Shown piece by piece: positions 1 through 64,000 of a DNA stretch of 64,000 nucleotides. Position numbers and translations under genes: made by a program. The stretch lies in IMG/VR virus record IMGVR_UViG_3300042554_002914; one strand, 5' to 3'. Numbering within the stretch: the stretch's first letter is position 1; each line of letters starts with the position of its first letter. The stretch is from a virus (Duplodnaviria > Heunggongvirae > Uroviricota > Caudoviricetes). The notes beneath the pieces were generated by a model. It did not search any database. It saw nothing but the letters and a program-made list of their open reading frames with translations, and was not told the origin of the DNA.

Positions 1-2046
1 GTCGGGGAATAAATTCAAGGATTGGCCTTGACATACAAACGGTTGACGATCTGATGCTTGTTTAATTAGCTCAAATTGGTCAACTTCCCGTGCTGTCTTA
101 AAGACTTCTTTTTCATGGTCGGTCAAACAGTCAAGCCCTTGAACACTGCCTTTAGCTTCTAGAATTTGATCCCAAACTTCTGGGCCAATACCCCTTTCGG
201 AAAAGATTTTTTCAAGGTACTGGTTTTTTCGGACGTAAGTACCCTTCCCCTGTTTAGCAACGTAGTAATTTCTATCCCTGGGTTCAATACCTTCGGTTCC
301 TGCGCCACAGATTACACTGTTTGTCTTAGTCGGGGCGATTGCTATCAGGTGTGTGTGACGCATCCCTGTCCCTTTACACCATTCCGGTTCTCCGAACCTT
401 TCCGCTAGTTCCTTGGAAGCTTTAACAGCTTCTTCTTTTATCCAGCGTGAGGTTTCGATATTTAGTGCCCTGGCCCCATGGGACTTGGCCGGTAGTCCGT
501 GTAATTGGTAAAGCGAATGGAGACCCATAACCCCTAAGCCAAGGGCACGACTCTTCTCCGCAAATCGAACAGCTCTTCCCATACCAACTTTATCTTTCGC
601 TTTGCGAATGAACTCGCTAACTACGGCCTCTAGGAGGTGGATGCCAATTTGAGGGACGGTGCGCCCCGAGATTGGGGATTTCCAGTTCTTATACTCGTCA
701 TAGCGGCTAAGGTTCAGGCTGCTAAGAACGCATACAAAAGTGTGGTTCTCGTCTGTGTGGAGAAAGATCTCTGAACAATTATGAACAAGGACCCCAGAGT
801 TAATATCCCCGGTTTTTGTAACAATGAAGAAGTTGTGATTGTCTTCGACGCGCAGATCATACACATCCTCTACACCTATGCTCTGAATACTAGTGACGCG
901 GCTTTGACTATTGTGACCATTTGTCGTGGTGTTAATCATTCTGTGCCCAAATTCATTCACAAAGGAGGAAAAGGGCTCAAGAATTTCTCCTACTGAGTGC
1001 TGAGCTTCCACCCATAGGCCATCTCTTCGAGCCAAGAGGTGATCTGGGGTGCATTTAAAAGTGCTTCCGTCCTCAAGCCCTACTTCAATAACCTCTTGAG
1101 TCCCTGTCTTGAACGCAACAGCTTTTTTAATCTCAGTAACCCACTGATTCTTCGATGCTGCGGTTTGGTGCGTGCGCCAATAAGCTGAATATACCGGGAA
1201 AGAAGTGTTCACCAGGTCCCTAATTGGGACAGAGTTTCTACCGTCGGCAACAGCCACAAGAGTGTCTGCAGTGAAGCACAAGTTGCTGGTCTTGACTGAG
1301 AGTCCTCTCTCGGTGTAGCACTCAGGGTTTTGGTTATTAGCGTTGTCGATGAAAATCAGATAGGGGCTCCCCGAAATCATTCTCGTTTTAAGAACTTCGG
1401 CAAATAGTTCATGCTTGTGTGTATCCCCAGCAATCATTGACTCTATCCACTCGTCCGAGATAGTTAAAGCTATGTTTGAGTCGATCCAGTTTCTTGGATC
1501 CCCTTTTGTGTGGTCTTTTGCACGTAGAAGCTCAGGAACGTCGGGGTGGTCAATCGGAAGATAAAACGCAAAAGATCCCCTTCGGACTCCGCCTTGAGAA
1601 ACAACTCTTGCACAAGAGTCGTATTGTTGCATCCAGGGGACAACGCCGATTGACTTCCCACCACCGGTAATCGGAGAACCAGCGGGACGAACATCACCGA
1701 AATAGTTACCTACGCCCCCACCGCTTTTGCTCAGTTGAGCTACTTCTTTCAGGTGGGAATAAATAGAGGAGACACTATCGGTGAGATGAGTTGAAAAGCA
1801 CGCTATGGATTGACCACGATTCGTACCGAAATTAGAAGCTACAGGGGAACTAGCACCAATCCAGCCAGACCACAAGCAGTGAAACAGATCCTCATTCAAA
1901 GTAGGGTCATCGTTTATCTTACTCGCTGTTGACGAGAGTCGAGTCATCATGTCACGGGGAGTTTCACCGGGTAGGAGATAGCCAGAGGACAGGGTATGGA
2001 GAGCCTCCTCATTCATCCAGCTAGGGTGTGTAAGTTCTGCAGTCAT
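1..2046 (-). CDS. nrdA: Ribonucleotide reductase class I alpha subunit, intein-containing, 3' end beyond window
   Basis: Not in the ORF track. Manual translation from ATG 2046 (MTAELTHPSWMNEE...) stays open to position 1. Motifs: SKSGGGVG, SQGGVRRG, SNL-[intein]-CSEI, RALGLGVMG, IAIAPT, GIEP, CQGQSLNLF. Confidence 0.96.
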   Translation of the reverse strand, partial: MTAELTHPSWMNEEALHTLSSGYLLPGETPRDMMTRLSSTASKINDDPTLNEDLFHCLWSGWIGASSPVASNFGTNRGQSIACFSTHLTDSVSSIYSHLKEVAQLSKSGGGVGNYFGDVRPAGSPITGGGKSIGVVPWMQQYDSCARVVSQGGVRRGSFAFYLPIDHPDVPELLRAKDHTKGDPRNWIDSNIALTISDEWIESMIAGDTHKHELFAEVLKTRMISGSPYLIFIDNANNQNPECYTERGLSVKTSNLCFTADTLVAVADGRNSVPIRDLVNTSFPVYSAYWRTHQTAASKNQWVTEIKKAVAFKTGTQEVIEVGLEDGSTFKCTPDHLLARRDGLWVEAQHSVGEILEPFSSFVNEFGHRMINTTTNGHNSQSRVTSIQSIGVEDVYDLRVEDNHNFFIVTKTGDINSGVLVHNCSEIFLHTDENHTFVCVLSSLNLSRYDEYKNWKSPISGRTVPQIGIHLLEAVVSEFIRKAKDKVGMGRAVRFAEKSRALGLGVMGLHSLYQLHGLPAKSHGARALNIETSRWIKEEAVKASKELAERFGEPEWCKGTGMRHTHLIAIAPTKTNSVICGAGTEGIEPRDRNYYVAKQGKGTYVRKNQYLEKIFSERGIGPEVWDQILEAKGSVQGLDCLTDHEKEVFKTAREVDQFELIKQASDRQPFVCQGQSLNLFPD
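778..1278 (-). mobile_element. Mini-intein (167 aa, no endonuclease) in NrdA at the NL/CxE active-site motif
   Basis: In-frame insert CFTADTLV...FKCTPDH...VYDLRVEDNHNF...VLVHN followed by extein Cys. Removing it restores SNLCSEI. Confidence 0.93.
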
Positions 2047-2846
2047 GATTCTACTCTATAGTCAAGATTAAAAATGTCTTTTAAATCCTCGCTTTTTAGA
2101 ACTTTGAGGATGTTCTGTATTACACCTCTGGAAAAAGGCCATTCAAAATTTTGTTTACAAAGCTTGAATAGCTTACCAGATGAGCAGGGTAACTGCTCTT
2201 TAATGAATCTGATTTTTTCATCTGTCCATCCTGAATTTATGCGGCGATTAACTGTCTGTTTCCTAACCAACGCCGCCACTAAACTATTATCCATTCTCTC
2301 CCTAGCTTCTTTAGCAATGGCGCTATAGTCCCACTTCCTATTTTGTGATAGTAAGGGAAGAGTTCCATTCAGGATTTGTTTCCTAGCATTTTCCCTGGCG
2401 ACAGCAGATCTATCCCAGGTTTCGTTACCCCTCAAGAAATGGTGAGTACCGCTTTCAACTAGTTTTTTCTGGTGCTCTGATACCCTTATAGAGTGCTCTC
2501 CGGTTGTATTGAACTTTAGGAGGTTGAGAGTACCCCGTTCTAAAGATGTCTGGGCACTTTTCTTAGAGCTTAAAGACTGATCCCATGTTCTATTTTGCGG
2601 GAGAAGGTGGTGAGTACCTTCCCTAATGGCTCTTTTTATTTGCTCTTTACAGGCTAGAATTCTAGCTTCCTCCCGGTCAATTAAGCCTGATAAAGTTTTC
2701 CAAGCAATTCTGTCTAGTTCATTTCCAGTTCTATGCCACTCACACCAATGAAACATAGAGTGCCTTACAACCGGTATAGGGGGGGTTATATTACCCGGGT
2801 CGTTTGACCCCCCGGCGTGCTTAGGGATGATGTGGTGTTTGTGCAT
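2043..2846 (-). CDS. Free-standing HNH homing endonuclease between nrdB and nrdA
   Basis: N-terminal HKHHIIPKHAGGSNDPGN...HSMFH HNH motif, then repeated GTH/L-x-L/F-L...NxxWD units (likely DNA-binding repeats). Confidence 0.8.
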   Translation of the reverse strand: MHKHHIIPKHAGGSNDPGNITPPIPVVRHSMFHWCEWHRTGNELDRIAWKTLSGLIDREEARILACKEQIKRAIREGTHHLLPQNRTWDQSLSSKKSAQTSLERGTLNLLKFNTTGEHSIRVSEHQKKLVESGTHHFLRGNETWDRSAVARENARKQILNGTLPLLSQNRKWDYSAIAKEARERMDNSLVAALVRKQTVNRRINSGWTDEKIRFIKEQLPCSSGKLFKLCKQNFEWPFSRGVIQNILKVLKSEDLKDIFNLDYRVES

Positions 2847-3823
2847 TACACTAAAACCAGGTTCAGAGTTTTTAGGTTTACTCCCATAAAGTCTTGAGTG
2901 GGTTTTGAAACATAGGAATCTCCTGACTTAGCTTGAGAGAAAAAGTCTGTGCTTGTGGCACCAGCTGCAATAGGGTCGAACCACTGCTTGATTACGTTCG
3001 CAGCTTCTAGGTCTACTTGAAAGAGTGGTACAGAAATCCCCAGTTTAGTTAGCCTGTCGTTCGCCCGCCATCGAAGATATTGCTTAGTGTTATATAGGGT
3101 TATGGTCTCAAGTGAACGACCCTCGAAGATTTGATTAAGAAATGCGTCCTCGTTGCGGAGAACAGCTTCAAACCCTTGAAAAATCACCTCTGCCTCGTTT
3201 GGGGTTAGAGGATCCTCTTTCACTAACTCTCGGAAGAGTTGTATTCCTGTGTCGCTATGCTGCTGCTCATCCTGAATTGACCACGAGATAATTTGTGACA
3301 GTCCACGATATTTGCTAGTAAGATTAAGAGAAAGTAAGACAGCAAAAGAACTGAATAAAGAGACTCCCTCACCCGCACCCGAAAACACAGCCAAAGATTG
3401 TTTAACCGAGCGATCTTCAAGAAAATACCCGATCTTTTGTTGGGCAACGGGATCTCCAAGAAATGCTTCAAATTCGTTGAGTCCTAGAGTGTCAGATAGC
3501 AAGTTATACGCTTCACTATGAACCACTTCCGATAAAGAGAACATTCTTGCTACGGCAGCGATTTCATGCTTAGGGAACCAAATAGGAACTTTCGCCCAGT
3601 AGTCAGACACATGCGTTTCCAGGATCGTAAATCCCCTTAGGATTCCTGCAACAATTTCACGCTCACTCTCGGAAGCATCTTGCCAGTCTCGAATGTCACT
3701 CTCGAAAGACACTTCTTGCGGGCGCCAAACCGAAGAAAGAGCTTTTTGGTATTGTTCGAAGAAGAAGGGATACTCGAAACCTTGTTCAGTTTTGTAGGCT
3801 GCCCTATAGTTCCTGATGCTCAT
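2846..3823 (-). CDS. nrdB: Ribonucleotide reductase class Ia beta subunit (full length, 325 aa)
   Basis: WRPQEV, EVVHSEAY (Fe ligands and radical Tyr), EGVSLFSSF, DEQQH, TDFF. Confidence 0.96.
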   Translation of the reverse strand: MSIRNYRAAYKTEQGFEYPFFFEQYQKALSSVWRPQEVSFESDIRDWQDASESEREIVAGILRGFTILETHVSDYWAKVPIWFPKHEIAAVARMFSLSEVVHSEAYNLLSDTLGLNEFEAFLGDPVAQQKIGYFLEDRSVKQSLAVFSGAGEGVSLFSSFAVLLSLNLTSKYRGLSQIISWSIQDEQQHSDTGIQLFRELVKEDPLTPNEAEVIFQGFEAVLRNEDAFLNQIFEGRSLETITLYNTKQYLRWRANDRLTKLGISVPLFQVDLEAANVIKQWFDPIAAGATSTDFFSQAKSGDSYVSKPTQDFMGVNLKTLNLVLV

Positions 3824-4455
3824 TGAAGTCTCTCCCTATTTTTAGTGTTAATACCCCGTGCTTTTTGATAGCTGCTGAGACCACAAGGGGTGGATACATG
3901 CCCTGTGACCGTACACATCCACTTTTGTGCGTGCTGAACTTTAGAGCCTCTTTTTCCTCCGGTGGCTTTATCTTCCAAGGACTGAGCTTTTGACCCCGCT
4001 TTACACCACTCAAGGAGGTTTTCAGTGTATCTGGGGTCAAACAAACCTGTTTTCTCGGAGTAATGGCGATGACCAACTAAAGTTCCGTTCTGATGAGCGT
4101 AGACTTCAGCTACCCTTCGAGCCCCGTTTCTGACGTTCTCTTGTTTTTCTGGAGGCAGCTGCGAGAAAGTTTCTCCCCCTTCTCCACCCTTTGTGAAATT
4201 GAATAGTAAACCGTCTTCCTTAACGCTCTTCCACGATAGAATAAGATGTTTTTCTATGTTTTCACACGATGTTCTTAACCCTGAAAACACTATTTCCTGG
4301 AGAAAATCTCCCCGAATCTCACATTCTTTTCGGCGGTTGGTGGCCCACTTATTTCTACGTTTAGACCTGAGTCTGCTTTCCCCCCCTATTCCGACATAGA
4401 AGGGTACTCTCTTATCAAACCATACGTAAACGTTGCATTCTTGCGAATTTGTCAT
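3820..4455 (-). CDS. Putative GIY-YIG-like free-standing homing endonuclease
   Basis: NVYVW...PFYVGIG...R...E...LFNFTKGGEGG pattern typical of Seg-like GIY-YIG nucleases; lies inside the nrd locus. Confidence 0.7.
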   Translation of the reverse strand: MTNSQECNVYVWFDKRVPFYVGIGGESRLRSKRRNKWATNRRKECEIRGDFLQEIVFSGLRTSCENIEKHLILSWKSVKEDGLLFNFTKGGEGGETFSQLPPEKQENVRNGARRVAEVYAHQNGTLVGHRHYSEKTGLFDPRYTENLLEWCKAGSKAQSLEDKATGGKRGSKVQHAQKWMCTVTGHVSTPCGLSSYQKARGINTKNRERLQ

Positions 4456-4464
4456 TCTGGCGTT

Positions 4465-4905
4465 TTAAACGTTTTGCTTCTTGTTCTGCGAGATATCTGT
4501 CTCGCGCAGGTTTGTGTTTTTCTTGGTCTCACCCGGAAGGAATGCCTCAAACTCATCAAGTCCAAGAGTGTCTGAAAGAAGATTGTAAGCCTCTGCATGG
4601 ACTATTTCGGAGAAGGCAAATGCTCTCGCTACTGCCGCGATTTCGTGTTTAGGGAACCAGTCAGGAATCTTGGACCAATAATCACTAACGTGACACTCTA
4701 ACTGAGTAAAACCACGGAGAATACCTCCAATAATCTCTCGTTCATCTTGAGTGGCATTCTGCCAGTCTCGGACATCACTTTCAAACTGAGCTTCCTCTGG
4801 TCCCCAGATGGAGAGGCGGGCTTTTTGATAAATTTTGAAGTATTCAGGGTACTCAAAAGCACCGTTAATTTTGTAGGGTTCTCTGTATTCTCTGATGCTG
4901 GGCAT
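4465..4905 (-). pseudogene. nrdB: Truncated nrdB paralogue (N-terminal about 123 aa plus an unrelated 23-aa tail)
   Basis: Aligns with 2846..3823 up to ...LLSDTLGLDEFEAFL, then diverges and stops. Lacks the second EG/DExxH iron-ligand half. Confidence 0.85.
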
Positions 4906-4971
4906 TGTTCTATGCTATCATTTGGTCATAGAAATTGTTTGGTATTTGTTTGTTTTAAGGATAGTCAACTG

Positions 4972-5193
4972 TTAGTTGCTATAACCTTCAAGTTTGGCAT
5001 ACTTGGCCATTCGATCATTTTCTTTTACTATCGCTTCGGTAAGCTCAATTTGAGCTTTTTGAAACTGTTCGATGATTTGTTTGTTTTTCTTGTACTCCCC
5101 ATACATAGCAATTCTACCGAGGATGTAAATCAGCGATAAATTACCGAGGACACTCCCTAACGCTACTGCCAGGGTCATTGTTAAAAACGTCAT
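4972..5193 (-). CDS. Small hypothetical membrane protein
   Basis: 73-aa ORF with a hydrophobic N-terminal helix, in operon order. Confidence 0.6.
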   Translation of the reverse strand: MTFLTMTLAVALGSVLGNLSLIYILGRIAMYGEYKKNKQIIEQFQKAQIELTEAIVKENDRMAKYAKLEGYSN

Positions 5194-5380
5194 TTCTTCC
5201 GATAGAGAAATTTGTTGTGATTTTTACTTGTGGATTAGGAAACGTCCAGCATTCCCCATTACCGTCTAAAAAGACTACCCAAAGGAGATCATGTTCCTGT
5301 GAGTAGTCAATAAGGAAGTGAGCCCAACCCTTACCTTTAGGTGTTTCCATAGGCAACGCAGGGTTAAGTTGTAAAATCAC
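5141..5380 (-). CDS. Hypothetical phage protein
   Basis: 79-aa ORF (LQLNP..P..TPKGKG.AHFLIDY..EHDL.WVV), coupled to neighbours. Confidence 0.65.
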   Translation of the reverse strand: MILQLNPALPMETPKGKGWAHFLIDYSQEHDLLWVVFLDGNGECWTFPNPQVKITTNFSIGRNDVFNNDPGSSVRECPR

Positions 5381-5523
5381 TTACCTTGCCCGCGATATTT
5401 CTTTTTGGGGTTTGGATTAGCAGAAGTTGCAGAGAATTTCGTTCTTTTTGAGTTTCCCTGGTATGTTTTCTTTTCAGATGGAACGATTTCCCGTTGATTG
5501 GTTAGTGATTTGACTTTTGCCAT
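5377..5523 (-). CDS. Small basic cyanophage-type protein (48 aa)
   Basis: Manual translation MAKVKSLT...KKTYQGNSKRTKFSATS...KKKYRGQGK; recalls a common cyanophage small-protein family ending in YRGQG. Below the track cut-off. Confidence 0.7.
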   Translation of the reverse strand: MAKVKSLTNQREIVPSEKKTYQGNSKRTKFSATSANPNPKKKYRGQGK

Positions 5524-5567
5524 TTTGAGTTGGTATTAGTTTGAGTTGGTATGCGTCCAGGTGAAAA

Positions 5568-5771
5568 TCACCAGATACCGGGAATAATTTGCCCAGTAAC
5601 AGCATAAGAACCAAGAGCTGCGATAATTCCAAGCATAGCCAATCTCCCATTTAGGGCTTCACCGGCCTTATCCCACGCAACCATTGGCCTATAGCCTTCA
5701 TCAACTAGGGTCATTTCGGGTTCGATGGCAAAATGGTTAAGGACACCTTGGTCGTTTTTTGTGGTTGTCAT
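5568..5771 (-). CDS. hli: High-light-inducible protein
   Basis: EALNGRLAMLG chlorophyll-binding motif and C-terminal TGQIIPGIW typical of cyanobacterial/cyanophage Hlips. Confidence 0.95.
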   Translation of the reverse strand: MTTTKNDQGVLNHFAIEPEMTLVDEGYRPMVAWDKAGEALNGRLAMLGIIAALGSYAVTGQIIPGIW

Positions 5772-5823
5772 TGTTGGTTGGTTAGTTGGTCAGTCAGTCA
5801 GTCACTTAGTCAGTAACACTGCC

Positions 5824-5851
5824 ATTATAGCAAGTCCTTAATGAAAGTCAA
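5824..5851 (-). promoter_or_regulatory. Sigma70-type promoter upstream of hli
   Basis: TTGACT-N16-TATAAT with extended TGn, on the minus strand. Confidence 0.75.
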
Positions 5852-6017
5852 CGGGTGGGTTGCTCCCGGGCGTGCTATCTTCAAGTTGGGCACGTTTCTT
5901 GAGGGCCTTCATTCTCTTATGTTCCTGCAACCATTTGGCAAAATAAGACAGCTCCCCTTCTGTATAGAGGGAAGGATCTTTTAAGGCTTTCTTTACTAGT
6001 TTTGTTCTTTTAGTCAT
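5838..6017 (-). CDS. Small hypothetical cyanophage-type protein (59 aa)
   Basis: Manual translation MTKRTKLVKKALKDPSLYTEGELSYF...; overlaps the speD stop codon (ATGA). Confidence 0.6.
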   Translation of the reverse strand: MTKRTKLVKKALKDPSLYTEGELSYFAKWLQEHKRMKALKKRAQLEDSTPGSNPPVDFH

Positions 6018-6340
6018 CGTGATAGTTCCTGTAATCTAATTTCTATGGGCTTGAAGTAATCAATGAGAATTTGCATCCCTGACTTAGGATCCATACTGCC
6101 GCAAGTATAGCAATCCAGCGCCACAGAACCCATTTCAGGGAAAGTGTGACAAGATATATGGCTTTCAGCCAATGCGTACACTATGGTAACACCTTGGGGT
6201 GTGAATTGATGGGAAAATTTATTTAAAACCGTGGCACCCATCGTAGCTACGGCTTTATCAAAAGCCAACTGAATGGCTAGTAGGTTGTCCAAACGGGAAA
6301 ATGAAATCCCGTACAAAGAGCAAATAACATGTGTTCCCAA
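6014..6340 (-). CDS. speD: S-adenosylmethionine decarboxylase proenzyme
   Basis: HQFTPQGVT...LAESHISCHTFPE...DCYTCG signature with the E-S autocleavage site. Confidence 0.93.
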   Translation of the reverse strand: MGTHVICSLYGISFSRLDNLLAIQLAFDKAVATMGATVLNKFSHQFTPQGVTIVYALAESHISCHTFPEMGSVALDCYTCGSMDPKSGMQILIDYFKPIEIRLQELSR

Positions 6341-6341
6341 T

Positions 6342-6680
6342 TCACGGTACCTCCTTTGCCGCTAAAATTTGTTTGACCTTTTCACGAAATTCAGATAAAG
6401 TAGCAGCACCAACATGGTGCCCAAGGAATTTGCCATTACTCCTTAGAAATACATAAACTGGCAGGTCTATGGTATAATCCGCATTGATTGCGTGTCTCTC
6501 TAGGCACTGGTAGACTCTAATTTTTGTTAGGTCGTTTCCATGACTGATAATGTCATCTAAGTCCGTTTCCTGATAAGCAATCTCTGGAAAGCCCTCGATA
6601 ACAGACTTATCGTGCCTGCTCATGTGCTTGCAAATTTCGCAGTTTTTATCAAAAACTTTAGTGGCAATAACTGTGGTCAT
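6342..6680 (-). CDS. Thioredoxin-like protein
   Basis: CEIC redox motif near the N-terminus, cis-Pro-like LPVYVF, 112 aa. Confidence 0.6.
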   Translation of the reverse strand: MTTVIATKVFDKNCEICKHMSRHDKSVIEGFPEIAYQETDLDDIISHGNDLTKIRVYQCLERHAINADYTIDLPVYVFLRSNGKFLGHHVGAATLSEFREKVKQILAAKEVP

Positions 6681-6721
6681 TATCCCAAGGGGTTTGTAGG
6701 ATTTAAGGTAAATTTACCCTA

Positions 6722-7297
6722 TCATCGAAAAAGATCGATTAGCTCAGGGTGCTTTTTTCGGAAAGATGTCGTGAACCTGGCCACGCAGCTACTTACCGCT
6801 TGTTTGGTTACTCCAAACTCCTTTGCGATTTCGGATTGGGTCAACTTGGTGTGATCAAATAGGCCATACTTCGAGCAAATGATTTTGAACCCTTGCGTAT
6901 CGGGTCCGCCGTAACGATCCAATAAAATTTTCTTAATTTGTGGGACATCGATTTTAGGGTTTATTTCACCCTCGTAGCCGACATCAACTTCATCAATGCT
7001 CTCTGTGTACTTAGGGTGCTTATTTTCCTTCCTAGCAGCCCCCTGGATGGCCTCACGGACCTTCCAAAACATCCAAGTCATGGGAACTACGTTGCGGCTC
7101 AAATCAAAGGTTCTGATGCCATTGACAATGCCAATCCTTCCCTCTTGAACGAGGTCTTTCTCCATGTGTTTGGGCACCATGTATAAATACATATTCACAA
7201 GTTTGTGAACCAATGGTGTGAATTGAACGATAGTTTCCTCAATGGACTTCTCATCACCATTTACGGCTTTGCGGAAGGTTTCAATTGTGTAAGCCAT
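6722..7297 (-). CDS. Sigma70-family RNA polymerase sigma factor
   Basis: Region 2 (PLVHKL...DLVQEGRIGI...FD) and region 4 HTH (LTQSEIAKEFGVTKQAVS). Confidence 0.9.
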   Translation of the reverse strand: MAYTIETFRKAVNGDEKSIEETIVQFTPLVHKLVNMYLYMVPKHMEKDLVQEGRIGIVNGIRTFDLSRNVVPMTWMFWKVREAIQGAARKENKHPKYTESIDEVDVGYEGEINPKIDVPQIKKILLDRYGGPDTQGFKIICSKYGLFDHTKLTQSEIAKEFGVTKQAVSSCVARFTTSFRKKHPELIDLFR

Positions 7298-7418
7298 TTT
7301 CTCTCTCTTTGCTTGGTGTTTGGTCTTTTAGTGTCAATTTAGGGCATAGGTTAAACCCCTAGAGTCCTCCTGCCCCGGCAATCAAATCAAGCTGATCCTT
7401 GAATAACTGCGTTTAATT

Positions 7419-7640
7419 TCAATCGTTATTTGACGAATAGTTAGGGGGACCCGGTAGATTCTCCCGCATTACCCAAGCTGTGGCTGCTTTCTGGGACATC
7501 CATGCCTGTAGCAATTGCTTGCACAGACCTTGAAGGGCTTTTAGATCAGTAGTGGAGTCTATAACTCTACCCATCCTCTCTAGTTCAAATTTTTGCCCCA
7601 TAGTTAATTCCAAGGGGTTAACAATTCCGTCAGGATTCAT
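7419..7640 (-). CDS. nblA: Putative NblA-like phycobilisome degradation protein
   Basis: 73 aa, two-helix pattern LTMGQKFEL...LQGLCKQLLQAWMSQK...WVMR resembling the NblA LSLEQQF...L..Q.M.K pattern; divergent. Confidence 0.55.
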   Translation of the reverse strand: MNPDGIVNPLELTMGQKFELERMGRVIDSTTDLKALQGLCKQLLQAWMSQKAATAWVMRENLPGPPNYSSNND

Positions 7641-8113
7641 AGTGATTCATAGTATAAAACAGGTATTCCGGCCTCATAGAGGATGTCACTTGCTGTAGTT
7701 AGGCTATCTTTCCAGCTTCCGTGGTAGGAATTCAAGTTAGGGCAGACGATTCTTTTGATCCCTGCACCAATGAGCACACTAGCACATCCGCTGCATGGCG
7801 GGAAAGTGATGAAAGCCGAACAGCCGTCAGTGGACACACCTTCTTTGGCCGCCCATACAATGGCATTTTTCTCAGCGTGAATGATTACATTATTTTTGAA
7901 AGTCTTGTCATTCAACCTTATCGCAGTATCTGCTATTCCATTTGGGAAGCCATTGTACCCAGTAGAAACTATGCGATTTTCCTTGACCAAGACGCAACCG
8001 ACTTTTTTGTAAGGGTCTTTGCTCCAGAGTTTAATGTCTTCAGCTAGCTGAATCCAGCGGAGATCCCATTTTGTAAGATGGGGGTTCTGATGATTCAATT
8101 TCTCGGTAGTCAC
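7637..8113 (-). CDS. dCMP deaminase
   Basis: SKDP..KVGC, STGYNG.P, HAEKNA and PCSGC zinc motifs. Confidence 0.93.
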   Translation of the reverse strand: MTTEKLNHQNPHLTKWDLRWIQLAEDIKLWSKDPYKKVGCVLVKENRIVSTGYNGFPNGIADTAIRLNDKTFKNNVIIHAEKNAIVWAAKEGVSTDGCSAFITFPPCSGCASVLIGAGIKRIVCPNLNSYHGSWKDSLTTASDILYEAGIPVLYYESL

Positions 8114-8381
8114 TTAAGGCTTCACTGAATTGCTTGCAAATGTGTTTCTTCGTTGTAAAGACTTCTTCATCACAATTTGCTATTTCTGTATAGATATTCC
8201 ACAGGGATTCCGTATGTGCCAAACCATACTCCACTTGGAAGTAGGACAGAAGAATAGCAAGGTCAGGAAGGGAACATGAGATGGTTCTCATCTCTTGGAA
8301 GGAGCAATCAGATGCCTTTAGTACGGGTCTATTTTTGGGTGGAATTGCCACTTTGTTGGGAGTACGGTCAGGGGCACTCAT
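8040..8381 (-). CDS. Hypothetical protein
   Basis: 113-aa ORF in operon order. Confidence 0.55.
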   Translation of the reverse strand: MSAPDRTPNKVAIPPKNRPVLKASDCSFQEMRTISCSLPDLAILLSYFQVEYGLAHTESLWNIYTEIANCDEEVFTTKKHICKQFSEALSDYREIESSEPPSYKMGSPLDSAS

Positions 8382-8707
8382 CGGTTATCCCCACTTCCTG
8401 CGATGACCCCTCTCTCCTTTCTAGATGCAAGTTTGTCAATGTTTTGCTGTGCGATTGCATTAAGGTCGGTCCCCATTTCTGTGGCTAATTGGGCAACATA
8501 CCAAAGCACATCCCCAAGCTCATCAGAAACAGATTTTCGGACCTCATCTGAAAGAATGCCGGAATTATCCCGGATAACCTTCTTAAGTTTATTTGCGATT
8601 TCGCCAGCTTCACCAACGAGGCCAAGAGCAGGGTAGGTGAATTCTGAGCCCATATTAGGGTAGATGGCGGTTTCCCGGGCTCGATTTTGATAATAGTTAA
8701 AATCCAT
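8378..8707 (-). CDS. mazG: MazG-like nucleoside triphosphate pyrophosphohydrolase
   Basis: LGLVGEAGEIA...ELGDVLWYVA...N.DKL..R...GSGDNR. Confidence 0.92.
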   Translation of the reverse strand: MDFNYYQNRARETAIYPNMGSEFTYPALGLVGEAGEIANKLKKVIRDNSGILSDEVRKSVSDELGDVLWYVAQLATEMGTDLNAIAQQNIDKLASRKERGVIAGSGDNR

Positions 8708-8844
8708 AGATTGTGTGTGGAGCGAAATTGTAACTGTTTTGGTGTCAAACCCTTGGTTTAACGATGAGACCTTAGCACAGATGGCACGTAGCTGTCAACA
8801 CGGGTCTAGTCGGACTGGTGGCAATCGATAGCAACCGATGGCAA

Positions 8845-9348
8845 TCAGAACCCAACATCAATCTCCTGCGCATCACCAGACTCTACCATCTCAGACCATG
8901 AAATGCAAGCGACCCCAATCGTGAATCTAACTTGAGTAGGCGTACTTCCTGCAAATTGTGCAACTTTTTTAAGCAAAGTCTGGTAGTATCTCACTTCACC
9001 TTCAAAATCACTTACTTGGATGGACGGAATAATGACGCAAAGCGATAGGTCGTGGCCTTCCGTAATGAACTCTAGTAAATGACTTTCCCTGTGGATGATG
9101 GATTGAATAATGTCATTTTTATCCCTTCTTAACCTAACTAGGATTTCATTCCATTCGGGGCTAGATTGGTTAAAATCACTAATGGCGTCATCACTAGCTG
9201 CAAAATTTTCAAAAGTTACTTGAGGTTCATCCGAAATCAACGTGGTAACTACAATGTGAGTCAGGTAGACACCATCTGCTGAGGATTTCCCCCTCTTCTG
9301 AACAGAATTCTGGAGGTAAATTGCCGGGTCAATGTGCTTGTTTGTCAT
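8845..9348 (-). CDS. Hypothetical protein
   Basis: 167-aa ORF; ends ...EIDVGF. Confidence 0.65.
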   Translation of the reverse strand: MTNKHIDPAIYLQNSVQKRGKSSADGVYLTHIVVTTLISDEPQVTFENFAASDDAISDFNQSSPEWNEILVRLRRDKNDIIQSIIHRESHLLEFITEGHDLSLCVIIPSIQVSDFEGEVRYYQTLLKKVAQFAGSTPTQVRFTIGVACISWSEMVESGDAQEIDVGF

Positions 9349-9354
9349 TTTGTT

Positions 9355-9792
9355 TCAGGGTTTTTCGTAAGTTATGCTTCCACCATTGTTGATGATTTTA
9401 ATGGGGTCATTGTGAAGGACGGCTCTGGTGTTGTTTTCAGTCCTATTGAGTCTGACGTTGCCCTCTTTGCCGAATAAGGGGTGCTTAGCCAACAAGTCCC
9501 TAACATGGCGTTTGGATTCAATGCTGAATGCCCCGAAATAACGGTCAACTGCGTTGTTTTCTGAGCCAGACGTTGTTGTTAGGGGGTTGTTGGGTCTAGG
9601 TTTTTCCGATTGGTTGCCTTTGCGGTATTCCTCTTTTAGGTCACCTTTTGGTTGGCTTAGGTCATCCCTGGATTTTACCTTTCTTTGAAGACTCTTACCA
9701 ATTGGAAAAGAACCGGCAGCATTTTTATAGCCACCTGTTGAATTCAACGGTGTTGGAGTATCCGGTAAGTTAGACTCAAATAGTTCCTTCAT
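9355..9792 (-). CDS. Hypothetical protein
   Basis: 145-aa ORF in operon order. Confidence 0.6.
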   Translation of the reverse strand: MKELFESNLPDTPTPLNSTGGYKNAAGSFPIGKSLQRKVKSRDDLSQPKGDLKEEYRKGNQSEKPRPNNPLTTTSGSENNAVDRYFGAFSIESKRHVRDLLAKHPLFGKEGNVRLNRTENNTRAVLHNDPIKIINNGGSITYEKP

Positions 9793-9814
9793 TGTGGGAT
9801 ACCACCAATGGACA

Positions 9815-10216
9815 TCAGGTTAAAGGTAACCGCAAGCTAGGCAAGAATCCGAGGCATAGCCCCGAAACTTTATCATTCACCCTCCTGACACCAACAATGT
9901 AGTTGGAAGAAAAATACTCACCGGGTTGCGGGATAACGTAGTTATACTTGACAATCTGCCAAATTGGAACCAGAAAAAATGCATGTTCCAGGTCTTCGAT
10001 GCCCTTTACACACAACTTAGCCAAGAGTCTAGGGGTATAGAGCTGGCAGTAGGTTTCGACTTCTTGTACAGTCCCGACTTTATCGTAAAGATTAGCGGGA
10101 TCATCGATGCAACTAAGACCTTCCGATTCTAGTTGTTCTTTAAGTCTTAGTTGCTTTTGGCATTCGTATGTAAATGAGTCCACGAAAGTATCCTGGTCGT
10201 TTGTATGTAAGTTCAT
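9815..10216 (-). CDS. Hypothetical protein
   Basis: 133-aa ORF overlapping the helicase stop codon (ATGA). Confidence 0.6.
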   Translation of the reverse strand: MNLHTNDQDTFVDSFTYECQKQLRLKEQLESEGLSCIDDPANLYDKVGTVQEVETYCQLYTPRLLAKLCVKGIEDLEHAFFLVPIWQIVKYNYVIPQPGEYFSSNYIVGVRRVNDKVSGLCLGFLPSLRLPLT

Positions 10217-13200
10217 ACTTTTACCCCCTTCGCTTCAAACATTTTTTCGCAAGCTTCTTTCCTAAGAATTTCAGCCCTATCTGGTGAATAGCCCTCGTTT
10301 GCCATCCATTTGTCTTGGCATTTAGCTTTAGGATCAAGGATCCTATTTTTGTAGACACCTTCGACTTCACCCAATAGCCCGATTGCCTCGCGGACCAGGT
10401 CCTCTTGGGCATAGCGGCAGTTTTCCCAGTTTTCGATGATGTAGGAAGCTTCGCCACCAATTTTAAAGCCATCCCTAAGGACTAACTTTTCAATCATCTC
10501 CTTGATGATCATCAGGGAAGTTTTTTCTTTAGTTTCCTTCCTAGCGCCAGTAGTCTCATCAAAGAGCATTTCCCGGCCAAGTGAAATTGACTTCTTGACT
10601 GATTCCCACCTTAGCTCTCTGAATCCCTGATAGTAGTGGGTAGAGGGTCTACCTACATTGCACCAGTTATCCTTAAGTAAAGGCATTAAGTGTTGGCAAC
10701 TGGGGTCAACCCCCACAAAATAGAGGCTCTCCAGGTAATCATAAAGGACATTGGGTGTCAATTCCGGCATTCTTTCATCTATGTTTCCTGTGCGGATAAA
10801 ATGAGCAAACGCCATAGCATTGACTAGGGCCTGGGTAACATCTGCCTTGAATCGAATTCTTTGCCGAGTCGTCCAATAACGGACTTCAACTTGGAGGCGA
10901 TTAATGGTGGGATCAGAATCGTCGTTGATGATGTCTAGGAACCTATCAGTACAAAGCCTTAAGCACCATAGATACAAAGCATCTTTGCTTACCCCTAGTT
11001 TTTCTTCGAGGAACGGTATATGAGACTTTGGCCTGAGGTCAGGGGTGCCTTCAGATACGGTGCCTCCCAGATTTTCCTTGTTTTTTGCTACCTCATATTC
11101 TCTGAATGTGCTGATTAGCTTGATGCGGTCAATACCTTGTATTAAAGAAAGGTCGTTAATCTTTCCCCAGGGGTTTACCCTGCTGAATGTTACCATTCAG
11201 AGTAGACTATATCTTCACCCTTCGTTTCCTTTAGGTTGGAAGGGGACACTCGTTTCGGGTCACTTGACCCTACTCCCTCTCGGGATAGTCGTTAGGCGTG
11301 ACCTACTCCAAATAACCAAACTCGATCTTCTTTTCCTTCAGGAGGGTTTGCGCCATTTCAAACGCCTTCCTTTTGCCGAGTTTGTTTATGTTGAACTGCT
11401 TAGTGAATCTTATTTTGGTAACGGGGTGCGTCAAGTGAACACGATAGTATTTGTAGTTGTTGTTTTCCCGATAGGAAATACCTATCGTCCCCGTGTTACT
11501 TCGAGCCCATGTACGCCGGGCTTGGGTGTTACCTTGCTGAGACACAATTCTCAGATTCTGTTTTCTATTGTCTAACCTGTTACCATTGATGTGGTCAACC
11601 ACAGTTGTGCGACTTGGTAAGCGGTCCATTATCAGATTTGCAACAGACCCCATGCCTTCCTTAGAGCAGTAGGCATACCCTGTGTTAGATACTCGCATTT
11701 TTCCAACTTTTGCGAAATCCTCCACATCTAGAAAAACAGAGTGCTTGTAAATTTTAGATTCAACAATTACTTCTACATATCCGTTATGTAGAATAGCGGT
11801 ATTCTTGATCACAGAAATCTCCTTGACTTCAAGGTGAGTAGGTTTATTAGCACGGGATTGTCCTTATAGCAAGGAGTTCCCCCGTTTAGAGTGTGTTTTT
11901 TACTGAGCGTTACCGCCCAGGGGAACTAGAGAGTTAATCCCCGGATCGAGGTCATAAGCAAACTTACTATTCCAATCATTGGAGTTCAGGAGCATGACGG
12001 TTTTAGGCCAGATTTGCTCTGAAGTTTGGAACTTGTCTTCTACTTGTAATACCATGTGTTCAAACGGTGTCGCTAGTTCCGTTCCGGGACTTAACCCAGC
12101 TAAATGTTACCATTTAGAGCAGACTATATCATATTCCCTTAGGAATCTTCCCGTTTCGGATCGCTTGATCCTACTCTCTTTCGAGATAGTCGTTAGGCTT
12201 CGTATCCCCATGGTTTCATGCCTGAGGTATAAAACTCTGAAGATACCTTAGCACGGTAGGTTGCCCTTAAGTATCAAAGGGTATTCCCCGTTTAGAGAAG
12301 TTTTCTCTCGGACATTACTGACCGAGGGGGCCACTAGTTAACCCATTTGTGATCATGATCTTAGTCTCCTCAGCAGAAAGGAATTTCTTAAGAGAAGATA
12401 AGGATGTGTCGTCTTTATCCTATTGTTCGGTCAAACTTCGTTACAGTTCAACCCGAGGTTTCCCTCAGCTACAGGTTTCCCAGTAGAGCAGACTATATCT
12501 TCATCCCTACTTTCATAGGGAGCTTCGCGTTTCCCCTCACTTGAGGGTACGGAGTAAACTCCTAGTCGTTGAGCCTCTTTAACATGTTGGTACCATATTG
12601 AAGTTGGCTGCTGATTGCCCATTGTTTCATCCTCTAGGATTATTAGTTAGTGTTGAGCCAACTACCCGAGGCTCTTAGGGGTTTCCAGCAAATAGCGAAG
12701 TTTTACTTGCGCAAAAGTCTACGCAATGTCACTCATCGCAAAGGACTTAACACCAAATCGTTCTTCAGTGGACTTAAAAGTCCAGATCGAAAATCCGCAT
12801 TTGGAAAAAGCAGCGGTCATACTGTTAAAGCATTCGGATTTCCCAAGTCCAGGATCCTTACCAACTACAACCCCTGCCATACGGGCAGTATGTTGAACTG
12901 CTTTGTCTTTACCTGGTGGGAGGTGATTAGACCTACCTACCCCAATCCTCCCAATAATTAGCTTGAGAATTTCTAACTCAGCTTCTGGAAAAATCGTGAA
13001 TACATCCGACAATTTAACCTGACGAAGCACAGGATCAAACCAATCCCTGTCCGGGACCCAAATCCGGGGATTAGTTACAACAGTTCCCCCCAATCTAGCC
13101 ATCGGATCAAACGTATGGGCAAAATCAAACTCTGGGTAGAAGTTTTTCGATTGGCTGATTTTCTGCATCTTCAACAGACGGGCCGTAAAAGAAGCTAGAT

Positions 13201-13651
13201 CGCTATCGCCCGGTTTCGGACGGTGTAGCGGCTCCCAGAAAGTTCGAACTTCATCTTCGCACAACCCAGGATAAAACACCTTCTCAATGTCTTCAAAATC
13301 TGCCATTTCGGTGATGTCTTGAAGTGGTTTGAAGGTATGGGGATACTTAATCCCTTTGACTTCCGGGGGGGCCGCAGGTTTTAGGATCCGGTGATTAACG
13401 TGGGGTGCGCCTTCTACGAGGTCCAGGATGTAACCCTTCGCCTTTAGTAGGGCAATACCCTTATTATACAACTCACTTACCCTGACAGGCTCTTTTTTCT
13501 TCTTACCTTTCTTGTCTTCGGAGTCTTTTGGATTCTCCCCCTCGTCTTTTTCTGAGGAAAAAACCCTAGCCTTCTTCAATTCTTGGGCTTGATTGAAAAT
13601 GGCGATTTCTTGTTTGGTACTCCCTGTACCACCTGAATAGGGGTCTGGCAT
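10213..13651 (-). CDS. SF3/D5-like helicase (AAA+ ATPase), four exons: 13651-12721, 12418-12341, 12051-11937, 11134-10213; 681 aa spliced
   Basis: Exons sum to 2046 nt in frame and join Walker A GKDPGLGKS, Walker B IAY|KDD, motif B' ITNG|LLQVEDKF, motif C VMLLNSN and the Arg finger DPGI|IDR. Confidence 0.85.
11135..11936 (-). mobile_element. Group I intron 3 (802 nt, IA2-like) carrying an HNH endonuclease
   Basis: 5' site GGGGAU|UAACUC with P1 partner GUUCCC; P/Q elements AAACGGGGGAAC and AAUCCCGUG; R AACGACUAUCCC; S GAAGAUAUAGUC; terminal G. Confidence 0.9.
11303..11812 (-). CDS. Intron-encoded HNH homing endonuclease with AP2-like C-terminus
   Basis: VVDHINGNRLDNRKQNLR; SNTGTIGIS...KQF; GTG start with AAGGAG SD; lies between the Q and R elements. 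Confidence 0.9.
   Translation of the reverse strand: MIKNTAILHNGYVEVIVESKIYKHSVFLDVEDFAKVGKMRVSNTGYAYCSKEGMGSVANLIMDRLPSRTTVVDHINGNRLDNRKQNLRIVSQQGNTQARRTWARSNTGTIGISYRENNNYKYYRVHLTHPVTKIRFTKQFNINKLGKRKAFEMAQTLLKEKKIEFGYLE
12052..12340 (-). mobile_element. Group I intron 2 (289 nt, ORF-less, IA2-like) in helicase
   Basis: 5' site GGGU|UAACUAG with P1 partner GCCC; AAACGGGGAA, AACGACUAUC, GAUAUAGUC core; terminal G. Confidence 0.88.
12419..12720 (-). mobile_element. Group I intron 1 (302 nt, ORF-less) in helicase
   Basis: P1: exon UUGCGU pairs with intron GCGCAA (U.G at the splice site); core CAACGACUA and GAAGAUAUAGUC; terminal G; frame restored. Confidence 0.88.
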
Positions 13652-13682
13652 TTGGTTTCTATAGTAGTTTAGTGGTCGGACA

Positions 13683-13710
13683 AAGAAAGACCCCGGTTGA
13701 TGCCGGGGCT
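13683..13710 (-). terminator. Rho-independent terminator
   Basis: GCCCCGG-CATCAA-CCGGGGT hairpin followed by CTTTCTTT on the minus strand. Confidence 0.7.
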
Positions 13711-13742
13711 AGTTTTAATCCGGGTCAGTTCCCTCGTGGAGA

Positions 13743-14717
13743 TCAGAAAGCGAGAGAGAAGCTTTCGGGGTCTTCCACGAATGTTTGGCATCTCAGGACG
13801 CATTTTGCGGTTGGGAAGCCATTGTAGTCCCCATGCTCAGTGACTTTGAGCACAGCAGGAGAGTCAGGAGTAATAACTGGATCAGCAGCTAATGTCTTCT
13901 TGAGGGCATTGTTAGGTTCGACGATAGCCCAATCAGAAACCTCTCTTTCTTCGGTGACCCATTCACCTTCAACTTGAGTGCGAATCGGAGCAACAAAGGG
14001 CTCGGAAACTTGCACTTGCATGAAGTATTTGATCCCGTATTGACCACCTTCTTTGGCACGGTAAGTCGTTACATTGTACTCACCAAGGGGCAAATGTGCT
14101 ACCTTAAGGAAGGGTCCAACCATGCGCTCGCCGGTACCGAGAGATTCACCGCGCTTGCTGAGGTCACTTGCGATTTGGACTTTTTCAGCAATTGCTTCGG
14201 GATTCTCACCGAGGAGCAGATCCAGTAGTTCTACTGAGATTTTATCTTCGTAGTCAGCGGAACGGATGGGAATTGGCAGCGTGTACAGGGTACCGTCAGC
14301 GGTTGCTGAAACTGCGAGAGCAGGCTCTTTGTATTTGCCAATTTGTTCTTCCTTGAAGGAAAGTTTGGTTCCCTTCCCGATGTTTTCGGTGGTGATTTTA
14401 TCTGTGCTTACTAGCAGGGGGATGTCACGATCACCCCAACGGATGACTAGTCCTCTTTCTTCCGTAGAGAAGACAGTAGGAGAGTAAAGGCGCTTGAATA
14501 CACCGTTTGCATCCGCACGAACAGTAAATGTGTTGGATTCCATGTCAAAATCTTCGCCAGTCAATGCTTTGAAGATAGTGGCAAGGCCCAGACGGTATGT
14601 CTCAGGGAGAGCTTTGTTCGGGATGTCAGTGTATGCCTTGACGTAGGTTTTAGACTCAAGGCGAGCGCGATTTTTGTCGTCGAGTTGAGGATTGATTTTA
14701 AGGGTTGTTACGGCCAT
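13743..14717 (-). CDS. Hypothetical replication-region protein (possibly ssDNA-binding); probable start MAVTT at 14717
   Basis: Long ORF with acidic/aromatic C-terminus (VEDPESFSLAF). Promoter position argues against the track's 14771 start. Confidence 0.7.
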   Translation of the reverse strand: MAVTTLKINPQLDDKNRARLESKTYVKAYTDIPNKALPETYRLGLATIFKALTGEDFDMESNTFTVRADANGVFKRLYSPTVFSTEERGLVIRWGDRDIPLLVSTDKITTENIGKGTKLSFKEEQIGKYKEPALAVSATADGTLYTLPIPIRSADYEDKISVELLDLLLGENPEAIAEKVQIASDLSKRGESLGTGERMVGPFLKVAHLPLGEYNVTTYRAKEGGQYGIKYFMQVQVSEPFVAPIRTQVEGEWVTEEREVSDWAIVEPNNALKKTLAADPVITPDSPAVLKVTEHGDYNGFPTAKCVLRCQTFVEDPESFSLAF

Positions 14718-14775
14718 TTTGTTCTTTAAGTAGAATGTGTGGTTCCATGCTCTATTGCTTGGCACATTCATCTCT

Positions 14776-14803
14776 ATTGTAGTAAGGTGCCCCCGAAAGT
14801 CAA
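14776..14803 (-). promoter_or_regulatory. Sigma70-type promoter
   Basis: TTGACT-N16-TACAAT. Confidence 0.7.
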
Positions 14804-14812
14804 CGGGCCTAA

Positions 14813-16711
14813 TCAGAAGAGCCTGTTTGCCACAAAATACTCAAACCACTGGTTTGCAATTACCATGCCCCCCAAGCCAAAAGTAGCGTATGCAGAATTT
14901 GAGTCGCTTTTTGGTTTCTGCCCATAGGAAGTTAGGTACCGATAAAAATCTGATTTTGTTGAAACTTTGACTAACGAGCTATTGCCTGGATATTGTATAA
15001 CCACCGAGTTGAACTCCCTTTGCTCTGCTGCTGTAAGGGGCCTACCTAGGGGTTTTGCAGCAGGGTTGGGGTTGGGGATTGGGTTGGTTGAAAATGTTGA
15101 GGGTTGGTTGAGTGGCCGGTTGGGGATTGGTTGAGTGGTCGGTTGAGTGGTCGATTGGGTGGCCGGTTGTGATTGAGATATGGGCTTGGCAGTTGCTGCC
15201 TCCTGAGAATTCAACTTAAACGAACCAGGACCCGTTGCAGCGTAGGCAAATACGTCATCCAATGACCAAGCATACCTGACCCAATTTTCTATGGACCCAT
15301 ACTTACCAACTAACCCTAGGGTATTAACAGCAACATCCAACCAATTTTTACCAATTTGCGGGTTCATAAAAGTGCCGAGGCCATTCGTCCTTGAGGCTTG
15401 GATAGATAGATTCACTCCGCCATCGCTTTGTTCGTACTCAACTGAGTTCACAATCCAATCTTCCATAGATCCCCCGGAAAACCCAGGAATAAATATTATG
15501 TCGCATGGCTTAATGCCAGTCAAGGCAGGGCACATAAACAAATTTGCAGAAAGTTTAGCAGTCCGTTCTCTTTGTAGAAGGTGCTTTTTAAATTCCCCCT
15601 CCTCATTACCTTCTAGCCTCATACCTGGCCTAGACATGGAGCCAAAGGTTCCACCTGCACCGTTTGTGTTTTTAGCGTTTTGTGTTACTTGATTTTTTAA
15701 GTCTTGGGTAGATTTAAAGGTAAATCCAGTTTCGCCCAGTGTTACATCAAATCTTTGAACTTTGGGGTTAGTGCTCCTGGTGTTTCGTCTGGTTTTTTGT
15801 CCGGGGGACCATTCTGAAGTTTTTGTCATAGAGTCTATCATAGCAGGCCCTAAGAAATAACCAAACCGTATAGTCGGGTATGTATTAGATCGCTGGCCAG
15901 GTGGTCTATAGCTAACTAGCTCAGAATAGTCATCTTTAGTATAGCCTATTTCCACTAACTTACCGTTTTCTAATTTTTTACCGAGCCAAGAATATGGGGG
16001 AAATATAACTACTCCAGGTAAATCACTAGACACATATCCACTACCTCCCGATGGTAATCTGCTCATTAGATTGTGGAAAAAAGCTATGTTCCCATTCTGT
16101 CCCACAATATTTTCAACCGACTGGGAGAATGTGGTCCCTTCGGAGTAATTTGACAGGACTTTAACTTTTCCTAGCTCCTCACCCACTTTGTCTGCGAAAG
16201 AAATTAAGGTTTTAGGAGTTGTATTATTAGGGTAGAGACGATTAAGTGCCTCTTTTATGCCAAAAAGTTGTTCAACGCTATCTAATGCCCTAAGGAGGGT
16301 TACACCATTTTCAACAGTGACAAAGCTCTTTATGTAACCTTCACAGAGGCCATCCAACTCAGAGTAAAGGCGAACGGTGATGTCCATGTTGCGCCCATAG
16401 CTCTCTGTCTGTCCAGCCCACACAAAGGAAAACGCAATGGCAGGGCCACTCGGATAGTAGTACTTAACGACGATGGTCTTATCATATTTATCCCTAACGA
16501 GACGCTCATATTCTTTGTAGGCTAATGCGCTAGGGTTCCAACTCATGGACCCTGACGGTGTTTGGCCCTCCTCATGGATATTGACTTTTACATTGTAAAC
16601 CAATGGTTGCGGCCCATCGGACCCTGGCCATTTCTCTGCGCCTTTAAAGAAGGTGATATTCTCGTCTCCCCAATAAACTTCGCAGCGTGGTATCAGTAAA
16701 TCTCCGCCCAT
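14813..16711 (-). CDS. Putative baseplate hub / tail protein
   Basis: 632 aa, directly downstream of the tape measure gene; C-proximal IKPCDIIFIP...WIVNSVEY..S hub-like strands; low-complexity PTTQ linker. Confidence 0.55.
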   Translation of the reverse strand: MGGDLLIPRCEVYWGDENITFFKGAEKWPGSDGPQPLVYNVKVNIHEEGQTPSGSMSWNPSALAYKEYERLVRDKYDKTIVVKYYYPSGPAIAFSFVWAGQTESYGRNMDITVRLYSELDGLCEGYIKSFVTVENGVTLLRALDSVEQLFGIKEALNRLYPNNTTPKTLISFADKVGEELGKVKVLSNYSEGTTFSQSVENIVGQNGNIAFFHNLMSRLPSGGSGYVSSDLPGVVIFPPYSWLGKKLENGKLVEIGYTKDDYSELVSYRPPGQRSNTYPTIRFGYFLGPAMIDSMTKTSEWSPGQKTRRNTRSTNPKVQRFDVTLGETGFTFKSTQDLKNQVTQNAKNTNGAGGTFGSMSRPGMRLEGNEEGEFKKHLLQRERTAKLSANLFMCPALTGIKPCDIIFIPGFSGGSMEDWIVNSVEYEQSDGGVNLSIQASRTNGLGTFMNPQIGKNWLDVAVNTLGLVGKYGSIENWVRYAWSLDDVFAYAATGPGSFKLNSQEAATAKPISQSQPATQSTTQPTTQPIPNRPLNQPSTFSTNPIPNPNPAAKPLGRPLTAAEQREFNSVVIQYPGNSSLVKVSTKSDFYRYLTSYGQKPKSDSNSAYATFGLGGMVIANQWFEYFVANRLF

Positions 16712-16725
16712 TTTATTCTCCTTGG

Positions 16726-19700
16726 TTATGCGTAATGGTTTCTCATTTGTTCAACTGCCATGCTAAGCCTCGTTACGACAATAGTTGCCAGTTCTTCTGG
16801 ATCTTGGCCCGGTTGTTGGTGTATGGTGATGGGGGCACTAAGGGTCAAATCTCCGTATCTTTGGGATGCAGTTTCACTGTAAGGTTTGACATCTTTGGGT
16901 ACGGTATCATTAGGTATCAACACCATTCTAAATTTGTCTGCCCCGCCATATACATTTGGGCCCCCAGTCATTGCACCCCTAAACAGATTTTTACCCCCAT
17001 TTCGTGCTATAGCCGCATCAAACCCACTGGAACCTGGTGCCCCACTATTCCATCCTCCGGGGTTTGAAGTGGTGAAAACTAAGGCCCCGCTTGGTATTTT
17101 ACCTGCTTTAACAGCCGATAAATAATCTGAATTTTTAATTACGTTTGCATTAAAATTACCATAGGGGCTTCTAATTTGTTGTGATCCGCCTAAACCGGGT
17201 AAAGATTTCCATCCAAAACTATTTATAAGCTGAGAGGCTAAGCCCCGGGGGTTATTTCCCACGTCTTTCCCGGTTGCAACAGGGTTCGGTATCCTATTCA
17301 TGGCCATGGTTTCTAGAACTGCTGTTACACAGAGGCTACCAAGTCTGTAGGCTAATTTTTTTGTACTCCCCAACTTCAATAGAGTAGGACTAAACCCTAC
17401 AGACCCCATCGCGCTCAGGTCAATGGGTTCTCCACTAGTTTCCACTAGTAGTGGTAAGCCTGAAGGTGTGGTTGCCCCCTGATTCTTAAGAGAATCATCC
17501 CCAAGAGAAAGTTTAATTTGATTTAATTCAGATGTGTAACTTTTGGTAGTTAAGCTAATCTGCTCCAAAGCAAATAACATACTATTTAGAATACCCATCT
17601 TGTTGCTAATTACAAAGAGGGCCGACTTTAGATTGCCTAAGGTAGTTGCGGATGTTTGGGTGTTTTTTGCGGTTCTGGCGGTTTCAGTTGCGGTTCTGGC
17701 AGTATTGGGATTGATTTTGGCTATGTTTGTTGCCGTTCTGACATTGGATGTTGCGGCAGCAGTTATTTGAGCTGGAGACGGCCCCCCGGTGGCAGAAGTA
17801 GTTGAGCCACTTGGTTTTCCACCTAATATGGCCTTGGCTTCTTCTATGTAAGCCTTCAGTTCAACAATTCTATAAATGTCTAAGTTCTTTTTGGTATTAA
17901 TTTCTGCCTGGGCACTTGCAATACCTGCTTTTAGGTTACCCGGCCCCATTATACTTTGATTATAGGCATTCTGCCTGGCCCTAGCCTTCATTTCCTCTCG
18001 CTTAGCCTCATCGAAATCCTTCCAAGCCCCTTCCTGATGGGTCACCATTCTAATCCAAGCCAAAAGAGTGGCCAAGCCTCTGATTCCCATTTCTAGTAAC
18101 TGGAAGGCCCCCGTCAATGGCAGCATAAGGAAAGCTATCAGATTAAATCCATCTTTTACTATACCTAAAGACCTACTTAGATCTCCCATTATCTTGAATA
18201 AGATCTCGGTAGTTTTAATAAACCCCTGGAAAGAACCCCAAATGTTCTTAAAAATTTCTGACAGTGGTTTCTCCAACAGTTGCCCAAATTTAGCACCTAA
18301 TACAGCACCAAGCAAAGGTCCTACAATGGGAATCCACCCCAACAGCACCGATCCTATTGCGGCACCAATAGCCGGACCAGCGCCAGATGCCAAAGAGTCA
18401 AATATATTCTTCCCTTGAAACAAAGAAATTATAGTCTGCAACGCAGCCCCAAATAAAAGGAGTCTCCCTGAAAGCCCTCTAAAGGTTTCTCCGATTCTAG
18501 CTATGTTGGTGGCCGCTACACCCCGAGCTAATCCCCCTATATTAGCAGCTCCCCCCATAGCTAACCATGATACCGACCGGGCCAACCCTAAACCAACCGC
18601 TCGTGGTGCGCCGGAAATAACCCCCGAAGCCCTGGCCATTAACCTAGGGGCTGCACCCAAACCCCTCTCAATAAAGGTCCCAAGCCTGCCAAACAATGAC
18701 AACAATCCGAAAGTAATAATCTGCTGAATGATGGGCATACCGACAGTTAATGCTGCCAATATGGACATTTGCATCGGGGCAGCTTGGAACAAGGTTTGTA
18801 TCGTATTGCCAATTACCTTAAAGAGGGACTCAAATACTAACTTAACTCCTTCAAACCCTTTCGTCGCTTTCCAACCTTCAGCCAAACCTTCGGCGAATGG
18901 CCCTGTTGCCACAATGTTTGTAGCTCCGGACATAATGTCGCCCAGCATTTTAAGGGTTGATCCAATGGCACCGCCAATGGTTTTGCCGACGAAATGTGGT
19001 AAATCAGTTTGAAATAACTTCGTAAAGAGGTCTTTATTTATACTAGCCAAGTCCGCGCTTGGCTTCATTAGCTTATTTCTAATTTCGTTGAAACCCCTTA
19101 AGCCAAATTTACCGTCTAGGAGGCTGATTAAATTGGCCAAAGCCAAAGTAAAACCCCTAGCCCCGGCAGACTTTTTGATCGCTTGTCCGGCAGGGGAGTT
19201 TATCCCCATGCCATTGGCAAGATTTTCAAATCCTTTAGAGAAATAAATGAAACTTCTGTAGAAACTTTGTGCCGTGTCAGCAAGTGGCATCATTATATCG
19301 GCAATACTCCTCAATGGGTCCCAGATTTGAGGGAGTATCGCTGTCAACTCACTAAGTGGCAAACCGAAACCTTTTATGATTTTAGAAATTATTTCAAATA
19401 AACTATAGTCTTCTTCTGCTGCTAGTGCCGCATCTTTAACCACTTGCCCTTGTTTATTTAGGTAACGACCATACTCATCAATTGATTTGCCAATTTTACC
19501 AAACTTTCTACCAAGGCCAAATAGACCTACCTCCGGGTCTAGGAAAGAAGATCTAAACGCTTCAAGGAAACCACTTGTCGAGTTTTTATATGCCTGAATG
19601 ACTTCATTCGGCAGGATCATGTCAAGCAATTCCATGACGACTCTAACCCGGTCAGGTCCCCCTGCTTTTGTGGCCGCCAGTTTCTTCTGCATCTCCGGGT

Positions 19701-20595
19701 CTTGGAATGCGCCTGTAAAGATAGGGTTGTTCCTGAATGCCACGTATTTTTGGAACATCTTCGGACCAATAGCCGGGGCATTAATCAATTGTTCGATGAG
19801 CTGGGGGGTTCCCAAAGGTGATTTAGTTGGGTTGCCCATACCAATCAACACGGACTTCTCTGTTAACTTCTGGATTAGAACTCCCAAAGAATCCATCTTA
19901 TCCCCAACTTTAGCCCCAAACTCTTGGCCCAATTTTGTGAACCCCTTTGGGTCATTCCCCATTGCGGTCATTACCGTGTCAGAGAGCAACTTCCCCTGCT
20001 TAACGTAATCTTCAGTGGCCCCTGGTAAAGCAGCAGCAGATTGTGCGAGCTTATAGTTAATTCTCTGCAGTTCTCTCATTGCTGAAGAGAAGTTTGGGAA
20101 CAAGTTCAGCCCCTTACGTTGACTGATGGCAAACAAACCCCCAGCAGCCTGGATGTCTGACATTTCATCTTTAATTCGTTCCCCAAATGCGCTTGCAAAA
20201 TACTGGAAGGGCTTTTCCATAAGATTGACGCCCATTTGGAAGCCGCTCAGTATGGCCCCAGAAATTGTGTTGGCAATCTGATAGCCCATGATCTGTGAGG
20301 CGAACCCATCACCACCATATCCACCGTAGCCACCACGGCCATATCCCCTTCTACCGTAGCCACCACCGCCACCACCTCTTCGTTGGGTTTGATTTAACCT
20401 TTGAGCAGCAGCATTGGCAGCATCGAGAGCCCTGACATAGTTATTCATCTGAGTGTTCAATGGCACCACAGCTTGACCCAGGGTTTGGAAGTTTGTCCGT
20501 AGCTGGTTTAGGGTGCCATTAATCCGGTTTAACTCGGGAGTAATATTATCAGTAAAATTCCCGCTTAAGTTAAATTCTCTTTGCGTATTACTCAT
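16726..20595 (-). CDS. Tail tape measure protein
   Basis: 1289 aa, helical Ala/Gly-rich with hydrophobic segments; N-terminal F.DNITP.L..I; C-terminal ITIHQQPGQDPEELA. Confidence 0.8.
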   Translation of the reverse strand: MSNTQREFNLSGNFTDNITPELNRINGTLNQLRTNFQTLGQAVVPLNTQMNNYVRALDAANAAAQRLNQTQRRGGGGGGYGRRGYGRGGYGGYGGDGFASQIMGYQIANTISGAILSGFQMGVNLMEKPFQYFASAFGERIKDEMSDIQAAGGLFAISQRKGLNLFPNFSSAMRELQRINYKLAQSAAALPGATEDYVKQGKLLSDTVMTAMGNDPKGFTKLGQEFGAKVGDKMDSLGVLIQKLTEKSVLIGMGNPTKSPLGTPQLIEQLINAPAIGPKMFQKYVAFRNNPIFTGAFQDPEMQKKLAATKAGGPDRVRVVMELLDMILPNEVIQAYKNSTSGFLEAFRSSFLDPEVGLFGLGRKFGKIGKSIDEYGRYLNKQGQVVKDAALAAEEDYSLFEIISKIIKGFGLPLSELTAILPQIWDPLRSIADIMMPLADTAQSFYRSFIYFSKGFENLANGMGINSPAGQAIKKSAGARGFTLALANLISLLDGKFGLRGFNEIRNKLMKPSADLASINKDLFTKLFQTDLPHFVGKTIGGAIGSTLKMLGDIMSGATNIVATGPFAEGLAEGWKATKGFEGVKLVFESLFKVIGNTIQTLFQAAPMQMSILAALTVGMPIIQQIITFGLLSLFGRLGTFIERGLGAAPRLMARASGVISGAPRAVGLGLARSVSWLAMGGAANIGGLARGVAATNIARIGETFRGLSGRLLLFGAALQTIISLFQGKNIFDSLASGAGPAIGAAIGSVLLGWIPIVGPLLGAVLGAKFGQLLEKPLSEIFKNIWGSFQGFIKTTEILFKIMGDLSRSLGIVKDGFNLIAFLMLPLTGAFQLLEMGIRGLATLLAWIRMVTHQEGAWKDFDEAKREEMKARARQNAYNQSIMGPGNLKAGIASAQAEINTKKNLDIYRIVELKAYIEEAKAILGGKPSGSTTSATGGPSPAQITAAATSNVRTATNIAKINPNTARTATETARTAKNTQTSATTLGNLKSALFVISNKMGILNSMLFALEQISLTTKSYTSELNQIKLSLGDDSLKNQGATTPSGLPLLVETSGEPIDLSAMGSVGFSPTLLKLGSTKKLAYRLGSLCVTAVLETMAMNRIPNPVATGKDVGNNPRGLASQLINSFGWKSLPGLGGSQQIRSPYGNFNANVIKNSDYLSAVKAGKIPSGALVFTTSNPGGWNSGAPGSSGFDAAIARNGGKNLFRGAMTGGPNVYGGADKFRMVLIPNDTVPKDVKPYSETASQRYGDLTLSAPITIHQQPGQDPEELATIVVTRLSMAVEQMRNHYA

Positions 20596-22025
20596 CGTTT
20601 TGGTACATTTGTAGGATATTCATATCTATTTAAACCACCCTCGACATTTGGATTAGATGCCGGTGTTTGTACGCCTGCAACCTGTCGGGCAGTTTCACTA
20701 TTACTGGAAAGTAATTTAGAGACAGCATCAGACACAGAGGGCAAAATCGACGTTCGCCCAATTAACGCAATATTGGCAAGATCCCTGCCACTAGTAACCT
20801 GATAAGGTGGCACCTGAACAAATGAAACGTCAACCGTAGCCCTCGTTGCATTGCCCGACAGATCCCTCATCAATTCCTTTACATTAACGCTCTTAATCAC
20901 AAAGTACCCGCCATCAGCACCGTTCAACCCATTTCCATACAGTTTATTATTTGCCTGGACGTAATAGACCGGAACTTTAATGTATTTGTTTTTGGTATCC
21001 AGGGTGAAATTCATTAAATTTTCTAATCTAGCAATTTTATCCTCAACTGACCTACCCCTTGAAAAACCCTCCACAAGGGCATCCGATAATGTAAGGTCTC
21101 TCATGCTCTTTGACCCCGAGATAACGGGCGGCTGATTAGTACCAAACATAGGGACACGCTCGACTTGGGCTTCGCTGTTCCATGAAATGCTTTCAGGGGC
21201 ACAAATAAAATTCCAACTACCAGAGAGTGACTCCGCGAGAGACACACTAAGGTCAGAATTTGCAAAAAGATCCCCTAAAGGTAACCCCCCAGATCCCGAC
21301 AAGTAATTAAAAAATTCCTGGCCACCCAATGAGGAGCCCCCACCTTTAAGGTCAGGCAGAGACAAGGCAAGATCCATCTCCTTAGAGAAAGCGGCAGTTA
21401 TGTCGGATTGCGGGATCGATGAAAAAACTCCTGAGGTATCACCAAAGGCCTCCCTAGCATTTAAACTTGCTTTTGATTTTGGATTAACTAACCAAGATGC
21501 AGATTCCCTGGCAGCTCCCGAAAGAGCTGGTATAATAGAAAAAGTTACATCAGGTCCATTTAACCCCTTTGTGAAAATTGTAGACCCATAATTAGCTACG
21601 GGTTCATTGGATGCACCTGGAAACCACCTGCTGGATTTCCCGCTACCTACTGCTGCCCCACTTATGTTCCCTAACAGATTCTGAAATACATTACTAGCTG
21701 CAGTCTGAGCCAAATTTATTCCAATATTCCCTAAAACTCCCCCTGCCCCTGATGGTGATAAAGTATCAGTCAAAAATTGATTGAAAAGTTGCCCCCCAGC
21801 AGAAAGAGCGCTCCTCTCGATTGATGGCAGAATATTATCGAATGCTGTAGGCTCCACCCCGAGAACCTGTCTCCATTCCTCCGGAGTTACTTGATTCAAT
21901 GCGACGTTAATAACAGACCCGCCTAAAGTTTGAACTATGCTATTCCCTAAGCTATTAATGGCCCCATTAGCCGTAATGGGGAATGTAGGGATCACCCCAC
22001 CAGAAAAATTAGCCATCAGGACCAC
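20592..22025 (-). CDS. Putative tail tube-initiator / baseplate protein
   Basis: C-terminal half F..APESISW...FVIKSVNVKE..RD..GNATRA.VDVSF resembles contractile-tail tube-like proteins. Confidence 0.55.
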   Translation of the reverse strand: MVLMANFSGGVIPTFPITANGAINSLGNSIVQTLGGSVINVALNQVTPEEWRQVLGVEPTAFDNILPSIERSALSAGGQLFNQFLTDTLSPSGAGGVLGNIGINLAQTAASNVFQNLLGNISGAAVGSGKSSRWFPGASNEPVANYGSTIFTKGLNGPDVTFSIIPALSGAARESASWLVNPKSKASLNAREAFGDTSGVFSSIPQSDITAAFSKEMDLALSLPDLKGGGSSLGGQEFFNYLSGSGGLPLGDLFANSDLSVSLAESLSGSWNFICAPESISWNSEAQVERVPMFGTNQPPVISGSKSMRDLTLSDALVEGFSRGRSVEDKIARLENLMNFTLDTKNKYIKVPVYYVQANNKLYGNGLNGADGGYFVIKSVNVKELMRDLSGNATRATVDVSFVQVPPYQVTSGRDLANIALIGRTSILPSVSDAVSKLLSSNSETARQVAGVQTPASNPNVEGGLNRYEYPTNVPKR

Positions 22026-22672
22026 CCCCTATTACGTACTTTTCGGTGTTGGGGCGCCTTCTTCTTATTTTTTATGTCGGTGTTCTTTTCTAAGGAATCC
22101 AACGACTTCTCGTCCATCCTGTAGGTACACACCCAGCCCTGCTCAGTAGGTAAGATCTCAAATAGAAACTTGTATTTATCAAATTTAAATGAACCAGAGA
22201 AGGTTCCGTCCTCGTCCTGCAAGAAATTGTTCTTTGGGGAGGGGTAGCCCCCAGATTTATCTCTTATGGCATCCACCTTCTCACCAAACACACTATAAAT
22301 AACTGCTGACAGAACCTTCTGGGCTCTTTCAGACGAACTCAAATTATCTTCAACAAAGTCTAATGATTCCTCTTGCCCATTAGAAAAAATACCGCCCAAG
22401 TCAAGGTGCTCTATGGATTCAGGATCAGGCCAAAAATCAGGCTCTACCTTACTTAGCAATTCGATGGCTTCGTCTAGCTCCCAATTTTCTAACTCACCAT
22501 CTATAGAAAACTTAGAAAAAGCCGACAGCAACGATACATCCCCATCCTGAAAGCAATGGCTAAAATGCTCAGAGTAAGTCTCAGGAACGCATTCAAAATC
22601 CCCACGACTAGCTTCGTAAAGAAGACGAGCCATAGGGAGAGCTTTTGCGAGGTATGCTGAATCGGGATTCAT
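22016..22672 (-). CDS. Hypothetical protein
   Basis: 218-aa ORF preceded by the GGGTAAA motif. Confidence 0.65.
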   Translation of the reverse strand: MNPDSAYLAKALPMARLLYEASRGDFECVPETYSEHFSHCFQDGDVSLLSAFSKFSIDGELENWELDEAIELLSKVEPDFWPDPESIEHLDLGGIFSNGQEESLDFVEDNLSSSERAQKVLSAVIYSVFGEKVDAIRDKSGGYPSPKNNFLQDEDGTFSGSFKFDKYKFLFEILPTEQGWVCTYRMDEKSLDSLEKNTDIKNKKKAPQHRKVRNRGWS

Positions 22673-22759
22673 TCATTGATGTTTATCTAAAAGAGTTTTA
22701 CCCCCTTTGCCCCACCCTTGACTACCCAGGCATAGTACCAGGGGTTAGATACCAAGGGA

Positions 22760-22796
22760 CAAATACCGAATGTCAAATACCGAATGTCAAATACCG
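22760..22796. repeat. 14-bp tandem repeat (CAAATACCGAATGT x about 2.6)
   Basis: Directly visible in intergenic DNA; each full unit contains TTGACA on the minus strand. Confidence 0.85.
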
Positions 22797-22802
22797 GGCC
22801 CA

Positions 22803-23771
22803 TCAGGTAGAAACCGGAATTTCCAAACAAATCTTAGCAAAGGCCTTTACTGCCTGGTCGTAATGGTCGTTTCTAGTATTATGCTCAGGGTTGTTGATTT
22901 CGTAATAAAAAGTTTCGTCCCATAACACCGTATCAATGTTCCATTTAGGGTTTGGTTCGCACAAGTCAAACAACTCGATAGGGCTACCTTTTACGGCATT
23001 GTCACACATATCCCCGGCAGCAGCTTTGTGCTTTGCCAGCTCACTAGGGTGCCCAATGTCAACTTTCATCCTATGTTTAGCCCACTCAGCAACGCCAATT
23101 TCCCCGTTTAGTTGCTCTTGGATTTTTTCATTGGGGCGACATGCCCGTGTGTTTGAGAAGTAAATTTGGTTTTTATCATCGCACAACTGAGTCCAGTCCC
23201 TATCTACAGTGTGAAGCAAGATTTGGCGTTTGTGAATAACGTCGTTGGGTTCCCCCTTGTGGGATGCTCTACAGATACTACCTGCTATGTCATCGGCTTC
23301 ATAACCAAGACGCCAAAACCACGGAAAATACATCTGGCAGTAATTCCTACCTTCATTATAAACAAACCAGAAAGCATCTGATTTTTCACTCCGTGTCCCC
23401 TTATAGTGAGTGGCAAGTTCTTTGACATCGACTCCTCCAGCTGCCGCATAATCGACCCATGCTTGTTGAACTACTTCGGATTCTTTCATGAAATCATCCC
23501 TCCAGTAGTTATTTGTTTCTGGATTGCGATAATCCGCAGCAAATACAATACGGTAAGGGTGTCTCTTCATGAACTGTGGACCGCGATTTACGAAAAGTGC
23601 CCAAGCTCCACGAACCAGCTTCTTTTCGACTTCTTTGCTGAAGGATCCTTCAATTTTTGATTCATACCAACCCAAAACAGCAAAGCACATGACGTTGAAG
23701 TCAATGACTAAAAGGGGGCTAGGGGAAGTCTTTAAGACGATAGTTTTTTCGAGTTTAGGCCTGTCCGTCAT
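22803..23771 (-). CDS. 5'-3' exonuclease / flap endonuclease (T4 RNase H-like)
   Basis: LLVIDFN, YWR...YKGTR, YEADDIAG, TVDRDWTQL, GDMCDN. Confidence 0.88.
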   Translation of the reverse strand: MTDRPKLEKTIVLKTSPSPLLVIDFNVMCFAVLGWYESKIEGSFSKEVEKKLVRGAWALFVNRGPQFMKRHPYRIVFAADYRNPETNNYWRDDFMKESEVVQQAWVDYAAAGGVDVKELATHYKGTRSEKSDAFWFVYNEGRNYCQMYFPWFWRLGYEADDIAGSICRASHKGEPNDVIHKRQILLHTVDRDWTQLCDDKNQIYFSNTRACRPNEKIQEQLNGEIGVAEWAKHRMKVDIGHPSELAKHKAAAGDMCDNAVKGSPIELFDLCEPNPKWNIDTVLWDETFYYEINNPEHNTRNDHYDQAVKAFAKICLEIPVST

Positions 23772-23995
23772 CTTGGCATGGGGAGATCAATGTAGTATGT
23801 TGGAAGTCCGACTTCCTGCTCTTGGAATCTAGAGTCTGGGAGGCTTAGCCATTCCCCGGACTTGAATTCCCACACATCACAATCTACCATTAAGAAAGTT
23901 CCGTCATTGGCAGGGAATGCTACAAGGTAATCTTTATCTGTTGTGGGATAATCTTCGGCGATTTTCCAAAACCCTTTTACGATCTGATTGTTCAT
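23768..23995 (-). CDS. Hypothetical protein
   Basis: 75 aa, W...P...YLV...W...P pattern. Confidence 0.6.
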   Translation of the reverse strand: MNNQIVKGFWKIAEDYPTTDKDYLVAFPANDGTFLMVDCDVWEFKSGEWLSLPDSRFQEQEVGLPTYYIDLPMPR

Positions 23996-24027
23996 TTTTG
24001 ATTAGTGGTATTTAACTCCATGGAAAA

Positions 24028-25764
24028 TTAAGGGCTAAGTCTCGCTTTGTGGAGGCGCTTCTCCTTGTAGTAATTCCAGACATTTGGGGCCCATAGCGCT
24101 AATTCCGGAATAAAAGCATCACAAAGAGATTGGACCTCTAGTTGAGCATCTAGTTTTGCTCTGAGATCAATGAAGTGGAGGATTGAACGTAGGTTAAAAG
24201 AAACCACAAAGTTTTGACGAATGGCCTGTGCAAGGTAGTCGCGGATGTGTTCTTCGCACATTCCTTTAGCGTACCTATTGGCATACTTCTTACAGCCTGC
24301 TATAATCCAAGCGAATTCATCTTGTCTATCCTCTTCAGTCCAATCGTATTTTTTGCCTTGGCGGTTAGTATAGAAACCTGCCGGCCGTACATAAAATACA
24401 TCTTCAACATCAAGCTCACCTTCTGCAACTTTAATAACCCTCTTTCCCGTATATCTTTGAGATTGAACATCCCAAGAAGTTCCGATACGATGAGTCCTAC
24501 CTTGTGCCACAACACTGTGAACAAAACCGGCGCAGGAAAAAGTAATTTGAGGGTGCTCAAGACAATTTCCACAAATTGCAACCTTATTATTGCGTCTGAC
24601 AATAAGAGCGCCAGTGCTCACTGTTGCACAATGAATTTCACCCCTATAGTCTACCCATTCTTCAGTATAAGTTCTAGACCTGGATGTTTGAGTAATTTCA
24701 ACTCTAGGATAAATTCTATCTGTAACTCTCAAACAATAGAGGTCACTATGATTTTCATTACCCCTAGTTTCCGTGCTACAAGTAAATTTGAAATCGTTTA
24801 CTGCGGCAAGAGCCTGAAGTTGTGAAGCAAGATGATAAGAAGTCGTAGCATAAGCCCAGGTATTTCTACGAGTTGTCCCGTCAGAATTTCGTAAACCATC
24901 TAAAAGATTAGCAACGCAATCTTTTTCCATCTTTAAGTATTCATGCGGAAGAACTTTTGCCCCTGTTAGAGAAAGGCAATTAGACTTCATCCACTTTCCA
25001 ATATCTGGATGAGAAACAACAAACCTATCGTTTTCCGTTGGATAAAAATCTAGGTCTAATTCTAAACATAGATTCTGAAGATACTCAATCTTTCTTTCTC
25101 TTTTTAAATGAAACCGTAGTGTATTTGTACTAGTGTGAGCTTCTCCATCACCAATCCAAAACCCAACTAAGCTCCAGAAAACAGGATCATCAATTGGAGT
25201 GTCAATAGAACTTCTATGACTTTCAGAAAGGTTTCCACAAGTTGAATACCTGACAGGTTTATTGTAAACCTCTTCGGCTGCTATTGCATAACGTTGAGAC
25301 CAGCTTCCATCCTTTTTTCTAGTTTGAATAACCATTCGGTGATCAGGACTAACTAAAAAATCTAATGCCTGACCATTTAAATGATACATTTTTCCTTCGT
25401 AATCCCATCGTTGAACTGCAGAAGGTTTTTCAAAATTAATGACACCAGTATTGGTATTATAGGCAGCCAATACCGTCCCCTTGGTCACACTTGGCCAAAA
25501 TACCCATCCTTGTTCAGTCAGTACTTGGGTATCGGAGGAGTAGCAACCATAATGACCTCGTTCATTGGCTAAAAGTTCTCTTACAATCCACTCACCACAC
25601 TCTTGGGGGGATGGGGGTTTAATGTGATGTATGGGAACTTCTGAATAATCCCCTTTGCCTGCTTGCCAAATAACAGTTTCAGTTAGCTGATAGCCATCCA
25701 ACTTAACTACTTCTAATCGGGGGTCTAGCGACAACAAGTCACTTGATTTTACTGGTTTACTCAT
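24028..25764 (-). CDS. thyX: Flavin-dependent thymidylate synthase, intein-containing
   Basis: RGHYG-[intein]-CLEHP, QGRTHRIGTSWDVQSQRY, NLRSILHFIDLRAKLDAQLE. Confidence 0.95.
   Translation of the reverse strand: MSKPVKSSDLLSLDPRLEVVKLDGYQLTETVIWQAGKGDYSEVPIHHIKPPSPQECGEWIVRELLANERGHYGCYSSDTQVLTEQGWVFWPSVTKGTVLAAYNTNTGVINFEKPSAVQRWDYEGKMYHLNGQALDFLVSPDHRMVIQTRKKDGSWSQRYAIAAEEVYNKPVRYSTCGNLSESHRSSIDTPIDDPVFWSLVGFWIGDGEAHTSTNTLRFHLKRERKIEYLQNLCLELDLDFYPTENDRFVVSHPDIGKWMKSNCLSLTGAKVLPHEYLKMEKDCVANLLDGLRNSDGTTRRNTWAYATTSYHLASQLQALAAVNDFKFTCSTETRGNENHSDLYCLRVTDRIYPRVEITQTSRSRTYTEEWVDYRGEIHCATVSTGALIVRRNNKVAICGNCLEHPQITFSCAGFVHSVVAQGRTHRIGTSWDVQSQRYTGKRVIKVAEGELDVEDVFYVRPAGFYTNRQGKKYDWTEEDRQDEFAWIIAGCKKYANRYAKGMCEEHIRDYLAQAIRQNFVVSFNLRSILHFIDLRAKLDAQLEVQSLCDAFIPELALWAPNVWNYYKEKRLHKARLSP
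24565..25545 (-). mobile_element. Intein (327 aa) with LAGLIDADG endonuclease in ThyX
   Basis: Begins CYSSDTQVLT; block B VSPDH; endonuclease motifs LVGFWIGDG and LLDGLRNSDG; ends AICGN before extein Cys. Confidence 0.92.
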
Positions 25765-25767
25765 TTA

Positions 25768-26388
25768 CTAAAAATTCAAATCAATTTCGTCTGCGCTGGC
25801 TTTAGCCGGATTGTACAAACCAGACATTAATTCCAGTACTTTCAAAGTAGAAAGGCAATCAGACATGGCATCGTGCGCCGGAAGTGCCGAAAGGTTTGGC
25901 AACCTTTGCCACTTAAATCCATCTTTCTTATCGCTCCACTCACCACTCCACTCCGAGTATCTATCCATAGCGCATGACACTCCCGAAGTCTTAGGGGGTT
26001 CGAGATTGAACTTCTTGTACAGGTGCCACAAAAGCTTCAAGTCAAAATCCGCATTGTAAGCAATAAGGTGCTTGCCATCAAGGATAAACGACAGCATTTT
26101 GGCGATTTGCGGAAAAATCGGAGCATCCATAACCATTTCATTGGTGATTCCGTGGATGTCGATTAGTTCTTGTGTTAATGGCTTACTAGGCTTTACAAGC
26201 ATAGAAAAGGTCGGGCGACCCTGCATGTTGATGACAGAGATTTGCACGACTTCCGTATCAGGGTCCTTGCTGAGGATGCCAGTGGTCTCAACGTCCAGGA
26301 TTAGGGATTTTCTGTCCCCTAGGCGCTCGTTAGCCCAATTTTCTGAGTTTTTCTTAAACTCTGCTAGTTTTTCTTCTGATGGTTTCAT
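25768..26388 (-). CDS. DEDDh 3'-5' exonuclease (DNA polymerase III epsilon-like)
   Basis: ILDVETTG, IHGIT, AYNADFD, AHDAMSDC. Confidence 0.92.
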   Translation of the reverse strand: MKPSEEKLAEFKKNSENWANERLGDRKSLILDVETTGILSKDPDTEVVQISVINMQGRPTFSMLVKPSKPLTQELIDIHGITNEMVMDAPIFPQIAKMLSFILDGKHLIAYNADFDLKLLWHLYKKFNLEPPKTSGVSCAMDRYSEWSGEWSDKKDGFKWQRLPNLSALPAHDAMSDCLSTLKVLELMSGLYNPAKASADEIDLNF

Positions 26389-26409
26389 TTTTGAGGTTTA
26401 CTCATTGCT

Positions 26410-26437
26410 ATTGTAGCAAGTTGCCACGAAAAGTCAA
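26410..26437 (-). promoter_or_regulatory. Sigma70-type promoter
   Basis: TTGACT-N16-TACAAT with extended TGn. Confidence 0.7.
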
Positions 26438-26613
26438 TGCCTTTCCTCATACTCCCTAGAAATTCGCTCCCTCCACTCTAAAACCTTAGTGAAAACATTG
26501 ATTAGATCCGTAGAGAAACCTCTTACGTGCTCTATTTCCTCAGGACCATCCCATAAGTCAAACTCATAGTATTCTTTGCCGTTGGAGAAGCCGTTTTTAA
26601 TTTCGATTTTCAT
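26434..26613 (-). CDS. Small hypothetical protein (59 aa)
   Basis: Manual translation MKIEIKNGFSNGKEYYEFDLWDGP...; overlaps the upstream stop codon. Confidence 0.55.
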   Translation of the reverse strand: MKIEIKNGFSNGKEYYEFDLWDGPEEIEHVRGFSTDLINVFTKVLEWRERISREYEERH

Positions 26614-26975
26614 AATGCAATCTTTGGTAGAATTCCGTAATCAGTTGACCCAAATAACCCCCTATCAATTGATTTACCCCCCATCCTTTTGTAAGGGTAA
26701 ACCAATCCGGTGAATCTTATTCGTTCGTTTTGGCTGGGTAACTTACCTATTTGCTGTAATTGCTTTTTAAGTATCCACATGTGGTCAATAGCTATAGATT
26801 CCCCAAATGGCACCGGGGTGACAATGAGGTTTACAAGTAAGACGGAATCAAGATCTTTCCTCTTCTCATGACATTTGAATTCTTTCACCCTGCCGGAGCA
26901 TTCCACGGTGGTCCCATTTAAGAACTCAAGATCGGTCCTTTGCCGGATTACGGAGTTTGACATAGTACCACTCAC
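26610..26975 (-). CDS. Hypothetical protein (start possibly 26963)
   Basis: ORF of about 120 aa with TGCTATAAT at 26983-26991. Confidence 0.6.
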   Translation of the reverse strand: MSGTMSNSVIRQRTDLEFLNGTTVECSGRVKEFKCHEKRKDLDSVLLVNLIVTPVPFGESIAIDHMWILKKQLQQIGKLPSQNERIRFTGLVYPYKRMGGKSIDRGLFGSTDYGILPKIAL

Positions 26976-27043
26976 TACAGTAATTATAGCACATATGACT
27001 AAGGGGTAAAAGTATTGTTAGCAAACCAAGAAACCAAGAAACC

Positions 27044-27796
27044 ATGACGATAGGTAAAACCACTTTTGGCCTCAATAAAGGTGAGTACTCCGATAAAATA
27101 ACTAGGATCATTGATAACCATAGGACCAATAGCCGCTTGATTGGGGTTCCGAAAGATTTTGTTCTCCGTTCATGCCGACTGACGGAACAGTGGATGAAGC
27201 TATCGAATGAGAACGATGTAGAAGTTTACATCCGTAGCATCGACATTGCTGGCGGAAGAAAAATCAAAATGATTTCCCTAGAAAGAGGGACAACCAAACA
27301 GCCGGTTGGCAAACTAAAGCTGATTGACATGTTGTACCCACCTAAAAAAATCGGAACCGCCCCATCTCCGGAAGAGAAACATTATAATGCCGTTCGAGCA
27401 TCAATGAGGCTAGCGGTCAATGATCAGCTAAAGGCGTATAGATCATCCGTCTCGCTTCCAATTACTTGCATGATAACGGGAATTACCATTAGGAATGGGG
27501 TCAAGACGGACGTTGATCATGTCCTACTGAGCTTCTCTGAAATTGCAGACTCTTTCATGGCTTCTAGGGGTTTGGTTTATGCTGATATCCCCCTGGTGGG
27601 CCCCCCTACGGCTAAAAAGTTTAAAGACCAGCAACTATGGAAAGATTGGCAAGAGTTTCACAGGGGGGCTGCCAGGTACGCCTTAGTGCTAGCTAGTGCC
27701 AACCGAAGTAAAGGATGCGGGAATTACACGACCCCTGGACACTTATATGGTTCCTTCTCAAAGCAGGGTCCAGAAGATCTAGCTCTAGATTTTTGA
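27044..27796 (+). CDS. DCL/DUF3223-like protein with HNH-like C-terminus (track strand label is wrong)
   Basis: The + strand reads ATG ACG ATA GGT AAA (MTIGK) at 27044 and ends GAT TTT TGA at 27796; C..TG...DVDH...W.EFH...ANRSKG. Confidence 0.75.
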   Translation: MTIGKTTFGLNKGEYSDKITRIIDNHRTNSRLIGVPKDFVLRSCRLTEQWMKLSNENDVEVYIRSIDIAGGRKIKMISLERGTTKQPVGKLKLIDMLYPPKKIGTAPSPEEKHYNAVRASMRLAVNDQLKAYRSSVSLPITCMITGITIRNGVKTDVDHVLLSFSEIADSFMASRGLVYADIPLVGPPTAKKFKDQQLWKDWQEFHRGAARYALVLASANRSKGCGNYTTPGHLYGSFSKQGPEDLALDF

Positions 27797-27885
27797 TTTC
27801 GATCACCCAATCCCGGGGTTGGGAAGGGTCACACCCACGGAGGGGTCGCGTGACAGTCTAACCCAATCTCGCGGAATTAAAGCGA

Positions 27886-28479
27886 TTAATCAGCGGGAAT
27901 CAAGCTAAGAAGCATATTAACAAATTCCTCTGGAAGATGCATTGCACTGGCTTCAGCAGCGAAACTGCGAAGGATAGCCGGGTCGGGCTCTACTGAGTTA
28001 AACACTGAGGATAAAGCAGCGTAGAAGGGGCGAGAATCCTCACCGCGAATAACCTCGTTCAATTCAATTTGAAGTCCCAAGGCATTTACTGGGTCAGAAA
28101 CAAGGGCTTGTGTGATGATACCCTTAAACTCGGGGGAACTTTGTGACAGCAACTTAAACGCTACCCAGTCAGGTTGAGGGATCGGGTTGTTAATAAGGTC
28201 CCACTCGGCAATTTCCTGTTCGGTTGCATCACGGATGGTCCAAGTCTGCTCCCATTTGCCGTCCGAATTTTGCGCAGGTTCAGATTCACTGATTCGCTGG
28301 GTGCGAGAATCGGTTAGGAGCGGGGGTTCGGTTAAGGCCACGGAGAAACAGTGGAAAGGCTCCAAGTCCCCCTCTGAAGGGGAGTCCGGGAAGGATATAT
28401 TAGGGTTTTCTGCTCTCAACCGCGAAAGACTATAGGGGTAAATAGGGTTGAAGTCCAGTTTTGTTAGAATGTAATCCAT
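27886..28479 (-). CDS. Putative tail-fibre-associated/assembly protein (start MDYIL at 28479)
   Basis: YPYS...LR.ENPNISFP...W.QTW motif seen in genes next to phage fibre genes. Confidence 0.6.
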   Translation of the reverse strand: MDYILTKLDFNPIYPYSLSRLRAENPNISFPDSPSEGDLEPFHCFSVALTEPPLLTDSRTQRISESEPAQNSDGKWEQTWTIRDATEQEIAEWDLINNPIPQPDWVAFKLLSQSSPEFKGIITQALVSDPVNALGLQIELNEVIRGEDSRPFYAALSSVFNSVEPDPAILRSFAAEASAMHLPEEFVNMLLSLIPAD

Positions 28480-28517
28480 TGAGTTGAAGTCAGTTGTTGT
28501 AGAGGTTGATTCGATAG

Positions 28518-29267
28518 CTATGGGAAAGTCACAGATGCCCTGTAAATGTCGCCACCAATAACAGCTGCGTAGAGGTAATCGCCTAAGGCTGTTATTGCAA
28601 CCCAATCTCTACTTGTTTGGCCAAGCCCAACAAAGTTACCAGAGCCCCCTGTCTGCTTGTAAATATCGCTACCATAAACAGTTGCGTAGACATCACTTCC
28701 TAAGGTGGTCATTCCAGCCCATGCTCTACTTGTTTGGCCAAGCCCAACAAAGTTACCAGAGCCCCCTGTCTGCTTGTAAATATCGCCAAAAAGAGCAGCT
28801 GCGTAGACATCACTTCCTAAGGCGGTCAGTCCACGCCAATCTCTACTTGTTTGGCCAAGCCCGACAAAGTTACCAGAGCCCCCTGTCTGCTTGTAAATAT
28901 CGCCAGCATTTACGCTCGCGTAGATATCACTGCCCAGGGGTGTCATTCCAATCCATTGTCTACTTGTTTGGCCAAGCCCGACAAAGTTACCAGAGCCCCC
29001 TGTCTGCTTGTAAATATCGCCACCCCTATCACTGGCATATACGTTACCGTTGAAGGTTGTCATTGCCATCCAATCTCTACTTGTTTGGCCAAGCCCAACA
29101 AAGTTACCAGAGCCCCCTGTCTGCTTGTAAATATCGCCACCTCTAACACTGGCATATACGTTACCGTTGAAGGTTGTCATTCCCCCCCAATTTCTAGTTG
29201 TTTGGCCAAGGGCGATAAATTGGATTGAGGGCGATCTCGCCGCCATTAGCGCCATGCGTCCCATCAT
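28518..29267 (-). CDS. Six-repeat beta-propeller-like protein (39-aa repeats), putative receptor-binding
   Basis: Six repeats of W.(G/A)MT..G.(D/N)VYA.V.GGDIYKQTGGSGNFVGLGQTSR. Confidence 0.8.
   Translation of the reverse strand: MMGRMALMAARSPSIQFIALGQTTRNWGGMTTFNGNVYASVRGGDIYKQTGGSGNFVGLGQTSRDWMAMTTFNGNVYASDRGGDIYKQTGGSGNFVGLGQTSRQWIGMTPLGSDIYASVNAGDIYKQTGGSGNFVGLGQTSRDWRGLTALGSDVYAAALFGDIYKQTGGSGNFVGLGQTSRAWAGMTTLGSDVYATVYGSDIYKQTGGSGNFVGLGQTSRDWVAITALGDYLYAAVIGGDIYRASVTFP
28530..29210. repeat. 117-bp coding tandem repeat, 6 units
   Basis: Anchor TCTACTTGTTTGGCCAAG recurs at 28608, 28725, 28842, 28959, 29076 and (one mismatch) 29193, an exact 117-bp period. Confidence 0.95.
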
Positions 29268-32200
29268 TATGAGTTCCTCCCCCGCAGCGCGGCAACCTCG
29301 ATCACGTTTCCGCCACCGACAACTGTGATAATCACAGTCTCAGTTTCATTTGCCGTTGGTATAATTGCGTTGTTTCCATCCCACCTCAAAGTGTATCCAG
29401 AGCCTGTATTGGCCGGGAACCAATTTATGATCCCAGATGTATATGCAAAGGAGAATACAGCTCTCCAGACTGCTCCTGTGGGAATACTCGCTAGGTTGGA
29501 AAGGTTTACTATCGTGGCACCTGCAATGGCCGCATTCGTTACAAACTCATTTCCTAGAGTTGCGTTTACGGTGTAGGTCCCAGCTGATGCCGTAACTGTT
29601 GTTCTAGTTGAGTATTGGGTGCCGTAGGTTACACCCGAAATTGAACCCCCTGTAAAAGTGACGTTTGCAGAACCCAGAGTAACCCCCGAGATTGCCCCAC
29701 CAGTGATGGCTACGTTGGTAGCAGCCTGCGCTGCCATGGTTCCTGCGCCTGAAATTGTGCTAAGCGTCTGAGTACCGGTATGGTTAGCGCGATTCAAAAG
29801 GAAGGCATCAGTCTGATTCGCAGTTGCGCCATCTGCAACGCCGTTAAGCTTAAACTTATCAGCTGCACTCATGGTTCCGCGAGCAGAAGTCGTTGCTGCT
29901 GCGATAGACAAAGTCCTCTCATAGCTCCAAATTCCTATCCCGTTTACACTAGCATTGCCGGTAACACTTAAAGGCCCACCGACTTCAACGGCCACGTTGG
30001 TAACATAACGACTACCAGTGTACTCCTTAACAGCGAACTGAGTTGGTACGGTATTACCATCGGCAACTCCTGTACTTGCAATTAGGCTTGTATTATTGCT
30101 AACCTCACGAAGCTGCTCGCCGACTGTGCTAATACCACCGTTTCTACTGAATGGGCCTATGAAATTCAAACCCGACAGGTTAAACTGATCTGTATTAATT
30201 GTAACAGAGCCAGTGGTACCGTCTACATTAAAACTGCTTCCGACTGAAAAGTTCCCAAGTTCGTCGGTGTTGCTGCTGAAGACTCTGCCATTGTTCGTTT
30301 CAACTATGTGGTTGGCAGGGACTGGTACCCCTCCATTATATGGCAAGGCGTCATAGTTTGTGCCGGAGCCGACATATTCGAAAGTGTGGCTTGGGGCGCT
30401 AACTTGGCTTCGGTTTCTAAAATCAATAACTTGGTTGGCATCGATCGTATTTTTCAGGCCCCCGTTAGTTCCAGAATAGAAATTAATTCGGTAACCAGCT
30501 TGAGTGGGTGCGTTAAACGGTACAGGATTTCCGTTAATATCAATCGGAACACTACCTGTAATCACGTAGCCCGAAGTTGGGCAAATGAAGTTTAGGCCCT
30601 CAACCGTGACGGTTCCGGAAGACGCCCCAGGCAAAGGGGTTACGGTTGTGATCGTTACGAGCCCAGTGTTTTTAACATAGGAACAATCTGCCACCCCATA
30701 GTCAGTTGAACCGATGGTGGCCGTACCACCTGAAACATATTCGTGTTCTGGGCCAGAAGGAGTTGCAGTAGTTGAATAAGTGAACGTATTAGTGCCCGTC
30801 TTGATGTAAGTGAACGCTGTAGCACCACCACTTGGGAAAGGAAGTTGAGGGAATAGTAAAATACCAGAACTAGGGCGGCTAGAGGAACTACAAGTGAAAA
30901 ACAGATTCTGCATCGTCACTTGGGCACCTAAGGTGGGTGCATAGCCCGTAGCTGTCAGGACCGTGGAGCCAGTCAGATTATTGTAGGTACAACTTGTAAC
31001 CGGATAAGTATTAGCGCCGATGGTAACAGATCCGCCACCAGTATACTCGTGCCTGATGGAGCTGGTGTCTAAGGTTACCGTAAAGCTAGACCCTGCGGAT
31101 GTGCCACCTCTGGCCGTAATCGTAACGGCATTTCCAGGACTTCCTGCGCTTCCTGCAGTCGGGTATTTGAGTTGCCTACCTAATCTATTGGCACCCAAGT
31201 CTATTACATCAATTTCGGTATCACCCTGGCGAATAACTGTGTAAGTTCCTGTGGCAGTTCCGGAAATGTTAACTGGAGATCCACCTTGAGACAGGGAGAC
31301 TTTGAAATCTACCGTGGTGAAACCACTGGAAATCACAAAGTATTTCGTCCCTGTTACTATGTTATCCGGGAAAGTTCCTTGCGAACAGTTGAAGACAACT
31401 TGGTCGTCAATTGAGAGCCCATGCCCCAAAAGGTCAATGCAAGTTATCAGATCGGTAGAAACATCAAATGTAACACCTTTTTCAATCCTTGACGCACCAA
31501 ATGCGGACACTCGTGCTTTAGCAGTATATAGGGAGGATGGAGAGTAACCATCGGCCATTAATCCATATGTACCAAAGTCACTAGTACCCCCGCCGGAAAG
31601 GTTAACTTGGCCTCCGCTTTCAGTACGAACATGGTAGATACAGAAAGTCCCGAAGAACGAAACTAGCTGCGCATAACCATCATTTTTGACAAGACAACCA
31701 GGGCCACCTAGGTTAACTTGTGTAAAGCTATCGACCACCATTGAACGGATGGGACTATTTTTAGCACAGGATGCACCATCAACAATGATTCCACCACCTG
31801 TATCCCCAGTTGACTGGGAGCCTGCGTTACCGTTGTCGTCTTCTGCAGTCAGGGAGGTACAGTTTTGAATATAGGGTGACTTGAAAATGTAAGCCCCGGG
31901 CCCGACAGCTCCTAGTGCAGTGTTATCAGCAGTTTCATCAAAGCTGACGGACCAGGCTTGCTTCCCAGTGGAACTATCAGCCTGGTGCCCAGCAAATTCC
32001 AGACCCCAGCACCAGAATCCACTATCTACTTTGAAAATATCATTATATTCTTGACCGGCTGCAGGTTGTACCCGGGCGTTACGAAGACCCTTACCCAAAA
32101 TGCCAACATCACGCTTCCAACGAATAGGGAGGCTTGGCTCGGTATAAAGGCCAGGACCAACTTCAACTAGGTCACCAGGCTGGGCCGCTGCTGCTGCTGC

Positions 32201-32881
32201 GCCAAGTGTGAGTAAAGGTTCGCCCGGGGAAGTTCCATCGTTGCTATCGCTAGCGTAAATACTCTTGGAAACATAAATCCTATTACTATCTCTGAACTTC
32301 AGAAGTTGTTGTTGCAGGGTGGCAATGTTTGTGTTTGCAGTAGATAAACCTGAACTTATAGTCCCTATGTTGGTGCTTAAGAGACTGATTGCCTTCGGCG
32401 TGGCCGCCAATGTCTCGGAAACATCGGTCAAAGATGACGAAAGCTGGACTTGCCCCCTTTGGGAAATGGATGCGTTCAGGTTGAATCTTTGGGGATTCCC
32501 GGCAGAATCTGTGAAGATAAGGTAGGGGTTACTAGCCGTATTGGTAAGGGATAGGTCTCCCAAATCCCCGGTACCGCCTCCACCACCTTGGATAGCGATC
32601 CAAGCAGACCCGCTCCAAATTTTGAGTTCTTCATTAACAGTATCATACCACATTTCCCCGATGCAGTTTCCTGCAAATAGCGGTGGCAAGACTCCGGAAT
32701 TGGGGGGTACAGGGCCAATGTGACAAGGCCCAACTTTCCGAAGGTTGCCGCTTGTGTCAGAGAAGTATAAACCTGGCTCAGCAGGATTAATGTTCGCAGC
32801 CAGTTGCCCCGGCAAAAGAGTTGCGGGGTTGGGGCGCTTCTTTGCCTCTAGACTCCTTAGGATTTGGATTGTTTGGGGCAT
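29267..32881 (-). CDS. Tail fibre protein (1204 aa)
   Basis: L.PGQLA.N N-terminus; ASISQRGQVQLS...AATPKA fibre repeat; beta-helix-like SPYIQNCT/SMVVDSFTQ; RANHTGTQ; G/T-rich. Confidence 0.8.
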   Translation of the reverse strand: MPQTIQILRSLEAKKRPNPATLLPGQLAANINPAEPGLYFSDTSGNLRKVGPCHIGPVPPNSGVLPPLFAGNCIGEMWYDTVNEELKIWSGSAWIAIQGGGGGTGDLGDLSLTNTASNPYLIFTDSAGNPQRFNLNASISQRGQVQLSSSLTDVSETLAATPKAISLLSTNIGTISSGLSTANTNIATLQQQLLKFRDSNRIYVSKSIYASDSNDGTSPGEPLLTLGAAAAAAQPGDLVEVGPGLYTEPSLPIRWKRDVGILGKGLRNARVQPAAGQEYNDIFKVDSGFWCWGLEFAGHQADSSTGKQAWSVSFDETADNTALGAVGPGAYIFKSPYIQNCTSLTAEDDNGNAGSQSTGDTGGGIIVDGASCAKNSPIRSMVVDSFTQVNLGGPGCLVKNDGYAQLVSFFGTFCIYHVRTESGGQVNLSGGGTSDFGTYGLMADGYSPSSLYTAKARVSAFGASRIEKGVTFDVSTDLITCIDLLGHGLSIDDQVVFNCSQGTFPDNIVTGTKYFVISSGFTTVDFKVSLSQGGSPVNISGTATGTYTVIRQGDTEIDVIDLGANRLGRQLKYPTAGSAGSPGNAVTITARGGTSAGSSFTVTLDTSSIRHEYTGGGSVTIGANTYPVTSCTYNNLTGSTVLTATGYAPTLGAQVTMQNLFFTCSSSSRPSSGILLFPQLPFPSGGATAFTYIKTGTNTFTYSTTATPSGPEHEYVSGGTATIGSTDYGVADCSYVKNTGLVTITTVTPLPGASSGTVTVEGLNFICPTSGYVITGSVPIDINGNPVPFNAPTQAGYRINFYSGTNGGLKNTIDANQVIDFRNRSQVSAPSHTFEYVGSGTNYDALPYNGGVPVPANHIVETNNGRVFSSNTDELGNFSVGSSFNVDGTTGSVTINTDQFNLSGLNFIGPFSRNGGISTVGEQLREVSNNTSLIASTGVADGNTVPTQFAVKEYTGSRYVTNVAVEVGGPLSVTGNASVNGIGIWSYERTLSIAAATTSARGTMSAADKFKLNGVADGATANQTDAFLLNRANHTGTQTLSTISGAGTMAAQAATNVAITGGAISGVTLGSANVTFTGGSISGVTYGTQYSTRTTVTASAGTYTVNATLGNEFVTNAAIAGATIVNLSNLASIPTGAVWRAVFSFAYTSGIINWFPANTGSGYTLRWDGNNAIIPTANETETVIITVVGGGNVIEVAALRGRNS

Positions 32882-32944
32882 GGTGACTTGGAACTCGTTT
32901 TTGTTCTTTATTAGGAGTTATACCCGCTCTGATTTGAGGAAAGG

Positions 32945-33622
32945 TCACCAGGTTTGAAAGCTTTCGCTTTGGCAGTAGGTCCGCAGACTTTCTACACTAT
33001 TTTGCGAAGCGGCGGTTGTGAGCTTCTCACTAGCAGCGGCTCTCACGGCTGCTCTCCAGGTAACCCATTCTCCAGGAATTGCCTTGCCAGTTTCAGACTG
33101 ACGCACTACATACCAATCAGATGGTAGCAACAGCGCATAGGCTTTATCGTTGACTAGGCTAGTGACATAATTTTGGGCGCCAGCCAGGTCCAAATCAATA
33201 GGGAACGCTGACCATACAAACTCAGTGCCGTCCCAATAGAGAGATGTATTCGGTGAAGGTTGAGCTGGGGGGGCTTGTTCGGTGCTGTTGTCGGGCTGGG
33301 GCCAACCCTTTTTAGTCACTTCAATGGGAGCACCAATGGGGGCGACAGTGCTGTAGAAAGTTTTAGGGTTACGTCGGCAGAAAAGAATTTCCTCCGCATC
33401 TAAGATTTGAGGTTCCCAGGGGTCAACATTGGTGATTTGCTCTTGGGGCCTAGTGGCACCAGTCTCCGGGTTTGTTTTAAACTCTACCGTCCCCTTACCT
33501 AGCTCTGTATTAAACTGAACGGCATGAATTTCCGGGTCTACGGATGCCATGTCAACCCCGGAGGCCGCTGCTCCGCTAAGGACCACTACTTGGTCGATAG
33601 GGACTATTGTAATCTGTGACAT
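32945..33622 (-). CDS. Tail fibre assembly/chaperone-like protein
   Basis: IHAVQF...G.VEF N-terminus and LL.PSDWYVVR..E.G..IP.EW..WR..VR C-terminus. Confidence 0.7.
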   Translation of the reverse strand: MSQITIVPIDQVVVLSGAAASGVDMASVDPEIHAVQFNTELGKGTVEFKTNPETGATRPQEQITNVDPWEPQILDAEEILFCRRNPKTFYSTVAPIGAPIEVTKKGWPQPDNSTEQAPPAQPSPNTSLYWDGTEFVWSAFPIDLDLAGAQNYVTSLVNDKAYALLLPSDWYVVRQSETGKAIPGEWVTWRAAVRAAASEKLTTAASQNSVESLRTYCQSESFQTW

Positions 33623-33645
33623 TTTGTTCTATGTATAGAAAGGTT

Positions 33646-33966
33646 TTACCCTGGCAGGATTTCTCTCAATTCTACCGGTTGAATGGCATCCCTATTCGTG
33701 TGTCCTTGAGAAGCCTGCAAGAGGATTGTATTCATCAGGTCGGACCTTTCTATGGACTCATTCCTGAAACTTTGAACTGACGCCGAAGTTTGTCTCTGCT
33801 GATTAGAATTTTCGATTAGGAGAATTGGAAGCAAGGTTACAGCGCATTGCCATTCTGCTACTTCTTGACCGGTATTTGGGTTAATCCCCCTCACTTGGCA
33901 AAACCAGGAGCATTTATGTTCAATGCAGTCTTTTTTAATGAGGGGGCAATAATTTACGTTTTTCAT
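33646..33966 (-). CDS. Hypothetical Cys-rich phage protein
   Basis: CPL.KKDC....C.W...RG.NPNTG...W.CA...P.L.IENS. Confidence 0.7.
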   Translation of the reverse strand: MKNVNYCPLIKKDCIEHKCSWFCQVRGINPNTGQEVAEWQCAVTLLPILLIENSNQQRQTSASVQSFRNESIERSDLMNTILLQASQGHTNRDAIQPVELREILPG

Positions 33967-33993
33967 GGTTGTGTATTAGTGTGTTAGATTGAG

Positions 33994-36900
33994 TTAGAAC
34001 CGTTGTGCGACAATGAAATCAACATATTTTACATTGAAGTTCAGTCCACCCATTGAGTAAGAGGGGTTGGTGAAACTGTGTCCGTGGGAATTGCTGCCAC
34101 CACTCAGACCTGTTCCCCCCTTAAAGGTCATCTTATAGGAACCATTACCCGTATAGCTCATGGTTGGGTCTCCTGTAGCATATTGGCTCGGGATATTACC
34201 TATAAATAGTCTATCAGGATTAGAGGTATCATCCCAGAAATGTTGGTGAGATGCCAATTCGGTCACAGTCAGTGTGTGATTACTCACAGAGCCGTTGGTT
34301 GCTACGCTAATACCTGAACTCCTTGATGCGGTGAATACGGTTGTGAACGGTTGGTCACCACTGGAACCCCCCGCTGCAGGGAATGCAGCTCCCGAAGAGT
34401 TAACAATCCTGATAGCAGCATTATCAAAAGCGGCACCTGTTACGATGGCCCACCCTGGAGGTGGAGAAGCGTTGTTGAAACTCATGCGAGTACCGGTTGG
34501 GAATCCGATCACGCCTGATGCAGAAGCGTAAGCTAAGGTTGCGGGAGAAATAGCTACATCCGTGGCAGTACCAGCGGCGGTTTCGACATTGGTCGCATAA
34601 CGAGTAATTCCAGTTTGGGTCTGGCTAGCAACACGGAAGTTCTGATACCAGTCCAGGGAGAAAATCGGGGCTCCCGAAATGTTACACCCTGAAGTAAATT
34701 CGACACTTGTGGTAACGCTTAGGTTATCCACGGTTAATGCAGGGTAGTATGTTGGAATATCAACTCCCGCGAAAGGATTTCCAATATCGGTAATACTAAT
34801 TGTCGCCCCAGTACTCAAGTCGGTTAAACCTGCCGCAGTTACAAAGTAGCCCTCTTGGTTAAAGCCAGTCGCATAAACTCGACCACCGAGTTCGTTAGTG
34901 AAGTAATAGGTGAACTGATTTTGTGGGGACAAGTCCCCTTGGTAACGGGGGAGAGCTTTCGTATAGTTGAGGAAGCCCGCCCATTCCCAAGCATGGCCAA
35001 ACATGCGTAGAACGGATGGACGCCTGAACTCAATGGACCAGTTTGATAGCAAGTTTGCTGCTCCATTAGGGGTGTACCCCTTCATGTCCACGTTGGAAGC
35101 CGGATTTAATTCCCTGTCGGCAGTTGCTACAGGTAGCAAAATGCTAGTTACTTGGGGTGCAGTGAAACCGATACCAATCAGGAACTGATAAACACCCCTA
35201 TAGTCGGTTGCTGTTGTGTACTGGCCAATGATTTCTGGGTCAGTAGACCAGCAAGTGGTTAGATTATAGCCACAGTTTGTGGTAGGTTGATTGCCATCGG
35301 TATCATTATCGAAATAAATTACAGGTGCTACGTTGACGAAAAAGTCATAAGCATTGAAATCTGAGCCCATGTGAACGTAGGACTGGCTCCACTTTTCAGT
35401 GTCAAAAGTAGTATCTGAGTTCTTAACTACGCAGGTGAAGTGCTTATTCTCGCGCCTAACTGTTTCACCTGGCCTGTAATAATTGCCAGCGGCCCAAACA
35501 TTGGAAGGATTGGCTCTTTCTAATATGACCTGAGCTTTCCTGGTAACAGGGTCTGTTCCAATCGGTATAGGTCCAGACTTATTCACAATTACCATGTCTG
35601 ACTCAGGGAGCGAGTCTACGATACCACCACCAGAACCCAAGGTTGTTTGAATTACATAGTCTCTTAAAGGGGTGCGAGTGTTGTTATCAGTGTTGGTTAC
35701 ATTAATGCTGTACCGCCTTTGAGTCAAAGAGCGGTTGTCTACAAGGCGGCGAATGTATACCTTACTGCCCACTAAACTAGGCGCACCACCGACTCCTGGC
35801 GAATTTCCACTCTGGTTCCCCATTGGAACGGTAATTTGAATGTTCGCGGGGTTTGAGGAACTCCAAGCTGCTGACGACAAGGGGGCCCTCCAATCTGGTC
35901 CGCTAGGGTTTTCAATCCACAGATAGCTGCCGTCTGCGAAAGTGTAATTTTTAGACGCAAGAATTTGGGGAATACCCGGATTCACCTCAGAATCTATTAA
36001 GGGTTGGGTTAGAGTTATAGTGATAGCATTATCAGCTACACCCGAATTTACCACGCCGAGTGAGATATTATTTACGACGGTAGTTTGATCCGTCATGTTT
36101 GTTGCTAGGTTTATTGTGGCAACGCTCCAGTTTGTATCCTGGGGGAATGCCTCAGACTTGTATCCTTCAGCTAAAGCAGCACACCCACCAAATGAAGAAT
36201 TAGAGTTCGTTATAGAAATTTCACCGCCAGACTTCACCCAGTGGTGAATACCTTGTCCAATGGCAAATACAGAAACTTCCTGAATGAACGCCTCATTGAC
36301 AGCCCTAATGTGGAAACTTCTTTTAGCGGGGTCCATCCTAACATTATTTGGATCTAACGCGATATAAGAGTCATAGTTGGCGATGGTATTGGTCCATGTT
36401 TTTGGACCTGAATTATATTTCTGCCAGCATGTCAAGTCTCTCTGTAAACTAACGCCAGTAAACTGGGCTACAACCATGGACTTGAATCCGGTTACATCGT
36501 TGCCGTCTGCGTTAATTCCACAAAGGCCATAATTTGAACGCACAGAACAGTTGAAGATGTACGGGGAAGATCCGATAATGCCGTCTGTATCCTGCTCGGG
36601 GATACCAGGTGGCTGGGGGGCTACAATCTCAGTCTCACCGGGGTTAACAGGGACGTTGGAATTGGTTTGGGCAAAAATAATTTTTACTTTTTCATAGTAA
36701 TCATCCAGGTCTGCCTCAGAAACAAACGAAAAACAGTCTAGGAGGTGATGACTATCGGAAAGACCTTCTTTGTCCTTGAAAGTGAAGTTAAAGAAGAACC
36801 CCCCACCCGTGATCCTTAGAATAGAGCCACGGTCAGTGTCGATATTACCTGTTTTTAGGGGAACATATAGGGGCCTAATGATGGTCTTCCTTAGATCTTC

Positions 36901-37755
36901 ACCAATGACGGATACACCCCTGGGCAAAATTATACCTGGATAATCCACGCTATTCATGGCCCTTAATTGGGCGGCGGACGGCACGGCACCGTTTACCCAG
37001 GCCGAAACGGACTCGCTACCAGTGGCATTATCAATCAATGCAACCCCGGCAGTACACTTAATTACAAAGCGATCGAATGACTGGTCATCTTGGCCTAAAC
37101 CATTCTGAATTCTGGCCACTTCTAGTGCGGCTCTTTGCAGGGTTTTAAAGGGTTTTTGAGCAGTGTAGCCAGCCTGCGTCATTTGGTTGGTGATGACTGG
37201 TACTACTGTATTATCGTAGATCCCGGTTACATAAATGTCGCTACCAATTTGGGGGTTAACATATAGAGTATAAGTTCCCGTGAGAAGGGCCTCGTTAAGG
37301 TCAGCAGGGCCGTATGAGGTTTGGACCCATGAGCCACCAAAATTTATAAAAAGATTGCCGCTGTCACTGTTCCAATATAAACCACCTTCTGGAGCTTCTT
37401 CTAATTCTGTTCCAATATCCGGGTTAGTAGTGGAAATGGGTAATGCTGCCTTGAGGTTAGAGGCGTTGGTACCGTCCTCCACTAGACCAAAACCGGGAAT
37501 TCTGCCCCATGTTAGGCTATTACCTGCTCTGAGGATAAGCTGGCCATTTGTTAATACGGATTCTGGCCAGATATAAGAGTTGAATGCTGCAGCGTTGTTT
37601 GTCCTTACTACCCCTGAAGATGTATTAGCTTTAAAATTTATTGTGCCATCAGTTAAAATCTCAACGCCCGTACCGGCTTTAACACCCCGGACCTGATCCG
37701 CAAGGACATCGCCCTGGTTTGTATCTCCAGCTATGTATTGGGCTCTAGTTAACAT
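33994..37755 (-). CDS. Tail fibre / virion structural protein (1253 aa)
   Basis: PFKTLQRA, PRGVSVIGEDLRKT, SPYIFNCS, FKSMVVAQFTGVSLQ; C-terminal collar-like FPTGTRM.F...PPGW and H.LT..EL.SH.H. Confidence 0.8.
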   Translation of the reverse strand: MLTRAQYIAGDTNQGDVLADQVRGVKAGTGVEILTDGTINFKANTSSGVVRTNNAAAFNSYIWPESVLTNGQLILRAGNSLTWGRIPGFGLVEDGTNASNLKAALPISTTNPDIGTELEEAPEGGLYWNSDSGNLFINFGGSWVQTSYGPADLNEALLTGTYTLYVNPQIGSDIYVTGIYDNTVVPVITNQMTQAGYTAQKPFKTLQRAALEVARIQNGLGQDDQSFDRFVIKCTAGVALIDNATGSESVSAWVNGAVPSAAQLRAMNSVDYPGIILPRGVSVIGEDLRKTIIRPLYVPLKTGNIDTDRGSILRITGGGFFFNFTFKDKEGLSDSHHLLDCFSFVSEADLDDYYEKVKIIFAQTNSNVPVNPGETEIVAPQPPGIPEQDTDGIIGSSPYIFNCSVRSNYGLCGINADGNDVTGFKSMVVAQFTGVSLQRDLTCWQKYNSGPKTWTNTIANYDSYIALDPNNVRMDPAKRSFHIRAVNEAFIQEVSVFAIGQGIHHWVKSGGEISITNSNSSFGGCAALAEGYKSEAFPQDTNWSVATINLATNMTDQTTVVNNISLGVVNSGVADNAITITLTQPLIDSEVNPGIPQILASKNYTFADGSYLWIENPSGPDWRAPLSSAAWSSSNPANIQITVPMGNQSGNSPGVGGAPSLVGSKVYIRRLVDNRSLTQRRYSINVTNTDNNTRTPLRDYVIQTTLGSGGGIVDSLPESDMVIVNKSGPIPIGTDPVTRKAQVILERANPSNVWAAGNYYRPGETVRRENKHFTCVVKNSDTTFDTEKWSQSYVHMGSDFNAYDFFVNVAPVIYFDNDTDGNQPTTNCGYNLTTCWSTDPEIIGQYTTATDYRGVYQFLIGIGFTAPQVTSILLPVATADRELNPASNVDMKGYTPNGAANLLSNWSIEFRRPSVLRMFGHAWEWAGFLNYTKALPRYQGDLSPQNQFTYYFTNELGGRVYATGFNQEGYFVTAAGLTDLSTGATISITDIGNPFAGVDIPTYYPALTVDNLSVTTSVEFTSGCNISGAPIFSLDWYQNFRVASQTQTGITRYATNVETAAGTATDVAISPATLAYASASGVIGFPTGTRMSFNNASPPPGWAIVTGAAFDNAAIRIVNSSGAAFPAAGGSSGDQPFTTVFTASRSSGISVATNGSVSNHTLTVTELASHQHFWDDTSNPDRLFIGNIPSQYATGDPTMSYTGNGSYKMTFKGGTGLSGGSNSHGHSFTNPSYSMGGLNFNVKYVDFIVAQRF

Positions 37756-37799
37756 CGGATTCCTTCTCCTAGTATGGGTATTTTACCCGCACCTTGTGC

Positions 37800-40700
37800 T
37801 TATTGTATAATATCGGCACTATCAGCAAGTTCCAAGACAATGCTAGGCCCCCACTTCAAGAATGATGATGCGCCGTACTTCCCAGATGGGCAAGTTATAA
37901 ATTCGGCATTGGTTATAACCCTGATATTCACCGTAGCACCCTCTGCAGGCCCCTCAGTGAAAATTATCCTCGACCCTTCCACCCTGTACGAATAGTCGCC
38001 CGCAGACGCACCCTGGAAGTAAGGAATCTGCATAGAACCCCCCAGATTAACTAAAATATTCTGAGAACTAACTGAAGCAGCGTTAACTGGTCTTGGGAGA
38101 GTTTCTGCTACATCGAAGTACCCATAAGTCAAATCAAATTCGGTTTTCACACCATTAAACTGGCTGGAGATGGAATTTAAAGAATATACTTGAACAGGAA
38201 AAACCGACTGAATGGCCCAGAAAGAAGAGGTACAAACAGTTCTAACATCAAACACGGTGCCAACTGCAAGGGCTTCGGAAAAAGTGATTTCCAACTCAGA
38301 GCCAGAGAGCCTAGTTAGGGTGTAAGAGTAAGGATCTAATGGACCGGGGGTTGTTATGGGCAACTGTCCAGTACCACCTAAGAATACAAAAGTATTATTG
38401 GCGTTAATGTCGAACGGTGCCAAGTTAATTGCAGGATCTTTTGATACCAAAGTAAACGAGAACCGGATGCCATTAATACTCTGGCCTTCCTTGATCTTTA
38501 GGGGCACCATTTGCAAAGTCCTATTATCATCATCAGATGTGACGATTCTAATATCACTCACTGCCCCTTGCAAAGGAGCTTCATTGAAGATTATTTGATT
38601 GCCATTGACTGTGTAGTCCTTACCGGGCACCTGAGTGACGGCCCCTAGAATTGCAAAAATGGAGTTAGCTGAAATCTGAGTTGGAGGTATGGGGACCCCA
38701 CCTTTAGTCAAGGTGAAGATAGTCGTGATACCGTTGAATAGGGGCGAAATAGAATCCGTTGAATATGCAGTAACCTGCCCAGGAAACTCTACAAATGGTT
38801 GCTGTTCGTAAATTTGTTGATTGGTCAGGTTTGCGAATGGGTTGATTTGCTCGAAATAGTTAGCTGTAAGGGCTTGTCTTTGGGGGCCAAAAATGATGAT
38901 TTCACCCTTATCGTTGACACCAGTAATTGTCAGCCTGCCACTCCACAAAGTAGTTGCTTGGAAGTCCGCCGCTAATTTTCTAGAGATATCGTTTGTTTGG
39001 AATTTAGGTAAGCCACGGGAGTAATTGTAGTATCCTACATATGCCCATGTATGAGTATTAGCAATGACTATGGACGGTTGATTGAATTCTACAGGCCACC
39101 TACTGGTAGTTAGGGCATAACCACCGGTTTCGGGGGTCAATGGTAAAGCACCGATGGGCAAGAGCCTATCCCCCCAATATTTAGGTTGAAGGTAAGTAAG
39201 TAGAGACTCCGGAGAATACCCCATAATCTGGAAGAATCTCAGTATTGCTCTCTTAGTGTTGGACCAATTAGGGTCATATAGCCCCGGTTCAGGAATGGGA
39301 TTAGTTCCACAAACCTTAACGGAAGTTTGAATGGGCCAAGAATTTGGTATAGTACCGGAATTAAAGTAGAAACCATTACCGGAGTTAAGTCTGATGGCCC
39401 TAACTATGGAGCCTGAGATACCAATTATTCGGACAAACTCATGATTGGTGTCATTTCCGATTCTGACGATAGAAACAGTTTGCCTAGGGTTCTGTAGAAC
39501 ACTAGCAGATAGAACAGAGAACTCAACTATTTCTGGCCTGTATCGTTGTGTGGGCCCTGGCAACCGCTCGGTTTGAATAACCGCAAGTGGGCTCACCAAG
39601 AAAGTCTCTGCACTGGTAACTAAATCTTTAAGGCAAATACCAAGGGATTCGGAACCATCATCATCGTCGTACTGATTATTAACCGGGTAGGTGGTGTAAG
39701 GGTTGGTAGAACCCCGGAAGTAGGTAGAATTTGGATAAACCGATAAATATTCATCTGCAGCATAGGACCCCTGGAAAGTCTGGCTGACTAAGTCCTGTCT
39801 TTCTAAGGTACTAGTATCGACGAATGGGGAATTGGTAGAAGTTGGGGATAGTTTTTCTGGTCCTGATGAGGGCTGGAAGTTACTAGCCTCCCCATAATAA
39901 ACTGAGGTCCAGTAATTATTTTCCGCAGCATACCAGTTTCTATTGGCGTATGTAGTGTAGGTTCCCGAAGGGTTATCGAAAGTCAGGTAACTATTACTGC
40001 CGGAGTCATAATTCTGCACCCACGGCCTATCGTAATCGGATGCCGTTATGGTAACATAGTACTCTATGTCTTGATTCCCATCCCCAATCAAATAGTTAAA
40101 CTGAGGTGAAGATCCCAAAATTCCCGTCTCCACTGCATCCACGGTGAACACACGGCCCCATCCCCCTAGTATCCCTGGGTCAAATTGAACATTGGGCCTT
40201 AAACTCGATGACCCGAGAATCTGACTACTTTGGTTGAGACGTAAAACATCGCCTATTTGAGGAGAAATAGCATTCGATGACGTATTACTTAATACTACGC
40301 TATAAGACTTTTCAATATCACTACGGGGGTCATGGAAACGCCTGATGTATGGCACCCCTAGGACAGGGATCAAATTGGTGTCAGTCGGTATAGTGCTGTC
40401 AGAAGACCTAATTCTCAACTGAGCAAATCTAGCCGGGTCATCCTGACCAGTGTTGATTGTGGGGCCACCATCTGTGGCCAGGAAGCCACGGTATGTGCAT
40501 TCTTCCGTCTCTACCCAAATTGCACTACCCGGCTTCAAAGAATAAGGAAGTAAATACCGTGGATCAAAATCCGCACTCAACTCAACTAGCTGAATTTCGG
40601 TATTAGTTGGATCAATGTAAGAGCTTACTATTCTGGATCCCAGGGAAAGAATCTTTTTGTTTTCTGACTTCTCAACTTGACCGATAGTTAAAGTCAAAGG

Positions 40701-42623
40701 TCTCTGGATGCCTTCAAAGACAAATCCTTGAGTATTATTCTGTGCTCCACTTATTGTATTTATTCCTAGAAAACCTTCGGCTTTGAAAGCTATGGACCCG
40801 AAGTTACTTGTGCTGTTAGTTAGGCTGGTGATTCCCCCATTTAGTGACCATACCCCAATTGCTGGACCGATGGTGTACACAGATTGTAGTTGAGCATAGG
40901 CTCCGTTCCTCACTCTGAACCCAAAATGTCTAAAATCATTATCTATATCTACTATGCCTAAACTAAGATTATCAACGGTTTTTAGGTTCTGATAGTAATA
41001 ACGTATGTTATTGATGGGTACTGAATTTAATTCTTGGAGCTGGTCTTCAACGGTTATATCAACTATAGATGCGGGCCTTTGGGATAAAGGCTTGGATAGA
41101 TATGTATACTCAGTCAATGACCACCATTTTTGTTCAGACCCTAGAGTGGTATAAACCTCATATGCCGTTGGGTCATTTTGTAGGCTGACAGATGTACAAG
41201 AGTTGGCAATGATGGACTTAAACCCAAGGACATTGGACCCGTCAAAATCAGTAAAACACATCCCATAATCAGACTTTAGATTTACCTGATTGACATAGGA
41301 TGATGAATTTTTTGTAGTATTTGAATTAATATTGTTCGGGAATGCCGTATCGGTGGGGCCCACGATGACAAAATCACCTGAATTAACCAGTAAATCACCG
41401 TCAGTTACTCTGCCCCCAAAGAATTCTGGGAAGGCTCTTTGAACCTTAGTATAATACTCGGCTAAGTCATTTTTAGATGCCTCTTCAACTACTCTTAGTC
41501 TGTGGGCTGATTTCAAAGTAAGGGAACAGCTGAAACTCACAGTCCTGGAATTGACATTAAGTGGAATTGATGTAAACGCAACGCTAGGTGCTCCACTAAA
41601 TGGTAATTGCTTTTCTGTGGATAACTGAAAAGTATATGTTGTTATGGGGATGGCATAGTATTCACCAGTAGAGAAAGTCCCAGTGCTTTGATCGATGCCA
41701 GGTGAGTACTGGATGTTAACTAAATCATTCAACTCTAGACCATGGGGCCTCCTAGTTCTGAATAGTGCGTAGGTATTCTGATTGGTAACTTCGACTACTT
41801 CGTTGTAGTTTACTTTATCGTTGATGGAAAAGTTGGAAAGGGACGAGTTGCCTGACAGTTTAAAAATAGAAGTTATAGGTTGATTAACTCCTGCTAATGC
41901 GGTAGGGAAAGTGTGGTTACGGTATGAAGGTACATATGAAGGGCAAACTACGCACTTTTTCAGGTCCAAACCAACGATAGAAATACCAGATGGCACTATA
42001 ATGGACCCGCTCTCAGTGTTAAATTTGCTTAAATCAGAGCTGGAAATATTTTCCGTTCCATAATTTGATAAGTCAAGAGAGAAGTCCGACAAGCTCTGCC
42101 CAGGGCCATTATTAGCGGTGAATCTTGACGACGCCAAAAAGATTGTGTACCTATTAGATTCACTCTTCTGGGATAAACCAGCCAGTACGTTGCTGATATA
42201 AATTTTCGATAGCTCCAGGATAGCCCTTGTTAATGTCTGGTAGGGCAATGCTTGTCCATCATTGGCAATGGCATCCGAGGAGAACTGAAATTCCGGGGCT
42301 ACAAATACTACATTACCATTGCCCCCAAGGAAAGGCGCTGCGATTGACCTCCATGACCTTACAGCATCACCTACATTCAAAGTACCGTCAACGGTATTCA
42401 ACCAGGATTCACCCCTCTCTGGGGTGCTTGTAGGGGCATCTGGTAGAACTGCCGTAGGACCAACTTTAATTACTCTTCCATCTGTTGTTCCAAAGAATAA
42501 TCCCGGTTCTTGGCTATTGGTGTTCAAACCGATTTCGCCGGGTTGCAGTTGGTTGGTAGGACGCTTACCCAGAAGGCTGGATTTTGCGAAAATGATTTTG
42601 TTTGCTGATTGTTCTCTGGTCAT
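37800..42623 (-). CDS. Large virion structural/fibre protein (1607 aa), paralogue of 33994..37755
   Basis: LQPGEIGLN N-terminus; shared blocks PYQTLTRA, GISIVGLDLKK, TNSTSNFG; C-terminal repeated FNG..T.F.L...Y..G..I.F.EAP domains. Confidence 0.8.
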   Translation of the reverse strand: MTREQSANKIIFAKSSLLGKRPTNQLQPGEIGLNTNSQEPGLFFGTTDGRVIKVGPTAVLPDAPTSTPERGESWLNTVDGTLNVGDAVRSWRSIAAPFLGGNGNVVFVAPEFQFSSDAIANDGQALPYQTLTRAILELSKIYISNVLAGLSQKSESNRYTIFLASSRFTANNGPGQSLSDFSLDLSNYGTENISSSDLSKFNTESGSIIVPSGISIVGLDLKKCVVCPSYVPSYRNHTFPTALAGVNQPITSIFKLSGNSSLSNFSINDKVNYNEVVEVTNQNTYALFRTRRPHGLELNDLVNIQYSPGIDQSTGTFSTGEYYAIPITTYTFQLSTEKQLPFSGAPSVAFTSIPLNVNSRTVSFSCSLTLKSAHRLRVVEEASKNDLAEYYTKVQRAFPEFFGGRVTDGDLLVNSGDFVIVGPTDTAFPNNINSNTTKNSSSYVNQVNLKSDYGMCFTDFDGSNVLGFKSIIANSCTSVSLQNDPTAYEVYTTLGSEQKWWSLTEYTYLSKPLSQRPASIVDITVEDQLQELNSVPINNIRYYYQNLKTVDNLSLGIVDIDNDFRHFGFRVRNGAYAQLQSVYTIGPAIGVWSLNGGITSLTNSTSNFGSIAFKAEGFLGINTISGAQNNTQGFVFEGIQRPLTLTIGQVEKSENKKILSLGSRIVSSYIDPTNTEIQLVELSADFDPRYLLPYSLKPGSAIWVETEECTYRGFLATDGGPTINTGQDDPARFAQLRIRSSDSTIPTDTNLIPVLGVPYIRRFHDPRSDIEKSYSVVLSNTSSNAISPQIGDVLRLNQSSQILGSSSLRPNVQFDPGILGGWGRVFTVDAVETGILGSSPQFNYLIGDGNQDIEYYVTITASDYDRPWVQNYDSGSNSYLTFDNPSGTYTTYANRNWYAAENNYWTSVYYGEASNFQPSSGPEKLSPTSTNSPFVDTSTLERQDLVSQTFQGSYAADEYLSVYPNSTYFRGSTNPYTTYPVNNQYDDDDGSESLGICLKDLVTSAETFLVSPLAVIQTERLPGPTQRYRPEIVEFSVLSASVLQNPRQTVSIVRIGNDTNHEFVRIIGISGSIVRAIRLNSGNGFYFNSGTIPNSWPIQTSVKVCGTNPIPEPGLYDPNWSNTKRAILRFFQIMGYSPESLLTYLQPKYWGDRLLPIGALPLTPETGGYALTTSRWPVEFNQPSIVIANTHTWAYVGYYNYSRGLPKFQTNDISRKLAADFQATTLWSGRLTITGVNDKGEIIIFGPQRQALTANYFEQINPFANLTNQQIYEQQPFVEFPGQVTAYSTDSISPLFNGITTIFTLTKGGVPIPPTQISANSIFAILGAVTQVPGKDYTVNGNQIIFNEAPLQGAVSDIRIVTSDDDNRTLQMVPLKIKEGQSINGIRFSFTLVSKDPAINLAPFDINANNTFVFLGGTGQLPITTPGPLDPYSYTLTRLSGSELEITFSEALAVGTVFDVRTVCTSSFWAIQSVFPVQVYSLNSISSQFNGVKTEFDLTYGYFDVAETLPRPVNAASVSSQNILVNLGGSMQIPYFQGASAGDYSYRVEGSRIIFTEGPAEGATVNIRVITNAEFITCPSGKYGASSFLKWGPSIVLELADSADIIQ

Positions 42624-42672
42624 TGCTAAAGAGCTTTCTATTTGAGCGCAAAGGCGCCCCTATTCTTACCCC

Positions 42673-43869
42673 TTAATCCTTAGAATAGTCTTTGACTCCA
42701 TCATACAAAATGTCGATAACTTTGGCAGCGTCATTGTTTGATAGCTTGGCCCATGGGCCTTTCTTGTATGACTTCAGGGGCTGCCCAACCCTGGACACAA
42801 TCATATAGGTAATTTCGTTGTCGGAGATGCCGTGACTCCTGAGCGCATCGTAAACCCTGGGCAGATTGTCCCTCATTTTTAGCAAATTCTGGGGGGCATC
42901 CCCCTTGATTGACCCTTTATGTACTCCCATTTGGGGGTCTGTTTTTGATCTATGGTCCCCAGAGGTCAAGGGATCAGTTTTTCTAAGGTCGAAAGTCGAA
43001 CCTTTTGGTAAAAACCCCTTGTTGGTAAAAGCCCCCAGTGCTTCAGATAACGCTGCTTTGACGCTTTGCTGCGATAAGCCCATATCAACAAACCTGGACC
43101 TACCATTTTTATCGATCAATACGTTATCACTATGTGCATCGTTGTGAGCTATCCCGAGCCTATGGACCTGTGATCTCAAGAACCAGTAAGCATCTCCAAT
43201 GGATGTCTTTCCTACTTTGTCTGAAGACTTACTAAAGTTACCATAACTCTCACCTGGCACCAGTCCCATGACTATACGACCATTTATTATATAGACACCA
43301 CCCTCTGCCTTTGGTTTGCCTTTGGCTATTTCCCCATATATCAGTTTAGGACCTAAACCGGCTTTCCCTAAGATTTGAGTTATTTCCGCTTCCGTTGTAC
43401 TTACCTGGCCACGTTTAACGGCATAGCTCGGGTTTCCTTTTATCAAGAGCACAGTACCAAATCCACCTTCCCCTAATTTGGTTCCTTTACTTAGGGACCC
43501 GGACCAGTCAAATTGATCCTTAGTGCCATTAATGATCCTACCTACCTTGAAACTAGAATCAAAATCAGAAGCATCATCTCTGGCCCATTGTGTGTTACCA
43601 GTAATTATTTTTCCTGGCCTCTTGATTGACTCTTGATTTACTTTGGGTACAGATTTTGTGCTTGCTTTTGTGTTTGGTTTCACCCTCGCCAAGTAGTCTT
43701 CCAGACTTTCCTTGGCATCATCGATGAAACTAGCATCAATAGACCCGGATATACGGTCAATAGATTTAGATATGTTATCTCCAAAATCAACCCTACAAAC
43801 TTTTATTCGGGAGATGCACGTTGACCCACATGATTTTCCTATATCACACCTGTCCCCTTTACCAAACAC
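42673..43869 (-). CDS. Ser/Thr protein kinase-like protein with N-terminal Cys4 module
   Basis: LGEGGFGTV, YAVK, HNDAHSDNV, FVDMG; N-terminus RCDIGKSCGSTCISRIKVCRV. Confidence 0.88.
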   Translation of the reverse strand: MFGKGDRCDIGKSCGSTCISRIKVCRVDFGDNISKSIDRISGSIDASFIDDAKESLEDYLARVKPNTKASTKSVPKVNQESIKRPGKIITGNTQWARDDASDFDSSFKVGRIINGTKDQFDWSGSLSKGTKLGEGGFGTVLLIKGNPSYAVKRGQVSTTEAEITQILGKAGLGPKLIYGEIAKGKPKAEGGVYIINGRIVMGLVPGESYGNFSKSSDKVGKTSIGDAYWFLRSQVHRLGIAHNDAHSDNVLIDKNGRSRFVDMGLSQQSVKAALSEALGAFTNKGFLPKGSTFDLRKTDPLTSGDHRSKTDPQMGVHKGSIKGDAPQNLLKMRDNLPRVYDALRSHGISDNEITYMIVSRVGQPLKSYKKGPWAKLSNNDAAKVIDILYDGVKDYSKD

Positions 43870-43873
43870 GGAC

Positions 43874-44308
43874 TCAGCCCCCGTTTAGTAAAGTCTCTAG
43901 TCTAGCGATTCGGTTTGATACTGTGTCTATCTTTTCGGAATATGACAATTCTTCACCTGTGGCGATTCGGTGGTCATCGGTATTCTTTCTGGCCAGGTCC
44001 AGGGTGGCCATCTTGGCATCTATGTCTTCGCGCTTCTTGACTAGCTCCTTAACTTGCTTCATTTGTTCTTGCAAGGATTGAAACGCCCCCCTCTGACGGG
44101 AGATTTTCATTTTCTCGTTTAGGGACTCTATTTGGCTGGTTAAATCCGTATGCTTTTTCCCAAGGTCTCCATACTCGCTATAACTAGGTCGAAGGCCCAG
44201 GACTACTGTAGGCTCCATTACAGTACCTTTGGCATAATCTGTGGGCTTATGGGAATAAGCTTGGATCGCCTTATCGTATGCTTCTTTTGAGATTTTATCT
44301 TTTCTCAT
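43874..44308 (-). CDS. Hypothetical coiled-coil protein
   Basis: 144-aa ORF preceded by GGGTAAA. Confidence 0.65.
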   Translation of the reverse strand: MRKDKISKEAYDKAIQAYSHKPTDYAKGTVMEPTVVLGLRPSYSEYGDLGKKHTDLTSQIESLNEKMKISRQRGAFQSLQEQMKQVKELVKKREDIDAKMATLDLARKNTDDHRIATGEELSYSEKIDTVSNRIARLETLLNGG

Positions 44309-44337
44309 TTTAAGAGTCCATTATGTTTTCTTTTACC

Positions 44338-44727
44338 CTAATTGAAGTCGATGTTTTTTCTGGCCATAATATCCATGGCTTCATTCCATTTAAATCGATT
44401 CGACCACCAGGCCGATGAAGATGGCCCTTTAGCGATGTTCTTGGAGTGCCTAGACTTAAACTTTTTACGCTTCATCTTCATGCGTTCAGATTCACCTTCT
44501 TTAGGTGGCCCAGCAGTTTCTGCCCCCTTTTGGCCAAATTTCTTCAATTCTTCCTTACCGTCATGGCACCATTTGACCACATGGCTTTTTTCGTCGCCAG
44601 ATTTAGTAGGGCGTGGTTTATTACAAGCCATTTTAGACTTGTCATAAGTCTCCCCAAACTGCTCAGCAAACATGTTATAGAATGCCTCTAGGGCTTCATC
44701 GCTGAAATTTGCACTACCGTAAAGCAT
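44338..44727 (-). CDS. Hypothetical basic protein
   Basis: CNKPR...KSHVVK...KFGQ.G...F..RH...AWWS...W pattern; N-terminal NFSDEALEAF leader. Confidence 0.7.
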   Translation of the reverse strand: MLYGSANFSDEALEAFYNMFAEQFGETYDKSKMACNKPRPTKSGDEKSHVVKWCHDGKEELKKFGQKGAETAGPPKEGESERMKMKRKKFKSRHSKNIAKGPSSSAWWSNRFKWNEAMDIMARKNIDFN

Positions 44728-45143
44728 TACTCTTTCTCTCCATGTTTCAAATAGTCTGCAATTGCTGTTAAACTGTGGGAAGCTTCTGAAATTTTTGATG
44801 CTATCCAGGGGTCTGAGTTGCTATTGGGGGTGATCATTCCTAAGGAAGTGGCGATATTATCCTGCATTGATTTTAACTGAGTGATTAACATACCACCATT
44901 AGGTTCGAAATCAGCGTCCCCTTCCCCCATGATAAAAGTCGATGGTTTTGTGATGGGTTCTTTTTTCATACCGGGGGCAATGGCCATCTTATCCATTGGG
45001 GTAAGGTCGGGGTTTTGACCCCCTGATGCTTCACCAGATCTGGTAGTCCTGGGACCTTTAGCACCCTTGGCAGCATTCTCCACAAAATTCAAGTCAAAGC
45101 CCAAACCTTGGAGACGTCTCCAATCGTACTCAGAAATAGTCAT
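44727..45143 (-). CDS. Hypothetical protein with EYDWxRLQGLGFDLxFVE leader
   Basis: 138-aa ORF; C-terminal W..SKI..A...L..I.DYL. Confidence 0.7.
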   Translation of the reverse strand: MTISEYDWRRLQGLGFDLNFVENAAKGAKGPRTTRSGEASGGQNPDLTPMDKMAIAPGMKKEPITKPSTFIMGEGDADFEPNGGMLITQLKSMQDNIATSLGMITPNSNSDPWIASKISEASHSLTAIADYLKHGEKE

Positions 45144-45218
45144 TTTATCTCAGGAAGTAATTAATGTTACCCTGTGAGGGTTGGGGTCGTAATACTTGGG
45201 AATTAAATACCGCCATAC

Positions 45219-45937
45219 CTAGCGAGGCCACCATTTAAATAATTTCCGGAGTGGCGATGGCTGAATGAATCGTGTCCTCATGATTTCGGAAATTTCCAGG
45301 TACAGGTTTTCTAAGGTATCCTTATTGCTTTTTATTGTTAAATCAAATTTATTCCTTTCTTCAGTACCGTACTGAACTGACAAGATTCCAATTGGCAAAT
45401 TACCCACCTTAACCATCCTATTGTAGAAACAGTCAATCCCATTCCTAGACAGATAGTCCTTACAAGCTTGAGGCAATTCCTCACTAAATTTCACAGTCAA
45501 CCAATCATTTTCCTTAAGCATGGCTTCAATATCCCTTATGAAACTGCCTATTTGAATATCTTTTACCGGGGATGCCATAGCAGAACTATCTTTAGCTGTG
45601 TAGGTATTGGTAGTGGACATTTTTTGGAGGTGGTACCCCGTAAAATCAACTTGTCCATTATGGAAGGAACACAAAATAACCCTAGAAGCATTAGTTATGA
45701 TACCAATTTGAGCCAAACAAGTGTTGATTTCCTTTTCTTTCTCGATGTGATTTAGAAAGACATCTAGTTTATTTATAGTTCGGGGGGCAATCACCTTGGT
45801 AACAAGGGCCCAAAGGGCAAACCCAAGGACCAACACGGAATCGCCGGTAAAAGTGAAATTGACTGGGGCTTGGGGAGCAGGTTGCGGAGCAGGTTGCGGA
45901 GCAGGGGCCCCTTGACTGATATTATTTGGAGTGGTCA
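45219..45937 (-). CDS. Membrane-anchored GAF-like protein, possible T4-t-like holin (start about 45937)
   Basis: Single TM segment (SVLVLGFALWALV) followed by ASRVILCSFHNG...LPIGILSVQY GAF-like domain. Confidence 0.45.
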
Positions 45938-45951
45938 TAGAATTTGGTAAA

Positions 45952-46452
45952 TTATTTGGTTTTAGAGTGCTTTTTCCAAAGGTCGTTATCAGCCTGGCGA
46001 GCCTTACCAACTCCTGTAATAAATGAATTCACTCTGGCTAATGCCCATTGCTGCGGGGAAACTCCGGGCCGGTGACCGGAACGCCATGCTGCGATCCCTC
46101 TACTGTATACTTCTCCTAGGATACTAGCAGAAATTCCGGACTTCTCAGATTTTGCTTTTAGTGCCTTGCTAGACCCCTCTGAATACTTATCATCGAAGGC
46201 TTTAGTTGCGGGGGATTGAGGGATTTTTTCGTTTCTTTTCCTGAACTTATCGTCAGATTCCCAATCTTTGTATAGGTCTTTGGGTGATACTCCAGGGTCT
46301 TTAGCCTTTTGCATCGTTTCTTTAGCTTCTTCCTTGGCGATGGTTTGTTCCTTGGGGGTCAATCCTTTTTTATACCTAGCAGGTAGGGCCCTCTCTACAA
46401 ACTGCAAATCAAAGCCAAGACCCTGTAGGCGGTTCCAGTCGTATTCCATCAA
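45952..46452 (-). CDS. Hypothetical protein (DUF5824-like C-terminus) with EYDWxRLQGLGFDLxFVE leader
   Basis: L..KSEKSGIS..IL.EVY.RG.AAW..GHRPG....QWA.ARVNSF. Confidence 0.75.
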   Translation of the reverse strand: MMEYDWNRLQGLGFDLQFVERALPARYKKGLTPKEQTIAKEEAKETMQKAKDPGVSPKDLYKDWESDDKFRKRNEKIPQSPATKAFDDKYSEGSSKALKAKSEKSGISASILGEVYSRGIAAWRSGHRPGVSPQQWALARVNSFITGVGKARQADNDLWKKHSKTK

Positions 46453-47165
46453 TTGCCATCCGGTAAACCACTACCACCATTTTCAAGCCTTTGCCTGACA
46501 GTTTCCGGTAAACCAGATTCCCATTTGTTTTTGATTGCGATGCGGATGATGGCAGCCATAACCTTACGTGGATCAGCGGTGCGACCTACGGATGACCATG
46601 CAGCAGCGACATCTTGGGGGCTAGCGATTGGGAAAGACATTCCGGGGCCTGCGAATTCCCCCTTTGTTTTTCCTGCCTTTAGTTTTTCCCTGGACTCAGC
46701 ATCCCATTCCCTGAATTTTGCTGAATTGCTTGGCTTCGCGTTACATGAGTTACATTTACAATTACCCGACTGGCAAGACTTGCATTTATCTTCTTTGAAC
46801 GGTTGGGGAATTGACATCAGTTCGGTATCGTCTGCAAAGTTATATTCTTTTCTTTTAAGTTCTTTGAAAGAATCCATTCTAGCTTTGCGGCGACCCATGA
46901 TTTCCTTCATAGCATCTGCCCCGTCAGCGTGGCTATCATAGTCCCTATTGACTAGGTTGGCCCTCCGTTCTCGGATGGCCTTATTGCCCTTTAGAATAGC
47001 CTCCTTGTGCATCGACAAGCCACCTTCAGGGGTGGGGGACCATTTACGGCCGATTTTATTCCTTTTCATCAACTGATCAGTAGAAATGGCATTACTGGCA
47101 TTTAACTGTCCCCCGACACCCGGCAAGAGTACAGAGGAGAAATCCATGTGTTCTCCGTAAGGCAT
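46449..47165 (-). CDS. Hypothetical protein (probable start MPYGE at 47165)
   Basis: ORF with CxxCxxxxCxCxxC and C-terminal EFAGP..SFPI....DV.AAW; GGGTAAA lies about 25 nt upstream of 47165. Confidence 0.65.
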   Translation of the reverse strand: MPYGEHMDFSSVLLPGVGGQLNASNAISTDQLMKRNKIGRKWSPTPEGGLSMHKEAILKGNKAIRERRANLVNRDYDSHADGADAMKEIMGRRKARMDSFKELKRKEYNFADDTELMSIPQPFKEDKCKSCQSGNCKCNSCNAKPSNSAKFREWDAESREKLKAGKTKGEFAGPGMSFPIASPQDVAAAWSSVGRTADPRKVMAAIIRIAIKNKWESGLPETVRQRLENGGSGLPDGN

Positions 47166-47190
47166 AAGAGTAGTTAGAAACTTATTTCTT

Positions 47191-47511
47191 TTACCCTTTG
47201 CCTTCGGTATTTGCATCTGAGTTGCTATCTAAACTATTGTCCTTATTGTTTGACTTACCGGAACTCCCCTTGGCAGCCATCCCCAAAGCAGCAGCGGGTA
47301 CTAGCAACGCTAAGAAGACATTGGCTGCGGATTTGGCAGTTTCGGAGAAACTATCGGATATTTTTAAGCAAAAAGCTGAGTAGGAATCATTTGGTGATTT
47401 CCTTAGGTTATTGCGGCACGATATATTTTCATACCCTATCATGGCAATTTGTGCTACAAAAATAGCCACCAAAGCTCTGACTAAAAATGCTCTCTCGTTG
47501 AATTCTTTCAT
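47191..47511 (-). CDS. Hypothetical two-TM membrane protein
   Basis: Two hydrophobic helices flanking a Cys-containing loop. Confidence 0.6.
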   Translation of the reverse strand: MKEFNERAFLVRALVAIFVAQIAMIGYENISCRNNLRKSPNDSYSAFCLKISDSFSETAKSAANVFLALLVPAAALGMAAKGSSGKSNNKDNSLDSNSDANTEGKG

Positions 47512-47561
47512 TGCCCTTCAGCGAATCTACTTAGATTTACCCTTTGCTGACTGGTTAATTC

Positions 47562-47741
47562 TTAAAGGTAACGCATCCCCTCAATTACTTCGGGAGATAC
47601 CGAGCCTGAACTCTTTAATTCTTGGGCTGCCTTAAGGAGGGTTTGGGCCTTTTCTAAATCAGCAGGGTCTCTGCGGGCGACTTTATAAGCCCCCATTAAT
47701 TTTTGGTATTTTTTATCGGATTCAGACATTTTGCTTGCCAT
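47562..47741 (-). CDS. Small helical protein (59 aa), candidate kinase partner/immunity protein
   Basis: Manual translation MASKMSESDKKYQKLMGAYKVARRDP...VIEGMRYL; TGATG coupling to the upstream kinase-tail remnant. Confidence 0.6.
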   Translation of the reverse strand: MASKMSESDKKYQKLMGAYKVARRDPADLEKAQTLLKAAQELKSSGSVSPEVIEGMRYL

Positions 47742-47774
47742 CAGACCTTGTCGTATAGAAGGTCAATGTATTTC

Positions 47775-48050
47775 TTAGGGTTTTGCTAGGGGCTTCGCTG
47801 CGGACTTCTTAGCCGGGGATACCTTTTGAACTTTCTTAATTGCTTCAACAGCTTTATTTAGGCCCATGTTTAAAGACCAGGGGATATCAACCATGCAAAC
47901 ATGGTATCTCGGGATGCAGGATGCTCCGCAAGATTTCCCTTTGTTGCACTTTTTTCTTTTTAATTTGGGCAAATTGAGGCCGCCTAGTCTGGCTATTTGG
48001 CCTCTTTTTGCGGTATTAATTTCAGCTTCCGTTTTTCCCAGGGGTGCCAT
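47775..48050 (-). CDS. Cys4-module protein, apparently an internally deleted kinase paralogue
   Basis: KKCNKGKSCGASCIPRYHVCMV; followed out of frame by KYIDLLYDKV* (47773-47741), similar to the kinase tail KVIDILYDGV. Confidence 0.65.
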   Translation of the reverse strand: MAPLGKTEAEINTAKRGQIARLGGLNLPKLKRKKCNKGKSCGASCIPRYHVCMVDIPWSLNMGLNKAVEAIKKVQKVSPAKKSAAKPLAKP

Positions 48051-48086
48051 TGAATTCAGGGTATTTATGCTTTAAATTTACCCAAT

Positions 48087-48779
48087 TTATTCCTTGTCGT
48101 TGTATTCCCCGTCTTCATCATCATCGTCATCGTCCGAGTCTTCATCGCCACCTTCGCTAAGGATCTCATCGATCAGGGTATCAATTTCATCTTCATTTAG
48201 TTCTTCTTCACCTTCGACTTCGGACTCCTCATAAGGGTCTTCTTCGTATTGGGTTTCGTTGTCGTTGCTGTTGTCGTTGTCGTCAGAGTCACTTTCTGCG
48301 TCATCGTCAGAATCGCTCTCATCCGAACCCCAAATCTCTTCAGAAAGGCGTTTAAATTCTTCATCGGTTAGGAATGTTGAGTTTTCATCTGAATCTTTAA
48401 TATCATCGGCATCTTCGGCATCTTCGGCATCTTCATCAACTTCTTCGGCACCATCTCCCGGGCTAGCCGGAAAATAATCGTCTGGATTAAATGGCTGGTT
48501 GGGTTTAAAGTCACGGGACATACCATCATTGGCTTTCCAGAGCCCGGTATGCTCAATCCAGGGAGATGTATTATGAACTACGTTAGTTGGCAACCCATTA
48601 ATGGGGTCAATTTCGTGATCTTCAGGGTTTGACAATTGAGCTGCATAAGCTGCGCGGAAAGCTTCAATAGCATCCTGTTCAAAATCGCCGTTGATTCTAT
48701 TCGTCATTTGTTTAAGGGTCGGTACTTGAATGTTTAAGTGTTGGGGGGGAGGGGTTTGGGGTGTTGGGCCCTGGTCCAT
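48087..48779 (-). CDS. Highly acidic hypothetical protein
   Basis: C-terminal half is dominated by D/E; GDFEQDAIEAF leader. Confidence 0.7.
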   Translation of the reverse strand: MDQGPTPQTPPPQHLNIQVPTLKQMTNRINGDFEQDAIEAFRAAYAAQLSNPEDHEIDPINGLPTNVVHNTSPWIEHTGLWKANDGMSRDFKPNQPFNPDDYFPASPGDGAEEVDEDAEDAEDADDIKDSDENSTFLTDEEFKRLSEEIWGSDESDSDDDAESDSDDNDNSNDNETQYEEDPYEESEVEGEEELNEDEIDTLIDEILSEGGDEDSDDDDDDEDGEYNDKE

Positions 48780-48878
48780 TCAGCTTTCAGTTTTTAGGCC
48801 TATTTCAGCAAATGTTGAAAGTGTGCCCCGAGACCTACTTAGACCAATGATTATTACCCATCGTGCTGGCGGTAGGGG

Positions 48879-49220
48879 TCACCACTTTTCAATTTTACCG
48901 GAAATATCTTGCAATAATTTGCTATTGCCTTGAAGTTCCTCTTCATATTGTCTTATGGTGGCCTTGACTTCAGCCTTTAATTTACCCTCTTTAATGAGAC
49001 GTTCCTTTCTCTCATCGTCAGTTTCTTCCTTTTCAGCGTGATTTCCGTCAGCATCGTCAGCATCATCAATAACCACGGGGTGAATCTCATGAGTTAACCT
49101 ATCTAGGAGTTTATCCATAGAGTCTTTCAACCCCCTTCTACACACTGAATCGGCAGAAATTTCCATGGGGCCGCAAGGAATCCTGTATAAGTCTCTAATT
49201 TTAGCCTCAGTTTTGTCCAT
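48879..49220 (-). CDS. Hypothetical protein
   Basis: 113-aa ORF in operon order. Confidence 0.6.
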   Translation of the reverse strand: MDKTEAKIRDLYRIPCGPMEISADSVCRRGLKDSMDKLLDRLTHEIHPVVIDDADDADGNHAEKEETDDERKERLIKEGKLKAEVKATIRQYEEELQGNSKLLQDISGKIEKW

Positions 49221-49221
49221 G

Positions 49222-49557
49222 TCAAGCCCCTTCTCTAGGTTTTAAAATCCATTCATTTTCGTAATCCGTGTAATGGATACCTTTTCTTTTTTCTAATCTT
49301 CTGGCAGGGTCTTTCTTGTTGGCTTCCCTCATACCGTTTACCATGATGTCCCGCATGGCCCTAAGTTTTTCCTTTGGCACTTCACAGTGTGGGCTGTCCC
49401 TGTAGCTTCTATACCATTTACAAACTTCTGAGGGATCATCAGATTGTAACATCATGTTCCAGATTCCCATTTCTTGGCTACCGGTTAGCGTACCCACTGG
49501 TAATTTACCTTCTAGGTCTTCACGGGGTGGCCTATTAAATCTTGTGTCTCTTCTCAT
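49222..49557 (-). CDS. Hypothetical protein
   Basis: 111-aa ORF in operon order. Confidence 0.6.
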   Translation of the reverse strand: MRRDTRFNRPPREDLEGKLPVGTLTGSQEMGIWNMMLQSDDPSEVCKWYRSYRDSPHCEVPKEKLRAMRDIMVNGMREANKKDPARRLEKRKGIHYTDYENEWILKPREGA

Positions 49558-49736
49558 TGGGTAGCTACCAGTAGGGCTTCCATTAGTTCATTTTTGATAA
49601 ACTCAGATGACTCCATGTCCCCTCTTTTTCCCTCTAAATCAGACAAGGCAGACAAGGCTTTTGCATATTTATCGAAGTTTTCTTTATCGGAAGGTGCCTT
49701 ACGAATTAAGGCCTGGGCTTTTTCGATGCTATCCAT
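49554..49736 (-). CDS. Small helical protein (60 aa), candidate immunity partner of the metallopeptidase
   Basis: Starts 3 nt after the peptidase stop codon. Confidence 0.55.
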   Translation of the reverse strand: MDSIEKAQALIRKAPSDKENFDKYAKALSALSDLEGKRGDMESSEFIKNELMEALLVATQ

Positions 49737-49739
49737 AGT

Positions 49740-50543
49740 TTACCTCAGTAAGTTCCCTTCCCTTAGAACAGACTCCACCAGTTCATATTCCGCTGGAAAA
49801 AGTTTTTTCATTTTGGGTCCAGCGAATATGTAACTTGAAAATAGCTCAGCATAGTGCTCTAGTTGATTTGTTTTACTGTATGTGCTAACTCTTTTGAAGC
49901 TATCGGGAATTCCAACTTCTTTCGCTTTGAAGTGAGCGTGGTGCCCTAGTTCGTGGACTAACGTCACCAGTGTATTATTGCTGGCTGACCCTGGAGCTTT
50001 ACCCATAGTGTGTGGCAGTTCTTTACCTTGGGCGGCACTGGATAAGTGCTTTTCGGCAGTGGCCTTTATTTTCTTTACTTGCGGGGTAAACCCCTGAGCT
50101 GACCGAATAACTGTGACCCCTTCTTTATACGCTAACCCGCCCCAAGTCTTATTGTAGATTTTCTGCGAGATGGTGAAATCTGGGTTTTTGAAGTACCCTG
50201 AAAATGCGCTTCTGAAGGCTTCTTTGTTGCCTGCAATGTCCTTCCAGTCCATGAATAGGGTCTTAGTCTTATTGAAAATCCTCTGGAGAACTTCTACTCT
50301 GCGGGGGGCGTCTGGGTCCAGGGTTTTTAAATCCCGGATGGCACCCATGATGGAGTTCCTGTTAAAGTCTATCTTTAAGTCAGGGTGAGCTTTTACTTCG
50401 CCACTTCTCATTAGCTTGATGAATTTCCCAAGGGAATCTGCAATATATGGGCTTAATTCAACTCTGCAAACTAAACCCCGTTGAATGCAAGTTGAGCGAC
50501 AAGATTTCCCTAAAGAACATCTTTTCTTCCCGGACCCCCCCAT
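49740..50543 (-). CDS. Zincin (HExxH) metallopeptidase-like protein with N-terminal Cys4 module
   Basis: LVHELGHHAH...VSTYSKTNQLEHYAELF; N-terminus RCSLGKSCRSTCIQRGLVCRV. Confidence 0.82.
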   Translation of the reverse strand: MGGSGKKRCSLGKSCRSTCIQRGLVCRVELSPYIADSLGKFIKLMRSGEVKAHPDLKIDFNRNSIMGAIRDLKTLDPDAPRRVEVLQRIFNKTKTLFMDWKDIAGNKEAFRSAFSGYFKNPDFTISQKIYNKTWGGLAYKEGVTVIRSAQGFTPQVKKIKATAEKHLSSAAQGKELPHTMGKAPGSASNNTLVTLVHELGHHAHFKAKEVGIPDSFKRVSTYSKTNQLEHYAELFSSYIFAGPKMKKLFPAEYELVESVLREGNLLR

Positions 50544-50722
50544 CTCTGGGGTGCGCCTAGGTGCTGAATGGTTCCTGCAATTGCAAAATCAAATTCTTTA
50601 GGGTTATCTATTTCGATCATTAGTCCTCGTACCTGCCTATGGGGAATTTAATAGATGACGGGGTATATAGTAGTCCATGAATAAGATTTACCCAGGGTCA
50701 CACTAACTCCCCCCCCTATCCA

Positions 50723-51544
50723 TTAAGCTTCGTATGCCTCCAAGATTTCTGCTATGATGCCGTTCCTGACGATGTCCCCTCTTTCAAATTTAACTCTCCC
50801 CACCCCTCTAATGGAGGAAAGCCGGTGATAGCAATCTAAAAGTCCATTTTCAGGTTTAAATACATCTAGGTCAATTTGCCTTGTGTCACCCGTAATGACA
50901 ACTTTCGAGTCTTTTCCAACCCTACTGAGGACGGTTTTAACATTTTCTGGTAATGAATTTTGGGCCTCATCAAAAAGAATTAGGCACTCATTTAGTGATC
51001 TCCCCCTCAAATCCTCTAGGAGTGTGGGTTCTACAATCTTTTTATCTACAAGGTAATCCGCAGCCCCCTTGCTTCTAGTCATTACAACCAAATTGTCATA
51101 AACAGGTCCCACCAGTGGCTTCATTTTTTCTTCCAGGGTTCCAGGAAGAGCCCCCCTATTTCTTTGGTGAGAACAGCCTACGTCACTTCTAATGTAATAA
51201 ATTTTTTGAATGTTACCCTTAGAAATTTCACTCAATCCCCACCATAGCGCCACTAAGGTTTTTCCAACTCCTGATGGGCCTATAGCAATGGTGACTGTAT
51301 TCTTATTTAAAGAAGACCACAAGTCCTCCTGATGGTTTGTTTTCGGGTAAAAGGGTAGAACATCCATTCCCCTATAAGAGTGCTCAACCATTTGGGCGGA
51401 CTCTGCGCGGCGCGATTTGCGCTTGTCTTTTGATCTCAACATTTGGTAAAGAGGGTTAATGACAACTGTGGATAACGTGTATGCTTCGTTGCTAATTTGG
51501 ATTACATGATCCTCACCCCCTTCTAAACTAATAGGCAGAGTCAT
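50723..51544 (-). CDS. phoH: PhoH-like ATPase
   Basis: IGPSGVGKT, GALPGTLEEK, LRGRSL, DEAQN, SRVG..SK..ITGD..QID, DIVR. Confidence 0.95.
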   Translation of the reverse strand: MTLPISLEGGEDHVIQISNEAYTLSTVVINPLYQMLRSKDKRKSRRAESAQMVEHSYRGMDVLPFYPKTNHQEDLWSSLNKNTVTIAIGPSGVGKTLVALWWGLSEISKGNIQKIYYIRSDVGCSHQRNRGALPGTLEEKMKPLVGPVYDNLVVMTRSKGAADYLVDKKIVEPTLLEDLRGRSLNECLILFDEAQNSLPENVKTVLSRVGKDSKVVITGDTRQIDLDVFKPENGLLDCYHRLSSIRGVGRVKFERGDIVRNGIIAEILEAYEA

Positions 51545-51588
51545 TTGTGAAAGGGAACTCTACGACCTTATTTTACCCTGCCCCTGGC

Positions 51589-51610
51589 AAAAAGCTCCCG
51601 TTAGAGAGCT
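51589..51610 (-). terminator. Rho-independent terminator
   Basis: AGCTCTC-TAAC-GGGAGCT hairpin followed by a T run on the minus strand. Confidence 0.6.
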
Positions 51611-51662
51611 AATGCATTAGAGAGACCACCATTTATCGTGGTTGAGCAACCACTCTATGTAC

Positions 51663-51866
51663 TCATTCATGGACCCTTTCGACGAATAAGTCGAATCCAT
51701 TAGCGCCACCACACCATCGGGAGTAGGAGTCTTTCGGGATTGTGTATTGAGGTCTTTTTTTCGCTTGGCTGAGGTATCGGTCAGAAGCAGGGTCGGTAAT
51801 CAGGCAGCGGGTGCCGTGTAGCTCCTGCATGATAGCGGGGTTTTTATCGGTTGGTGAAATAGCCAT
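51663..51866 (-). CDS. Hypothetical protein
   Basis: 67-aa ORF. Confidence 0.55.
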   Translation of the reverse strand: MAISPTDKNPAIMQELHGTRCLITDPASDRYLSQAKKRPQYTIPKDSYSRWCGGANGFDLFVERVHE

Positions 51867-51923
51867 GAGAAACTGTTGGTAACAACAGCAACTTTTTATG
51901 CGGTTGCGAATCGCAATTTGCCG

Positions 51924-53336
51924 TCAGGTAACGATGGGTAGTAGTTGACTGTAGCTAACTAAGATTGCACACATGGTATCGGACGGGGGCCCCAATGGAA
52001 TCTGGGGGTCATCACATCTATTCAAAGTGCTTTGGATATTAGGATTGGAAGATTTCACTCTCCCTGAGTCTAGCATATGGGAGATAACGTTTAATGTGGG
52101 TTGTCTCGGCTTGCTACCTACGCAAACGTTTAACCCTAAGCCCTGTAGGTACACAGTCCAAGCTGCACTTACCATGGCGGATTCAAGTACAATTTCTTCC
52201 GCTTCGTATGCCTTAACTGCTAGGCTTAGGATTACTCCGACAGTTTTCAAGTCCCAATTGCCTTCGTAAGTGTCAAGGACATACATGTAGTCCCTTTTCT
52301 TTGTAACCCCTGCGATGCAAATACCTGTTTTATCAATGCTGCCGGCACTGAAAGCAGGATCAACAGAAATAATTACTTTATCTAATGGGGGGATTTTCGG
52401 TGTCGGTGAGCATCCCTTATAGAGCCAGGAGAACTTTTCATCGCCGATATTCCTTCTAATATGGTTCAGATTTTCGGGGGACCAGTAGGAATTGATTCTA
52501 CTCAAGGTTTCCCCTACATTCCTACCAAGAATGTCAGCCTCTGCCTCTTCTTTACTTTCGATAATTGCTGACAAATTAATGTGGACGGCTCCTTTCGGGT
52601 TTGATACGGGGTCGAAAACACCGAATTTATCTAAGAAGTAGCCGAAAATGTCTTCATCGCCCCATCTTGACCCAAAAACAACTATGGCACTGTTTTGGTG
52701 GCGCCGGGTCATAATTTCCTTTTCTATCCAGTCTTTATTTACTGTCATATTTGAGGACTTGTGATAGTCATCGATTAACCAAACCCCTGGTACCCCGTTG
52801 GGTCCACCCCAAGGTGAACGATACCCGTGCGTACGCCAGGGGATGTTAGCCGATGTTACGCTATCAGCCCGCAAATCAAGTTTTGAAAACAATTCCTCAA
52901 AAGGAAAGGCACTAACCAACTGCTTAACTCTACTTACTGCTAAGTCGGTGATACCCCCATTGTAAGAAGTTACGAAATGGTTAGTATCAGGATCTTTCCC
53001 CAGGAGCCAAGACAGAAATAGGGAGCCCAATGTAGACTTCCCAGTACGAGGAGGCATCGATACTAAGAGGATTGGGTACCTGCCTTCGGCAATGTCTTCA
53101 AAGGCGGACCCCAAGACTTCATAAGTTTCCCAATTTAGCAAGGAGTCTGTGCCTTCCGTGGCGCGAGACAAATAGCAAGGGAAACTATATTGGGCGCACT
53201 CTTTAATGTAGTCATTAATTATTTCCTTAGTCGCGCCTCTCATTTCAAGTTCAAGAAGTCCCCTCCTATACTTTCTCCAGCTTGAATGTTCCGATAGCTG
53301 GGAAGCGTGTGTTATTTTCGGGTGTTTTGGTGTCAT
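51924..53336 (-). CDS. terL: Terminase large subunit paralogue (divergent, 470 aa)
   Basis: Walker A PPRTGKS, Walker B WLIDD, RW..DIFG, nuclease ISVDPA; same N-terminus as 53422..55152. Confidence 0.8.
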   Translation of the reverse strand: MTPKHPKITHASQLSEHSSWRKYRRGLLELEMRGATKEIINDYIKECAQYSFPCYLSRATEGTDSLLNWETYEVLGSAFEDIAEGRYPILLVSMPPRTGKSTLGSLFLSWLLGKDPDTNHFVTSYNGGITDLAVSRVKQLVSAFPFEELFSKLDLRADSVTSANIPWRTHGYRSPWGGPNGVPGVWLIDDYHKSSNMTVNKDWIEKEIMTRRHQNSAIVVFGSRWGDEDIFGYFLDKFGVFDPVSNPKGAVHINLSAIIESKEEAEADILGRNVGETLSRINSYWSPENLNHIRRNIGDEKFSWLYKGCSPTPKIPPLDKVIISVDPAFSAGSIDKTGICIAGVTKKRDYMYVLDTYEGNWDLKTVGVILSLAVKAYEAEEIVLESAMVSAAWTVYLQGLGLNVCVGSKPRQPTLNVISHMLDSGRVKSSNPNIQSTLNRCDDPQIPLGPPSDTMCAILVSYSQLLPIVT

Positions 53337-53350
53337 TTTAGTTAAGATTT

Positions 53351-53385
53351 TGTTGGCTTGTGTTGGCTTGTGTTGGCTTGTGTTG
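53351..53385. repeat. 10-bp tandem repeat (TGTTGGCTTG x3.5)
   Basis: Directly visible between the two terL genes. Confidence 0.9.
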
Positions 53386-53421
53386 ATTTTTGGTTTGCTC
53401 TAGGACTTTTTTTACCTGGGG

Positions 53422-55152
53422 TCAGAGCGATAACCCATAACCAGTGTCATCCCTATTGAGGCGAGGTCTGGAAAAAGACTCTGGACCGATAAAACCAGAA
53501 CCAGAATCTAAATTATTGTAAAGTCCAGCCGAAGGTAAATTCCTCCCTACTCTACCAGTAGGTAAATTTGAATTACCCAAGAATGGCCTTCTGTTTCCTC
53601 CGCTCCACCTCCTCGCTTGTATTATAGCATCTTGTATCCCACGGTCAACGGTGTCTAGCTTCATCGCATAGTACGTCAGGGACCACACAAACGCATCCAC
53701 CGAGTCATCGTGCTTAACGAAGGGGAATCCTGTTAGCTCCTTAATAAAACTATCTACCCATAACCCCTCAACAAGTTTAACCCTGTCATTCTCTAAGAGT
53801 GGGCAAACAGCTTCGAGTCTAACCGTTTTTGACCTAAGGGGTCTCATTTCTTCTACAGGTATTTTTGTTTCCCGTCTCAACATTTGTATCAAAGATTGGC
53901 CGGATGCTGCCTTTTCGATACAGATTACTTTTGGTTTGTAGAAGGAATGTAGTTGCTTAATAGAGGCAATCAAGTCCGGGAAGCCCCATCTCCCTTTAAC
54001 GATTTCCCTAATGTAAACAGTTCTGGGATCTCTAGTCGAAATTCCAGCCACACAGACCGCAGTTTCGTCTGCACCTTCTTTTTCAGAAAACGCACAGTCT
54101 ACACCCAGCCATACTACATCTAGTGGTGGGCACTTTTTTTCTTCTACCATGGCGATCCATCCGGCCTTTACAATTTGACCTTCTGCTGCAGTTGGAGTTC
54201 CCTGATAAAGGGCCGCAAATTTGGAACTGCCCATAGTTTTCTTTTGGGCCTCCAGCATATCAATCGAGAATGCCGGGTTATCAGGCCAATGGGACTCACC
54301 GATTTGCCTGCCTAAGGGGTCATCGACGGGGTCTTCACACAGGCCCGCAATATTCACCCATCTCCAACCTTCCGGGTTTTCTTCCTCATCATAGCTGCCG
54401 TCCGATTCTAAAACCTGGCCATGCAAATCATTGGCATGAAACCTGGTCGCAATAATTAGACGGCAATAATTGTTAGTTTTACGTGTCGATGCCTCTTCTT
54501 GCCACCACGTTTGGAGACTCTCAAAAGCCCTGGCAGAAGCTGAGCTTTTCAGTGGGTCGTCGATTACCATGGCCCCCACACCTGGGCTAATAATGTTTAC
54601 AGACCCTGCCGTATGGCCAGTCAACACACCACCGACAGAAGTAGGCAGGATGTATCCGCCACTAAGCATCTCAAATTTAGAATCCTTGGCAAAACCTTTC
54701 CAATCGGGGAAGATTTTCTTAAAGACAGGTGTCTTCAACATGCCGATAACTTCCTTATGGAACTTATTGGACAGTGATAAACCATAAGAGGCAATAACGT
54801 GTTGAGTTTCTTGATCTCTCCCTAGTAACCAAGCCACAAACATTGATGCCAGCATTGATTTACCAGATCGAGGAGGACAGGATACGATCAAGTTATGGTA
54901 GCGTTTATTTGCTAGATCCTCAAAACCACTGGCAATAATTTCATGGAAATCCGCGACCTTTAACGCACCACCCTTCATTAAGTCTGCAAAAGCCAGGAAA
55001 CAATACCTAGAAGACTCAAACATGTAGTTCTGAATGACAGAGTTTGGTGCTTCTAAGACATTAAGATGATGTAAACCCCTAATGTAATGGCGCCATGAGC
55101 TGTGCTCATCTAGTTGACTAGCGTGGTTTATTATCGGCCGTGGGAGTGTCAT
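53422..55152 (-). CDS. terL: Terminase large subunit (576 aa)
   Basis: PPRSGKS, VGGVLTG, VIDDP, TRFH..DL.G, LYQG.P, GVDCA, IEKAASG, FP..KHDDSVDA. Confidence 0.93.
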   Translation of the reverse strand: MTLPRPIINHASQLDEHSSWRHYIRGLHHLNVLEAPNSVIQNYMFESSRYCFLAFADLMKGGALKVADFHEIIASGFEDLANKRYHNLIVSCPPRSGKSMLASMFVAWLLGRDQETQHVIASYGLSLSNKFHKEVIGMLKTPVFKKIFPDWKGFAKDSKFEMLSGGYILPTSVGGVLTGHTAGSVNIISPGVGAMVIDDPLKSSASARAFESLQTWWQEEASTRKTNNYCRLIIATRFHANDLHGQVLESDGSYDEEENPEGWRWVNIAGLCEDPVDDPLGRQIGESHWPDNPAFSIDMLEAQKKTMGSSKFAALYQGTPTAAEGQIVKAGWIAMVEEKKCPPLDVVWLGVDCAFSEKEGADETAVCVAGISTRDPRTVYIREIVKGRWGFPDLIASIKQLHSFYKPKVICIEKAASGQSLIQMLRRETKIPVEEMRPLRSKTVRLEAVCPLLENDRVKLVEGLWVDSFIKELTGFPFVKHDDSVDAFVWSLTYYAMKLDTVDRGIQDAIIQARRWSGGNRRPFLGNSNLPTGRVGRNLPSAGLYNNLDSGSGFIGPESFSRPRLNRDDTGYGLSL

Positions 55153-55430
55153 ACTTGGGGTTTAAACTTCTTAATGAGTTCAGCCGCAGTACCTATATAC
55201 TCCTTAGTGAGTTCCTTCTCAGACTTACTTTCACCTTCTGTCAAAGCAGCCGCATCGGAAATGAAATCTCTATGGGCTTTAACGGAGGAGTTAAAAATTT
55301 TCACTAAATCGTCAGTACTACACTCCTCCAAAGAAGCCTGGATAATAGTCAAGGAGTCCTCAGCTACTTGTAAAGTCCTGAGAGCTAGCTTTTCCTTTTG
55401 GCGTAGAATTTTTTCATTTTGATTCATCAT
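55149..55430 (-). CDS. Small helical protein, possible terminase small subunit
   Basis: 93 aa immediately upstream of and overlapping terL; positional inference only. Confidence 0.45.
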   Translation of the reverse strand: MMNQNEKILRQKEKLALRTLQVAEDSLTIIQASLEECSTDDLVKIFNSSVKAHRDFISDAAALTEGESKSEKELTKEYIGTAAELIKKFKPQV

Positions 55431-55579
55431 CTGAATCTCCTATTACAACTTGAGCAACCCTGTGGTTTAGGGGTAGATTTGTAGGAGTGCAATCTTCTTA
55501 GTAGGGTTTCAGCTAGTTTGTTATCGCCGGATTTAACTGCCGTATGGTACTGAGCCCATAGGGATCTTGGAGTTTCCAT
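55427..55579 (-). CDS. Small hypothetical protein (50 aa)
   Basis: Manual translation METPRSLWAQYH...GCSSCNRRFR. Confidence 0.5.
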   Translation of the reverse strand: METPRSLWAQYHTAVKSGDNKLAETLLRRLHSYKSTPKPQGCSSCNRRFR

Positions 55580-55682
55580 TTAACAATTAGCAAAGTTGAC
55601 AAGGTGTAGAGTTTCCTGCCTGCACATCAGATTGGGAGTTGCCACTTGGATCCCATTTTTACGAGGGCAATCATGGCAATCT

Positions 55683-56915
55683 TCAACACAGGGCCGTAGG
55701 TTCTGGCCCACCCTGGCAAACCCCACACCCAAGTTTCCACAGGGAATTCATGGAAGCAAGTTCAAATGTACCTTCTAGTAACCAACCTTTCCCTTGAGGG
55801 GATTGACCCACGAAGTAAAATCTTCCCTTAGGCGCTTGAATGAATATATCTGGTTTTACCCCAATTAATGAACCTCCCGCCAGGGTTTGGGTTTTTGCCT
55901 CTGGGTTTAGGGGGTCTGAGTAGAAAATTTGAAAAGCCCCCTTAACAACTGCAAATTCACCGGTATTCATTCCCTGGAAGAAAATGGCTTCTTTGACAGA
56001 ATCGGATGCAATGCCGCTATTGCCATCGGTTGCCCCTTCCAGTGTATTCCTCCATAGTTCAACAGCATATCTAGCTAGCTTTTTCCCGGAATCTACATAG
56101 AAAACTTCCCTCAGTGGCTGCCTAGTTTGAGCGTCCCAAACGGTAACCACTAGGCGACCATCTTCGGTATAGCTATTGTTACTTAGCAAGTAAATAGGTT
56201 GCCCCAAGGGGTCTTCTATGTATACTTCGGAAGGATCGCAAATAAAGACCCAGTCTCCACTTTGAGTTACTTCATTACTCCATCTGATGCCAGACTGGTT
56301 GGAAAACTCGTATTCTGACGGATTAGCGCCAGGGTACCATGGGACATAAATACTACCGGAAGCCTCGTCTACTACTCCGCCTAGGGGCAATGTGGTAGCT
56401 ACATTAAGTCCTGGGAACAACTGCCTGCAATCTCCCCTTTGGACGCAAGGGTCTAATGCGACGTATGGGTAGACTTCCTGTACTGTTACTGTATATAGTT
56501 GGGTGTATGCGTATTGAGATTGCTCGGTTATCCCCCTAAATTGGGTCGATGCGCAGTGGAACGGCTCAATAACTTGCACGAAAGAACCCGACGGCACCCC
56601 ACCTGAAATTGTGATTTCTGAACCCATTAACAACTGAGTAGCAAAATCATGGCCAGAACTGGTTAGGTAATTTTGGCAAAGGAAATTCAATTCAAATTGC
56701 ATCCTCTTATCGTAAATAAGGGGAATTTTATTTGTCACATTAGACGATGCCCCTACAAATCTAACCACAATGTTGTTAGTCTGATTTACCACACCCTCGT
56801 TATCCATGGCATCTGCCAGCCGTAGGACATTGACATTAAGTGGAATTAAAGGAGATGCTATTAGGGAGTCGCATAAGTACTGCTCTATGCGGGTTATAGT
56901 AGAAAGTTCAGCCAT
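55683..56915 (-). CDS. Putative tail-completion/neck protein
   Basis: 410 aa next to the Gp36-like gene; N-terminal 150 aa has a tail-terminator-like pattern. Confidence 0.5.
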   Translation of the reverse strand: MAELSTITRIEQYLCDSLIASPLIPLNVNVLRLADAMDNEGVVNQTNNIVVRFVGASSNVTNKIPLIYDKRMQFELNFLCQNYLTSSGHDFATQLLMGSEITISGGVPSGSFVQVIEPFHCASTQFRGITEQSQYAYTQLYTVTVQEVYPYVALDPCVQRGDCRQLFPGLNVATTLPLGGVVDEASGSIYVPWYPGANPSEYEFSNQSGIRWSNEVTQSGDWVFICDPSEVYIEDPLGQPIYLLSNNSYTEDGRLVVTVWDAQTRQPLREVFYVDSGKKLARYAVELWRNTLEGATDGNSGIASDSVKEAIFFQGMNTGEFAVVKGAFQIFYSDPLNPEAKTQTLAGGSLIGVKPDIFIQAPKGRFYFVGQSPQGKGWLLEGTFELASMNSLWKLGCGVCQGGPEPTALC

Positions 56916-56923
56916 TGTTTACC

Positions 56924-58003
56924 TCATGGGAATATTGTATTTGACCCGCCGATGTCGTAGCCACCCGCATCATTGGGTTGTATGACTTGTGGGGTGCCCC
57001 CCAGGTCTTCATAATTACTATCTGTTATCCAGTTGGAGTTGGTATTATTTTGTCCTGTGGCGCCATAACCCAATCGGTAATCTGGGGATTGATCCCCGGC
57101 TGGGTCTGTATTCCAACCGCCGAAACCCTTTCCGGATACACCATTATACCTTTGTGGAATACGCCATGTTCGCATTATACCGCGTTTAGTATCAATAGCA
57201 GAGTCCCCGTGTCCTGCCCGAATAGCAGTCATTTGCCGTTCGGCATCTAGTTGCTTAAGAGCCTCTACATAATCACTTTTGATATCATCTCTTTTACGGA
57301 CTGTATCAAGGTAGTATCTAGCAATAATTAATGCAGTCCTTCTGCGACTACTGGTAATTAGTACTTTGCCAGCCTTTCCAGACTGCTCAATATAAGAGTC
57401 AATTAGAGAATTAGCATCCTCAATGGCCATCCTGAGCTTAACTATGTTAACGCTAGTCGCAGAAGCATCATCGATATTTGTCAGTTGAACGGCTTCTTTA
57501 AGGCCGAAGGCTGTGATGAAATCATCCGGGGATGCGCTACGTGGGTCTGAACGGTTGGGCGTTAAAACTCCTGAGCGATCCTGATAGGGGAAGCCATAGC
57601 CGCCGATGGTTTGCCCTAGGTTAGACCCTTTTTGGGTGCCATCGGTCTTTTCGTCAGGGGCTAACGTATTTTTAACAGCAAACCTATAAAAGGCCCTGAC
57701 GGCATTCCTCTTTTTGATTACATCATTTGAACCCGGTGGTATGGGCCCCCTGAGGCATACATTTAGGTCTAGTGGTGGTTCATACGAAACAAAGACTTCA
57801 TCCCAAGGGGACAATGCAGAATCTAACCCCAGTGAGATCATCGTATCTGAGGAGTACACTATGGTGTTCACCCCATATTGACCGAAGCATACTGTGAAGC
57901 TGGAGACGGGGACAGGTATGGTAATGTCTAATGGCCCATCAAAGAATAGGACAACATTATTTGGGGTCGTTAAAGTGGATTCCTTTAATTTGGGTATTGC
58001 CAT
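56924..58003 (-). CDS. Mu Gp36/DUF1320-like head-tail adaptor with N-terminal SwmB-like domain
   Basis: AIEDANSLIDSYI...IARYYLD...Y.EALKQL; N-terminus L.FDGPL...P.SSFTV...V.VSY.PP. Confidence 0.75.
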   Translation of the reverse strand: MAIPKLKESTLTTPNNVVLFFDGPLDITIPVPVSSFTVCFGQYGVNTIVYSSDTMISLGLDSALSPWDEVFVSYEPPLDLNVCLRGPIPPGSNDVIKKRNAVRAFYRFAVKNTLAPDEKTDGTQKGSNLGQTIGGYGFPYQDRSGVLTPNRSDPRSASPDDFITAFGLKEAVQLTNIDDASATSVNIVKLRMAIEDANSLIDSYIEQSGKAGKVLITSSRRRTALIIARYYLDTVRKRDDIKSDYVEALKQLDAERQMTAIRAGHGDSAIDTKRGIMRTWRIPQRYNGVSGKGFGGWNTDPAGDQSPDYRLGYGATGQNNTNSNWITDSNYEDLGGTPQVIQPNDAGGYDIGGSNTIFP

Positions 58004-58005
58004 GA

Positions 58006-58419
58006 TTATCTCAGAATTAAGTAATCGTCAGGTTCATTGGTTACGGGGAAGAAATTCTCTGATACCCAAAATGGATAGGCATCTCTATTGACTCTGACTA
58101 GGAAGCCTTTCCCCTCCGGGTACAAGCAATTGACCAATACCTGGGCAGCAAGTCTCAGGGGCCATTCGTCTCTCCAGTTAATCTCCCAATGCTCTACTGT
58201 AATAAGATTACCCACAAGAGTGTAATCGATTCTGGACACAATATAGCCGCCCCCGAAATCAGGTGCAGGATAGTCAAAAGTTTGCTGCAATGATTCATAG
58301 GGTTCTCCGTCGTATTTACCGAGGATGTATCTTCCTTGTTCTGGGCCATTTTCATAGTATAGAAAATCTTGAAAGGCAAATAGGTCTTGGCGATAAATTG
58401 AAGGTCGGCGGATAGCCAT
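58006..58419 (-). CDS. Hypothetical protein
   Basis: 137-aa ORF in the structural operon. Confidence 0.65.
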   Translation of the reverse strand: MAIRRPSIYRQDLFAFQDFLYYENGPEQGRYILGKYDGEPYESLQQTFDYPAPDFGGGYIVSRIDYTLVGNLITVEHWEINWRDEWPLRLAAQVLVNCLYPEGKGFLVRVNRDAYPFWVSENFFPVTNEPDDYLILR

Positions 58420-58421
58420 TG

Positions 58422-58841
58422 TTAAATCGCAGCGAGTACTGTGAATGTGCCATTCTGGGTTACAATTCTAGTTGGTCTAAACTCTTTACCAGCGACAATC
58501 AGGCGGTCGGTATTTGTAATATCATTTACCCTGAGGGTTTGTTCGCAATTTACGGGTTGCTCGCAGTTTACGGGTTGTTCGCAATTTACTGCCTTAAGAA
58601 AGTTAGTTGGGACCCCGACGCTAAACAAGTCTTTACTAAGCAAGCTGTCACCTACAGAAAATGATACATCGGCAAATATGCTTCGAGACGCATAAATTGA
58701 ATCATAAACCGACAAATTATTAACTACACCAAGGGACTGATAAAAAACTGGAGCTAACGGGTTTGTGGCACTTTGACCGAACCCTTGATAGATTGGGAAC
58801 CCTGGGTCATAATCAGCGTTGTAGTTACTTTCGAATGCCAT
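58422..58841 (-). CDS. Hypothetical structural protein (VNCEQP x3 repeat), possibly spike-associated
   Basis: 139-aa ORF after the gpV-like gene; 18-bp tandem repeat. Confidence 0.6.
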   Translation of the reverse strand: MAFESNYNADYDPGFPIYQGFGQSATNPLAPVFYQSLGVVNNLSVYDSIYASRSIFADVSFSVGDSLLSKDLFSVGVPTNFLKAVNCEQPVNCEQPVNCEQTLRVNDITNTDRLIVAGKEFRPTRIVTQNGTFTVLAAI

Positions 58842-60034
58842 TATTTGAAGGGGTTTAGTGCGGAAGTCAAAGATGAGTAAACAGTGTTTATAGTGCCTTG
58901 GGGATTTTGTAACGTTTTTAGTATGAAATTAGTTTGAGGGGAATACGATTGTAGGGCCGCCAATGCAGTTGACTGAATAAATGTTGTGGGATCTGATATG
59001 ATGTTCCTTGCAGCCTCAGCGATAGAGAGGGCTTTTTGTGCTGTTTTTAAAGCGGTCTCCGCAAAGTTTATGCCAGGTATTGCTGGTAGAGTCGCTGGAA
59101 TTTGTGGAGTCCATGCGGTAGTAAAAGAGCCTTTAATTTGGCCTTCTATGTACCCGGCATCCTTCCTCACAAAATCCATCGCAGCACCCATGTCTAGGAG
59201 CTTAGGGTCTTCGAAAGGGAATGGTTGTTTATCGCTCATCGGTGGAGGATTCCAATTAGCATCGACCCCAAATGGGTTACCAGTGGGCGCAGTCCCGAAA
59301 GCTGAGTATCTTTTGCACTGGCCATTGGATGTTGGAAAAGTACAGTCGCCTACCGTCCCGGCTTGAATGGGGTTTTGCCTATTTCCAGAAGAGTCTGGTG
59401 GTTGAATGGAATCATTAGCCCCTGCGTGTCCATGTTGCAAGTCACAATGCCTTACCCAGATATACTCACCGTTTCTTTTCAGACAGACGCATACCCAGTC
59501 AGAACTCATGGGGCCATCCTCTTCTATGACAGAGCAACCACGGTTCTCCTTGCAAGGTGGTGGCAGGCTCCCTGAGGGGTAAGCCGGGAGGCGGGTCATG
59601 GAAGAGTTATTAGGAATTGTCAACCCCCCTGCCGCTTGTTCTGTTAGGTTTTGTGGGTCGTAAAGGGTATCACTCAAGATGGCATAGTGATATTGGCCAT
59701 TACTTAGTATGACATTTACTCTGGACCCTACCAAGTCAGGGGGCTGCTTACCGACAAATGCAGGAGAAGCGTCAATCCAATGGGAATATGAATTTCCTTT
59801 ACCGTCCCTTGGACCCGAAAATAAACCGGCCCCTTCAATTTCAGGGATATCCTCCGGGTTCATAGCATCAAATAGTACCCTCACCCTACCGAGATTCTCA
59901 GGGTCATCGACATCGACTATTTTTCCCCTAACCATCCCCCTAGGTAAACCAGCATACTTAGCATTGGATTCTGCAAATAGCATCAACCTGGCTAAATTGT
60001 GAGTTAGCGGTATGCAACTGAGACTTTGTGCCAT
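58841..60034 (-). CDS. Baseplate spike protein (gpV / Gp5 OB-fold)
   Basis: RGKIVDVDDPENLGRVRV...W....P OB-fold signature. Confidence 0.8.
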   Translation of the reverse strand: MAQSLSCIPLTHNLARLMLFAESNAKYAGLPRGMVRGKIVDVDDPENLGRVRVLFDAMNPEDIPEIEGAGLFSGPRDGKGNSYSHWIDASPAFVGKQPPDLVGSRVNVILSNGQYHYAILSDTLYDPQNLTEQAAGGLTIPNNSSMTRLPAYPSGSLPPPCKENRGCSVIEEDGPMSSDWVCVCLKRNGEYIWVRHCDLQHGHAGANDSIQPPDSSGNRQNPIQAGTVGDCTFPTSNGQCKRYSAFGTAPTGNPFGVDANWNPPPMSDKQPFPFEDPKLLDMGAAMDFVRKDAGYIEGQIKGSFTTAWTPQIPATLPAIPGINFAETALKTAQKALSIAEAARNIISDPTTFIQSTALAALQSYSPQTNFILKTLQNPQGTINTVYSSLTSALNPFK

Positions 60035-60381
60035 TACTTATGCGCTGAGAATCTAGGGGTATTTCTAAGTTGGGTGCGCTTTGGTTGGGGTTTGACTATC
60101 TTTTGTTCCCCTTGAGCTACTTGTGCCACTTGTGTGTCATCAACCGTAAATTGAATTAATTCATTTTTGTCTAACTCTGCAGTTTCCTCAGGCACTTTTG
60201 GTTTAGAGAGGGCTTTAAGAACTGGGCTTAGTTGCTTGGGGGTTATTTCCAAAATTGGTTCAGGGCTTTCGGGGGTCTCGGGGTTCCCAAGGGTCCCAAG
60301 GCTCCCAAGGCTCTCAGCGCCCTCGGCGCTATCAGGAGTCAAATCCTGAGTCTCATCCAAGTTTTTTCTTTTGGTGGTCAT
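60034..60381 (-). CDS. Hypothetical low-complexity protein
   Basis: 115-aa ORF preceded by GGGTAAA. Confidence 0.55.
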   Translation of the reverse strand: MTTKRKNLDETQDLTPDSAEGAESLGSLGTLGNPETPESPEPILEITPKQLSPVLKALSKPKVPEETAELDKNELIQFTVDDTQVAQVAQGEQKIVKPQPKRTQLRNTPRFSAHK

Positions 60382-60434
60382 AATAATTTGTTTGTATGGT
60401 GGATTTTTACCCTGACTTTATTGTTACAGATCAA

Positions 60435-63329
60435 TTATGGGCAATCCGGGCACGGGGTCAAATAGAGGGAGGTTCTTTGCGTACATTTTTTCCAAGATGT
60501 AGGATTAAATGGGTCGAAGAAAGTTTCATCAGCGGCCGACAAATCAGCAGCAAAATACGCATAGCCGACCTTATAGTGGTTGGCGTCTACTCTGTAAGAT
60601 TCTTCGTTTATGACACAAGTAGTTGGAATTTTATAGATACTGGAATCCCAGAGTGGTGCGTCTACTCTTTCGATAATTGAATCTTCCAAGTCATTAGCCA
60701 AGTGGCCAGATAGTCTTCCGCATTCGTCAGCTCTGTAGTAATCCCCTTCCCAATCCCCATAGACTTTATCTGATGTGGCTTCAGTGGTCGCTCTACGGTC
60801 GTGGAGGGGAGCGTATTCCACTATTTTGGACCCTGAGAAATCATCAAAATCAATGTCCGCACCCGGCAATATGGCGGCATTTAGGTAGTCCTCTTCCAGA
60901 CCTAGGCCGTACCTTACATTGGAATATAAGTAAGATTCAGAATACAGATAAGTAGGACTCGATGGTTCTAAACCGTATAGAAACACATCGTCGTAAATTC
61001 TTGGTTGCTCCTGCTGAGGGGGACACTCCATGTCTTCTGGAGATAAAGGGGACCCCCATAAGCCAAAATCTTGGCAAATCAGGTTTACTTTTTGCCACTC
61101 TGGTCCGTTCCTTTGGTAGGCTGGTGGTAACCTTAGGAAATAATTCTCCCAGTTATCATCGCCTACTCCTGAATTTAAATCCGCCACGAGGGCATTGTCA
61201 TGCATGTCCAACTCTGGTACGGAATTGGCCACATACATGGGCTTCGTCTTCCAAATTCTCAAAGAAGTAGAAGCGTCCATTACGTTGGGGGACATGTAGA
61301 TTTGTAACCCACTGAATACCAAGTTGGAGATGTCGTGTCTAAATGTGTAAGTCAGCGAATCCGTTATTATTACTGTCGGGAGTTTAACTTTTCCCTCGAA
61401 AGTCATTGTATTGTAGGAAAAATTAAAAGTTCCATTCAGGCTGTCAACTGTAAAAACTATTTGAAAGTCCTCAGTTTGATACGGAATAGATGGCTCTAGT
61501 GGTACACCGTTACAAAATACCTTAACAGCATCAAAATTGACAGCTGATGATGGGACAGCAGGGGTGAAACTATTGATGTCTACCCAGTCTCCTTGTAGTT
61601 CCCATTGGGTGCCCACCAACTCCCACCGATTATAATAGAAGATAGATGCCCCCCTTGTCTGTGGGTCGGGGTTACTGTAATCCCAAGATAATTCCCCATC
61701 TTGTAGCTCATCGCCAAAGAGACGGGTATCTCCGATGTACCTTAATTTGGACGGGGGTGAAATATACCAAGGACTCCTCGGCTGATTATCCCACCTTGAT
61801 AAGATCAGGGGGTAAGGGCCCCCCAGGTTTGCCAATAGGTTGGCAATCACATAGCTACTAGTGGATGGGCTAAGGGATGCCGAATTCTCTAGTTTGATAA
61901 TTACCCTTGCAGGTAAAATGGGGGCGTCTATGGAAAAGTTTGCCTCATCAGGGTATACTACGGACTGCAGCTGCCAGTGCCCCTCATCAGATGGTTTGAA
62001 CAGGTCGATTTGGCAAGTACCGGATATGACCCCAGACAGACCTATAACTCCATCAGCTTCTGATAGCCCGGTGGCGTCTAAGATCCTAACGACTGCCCCG
62101 ACTGTAATTGGGTCCGTATAGCTAGAGAAACTATTATAATCAGGGAATAAGAAATCAGGGATTAAGGGGAAATTACCATCTTCAGGATACTCTATCTCCA
62201 CCCATGGGCCACAGTTGAAGCCGCCCCCGTCGTAAACCGAAAATGATCCTGTCTGGCTATTCCACCAGATTTGATTTTGTTTTGGGGACGGGGCAGTAGG
62301 GCTTACTGCTGCCTTCTGGTAGTAAATGAAATTTAAAATGTCATTAAATGGTATCTTTCTCTCCACTGGCGCCAAATACAGGGAGTTTCTTTCATCGAAA
62401 CCATGTAAGCTAAGGCTATCAAATACGAAATTAAATGGTAAAAATCCGCCCTTATTTCCCCAGACCCCTGTAAAATTATCTAAGACGGATTTGCAATTCC
62501 AGTCACTATTGAATGACCAAGGCAGTACCAGGAAAGTAGAGCTGTACTCATCATACTTTAACAGGGCATTAATTCCAAGACCTTCTAATTTTAGATTTAG
62601 GGGGATGTCTAGGAACCATGACTTTGTTTCAAAACTATAGGTTGGATTTATGGTAACTTCTTCAGAAATGATGAGCTGTACGGGTTTATCAAAGTATAGT
62701 CTGGACCCCGCATAAAATATGTTGAATACATACGGTAAAGAGTATTGGTTATCAAAATCTGGGTGGAGAACTATGGAACCAGTCTCATTTACTAGGTTAA
62801 CCAAAAATGAAGCATCAGCAGAGATGCCTGGAGTTGGCCTATAGAATGGGGCTGGTCGAGTACTTTCTATATCAATTTTAATTTGGCTACCGATAGAGTA
62901 ATCAAGTATGAATTGATCATTAAACTCGCTAATAAACAACGATAAGGATTGGCTATTTTTTTGGACACCCTTTATTTCGTACGAGTAATCACCCAATGTC
63001 AAAATTTGACCGATTTGTATTCTGTTATCAGATTCAACGACAATGGAGCCTTCCCAGTTCCTAATTTCTTTGACGGCAGGAAATACAGAGCTATTGTAAA
63101 CACCAAAAGTACCACCCAAGAGTTGTCGTTTTTGGTCTATGTTTGAAGCAAGACTAAACCAGTATTCATCACCGCTCCAACCTAATAGCTGAGCTAACCA
63201 ATCTAATTGGTTACTAACTCTGGTTCCAACTTGTTGGACAGATGAAGCTTGACTTTCTGATAGGAATGGGTTGGAATACCCATAGAGTTCGTAGTCACCT
63301 ATGTTAAAATTTGGGGAAATTTTGGTCAT
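60435..63329 (-). CDS. Large putative virion structural/baseplate protein (964 aa)
   Basis: Long ORF in the structural module; LDWLAQLLGW resembles baseplate wedge motifs. Confidence 0.6.
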   Translation of the reverse strand: MTKISPNFNIGDYELYGYSNPFLSESQASSVQQVGTRVSNQLDWLAQLLGWSGDEYWFSLASNIDQKRQLLGGTFGVYNSSVFPAVKEIRNWEGSIVVESDNRIQIGQILTLGDYSYEIKGVQKNSQSLSLFISEFNDQFILDYSIGSQIKIDIESTRPAPFYRPTPGISADASFLVNLVNETGSIVLHPDFDNQYSLPYVFNIFYAGSRLYFDKPVQLIISEEVTINPTYSFETKSWFLDIPLNLKLEGLGINALLKYDEYSSTFLVLPWSFNSDWNCKSVLDNFTGVWGNKGGFLPFNFVFDSLSLHGFDERNSLYLAPVERKIPFNDILNFIYYQKAAVSPTAPSPKQNQIWWNSQTGSFSVYDGGGFNCGPWVEIEYPEDGNFPLIPDFLFPDYNSFSSYTDPITVGAVVRILDATGLSEADGVIGLSGVISGTCQIDLFKPSDEGHWQLQSVVYPDEANFSIDAPILPARVIIKLENSASLSPSTSSYVIANLLANLGGPYPLILSRWDNQPRSPWYISPPSKLRYIGDTRLFGDELQDGELSWDYSNPDPQTRGASIFYYNRWELVGTQWELQGDWVDINSFTPAVPSSAVNFDAVKVFCNGVPLEPSIPYQTEDFQIVFTVDSLNGTFNFSYNTMTFEGKVKLPTVIITDSLTYTFRHDISNLVFSGLQIYMSPNVMDASTSLRIWKTKPMYVANSVPELDMHDNALVADLNSGVGDDNWENYFLRLPPAYQRNGPEWQKVNLICQDFGLWGSPLSPEDMECPPQQEQPRIYDDVFLYGLEPSSPTYLYSESYLYSNVRYGLGLEEDYLNAAILPGADIDFDDFSGSKIVEYAPLHDRRATTEATSDKVYGDWEGDYYRADECGRLSGHLANDLEDSIIERVDAPLWDSSIYKIPTTCVINEESYRVDANHYKVGYAYFAADLSAADETFFDPFNPTSWKKCTQRTSLYLTPCPDCP

Positions 63330-63330
63330 T

Positions 63331-64000
63331 TTATTCTACAATGATTAAATCATCAGATAGTGCTAAGTATTCTTGATTCATGCAAGTATTGGGGGTCATC
63401 CACAGGGTCGAATAATTATCCACTTGCTCGTATAGGTTAATCAAGTTGTCATCCCATGGTCTTGTAAGCCATTCTGCAATGGGTTGGTAATCTGCATTTA
63501 CAGACTCTCTGATGTCAAAAATTTTCTTTACTTCATAACTCGGGGAAATATCAACTTGAGCAAGTTTACAATAGGTGACCGGAACCTCTTTTCCAGCACC
63601 ATTGATTACTGTAGATGGCAGACTGCCTAGTGGGTGAGCAACAAGGGATACTTCTGATTTACCCGTTGATGGTCTCCTCAGGAGGGAGATAGTCCCTGAA
63701 ACAGAAACAGATTGTATGGAAATTTTGGGGTCTGACCACTCGATTTTCCAACCAGTATTAAAAGTAGGTATTGCAATTTTAAACGTAAAGAATTGACCTA
63801 TACTATCCCTACTAACTTCCACTGTTTCCACAAAAATCCAATCCGGATCAGGGCAGTATGGATTATCAGGGTGCGGTTGCCCAGGGTTATCAGGATCTTC
63901 GTTAAGACAATTAGTTATAGATAGGGTGGCGTTGCCCGTAATTACAGTGTTAGGTGGACAACGGAAAGTTATCTCAGAAAAAGAAGCCGCCCTGGGGAAT
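63331..64000 (-). CDS. Putative structural protein, 5' end beyond window
   Basis: The frame is open from the window end (FPRAASFSEITFRCP...) through the track's 63831 GTG to the stop at 63331. Confidence 0.7.
   Translation of the reverse strand, partial: FPRAASFSEITFRCPPNTVITGNATLSITNCLNEDPDNPGQPHPDNPYCPDPDWIFVETVEVSRDSIGQFFTFKIAIPTFNTGWKIEWSDPKISIQSVSVSGTISLLRRPSTGKSEVSLVAHPLGSLPSTVINGAGKEVPVTYCKLAQVDISPSYEVKKIFDIRESVNADYQPIAEWLTRPWDDNLINLYEQVDNYSTLWMTPNTCMNQEYLALSDDLIIVE

Follow-up and report, generated by a model that had tools for sequence, protein, structure and literature searches.

The minus-strand gene at positions 13651-10213 of the window (the whole 64,000-nt stretch of viral DNA that was analysed) is very probably a gene for a D5/NrS-1-like SF3 helicase in an uncultured jumbo phage from fresh water, interrupted by three mobile group I introns of the td-like subgroup IA; the host genome is probably that of a cyanophage. 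The proposed mechanism is that each ribozyme would fold after transcription, that the last bases of the upstream exon would pair with the internal guide sequence to form helix P1 with a U.G pair at the cut, and that guanosine-driven self-excision would ligate the four exons into an mRNA that encodes a protein of 681 aa. Endonuclease genes in a peripheral loop, an HNH cassette here and in relatives either GIY-YIG, an unclassified ORF or no gene at all, would cut intron-less alleles during co-infection, whereupon repair would copy the intron in. The case is unusually well documented because among related phages the introns differ or are missing and because RNA data from a lake show their exact removal.

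Gene layout and helicase motifs

Exon 1 (931 nt, 12721-13651) encodes the N-terminal domain, the Walker A motif (GKDPGLGKS) and the start of Walker B, and its 3' end reads ...GCGU; it corresponds to positions 11-273 of the PHROG 25243 profile and is 50% identical to gp061 of S-CBWM1. Intron 1 (302 nt, 12419-12720), an IA-type group I intron lacking a full ORF, is followed by exon 2 of only 78 nt (12341-12418), which runs from the remainder of Walker B (KDD) into the first half of motif B'. Intron 2, a group I intron without an ORF (289 nt, 12052-12340), separates it from exon 3 (115 nt, 11937-12051), which holds the remaining half of motif B' along with motif C (LLNSND) and extends to DPGI. 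The third group I intron (802 nt, 11135-11936) houses an HNH homing-endonuclease ORF within its P6 loop and precedes exon 4 (922 nt, 10213-11134), which encodes the arginine-finger region (IDRIK) and the C-terminal domain and corresponds to profile positions 342-585. All of these features lie on the minus strand, and the motif names are those that we take to apply from general knowledge of SF3 helicases. Joining the 931, 78, 115 and 922 nt of exon sequence yields a 681-aa ORF with a single terminal stop, as an initial annotation made from the sequence had proposed, and the coordinates that it gave for the three introns hold to the base.

Each intron falls within a conserved codon, namely Y311 in Walker B for intron 1 (IAY^KDD, the caret marking the junction), L337 in motif B' for intron 2 (ITNG^LLQ) and I375, two codons ahead of the arginine finger, for intron 3 (DPGI^IDR). 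The three regions that had been described as interrupted are thus indeed split by the introns, and they are restored in the joined protein, where GKDPGLGKS, IAYKDD, KIMITNGLLQVEDKF, LLNSND and DRIK all lie within residues ~263-380. Alignment to intron-less orthologues, which had been suggested as a check, shows the joined sequence to be colinear with 120 uninterrupted homologues, free of gaps across residues 295-395, with motif columns that are invariant or nearly so and with junction codons conserved in 120/120 (Y311), 113/120 (L337) and 120/120 (I375) of them; it is also colinear with the S-CBWM1 and A-HIS1 orthologues. That all three insertions fall in catalytic motifs is what targeting of invariant codons by homing endonucleases would predict.

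Taken at the level of sequence, the evidence supports one gene for an SF3-type (DUF5906, D5/NrS-1-like) helicase, which may serve as the replicative helicase of the phage. [quoted passage not shown] Scored on orthologues rather than on the joined product of the window, and against a Pfam cut-off of 27.6 bits, it reaches 41.8 bits in A-HIS1 and falls just short at 25.2 bits in S-CBWM1, and precomputed annotation assigns the family to almost every one of the 120 listed homologues. The separate exon products have no significant family in Pfam, neither a helicase homologue nor the HNH ORF has a match in NCBIfam, and single-sequence and profile searches of the PDB returned no meaningful match to the helicase. 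An AlphaFold2 model of one homologue (P0001, 16-sequence alignment) has a mean pLDDT of 61.9, with values below 50 over residues 227-376, the ATPase core, which is too low to corroborate an AAA+ fold, and ESM Atlas scores for the ATPase segment of at most 0.86 are leads only. Versions of the gene in relatives are annotated as 'DNA primase'.

In the ORF listing of the window, the gene appears as separate ORFs of 310 and 327 aa, so that gene callers would give two 'hypothetical' ORFs and an HNH gene. The initial annotation had anticipated this outcome as two unrelated hypothetical proteins, in line with which a six-frame DUF5906 search of a complete 279-kb relative returned no match because the domain is broken up. 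The exon assignment puts right how a core replication gene is annotated.

Ribozyme structure and intron boundaries

All three introns are recognised by the covariance model for group I introns, a search that the initial annotation had called for. Against a curated Rfam threshold of 50 bits for RF00028, intron 1 scores 83.2 bits (12750-12469) and intron 2 scores 54.9 bits (12350-12100), while the copy of intron 3 in the window stays below the threshold at 32.5 bits and is matched in its 3' half only (11485-11183) because the ORF insert splits the intron; its ORF-less allele in a related contig (L009, 7708-7978) passes with 64.7 bits.

In the splice-site folds, UUGCGU^AG of intron 1 pairs with UUGCGCAA in a P1 helix of 8 bp with U.G at the splice site, GGGU^UA of intron 2 pairs with UGGCCC, and GGGGAU^UA of intron 3 pairs with UAGUUCCC, the last also in the Rfam alignment of the L009 allele. 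Every 5' exon therefore ends in a U that is paired to a G of the internal guide sequence, and all three introns end in ...GG, so both the U.G helices and the terminal G of the initial annotation are present. Empty sites and RNA contigs leave an ambiguity of 1-2 nt at the boundaries, within which a single register has both U at -1 and a terminal G. The intron ends as first proposed are correct, since empty-site alleles and RNA-library contigs match them. The 3' ends given by Rfam were rejected, as they fall ~50 nt short of the true ends, where P9.1 and P9.2 lie, and so was the Rfam placement of P1 of intron 1 inside the exon.

An RNAalifold consensus of six intron copies contains P2, P7, P7.1, P7.2, P8, P9, P9.1 and P9.2, and 29 of its 70 pairs are preserved through changes on both sides; in P2, covariation is seen even between the intron 2 copies of different strains. 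Each of the three introns has two hairpins (P7.1/P7.2) between GACUA and AACG and two more (P9.1/P9.2) after P9, and at the nucleotide level the 3' cores are 72-76% identical to td introns of T4-like phages. Judged by this layout and the nucleotide similarity to td, the introns would be members of subgroup IA2, to which T4 td belongs.

Intron variation among relatives and evidence for splicing

Related lake-phage contigs, with exons 89-99% identical to those of the window, have empty sites exactly at the predicted junctions, site 1 being empty in L012, L014 and L015 and site 3 in L011, L012 and L014, while intron 2 is present in 10/10 distinct DNA records examined. Clusters of almost entirely synonymous changes surround the insertion sites in intron-less alleles, which would be the usual signature of homing or co-conversion; at empty site 3, L012 has ten synonymous changes, and in L011 the flanks are identical to those of intron-bearing alleles. 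Both the presence/absence polymorphism and the recoded empty sites are consistent with cutting of the intron-less allele by the putative HNH enzyme.

In addition to being present or absent, the introns vary in what they carry. The HNH ORF of intron 3 (169 aa, 11303-11812) has a GTG start preceded by AAGGAG 6 nt upstream (11824-11819), and it matches Pfam HNH_3 (PF13392) with 33.6 bits against a cut-off of 24.8 and PHROG 99 at E 3e-15; in relatives, this loop is occupied by an HNH gene, by a GIY-YIG gene (as in L008) or by no ORF at all. Within the window, intron 3 is the only one that keeps an HNH ORF, as had been stated, but intron 1 retains a 63-aa remnant (12431-12622), recognised from the ORF listing and from comparison with intron 1 of L011, where an intact ORF of 231 aa is encoded; of that product, the remnant keeps the first 8 residues and roughly the final 50. 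The 231-aa ORF has no Pfam or PHROG match and was not called an endonuclease. At the DNA level, the introns behave as mobile elements. The natural alleles include sites that are empty, some of them recoded, intron 3 in three endonuclease states and intron 1 with its ORF either intact or deleted, and they would lend themselves to tests of homing, of endonuclease specificity and of whether synonymous recoding confers resistance.

Splicing is judged here on contigs assembled from RNA libraries, and such libraries may contain DNA. In a 378-nt contig from a lake metatranscriptome (X2), exons 1-2-3-4 are joined in order and 302, 289 and 802 nt are missing at the three junctions; a contig from a different study (RNA library X1) lacks intron 2 (289-nt skip). 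The junctions predicted by the initial annotation (GCGT^ATAAAG, GGGT^TATTAC and GGAT^TATTGA) are matched exactly, in contigs rather than in raw reads. Unspliced or intron-containing contigs also occur within the same RNA libraries, and two other RNA runs (X3, X4) cover too little of the gene to contribute.

If the introns are real but the joined contigs represent DNA or transcripts of intron-less strains, splicing in vivo would not have been demonstrated. This is improbable, although sites 1 and 3 are both known in DNA without their introns, DNA may be present in RNA libraries, and the X1 contig carries an exon 1 end of the type found in L012, an allele that has no intron 1 in DNA. Removal of intron 2 is the only event that has no DNA-level alternative, since intron-less alleles are known for the other two sites, and it is here that the explanation by intron-less strains is weakest: besides the presence of intron 2 in every DNA record noted above, the joined form of exons 2 and 3 has no match among 2.9 million viral and 241 million metagenome contigs, yet it occurs in RNA libraries of two studies.

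Even less credible is the idea that the gene is fragmented or decaying, in which case the 310-aa and 327-aa ORFs would yield separate products or be dead, and the intron-like elements would have stopped splicing. Such a state would agree with the separate ORFs that gene callers would report and with the empty six-frame search of the complete relative. However, all exons have kept an open reading frame in register, invariant helicase motifs are encoded by the exons of 78 and 115 nt, compensatory changes preserve the ribozyme helices, and joined transcripts are observed in RNA libraries. Moreover, no second DUF5906 or DnaB-type helicase was found in the complete 279-kb relative. The reading that best accounts for these observations remains that of a single helicase gene interrupted by three introns.

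Relationships among the introns and to known phage introns

Introns 2 and 3 are each other's closest relatives within the genome. Their cores, initially described as nearly identical, share several identical blocks of 9-14 nt, but overall identity amounts to 69% over 124 nt in strict BLAST and to 81-83% over the aligned positions of a gapped global alignment. Both introns start with UAAC and have blocks in common across core helices P3 to P9.2 (helix names follow Rfam and the RNAalifold consensus), and their insertion sites look alike, with 7/10 positions matching between GGGU^UAUUA and GGAU^UAUUG. Because of the common start, the core blocks and the look-alike sites, one of the two may derive from the other. 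Spread inside one gene, with introns 2 and 3 as sisters, one perhaps arising from the other by ectopic insertion directed by the guide sequence (reverse splicing) and with the P6 cassettes (HNH, GIY-YIG or none) swapped later, is put forward tentatively as a history more doubtful than likely. If it were true, the empty site 3 of L011 would be either a site that has lost its intron precisely or one that is naive and still open to invasion, and the lineage would be a natural system in which to watch a cycle of gain, decay and loss.

The remaining group I introns of the genome seem to be more distant. A complete relative (G001) has 14 RF00028 matches in the capsid region, three in the helicase gene and none elsewhere, and matches between helicase and capsid-region introns are limited to blocks of 19-35 nt in or near the conserved core, including the P7 strand GAUAUAGUC. 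The possibility that the helicase introns are copies of capsid-gene introns was ruled out, as similarity is confined to these short core blocks; by this comparison, they form a lineage separate from the capsid-region introns of the same genome.

The closest parallels among well-known systems are the IA2 introns of T4 td, nrdB and nrdD (sunY), which likewise have P7.1/P7.2 and P9.1/P9.2 extensions, an endonuclease ORF in a peripheral loop and an in-frame stop soon after the 5' splice site, which also lie in conserved codons of DNA-metabolism genes and which vary in presence among close relatives. In contrast to T4, where there is one intron per gene and the hosts are nucleotide-metabolism genes, three introns lie here within 1.6 kb of one gene, and that gene encodes the SF3 helicase of an uncultured freshwater jumbo phage. 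The same number of introns is reportedly found in orf142 of the Staphylococcus phage Twort, for which Landthaler and Shub are said to have described in 1999 three self-splicing group I introns with short internal exons and to have shown exon skipping. Twort orf142 thus shares with the present gene the arrangement of three group I introns and short internal exons in a single phage gene, but host gene and phage lineage differ, and the present case adds population data, with empty sites and with one intron that occurs in an HNH, a GIY-YIG and an ORF-less version.

The view in the initial annotation that a helicase is an unusual intron target has to be toned down, since introns have been reported in helicase genes of Staphylococcus myophages (PMC5526547). 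In phage helicase or primase-helicase genes of this sort, mobile group I introns, frequently accompanied by HNH genes, interrupt ATPase motifs of a replicative helicase, one or two to a gene, compared with three in the present SF3 gene. A search of the literature, of incomplete coverage and so only weakly informative on absence, turned up no report of introns in a helicase or primase gene of a cyanophage. Mobile introns of the IA2 type in phages are already a known kind, and what is added is the host gene, with the SF3 (D5/NrS-1-type) helicase joining the phage genes that group I introns have colonised.

One helicase gene in four exons

A 169-aa ORF on the minus strand (11812-11303) lies between two longer ones of the same strand, one of 310 aa (13651-12719) and the other of 327 aa (11196-10213). 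PHROG 25243 ('DNA primase', 610 profile positions) matches both outer ORFs, with positions 11-273 in the first and 342-585 in the last, and the ~68 positions absent between the two matches correspond to the two small exons. The initial annotation had read the locus as one gene split by three group I introns, and its boundaries were checked in four independent ways: by frame, against uninterrupted genes, against alleles of relatives and in RNA libraries. Joining 13651-12721, 12418-12341, 12051-11937 and 11134-10213 gives 2046 nt with one terminal stop, the 681-aa ORF that had been predicted. The gene is uninterrupted in the closest cultured relatives, Synechococcus phage S-CBWM1 (662 aa, 50% identity to exon 1) and Acaryochloris phage A-HIS1 (605 aa), both of which align to the joined protein gap-free over all three junctions. 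Likewise, none of 120 continuous metagenomic homologues (644-699 aa) has a gap within residues 295-395, and the residues at the junction codons recur in nearly all of them (Y311 in 120/120, L337 in 113/120, I375 in 120/120). The observation is confirmed and its interpretation as a single gene with three group I introns is supported.

The family was assigned on orthologues and homologues of the split gene. Pfam DUF5906, which in vaccinia D5 and the phage NrS-1 polymerase-helicase is the SF3 helicase domain of AAA+ type (PMC9611036), scores 41.8 bits on the A-HIS1 orthologue (cut-off 27.6) and is precomputed on nearly all of the homologues; a predicted structure model of a homologue was not confident, and the SF3 assignment is sequence-based. 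The motifs Walker A, Walker B, B' and C and the arginine-finger segment are almost invariant and are packed into ~120 residues. In the homologue alignment, the junctions fall where interrupted motifs had been proposed: intron 1 splits the codon ahead of the Walker B KDD, intron 2 lies in the middle of B', and intron 3 is inserted two codons before the DRIK arginine.

Joined exons in RNA libraries and ribozyme architecture

The predicted exon junctions are present in assembled contigs of two metatranscriptomes from different studies. One 378-nt contig of a lake-water library (X2) runs from 12862 to 12720, skips 302 nt, continues over 12417-12339, skips 289 nt, covers 12049-11935, skips 802 nt and enters exon 4, so that all three introns are missing. 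In a freshwater-sediment library (X1), a contig-supported joint skips the 289 nt of intron 2 (12340-12052), and a second joint of equal depth connects exon 1 to exon 2, with an exon 1 end typical of strains whose DNA has no intron 1; the two joints were reported separately and could lie on one contig or two. Such contigs could stem from DNA or transcripts of intron-less strains, an explanation held to be unlikely. For intron 2, a pattern search of 2.9 million viral contigs and 241 million metagenome contigs gave no match to the joined exon 2-exon 3 form, while the exon 2 pattern alone was found in 11 DNA contigs, all of which carry the intron; its removal is therefore visible in RNA libraries only. 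These libraries also contain contigs covering intron sequence and an intron-exon border, and which could come from unspliced precursors, from introns after excision or from DNA.

A covariance-model search with the Rfam group I intron model RF00028 recovers introns 1 (12750-12469, 83.2 bits) and 2 (12350-12100, 54.9 bits) above the 50-bit threshold, and a permissive search finds the 3' half only of intron 3 (11485-11183, 32.5 bits). In all three, the final U of the 5' exon is paired with G in a P1 hairpin: splice-site folds pair UUGCGU/AG (cut at /) with UUGCGCAA over 8 bp in intron 1 and GGGU/UA with UGGCCC in intron 2, and fold and alignment pair GGGGAU/UA with UAGUUCCC in intron 3. All share a core with a GACUA...UAGUC P7, P7.1/P7.2 hairpins between P7 and P3', P8 and P9, followed by two more 3' hairpins (P9.1/P9.2) and a terminal GG; the Rfam matches stop ~50 nt early because the model ends after P9. 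In a six-copy alignment, both sides have changed yet pairing is kept in 29 of the 70 consensus pairs, and P2 shows one C-G to A-U switch among intron 2 strains. These predicted folds have the layout of subgroup IA2 introns, and td introns of T4-like phages match the 3' cores at 72-76% of nucleotides. In-frame stops follow the 5' splice site immediately in intron 1, after 8 codons in intron 2 and after 12 in intron 3, as is usual for phage introns.

Empty sites, predicted endonucleases and possible origin of the introns

Among 10 distinct related DNA records (exon identity 89-99%), intron 1 is absent from the lake-phage contigs L012, L014 and L015, and intron 3 from L011, L012 and L014. These empty sites coincide exactly with the proposed junctions, and only this register gives both U at -1 and G at the intron end. 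Between intron-less and intron-bearing alleles, substitutions cluster tightly around the insertion sites. At site 1, the three intron-less contigs share 8 changes from -5 to +16, of which only one alters the protein (Ala to Ser), and exon 1 of L015 is otherwise 98.6% identical; at site 3, L012 and L014 have 9-10 changes over ten codons, all synonymous. Such clusters would fit co-conversion during homing or selection for cleavage-resistant sites. L011 differs from the recoded L012 and L014: its empty site 3 (L011:8183-8254) is identical to the intron-bearing flanks for 36 nt on each side (window 11972-11937 and 11134-11099), so that either the intron was lost precisely or the site is a naive target not yet invaded.

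Two synonymous haplotypes, ATCATGATCACAAAT and ATTATGATTACGAAT, exist for the part of exon 2 that precedes intron 2 (window 12341-12365 and relatives). Their distribution is independent of the presence of intron 1 or 3, which suggests between-strain recombination inside the gene.

The 169-aa ORF of intron 3 (11936-11135) encodes a predicted HNH endonuclease (HNH_3, 33.6 bits; PHROG 99) with a GTG start and AAGGAG 6 nt upstream. The loop in which it lies holds a predicted GIY-YIG/NUMOD3 endonuclease instead in L008 and no ORF in L009 and L010, where the intron is 309 nt long. Intron 1 of L011 contains a 231-aa ORF (L011:7030-7725) that begins in the ribozyme core and extends across its 3' half. 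Neither Pfam nor PHROG gives a match for this ORF, which may encode a homing endonuclease of an unclassified type. The 63-aa ORF (12622-12431) in intron 1 of the window (12720-12419) corresponds to the first 8 and last ~50 codons of the L011 ORF and looks like an in-frame internal-deletion remnant.

Introns 2 and 3 are, by sequence comparison, each other's nearest relatives; the initial description of their core elements as nearly identical overstated a similarity of 69% over 124 nt (strict BLAST) or 81-83% of aligned positions (global alignment). Within-gene spread to sites that resemble one another (GGGU^UAUUA and GGAU^UAUUG), with a later exchange of endonuclease cassettes, is a tentative and rather unlikely explanation. 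A closeness to the introns clustered at 72-78 kb in G001, a complete 279,339-bp relative with terminal repeats, was rejected, neither being similar.

Genome context and known phage introns

The parent IMG/VR record of the window comprises 129,961 bp (estimated 46% complete), and the search for other helicases, covering DUF5906 and DnaB-type proteins, was made in G001. Its 17 RF00028 matches lie at two loci only, 3 in the helicase gene and 14 in the 72-78 kb region. Six-frame searches of G001 detected no DnaB-type helicase (DnaB_C) and also no DUF5906, because introns interrupt the domain and the genome lacks another copy of it; within the two families covered, the split gene is thus probably the only replicative helicase.

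Mobile IA2 introns are classical in phage DNA-metabolism genes (T4 td, nrdB and nrdD), and Twort orf142, like the helicase gene, is one phage gene with three introns. Introns are also reported from helicase genes of Staphylococcus myophages (PMC5526547), and a search of an incomplete literature collection brought up none described in a helicase of SF3/D5 type or in a replication gene of a cyanophage. The helicase introns belong to a known kind of element in a very well supported case, the value of which lies in the corrected annotation, the three catalytic-motif insertions and a natural allele series with RNA-level support.

Outside the window, L003 (G000:C1:1-2557) carries two further group I introns at the start of the contig (551-766 and 826-1057), one scoring 92.7 bits and the other 32 bits with an HNH/NUMOD3-like 225-aa ORF (65-742); a very short exon lies between them and a short terminal exon follows, ending near 1222.

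Follow-up and report, generated by a model that had tools for sequence, protein, structure and literature searches.

The question raised by this locus is why proteins of a single virus should share one small cysteine-containing module at the N-terminus and then differ in what follows it. The window analysed here, a stretch of 64,000 nt, is part of a 129,961-bp viral record (IMGVR_UViG_3300042554_002914). When the motif C-x2-G-K-S-C-x3-C-I-x6-C is searched for in back-translated form, the window gives exactly three matches and 100 dinucleotide-preserving shuffles give none. All three lie in minus-strand ORFs, as the initial annotation had proposed, and they delimit, from the first to the fourth cysteine, the Cys4 cores of a 398-aa kinase protein (43795..43848), a 91-aa protein (47895..47948) and a 267-aa metallopeptidase protein (50466..50519). 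Two further copies outside the window, one in a 455-aa kinase and the other in a 150-aa module-only protein, bring the total in the record to five, and the five proteins appear to be paralogues of one uncatalogued cyanophage protein family.

The motif lies at the heart of a conserved ~45-residue module, for which Pfam, NCBIfam and PHROGs contain no counterpart. Searching 1.84 billion representatives with a profile of the module yielded 630 cluster representatives at E<=1e-3 (121 at E<=1e-10), in which the module is almost always N-terminal, with a median start at residue 29. The four cysteines are invariant, and the core of the family reads C-x2-G-K-S-C-x3-C-[IV]-x6-C, with a C-x-[VIL]-[DE] string directly after the fourth cysteine and a conserved L-P...K-[VA] helix after the core. 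A typical member consists of an optional basic helix, a Lys/Arg patch directly before the first cysteine, the Cys4 core, a low-complexity linker, and one enzyme domain or none. The motif occurs at 59 loci (~57 distinct ORFs) in a scan of viral contigs, often with two to five per contig; 596 Gb of prokaryote genomes contain only seven matches, which by our estimate is about the chance rate. Something similar to the motif is also found in a few bacterial proteins, where it comes after a Sec or lipoprotein signal peptide and may point to a disulfide knot serving a different role. A model of the module built with a 146-sequence alignment predicts a short beta hairpin for the core at moderate confidence (pLDDT ~70; 46-53 for the module inside the full-length peptidase model), and a structure search with the predicted module found no structural match (best Z 3.1). 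The module is a genuine domain, conserved and as yet uncatalogued. Because module-only proteins are common, it may also have a function of its own; such proteins are kept in several contigs and bear Lys/Ala/Pro-rich C-terminal tails like those of histone H1.

The enzymes joined to the module are diverse. Most are Ser/Thr-kinase-like, and the others belong to an HNH class, ADP-ribosyltransferases, a Zeta-toxin kinase, lipases or an M34-like metallopeptidase, or are missing altogether; the corresponding Pfam matches are to Pkinase/APH/ABC1/RIO, HNH_4, Zeta_toxin, ADPrib_exo_Tox/ART and alpha/beta-hydrolase/lipase families. At least six unrelated enzyme classes are therefore combined with the module, and the proposal that it carries interchangeable enzyme domains is borne out well beyond the kinase and peptidase from which it was drawn: tabulation of the C-terminal domains found with the module profile shows that the partners are not confined to that pair. 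Among the 41 + 66 members scanned, no Pfam match to a MuF domain (SPP1 gp7 / Mu gp30) or to a secretion-system domain was found.

The 398-aa protein (42673..43869, minus strand) comprises the module, a linker and a Ser/Thr-kinase-like domain, in the translation of which a glycine loop, an AVK lysine, an H-N-D...N catalytic loop and D-M-G are all visible. By these motifs it is a predicted member of the protein kinase-like superfamily, and it is assigned to a PHROG annotated as 'kinase'; its match to Pkinase (E 2.7e-6, 27.4 bits) falls under the cutoff of 31.7, and tblastn gives 25-34% identity to annotated cyanophage kinases. Its gene lies directly upstream of a 1607-aa baseplate/fibre-like gene, the same place as that of the RIO-like kinase gp113 of phage S-CBWM1.

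The 91-aa protein (47775..48050, minus strand) is a module-only form, with an N-terminal basic helix, a basic patch, the Cys4 core, a second helix and a short Lys/Ala/Pro-rich tail. It corresponds to the first ~95 residues (module and linker) of a 399-aa kinase of relatives, at 64% identity, and ~890 nt of the kinase core are missing from the gene. The initial annotation had placed a kinase-tail remnant within this ORF; its own reading frame contains none, and what is left of the old 3′ end is a stretch of ~37 nt beyond the stop codon (47742..47778, minus strand), where the alignment to a full-length relative (L013) resumes with 93.5% DNA identity. By this comparison, the 91-aa ORF is a kinase gene from which the catalytic core has evidently been deleted. 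It is followed after 33 nt by a 59-aa ORF, s59 (47562..47741, minus strand). In relatives the s59 family is always a neighbour of a module-kinase: it follows the 399/434-aa and 345-aa types and precedes the 455-aa type, and here s59 is still present as an orphan where its kinase was deleted.

In the 267-aa protein (49740..50543, minus strand), the module is joined to an HELGH domain (residues ~46-267) that has no Pfam match at E<=0.1 and that had been read as a metallopeptidase. Its fold is predicted with confidence and supports that reading, since it resembles that of M34 peptidases (LF/PPEP): the model aligns to the catalytic domain of anthrax lethal factor (LF; residues 572-776) with Z 11.8 and an rmsd of 3.4 Å over 169 residues, and to PPEP-1 with Z ~9. 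The Foldseek E-value is just 3e-3 and the identity to M34 enzymes is ~14%. H197, E198, H201, Y222, E229 and E233, which comprise the H-E-x-x-H, the Tyr and Glu seven residues apart and the A-E, are invariant in six homologues, and we take them to match LF active-site residues. The modelled protein would accordingly possess the elements that define M34 by motif, namely the H-E-x-x-H together with a Glu ligand further downstream and the catalytic Tyr.

The surroundings of this gene vary among relatives in a cassette-like manner. Downstream of a PhoH-like gene (50723..51544, minus strand), which forms the upstream edge of the variable slot, relatives carry either a module-HNH-class gene with, immediately after it, a backbone gene of the o111 family (111 aa; here 49222..49557, minus strand), or a module-peptidase gene followed by s60 and then o111, so that the C-terminus is exchanged by swapping of cassettes. 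In many relatives the o111 family comes after the PhoH-proximal module gene whichever enzyme that gene encodes. The ORF s60 (60 aa; 49554..49736, minus strand) starts 3 nt after the peptidase gene; an ORF of 60-67 aa comes next downstream of the peptidase class in three of three lineages, with gaps of 3, -1 and -4 nt, and among the fetched loci s60 homologues are found only where this class occurs. It is probably the cognate partner of the peptidase, as an inhibitor or a chaperone, and limited to that class.

Whether the module genes are generally accompanied by such partners is a separate matter. The small ORFs reported behind the 91-aa and peptidase genes are both present. The suggestion that every effector has a small inhibitor gene fails, however, when downstream gene sizes are tabulated across the family, since a tight small downstream ORF accompanies 19% of module genes against a background of 14%. 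Conserved pairings are restricted to two: the 60-aa ORF accompanies the peptidase, and members of the 59-aa family accompany some of the kinases. No small downstream gene is found beside the HNH class, the 455-aa kinase (on its downstream side) or the 398-aa kinase, the last as the initial annotation had itself cautioned.

Evidence from virions bears on what the module does. Module genes sit within the morphogenesis block, between terminase and baseplate genes. In S-CBWM1 there are five module matches: gp106, gp174, the APH-like kinase gp162, and upstream extensions of gp113 and of the ChoK-like gp161. The annotated starts of the latter two exclude the module, and because these two start codons were mis-set, it had gone unseen that S-CBWM1 virion kinases carry the module; both starts are corrected here. 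Four of these five are virion proteins according to annotation or published reports, which for the kinases are second-hand (PMC10665884), and the PknB-like gp173, which lacks the module, is not among the S-CBWM1 virion kinases given there. The product of gp174, whose gene is flanked by the portal/peptidase genes on one side and the capsid gene on the other, is annotated as a 'virion structural protein'. In the siphophage CL131, two genes adjoining the tape measure gene encode ORF047, with one module, and ORF048 (1811 aa), in which four modules alternate with lipase-like domains; both products are listed in the virion LC-MS/MS table, ORF048 with 105 unique peptides and 54.6% coverage (PMC6293099). 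The virion kinases gp14 of S-CREM2 and gp130 of S-CRM01, from T4-like cyanophages, lack the module, and therefore kinases can reach virions without it. The proposal that the module loads effectors into the virion is accordingly upheld in part: the presence of relatives in S-CBWM1 and CL131 particles, from published proteomics and annotation, supports virion loading of module proteins, and a direct role of the module is what we infer from this correlation in two phages.

The explanation that we favour, with a likelihood somewhat above even, is that the module is a common handle on enzymes that travel in the particle and enter the host together with the DNA. Module proteins would be made late and packed, the Cys4 module bringing the enzymes into the particle, perhaps by attachment to a partner in the core or scaffold, to packaged DNA or to further module copies; once inside the host, the kinase and the M34-like peptidase would act on host proteins in takeover or counter-defence. 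A bolder form of this explanation, which we put forward tentatively, is that the module is a self-sufficient, transferable handle able to load any protein onto the cyanophage head core or packaged DNA, across morphologies as different as S-CBWM1-like myoviruses and CL131-like siphoviruses, the cargo being freed in the host cytoplasm, perhaps on cysteine reduction or metal loss.

Several other explanations deserve consideration. The module could be a metal-binding knuckle that, with the basic patch, tethers the enzymes after infection or expression to nucleic acid or to a single host hub (the nucleoid, RNA polymerase or the ribosome), in which case their presence in virions would be due to other determinants or to riding on packaged DNA. 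The invariant cysteines, the Lys/Arg patch and basic helix, and the conserved module-only forms with H1-like tails are all compatible with docking, which we nevertheless regard as rather doubtful: the partner enzymes are expected to act on substrates as different as proteins, DNA and lipids rather than at a single host site, the module has neither a fold match nor, in domain searches of module proteins, a match to a DNA-binding family, and its spacing lacks C-x2-C pairs. Such pairs are typical of zinc knuckles and ribbons. The same unusual spacing, together with the export of the bacterial look-alikes to where disulfides would form, could instead indicate a redox or metal switch that holds the enzymes inactive as long as they are extracellular or in the oxidising particle, and turns them on in the reducing, light-dependent cyanobacterial cytoplasm; the long flexible linkers between module and enzymes make allosteric control unlikely, and we consider this reading most improbable.

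A genuine polymorphic toxin-immunity system, in which the enzymes act against competing phages or cells and are neutralised by the neighbouring s60 (for the peptidase) or s59 (for kinases), would account for the 60-67-aa ORF behind the peptidase in all three lineages, for the confinement of s60 homologues, among the fetched loci, to those with the peptidase, for the replacement of an HNH-class C-terminus by peptidase plus s60 in one slot, for the three arrangements and orphan survival of s59, and for the Zeta_toxin partner. It is nonetheless unlikely, because small ORFs abound in phage genomes and are not generally enriched downstream of module genes, several classes lack them, s59 shows no relationship to s60, and the genes lie in the structural block of contigs of lytic type without MuF or secretion domains. 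Finally, the position of gp174 in the usual place of a scaffold, between protease and capsid, and the abundance in CL131 virions of two products encoded beside the tape measure gene might suggest that module proteins genuinely belong to the structure of the head core or of the tail, as scaffold-like or tape-measure-associated components, with the module serving assembly or oligomerisation and the enzymes being secondary. We think this very unlikely, since most members are kinases or other enzymes with intact catalytic motifs, and their number and content vary between close relatives through truncation and deletion, unlike essential structural genes.

How a phage chooses the non-structural enzymes that it carries is understood in few models, namely the T4 CTS, MuF fusions and the N4 RNA polymerase. 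If the module is a handle for carried enzymes, it would mark kinases, ADP-ribosyltransferases, nucleases, peptidases and lipases in hundreds of cyanophage lineages, allow candidate injected effectors to be listed from sequence in environmental viromes, account for the recurrent kinases in cyanophage virion proteomes, and be a candidate tag for delivering proteins to cyanobacteria. The dominant kinase cargo is of direct interest because, in recent work, a phage kinase is reported to disable bacterial defences broadly (PMC13645617).

Among known systems, the resemblance of the 267-aa protein to M34 enzymes (anthrax lethal factor, PPEP-1/Zmp1) is confined to fold and active-site pattern; it has no LF-type N-terminal domains, and its likely targets are cyanobacterial proteins. 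The virion kinases of S-CRM01, S-TIM5, S-CREM2 and S-CBWM1 have related kinase domains and were detected in purified particles, according to PMC10665884, although those of T4-like cyanophages lack the Cys4 module. Polyvalent proteins (Iyer et al. 2017, PMC5512222, which mentions neither a cysteine module nor cyanophages) draw on the same repertoire of protein kinases, ARTs, zincin-like peptidases and nucleases and are likewise predicted to be delivered with DNA. They combine two to fifteen disparate domains per chain, unlike the window proteins, which have one module and one enzyme domain; the giant proteins CL131 ORF048 and P0135, with three to four modules alternating with lipase-like domains, are polyvalent-like, yet repeat one enzyme type. 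MuF toxins of temperate phages (Jamet et al. 2017, PMC5576092) and, more widely, polymorphic toxin systems (Zhang et al. 2012, PMC3482391) similarly join a constant N-terminal domain, tied to virion incorporation, to a variable C-terminal enzyme or toxin, sometimes with a small downstream gene. The Cys4 family shares with them the common N-terminal domain and the diverse, exchanged C-termini; it differs in lacking a MuF or secretion domain and an immunity gene for each member, the small downstream gene being class-specific, in the dominance of kinases and in the lytic appearance of the contigs.

A close parallel is provided by the CTS proteins of T4 (IPI, IPII, IPIII and Alt; PMC9026906), in which a common N-terminal element is likewise found on proteins that are otherwise unrelated, one of them an ADP-ribosyltransferase; those of T4 are packaged in the head and reach the host along with the DNA, and the cargo set likewise differs between related phages. 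The CTS, however, is a propeptide of ~10 residues without cysteines that is cut off by the prohead protease, whereas the Cys4 module is a domain of ~45 residues with four invariant cysteines that is found in a siphovirus too, where it is encoded next to the tape measure gene. Cleavage of the CTS takes place after L/I-x-E. If the module should indeed prove to be a transferable handle, it would represent a third independent solution to the loading of virion cargo, beside the T4 CTS and MuF, and could be used as a tag for protein delivery into cyanobacteria.

The motif C-x2-G-K-S-C-x3-C-I-x6-C is present in three minus-strand ORFs of the window (43795-43848, 47895-47948 and 50466-50519), which encode a 398-aa protein kinase (42673..43869), a 91-aa protein (47775..48050) and a 267-aa protein with an HELGH peptidase domain (49740..50543), and it gave no match in 100 shuffles of the window. 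Beyond the window, the viral record to which it belongs has two extra copies, in a 455-aa kinase and in a 150-aa module-only protein. Alignment indicates that the conserved unit extends beyond the cysteines, with a Lys/Arg patch and, in many members, a basic helix before the Cys core, and with C-x-[VIL]-[DE]-[LIF]-P and then a stretch that ends in K-[VA]. An AF2 model of the 91-aa protein, built from 146 sequences and of moderate confidence (pLDDT 69.9), predicts a short beta hairpin, which bears the second and third Cys, between two helices. Comparison of this model with ~48,000 PDB representatives (best Z 3.1) and an ESM Atlas feature search with the 91-aa protein both returned no usable match, and Pfam, NCBIfam and PHROGs hold no family for the module, the peptidase domain or two small minus-strand ORFs of this region, s59 (59 aa, 47562..47741) and s60 (60 aa, 49554..49736).

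In a scan with the back-translated motif, 59 stretches of IMG/VR contigs matched, often several per contig, and 596 Gb of prokaryote genomes yielded seven matches, approximately the chance rate by the scan's own estimate. A 42-position module profile retrieved 630 cluster representatives among 1.84 billion proteins (E<=1e-3), with the module almost always near the N-terminus. Among cultured phages, the module was found only in Synechococcus phage S-CBWM1 (five copies) and in the Aphanizomenon siphovirus vB_AphaS-CL131. A similar motif, C-x2-G-K-[SP]-C-G-x2-C-I-x6-C, occurs behind signal peptides in two or three small bacterial proteins; look-alikes are a 46-aa Sphingobium lipoprotein-like protein (L070:3405-3545), a 140-aa Thiodiazotropha protein with an SH3b_T domain (L068:1008-1430) and a 120-aa metagenomic protein with two motif copies (P0096). 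Homology of these exported proteins to the phage module could not be established.

The initial annotation regarded the module as a constant unit fused to different enzymes, and this modular reading is favoured, because the module is not confined to the kinase and HELGH domains but is joined to many partner classes. BLAST clustering of the best 150 of the 630 profile-match proteins placed 97 in a kinase cluster, some short members of which are joined through the linker only. Outside that cluster, the module is linked to an HNH-containing class (414-620 aa), ADP-ribosyltransferases, a Zeta-toxin-like kinase, alpha/beta-hydrolase or lipase domains, the HELGH class and several classes without a known domain, or it stands alone; several contigs encode module-only proteins, 145-150 aa long, whose tails are rich in Lys, Ala and Pro. 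Two giant proteins, one of CL131 and the other P0135 (L078), carry three to four modules each. In the latter protein, the modules alternate with alpha/beta-hydrolase or lipase-like domains, and only giant ORFs, one with a DnaJ domain, surround its gene. All kinase motifs are present in the 398-aa protein of the window. In three close relatives, the corresponding gene is split into two overlapping reading frames (L041:1708-2902; also L058 and L042), as is the peptidase gene in another (L055:6564-7365), which may reflect genuine gene decay or a frameshift introduced by assembly.

Association with the virion can be assessed in the two cultured phages. Profile search located five module sites in S-CBWM1: gp106, of the HNH class, directly after PhoH; the HNH-class-like gp174, a 'virion structural protein' in GenBank, encoded between the portal/peptidase genes and the capsid gene; the APH-like kinase gp162; and, just upstream of the annotated starts, the RIO-like gp113 (MG450654.1, 70464-71324) and the ChoK-like gp161 (117887-118702). 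For gp113 and gp161, translation from in-frame ATG codons 51 and 54 nt further upstream yields the complete module (L075:14566-14760; L001:11050-11220); the deposited starts fall within the module and so truncate it. The suggestion that gp161 and gp113 lack the module, and hence that the module is unneeded for virion association, was therefore rejected. The kinases reported from the S-CBWM1 virion, as related in PMC10665884, are exactly its three module-bearing kinases, and the PknB-like gp173, which lacks the module, does not appear among them. In CL131, ORF047 has one module and ORF048 (1811 aa) has four, alternating with lipase-like domains (L082:2149-8573); both ORFs adjoin the tape measure gene, and both appear in the virion LC-MS/MS table of 23 proteins, ORF048 with 105 unique peptides and 54.6% coverage (PMC6293099 supplement). 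Published proteomics or annotation thus associates six of the seven module proteins of two unrelated cultured cyanophages with the virion.

The most economical reading of the module proteins is that they are a virion-carried effector family with a common N-terminal handle. The presence of relatives' module proteins in particles is reasonably supported; the further step, in which the module itself would place the proteins there, has to be weighed against the virion kinases of T4-like cyanophages, which do without the module, against a module model of only moderate confidence, and against the few exported bacterial proteins that bear a similar motif.

The HELGH domain of the 267-aa protein is predicted with pLDDT >90 over most of residues 50-267, and in structural superposition the model matches the anthrax lethal factor catalytic domain with Z 11.8 (rmsd 3.4 A over 169 residues) and the Pro-Pro endopeptidases with Z ~9. 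Six homologues, ranging down to 23% identity, all keep the H-E-x-x-H, the A-E, and a Tyr and a Glu that lie seven residues apart. A search for peptidase-domain homologues for a deeper alignment returned only three proteins. The domain is best called a putative M34-like gluzincin.

Small downstream genes had been proposed as partners, possibly inhibitors, of the effectors; such a gene accompanies the peptidase class and some kinases, and is not a general rule, because a small, tightly spaced downstream ORF follows 19% of module genes vs 14% of other genes of at least 110 aa, as counted on crude gene calls. In all three peptidase lineages, a tightly coupled ORF of 60-67 aa lies directly downstream: s60 copies in close relatives are 93-97% identical, those at L045/L063 are ~48-50% identical where the peptidase is 40% identical, and the 67-aa ORF at L056 has no detectable similarity to s60. 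Because s60 homologues occur, among the fetched loci, only where the peptidase is present, and because the PhoH-proximal slot of HNH-class relatives runs directly on to the 111-aa gene found here at 49222..49557 (minus strand), peptidase and s60 behave like a single cassette. A complex prediction that took the peptidase domain (residues 46-267) and s60 each as an alignment, run without controls, scored 0.00, below the mark, and counts neither for nor against binding.

The 91-aa ORF is a kinase gene without its core. Its product aligns to residues 1-95 of a 399-aa module-kinase of relatives, and DNA identity to such a relative runs over 48100-47868 and resumes from 47778; the kinase core has lost ~890 nt, and ~37 nt from the former 3' end persist past the new stop. 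The deletion form is also found in one other contig (L055). The s59 family, which is unrelated to s60, adjoins module-kinases in three arrangements, and here s59 is kept without its kinase; s59 as a kinase remnant was rejected, as no kinase homology was found in it. An s59 paralogue lies upstream of the 455-aa kinase (contig positions 73043-73222; L005:1201-1380), preceded by a 75-aa ORF (L005:923-1150) resembling the small ORF downstream of another module-kinase (L007), and an endolysin-like gene lies upstream of this group.

The window belongs to a 129,961-bp IMG/VR viral record, rated 46% complete, whose nearest cultured relative is S-CBWM1 (Aokuangvirus). All genes from ~58,000 down to 16,700 are on the minus strand and form one morphogenesis block, which passes from the true large terminase (576 aa, 53422-55152, minus strand, Terminase_6C) and a terminase-like paralogue (470 aa, 51924-53336, minus strand, ~30% identical to relatives' terminase, no Pfam match) to PhoH, a series of small genes, a 1607-aa protein whose S-CBWM1 match is the 'baseplate wedge' gene, and more giant fibre-like proteins. 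Both terminase genes are kept in related contigs. The order terminase - PhoH - module gene - 111-aa gene ... kinase - baseplate gene is common to the contig and S-CBWM1; by megablast, the module-gene region matched no cultured phage. Between two module genes lies a 230-aa, extremely acidic protein (48087-48779) with long Asp/Glu/Ser runs, conserved in relatives at 58-90% identity and without a family match; it is a possible scaffold-like protein or DNA mimic. Two neighbouring minus-strand ORFs (44727-45143, 138 aa; 45952-46452, 166 aa) have a second common N-terminal motif of ~20 residues, Y-D-W-x-R-L-Q-G-L-G-F-D-L-x-F-V-E, which may be another common leader on virion cargo. The 166-aa ORF, which contains DUF5824, is similar to the C-terminal end of a PHROG annotated cytidyltransferase; the virion proteins of S-CREM2 include one of that name, ORF154 (PMC10665884). 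Elsewhere in the window, the ORF of a ThyX (Thy1) gene (24028-25764) also encodes a LAGLIDADG domain, which suggests an intein.

What is added here is the start-codon correction that links all three virion kinases of S-CBWM1 to the module, together with the proteomic support from CL131, the recognition of the HELGH domain as M34-like, the evidence for slot swapping, and the finding that small downstream genes are not a family-wide rule. The proposed working of the module is similar to that of the T4 capsid targeting sequence on internal proteins and Alt (PMC9026906) and of MuF-toxin fusions (PMC5576092), and the enzyme repertoire is the same as that of injected polyvalent proteins (PMC5512222), in the description of which the module is not mentioned. 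Unlike in these systems, however, the proposed handle here is a different, cysteine-based domain.
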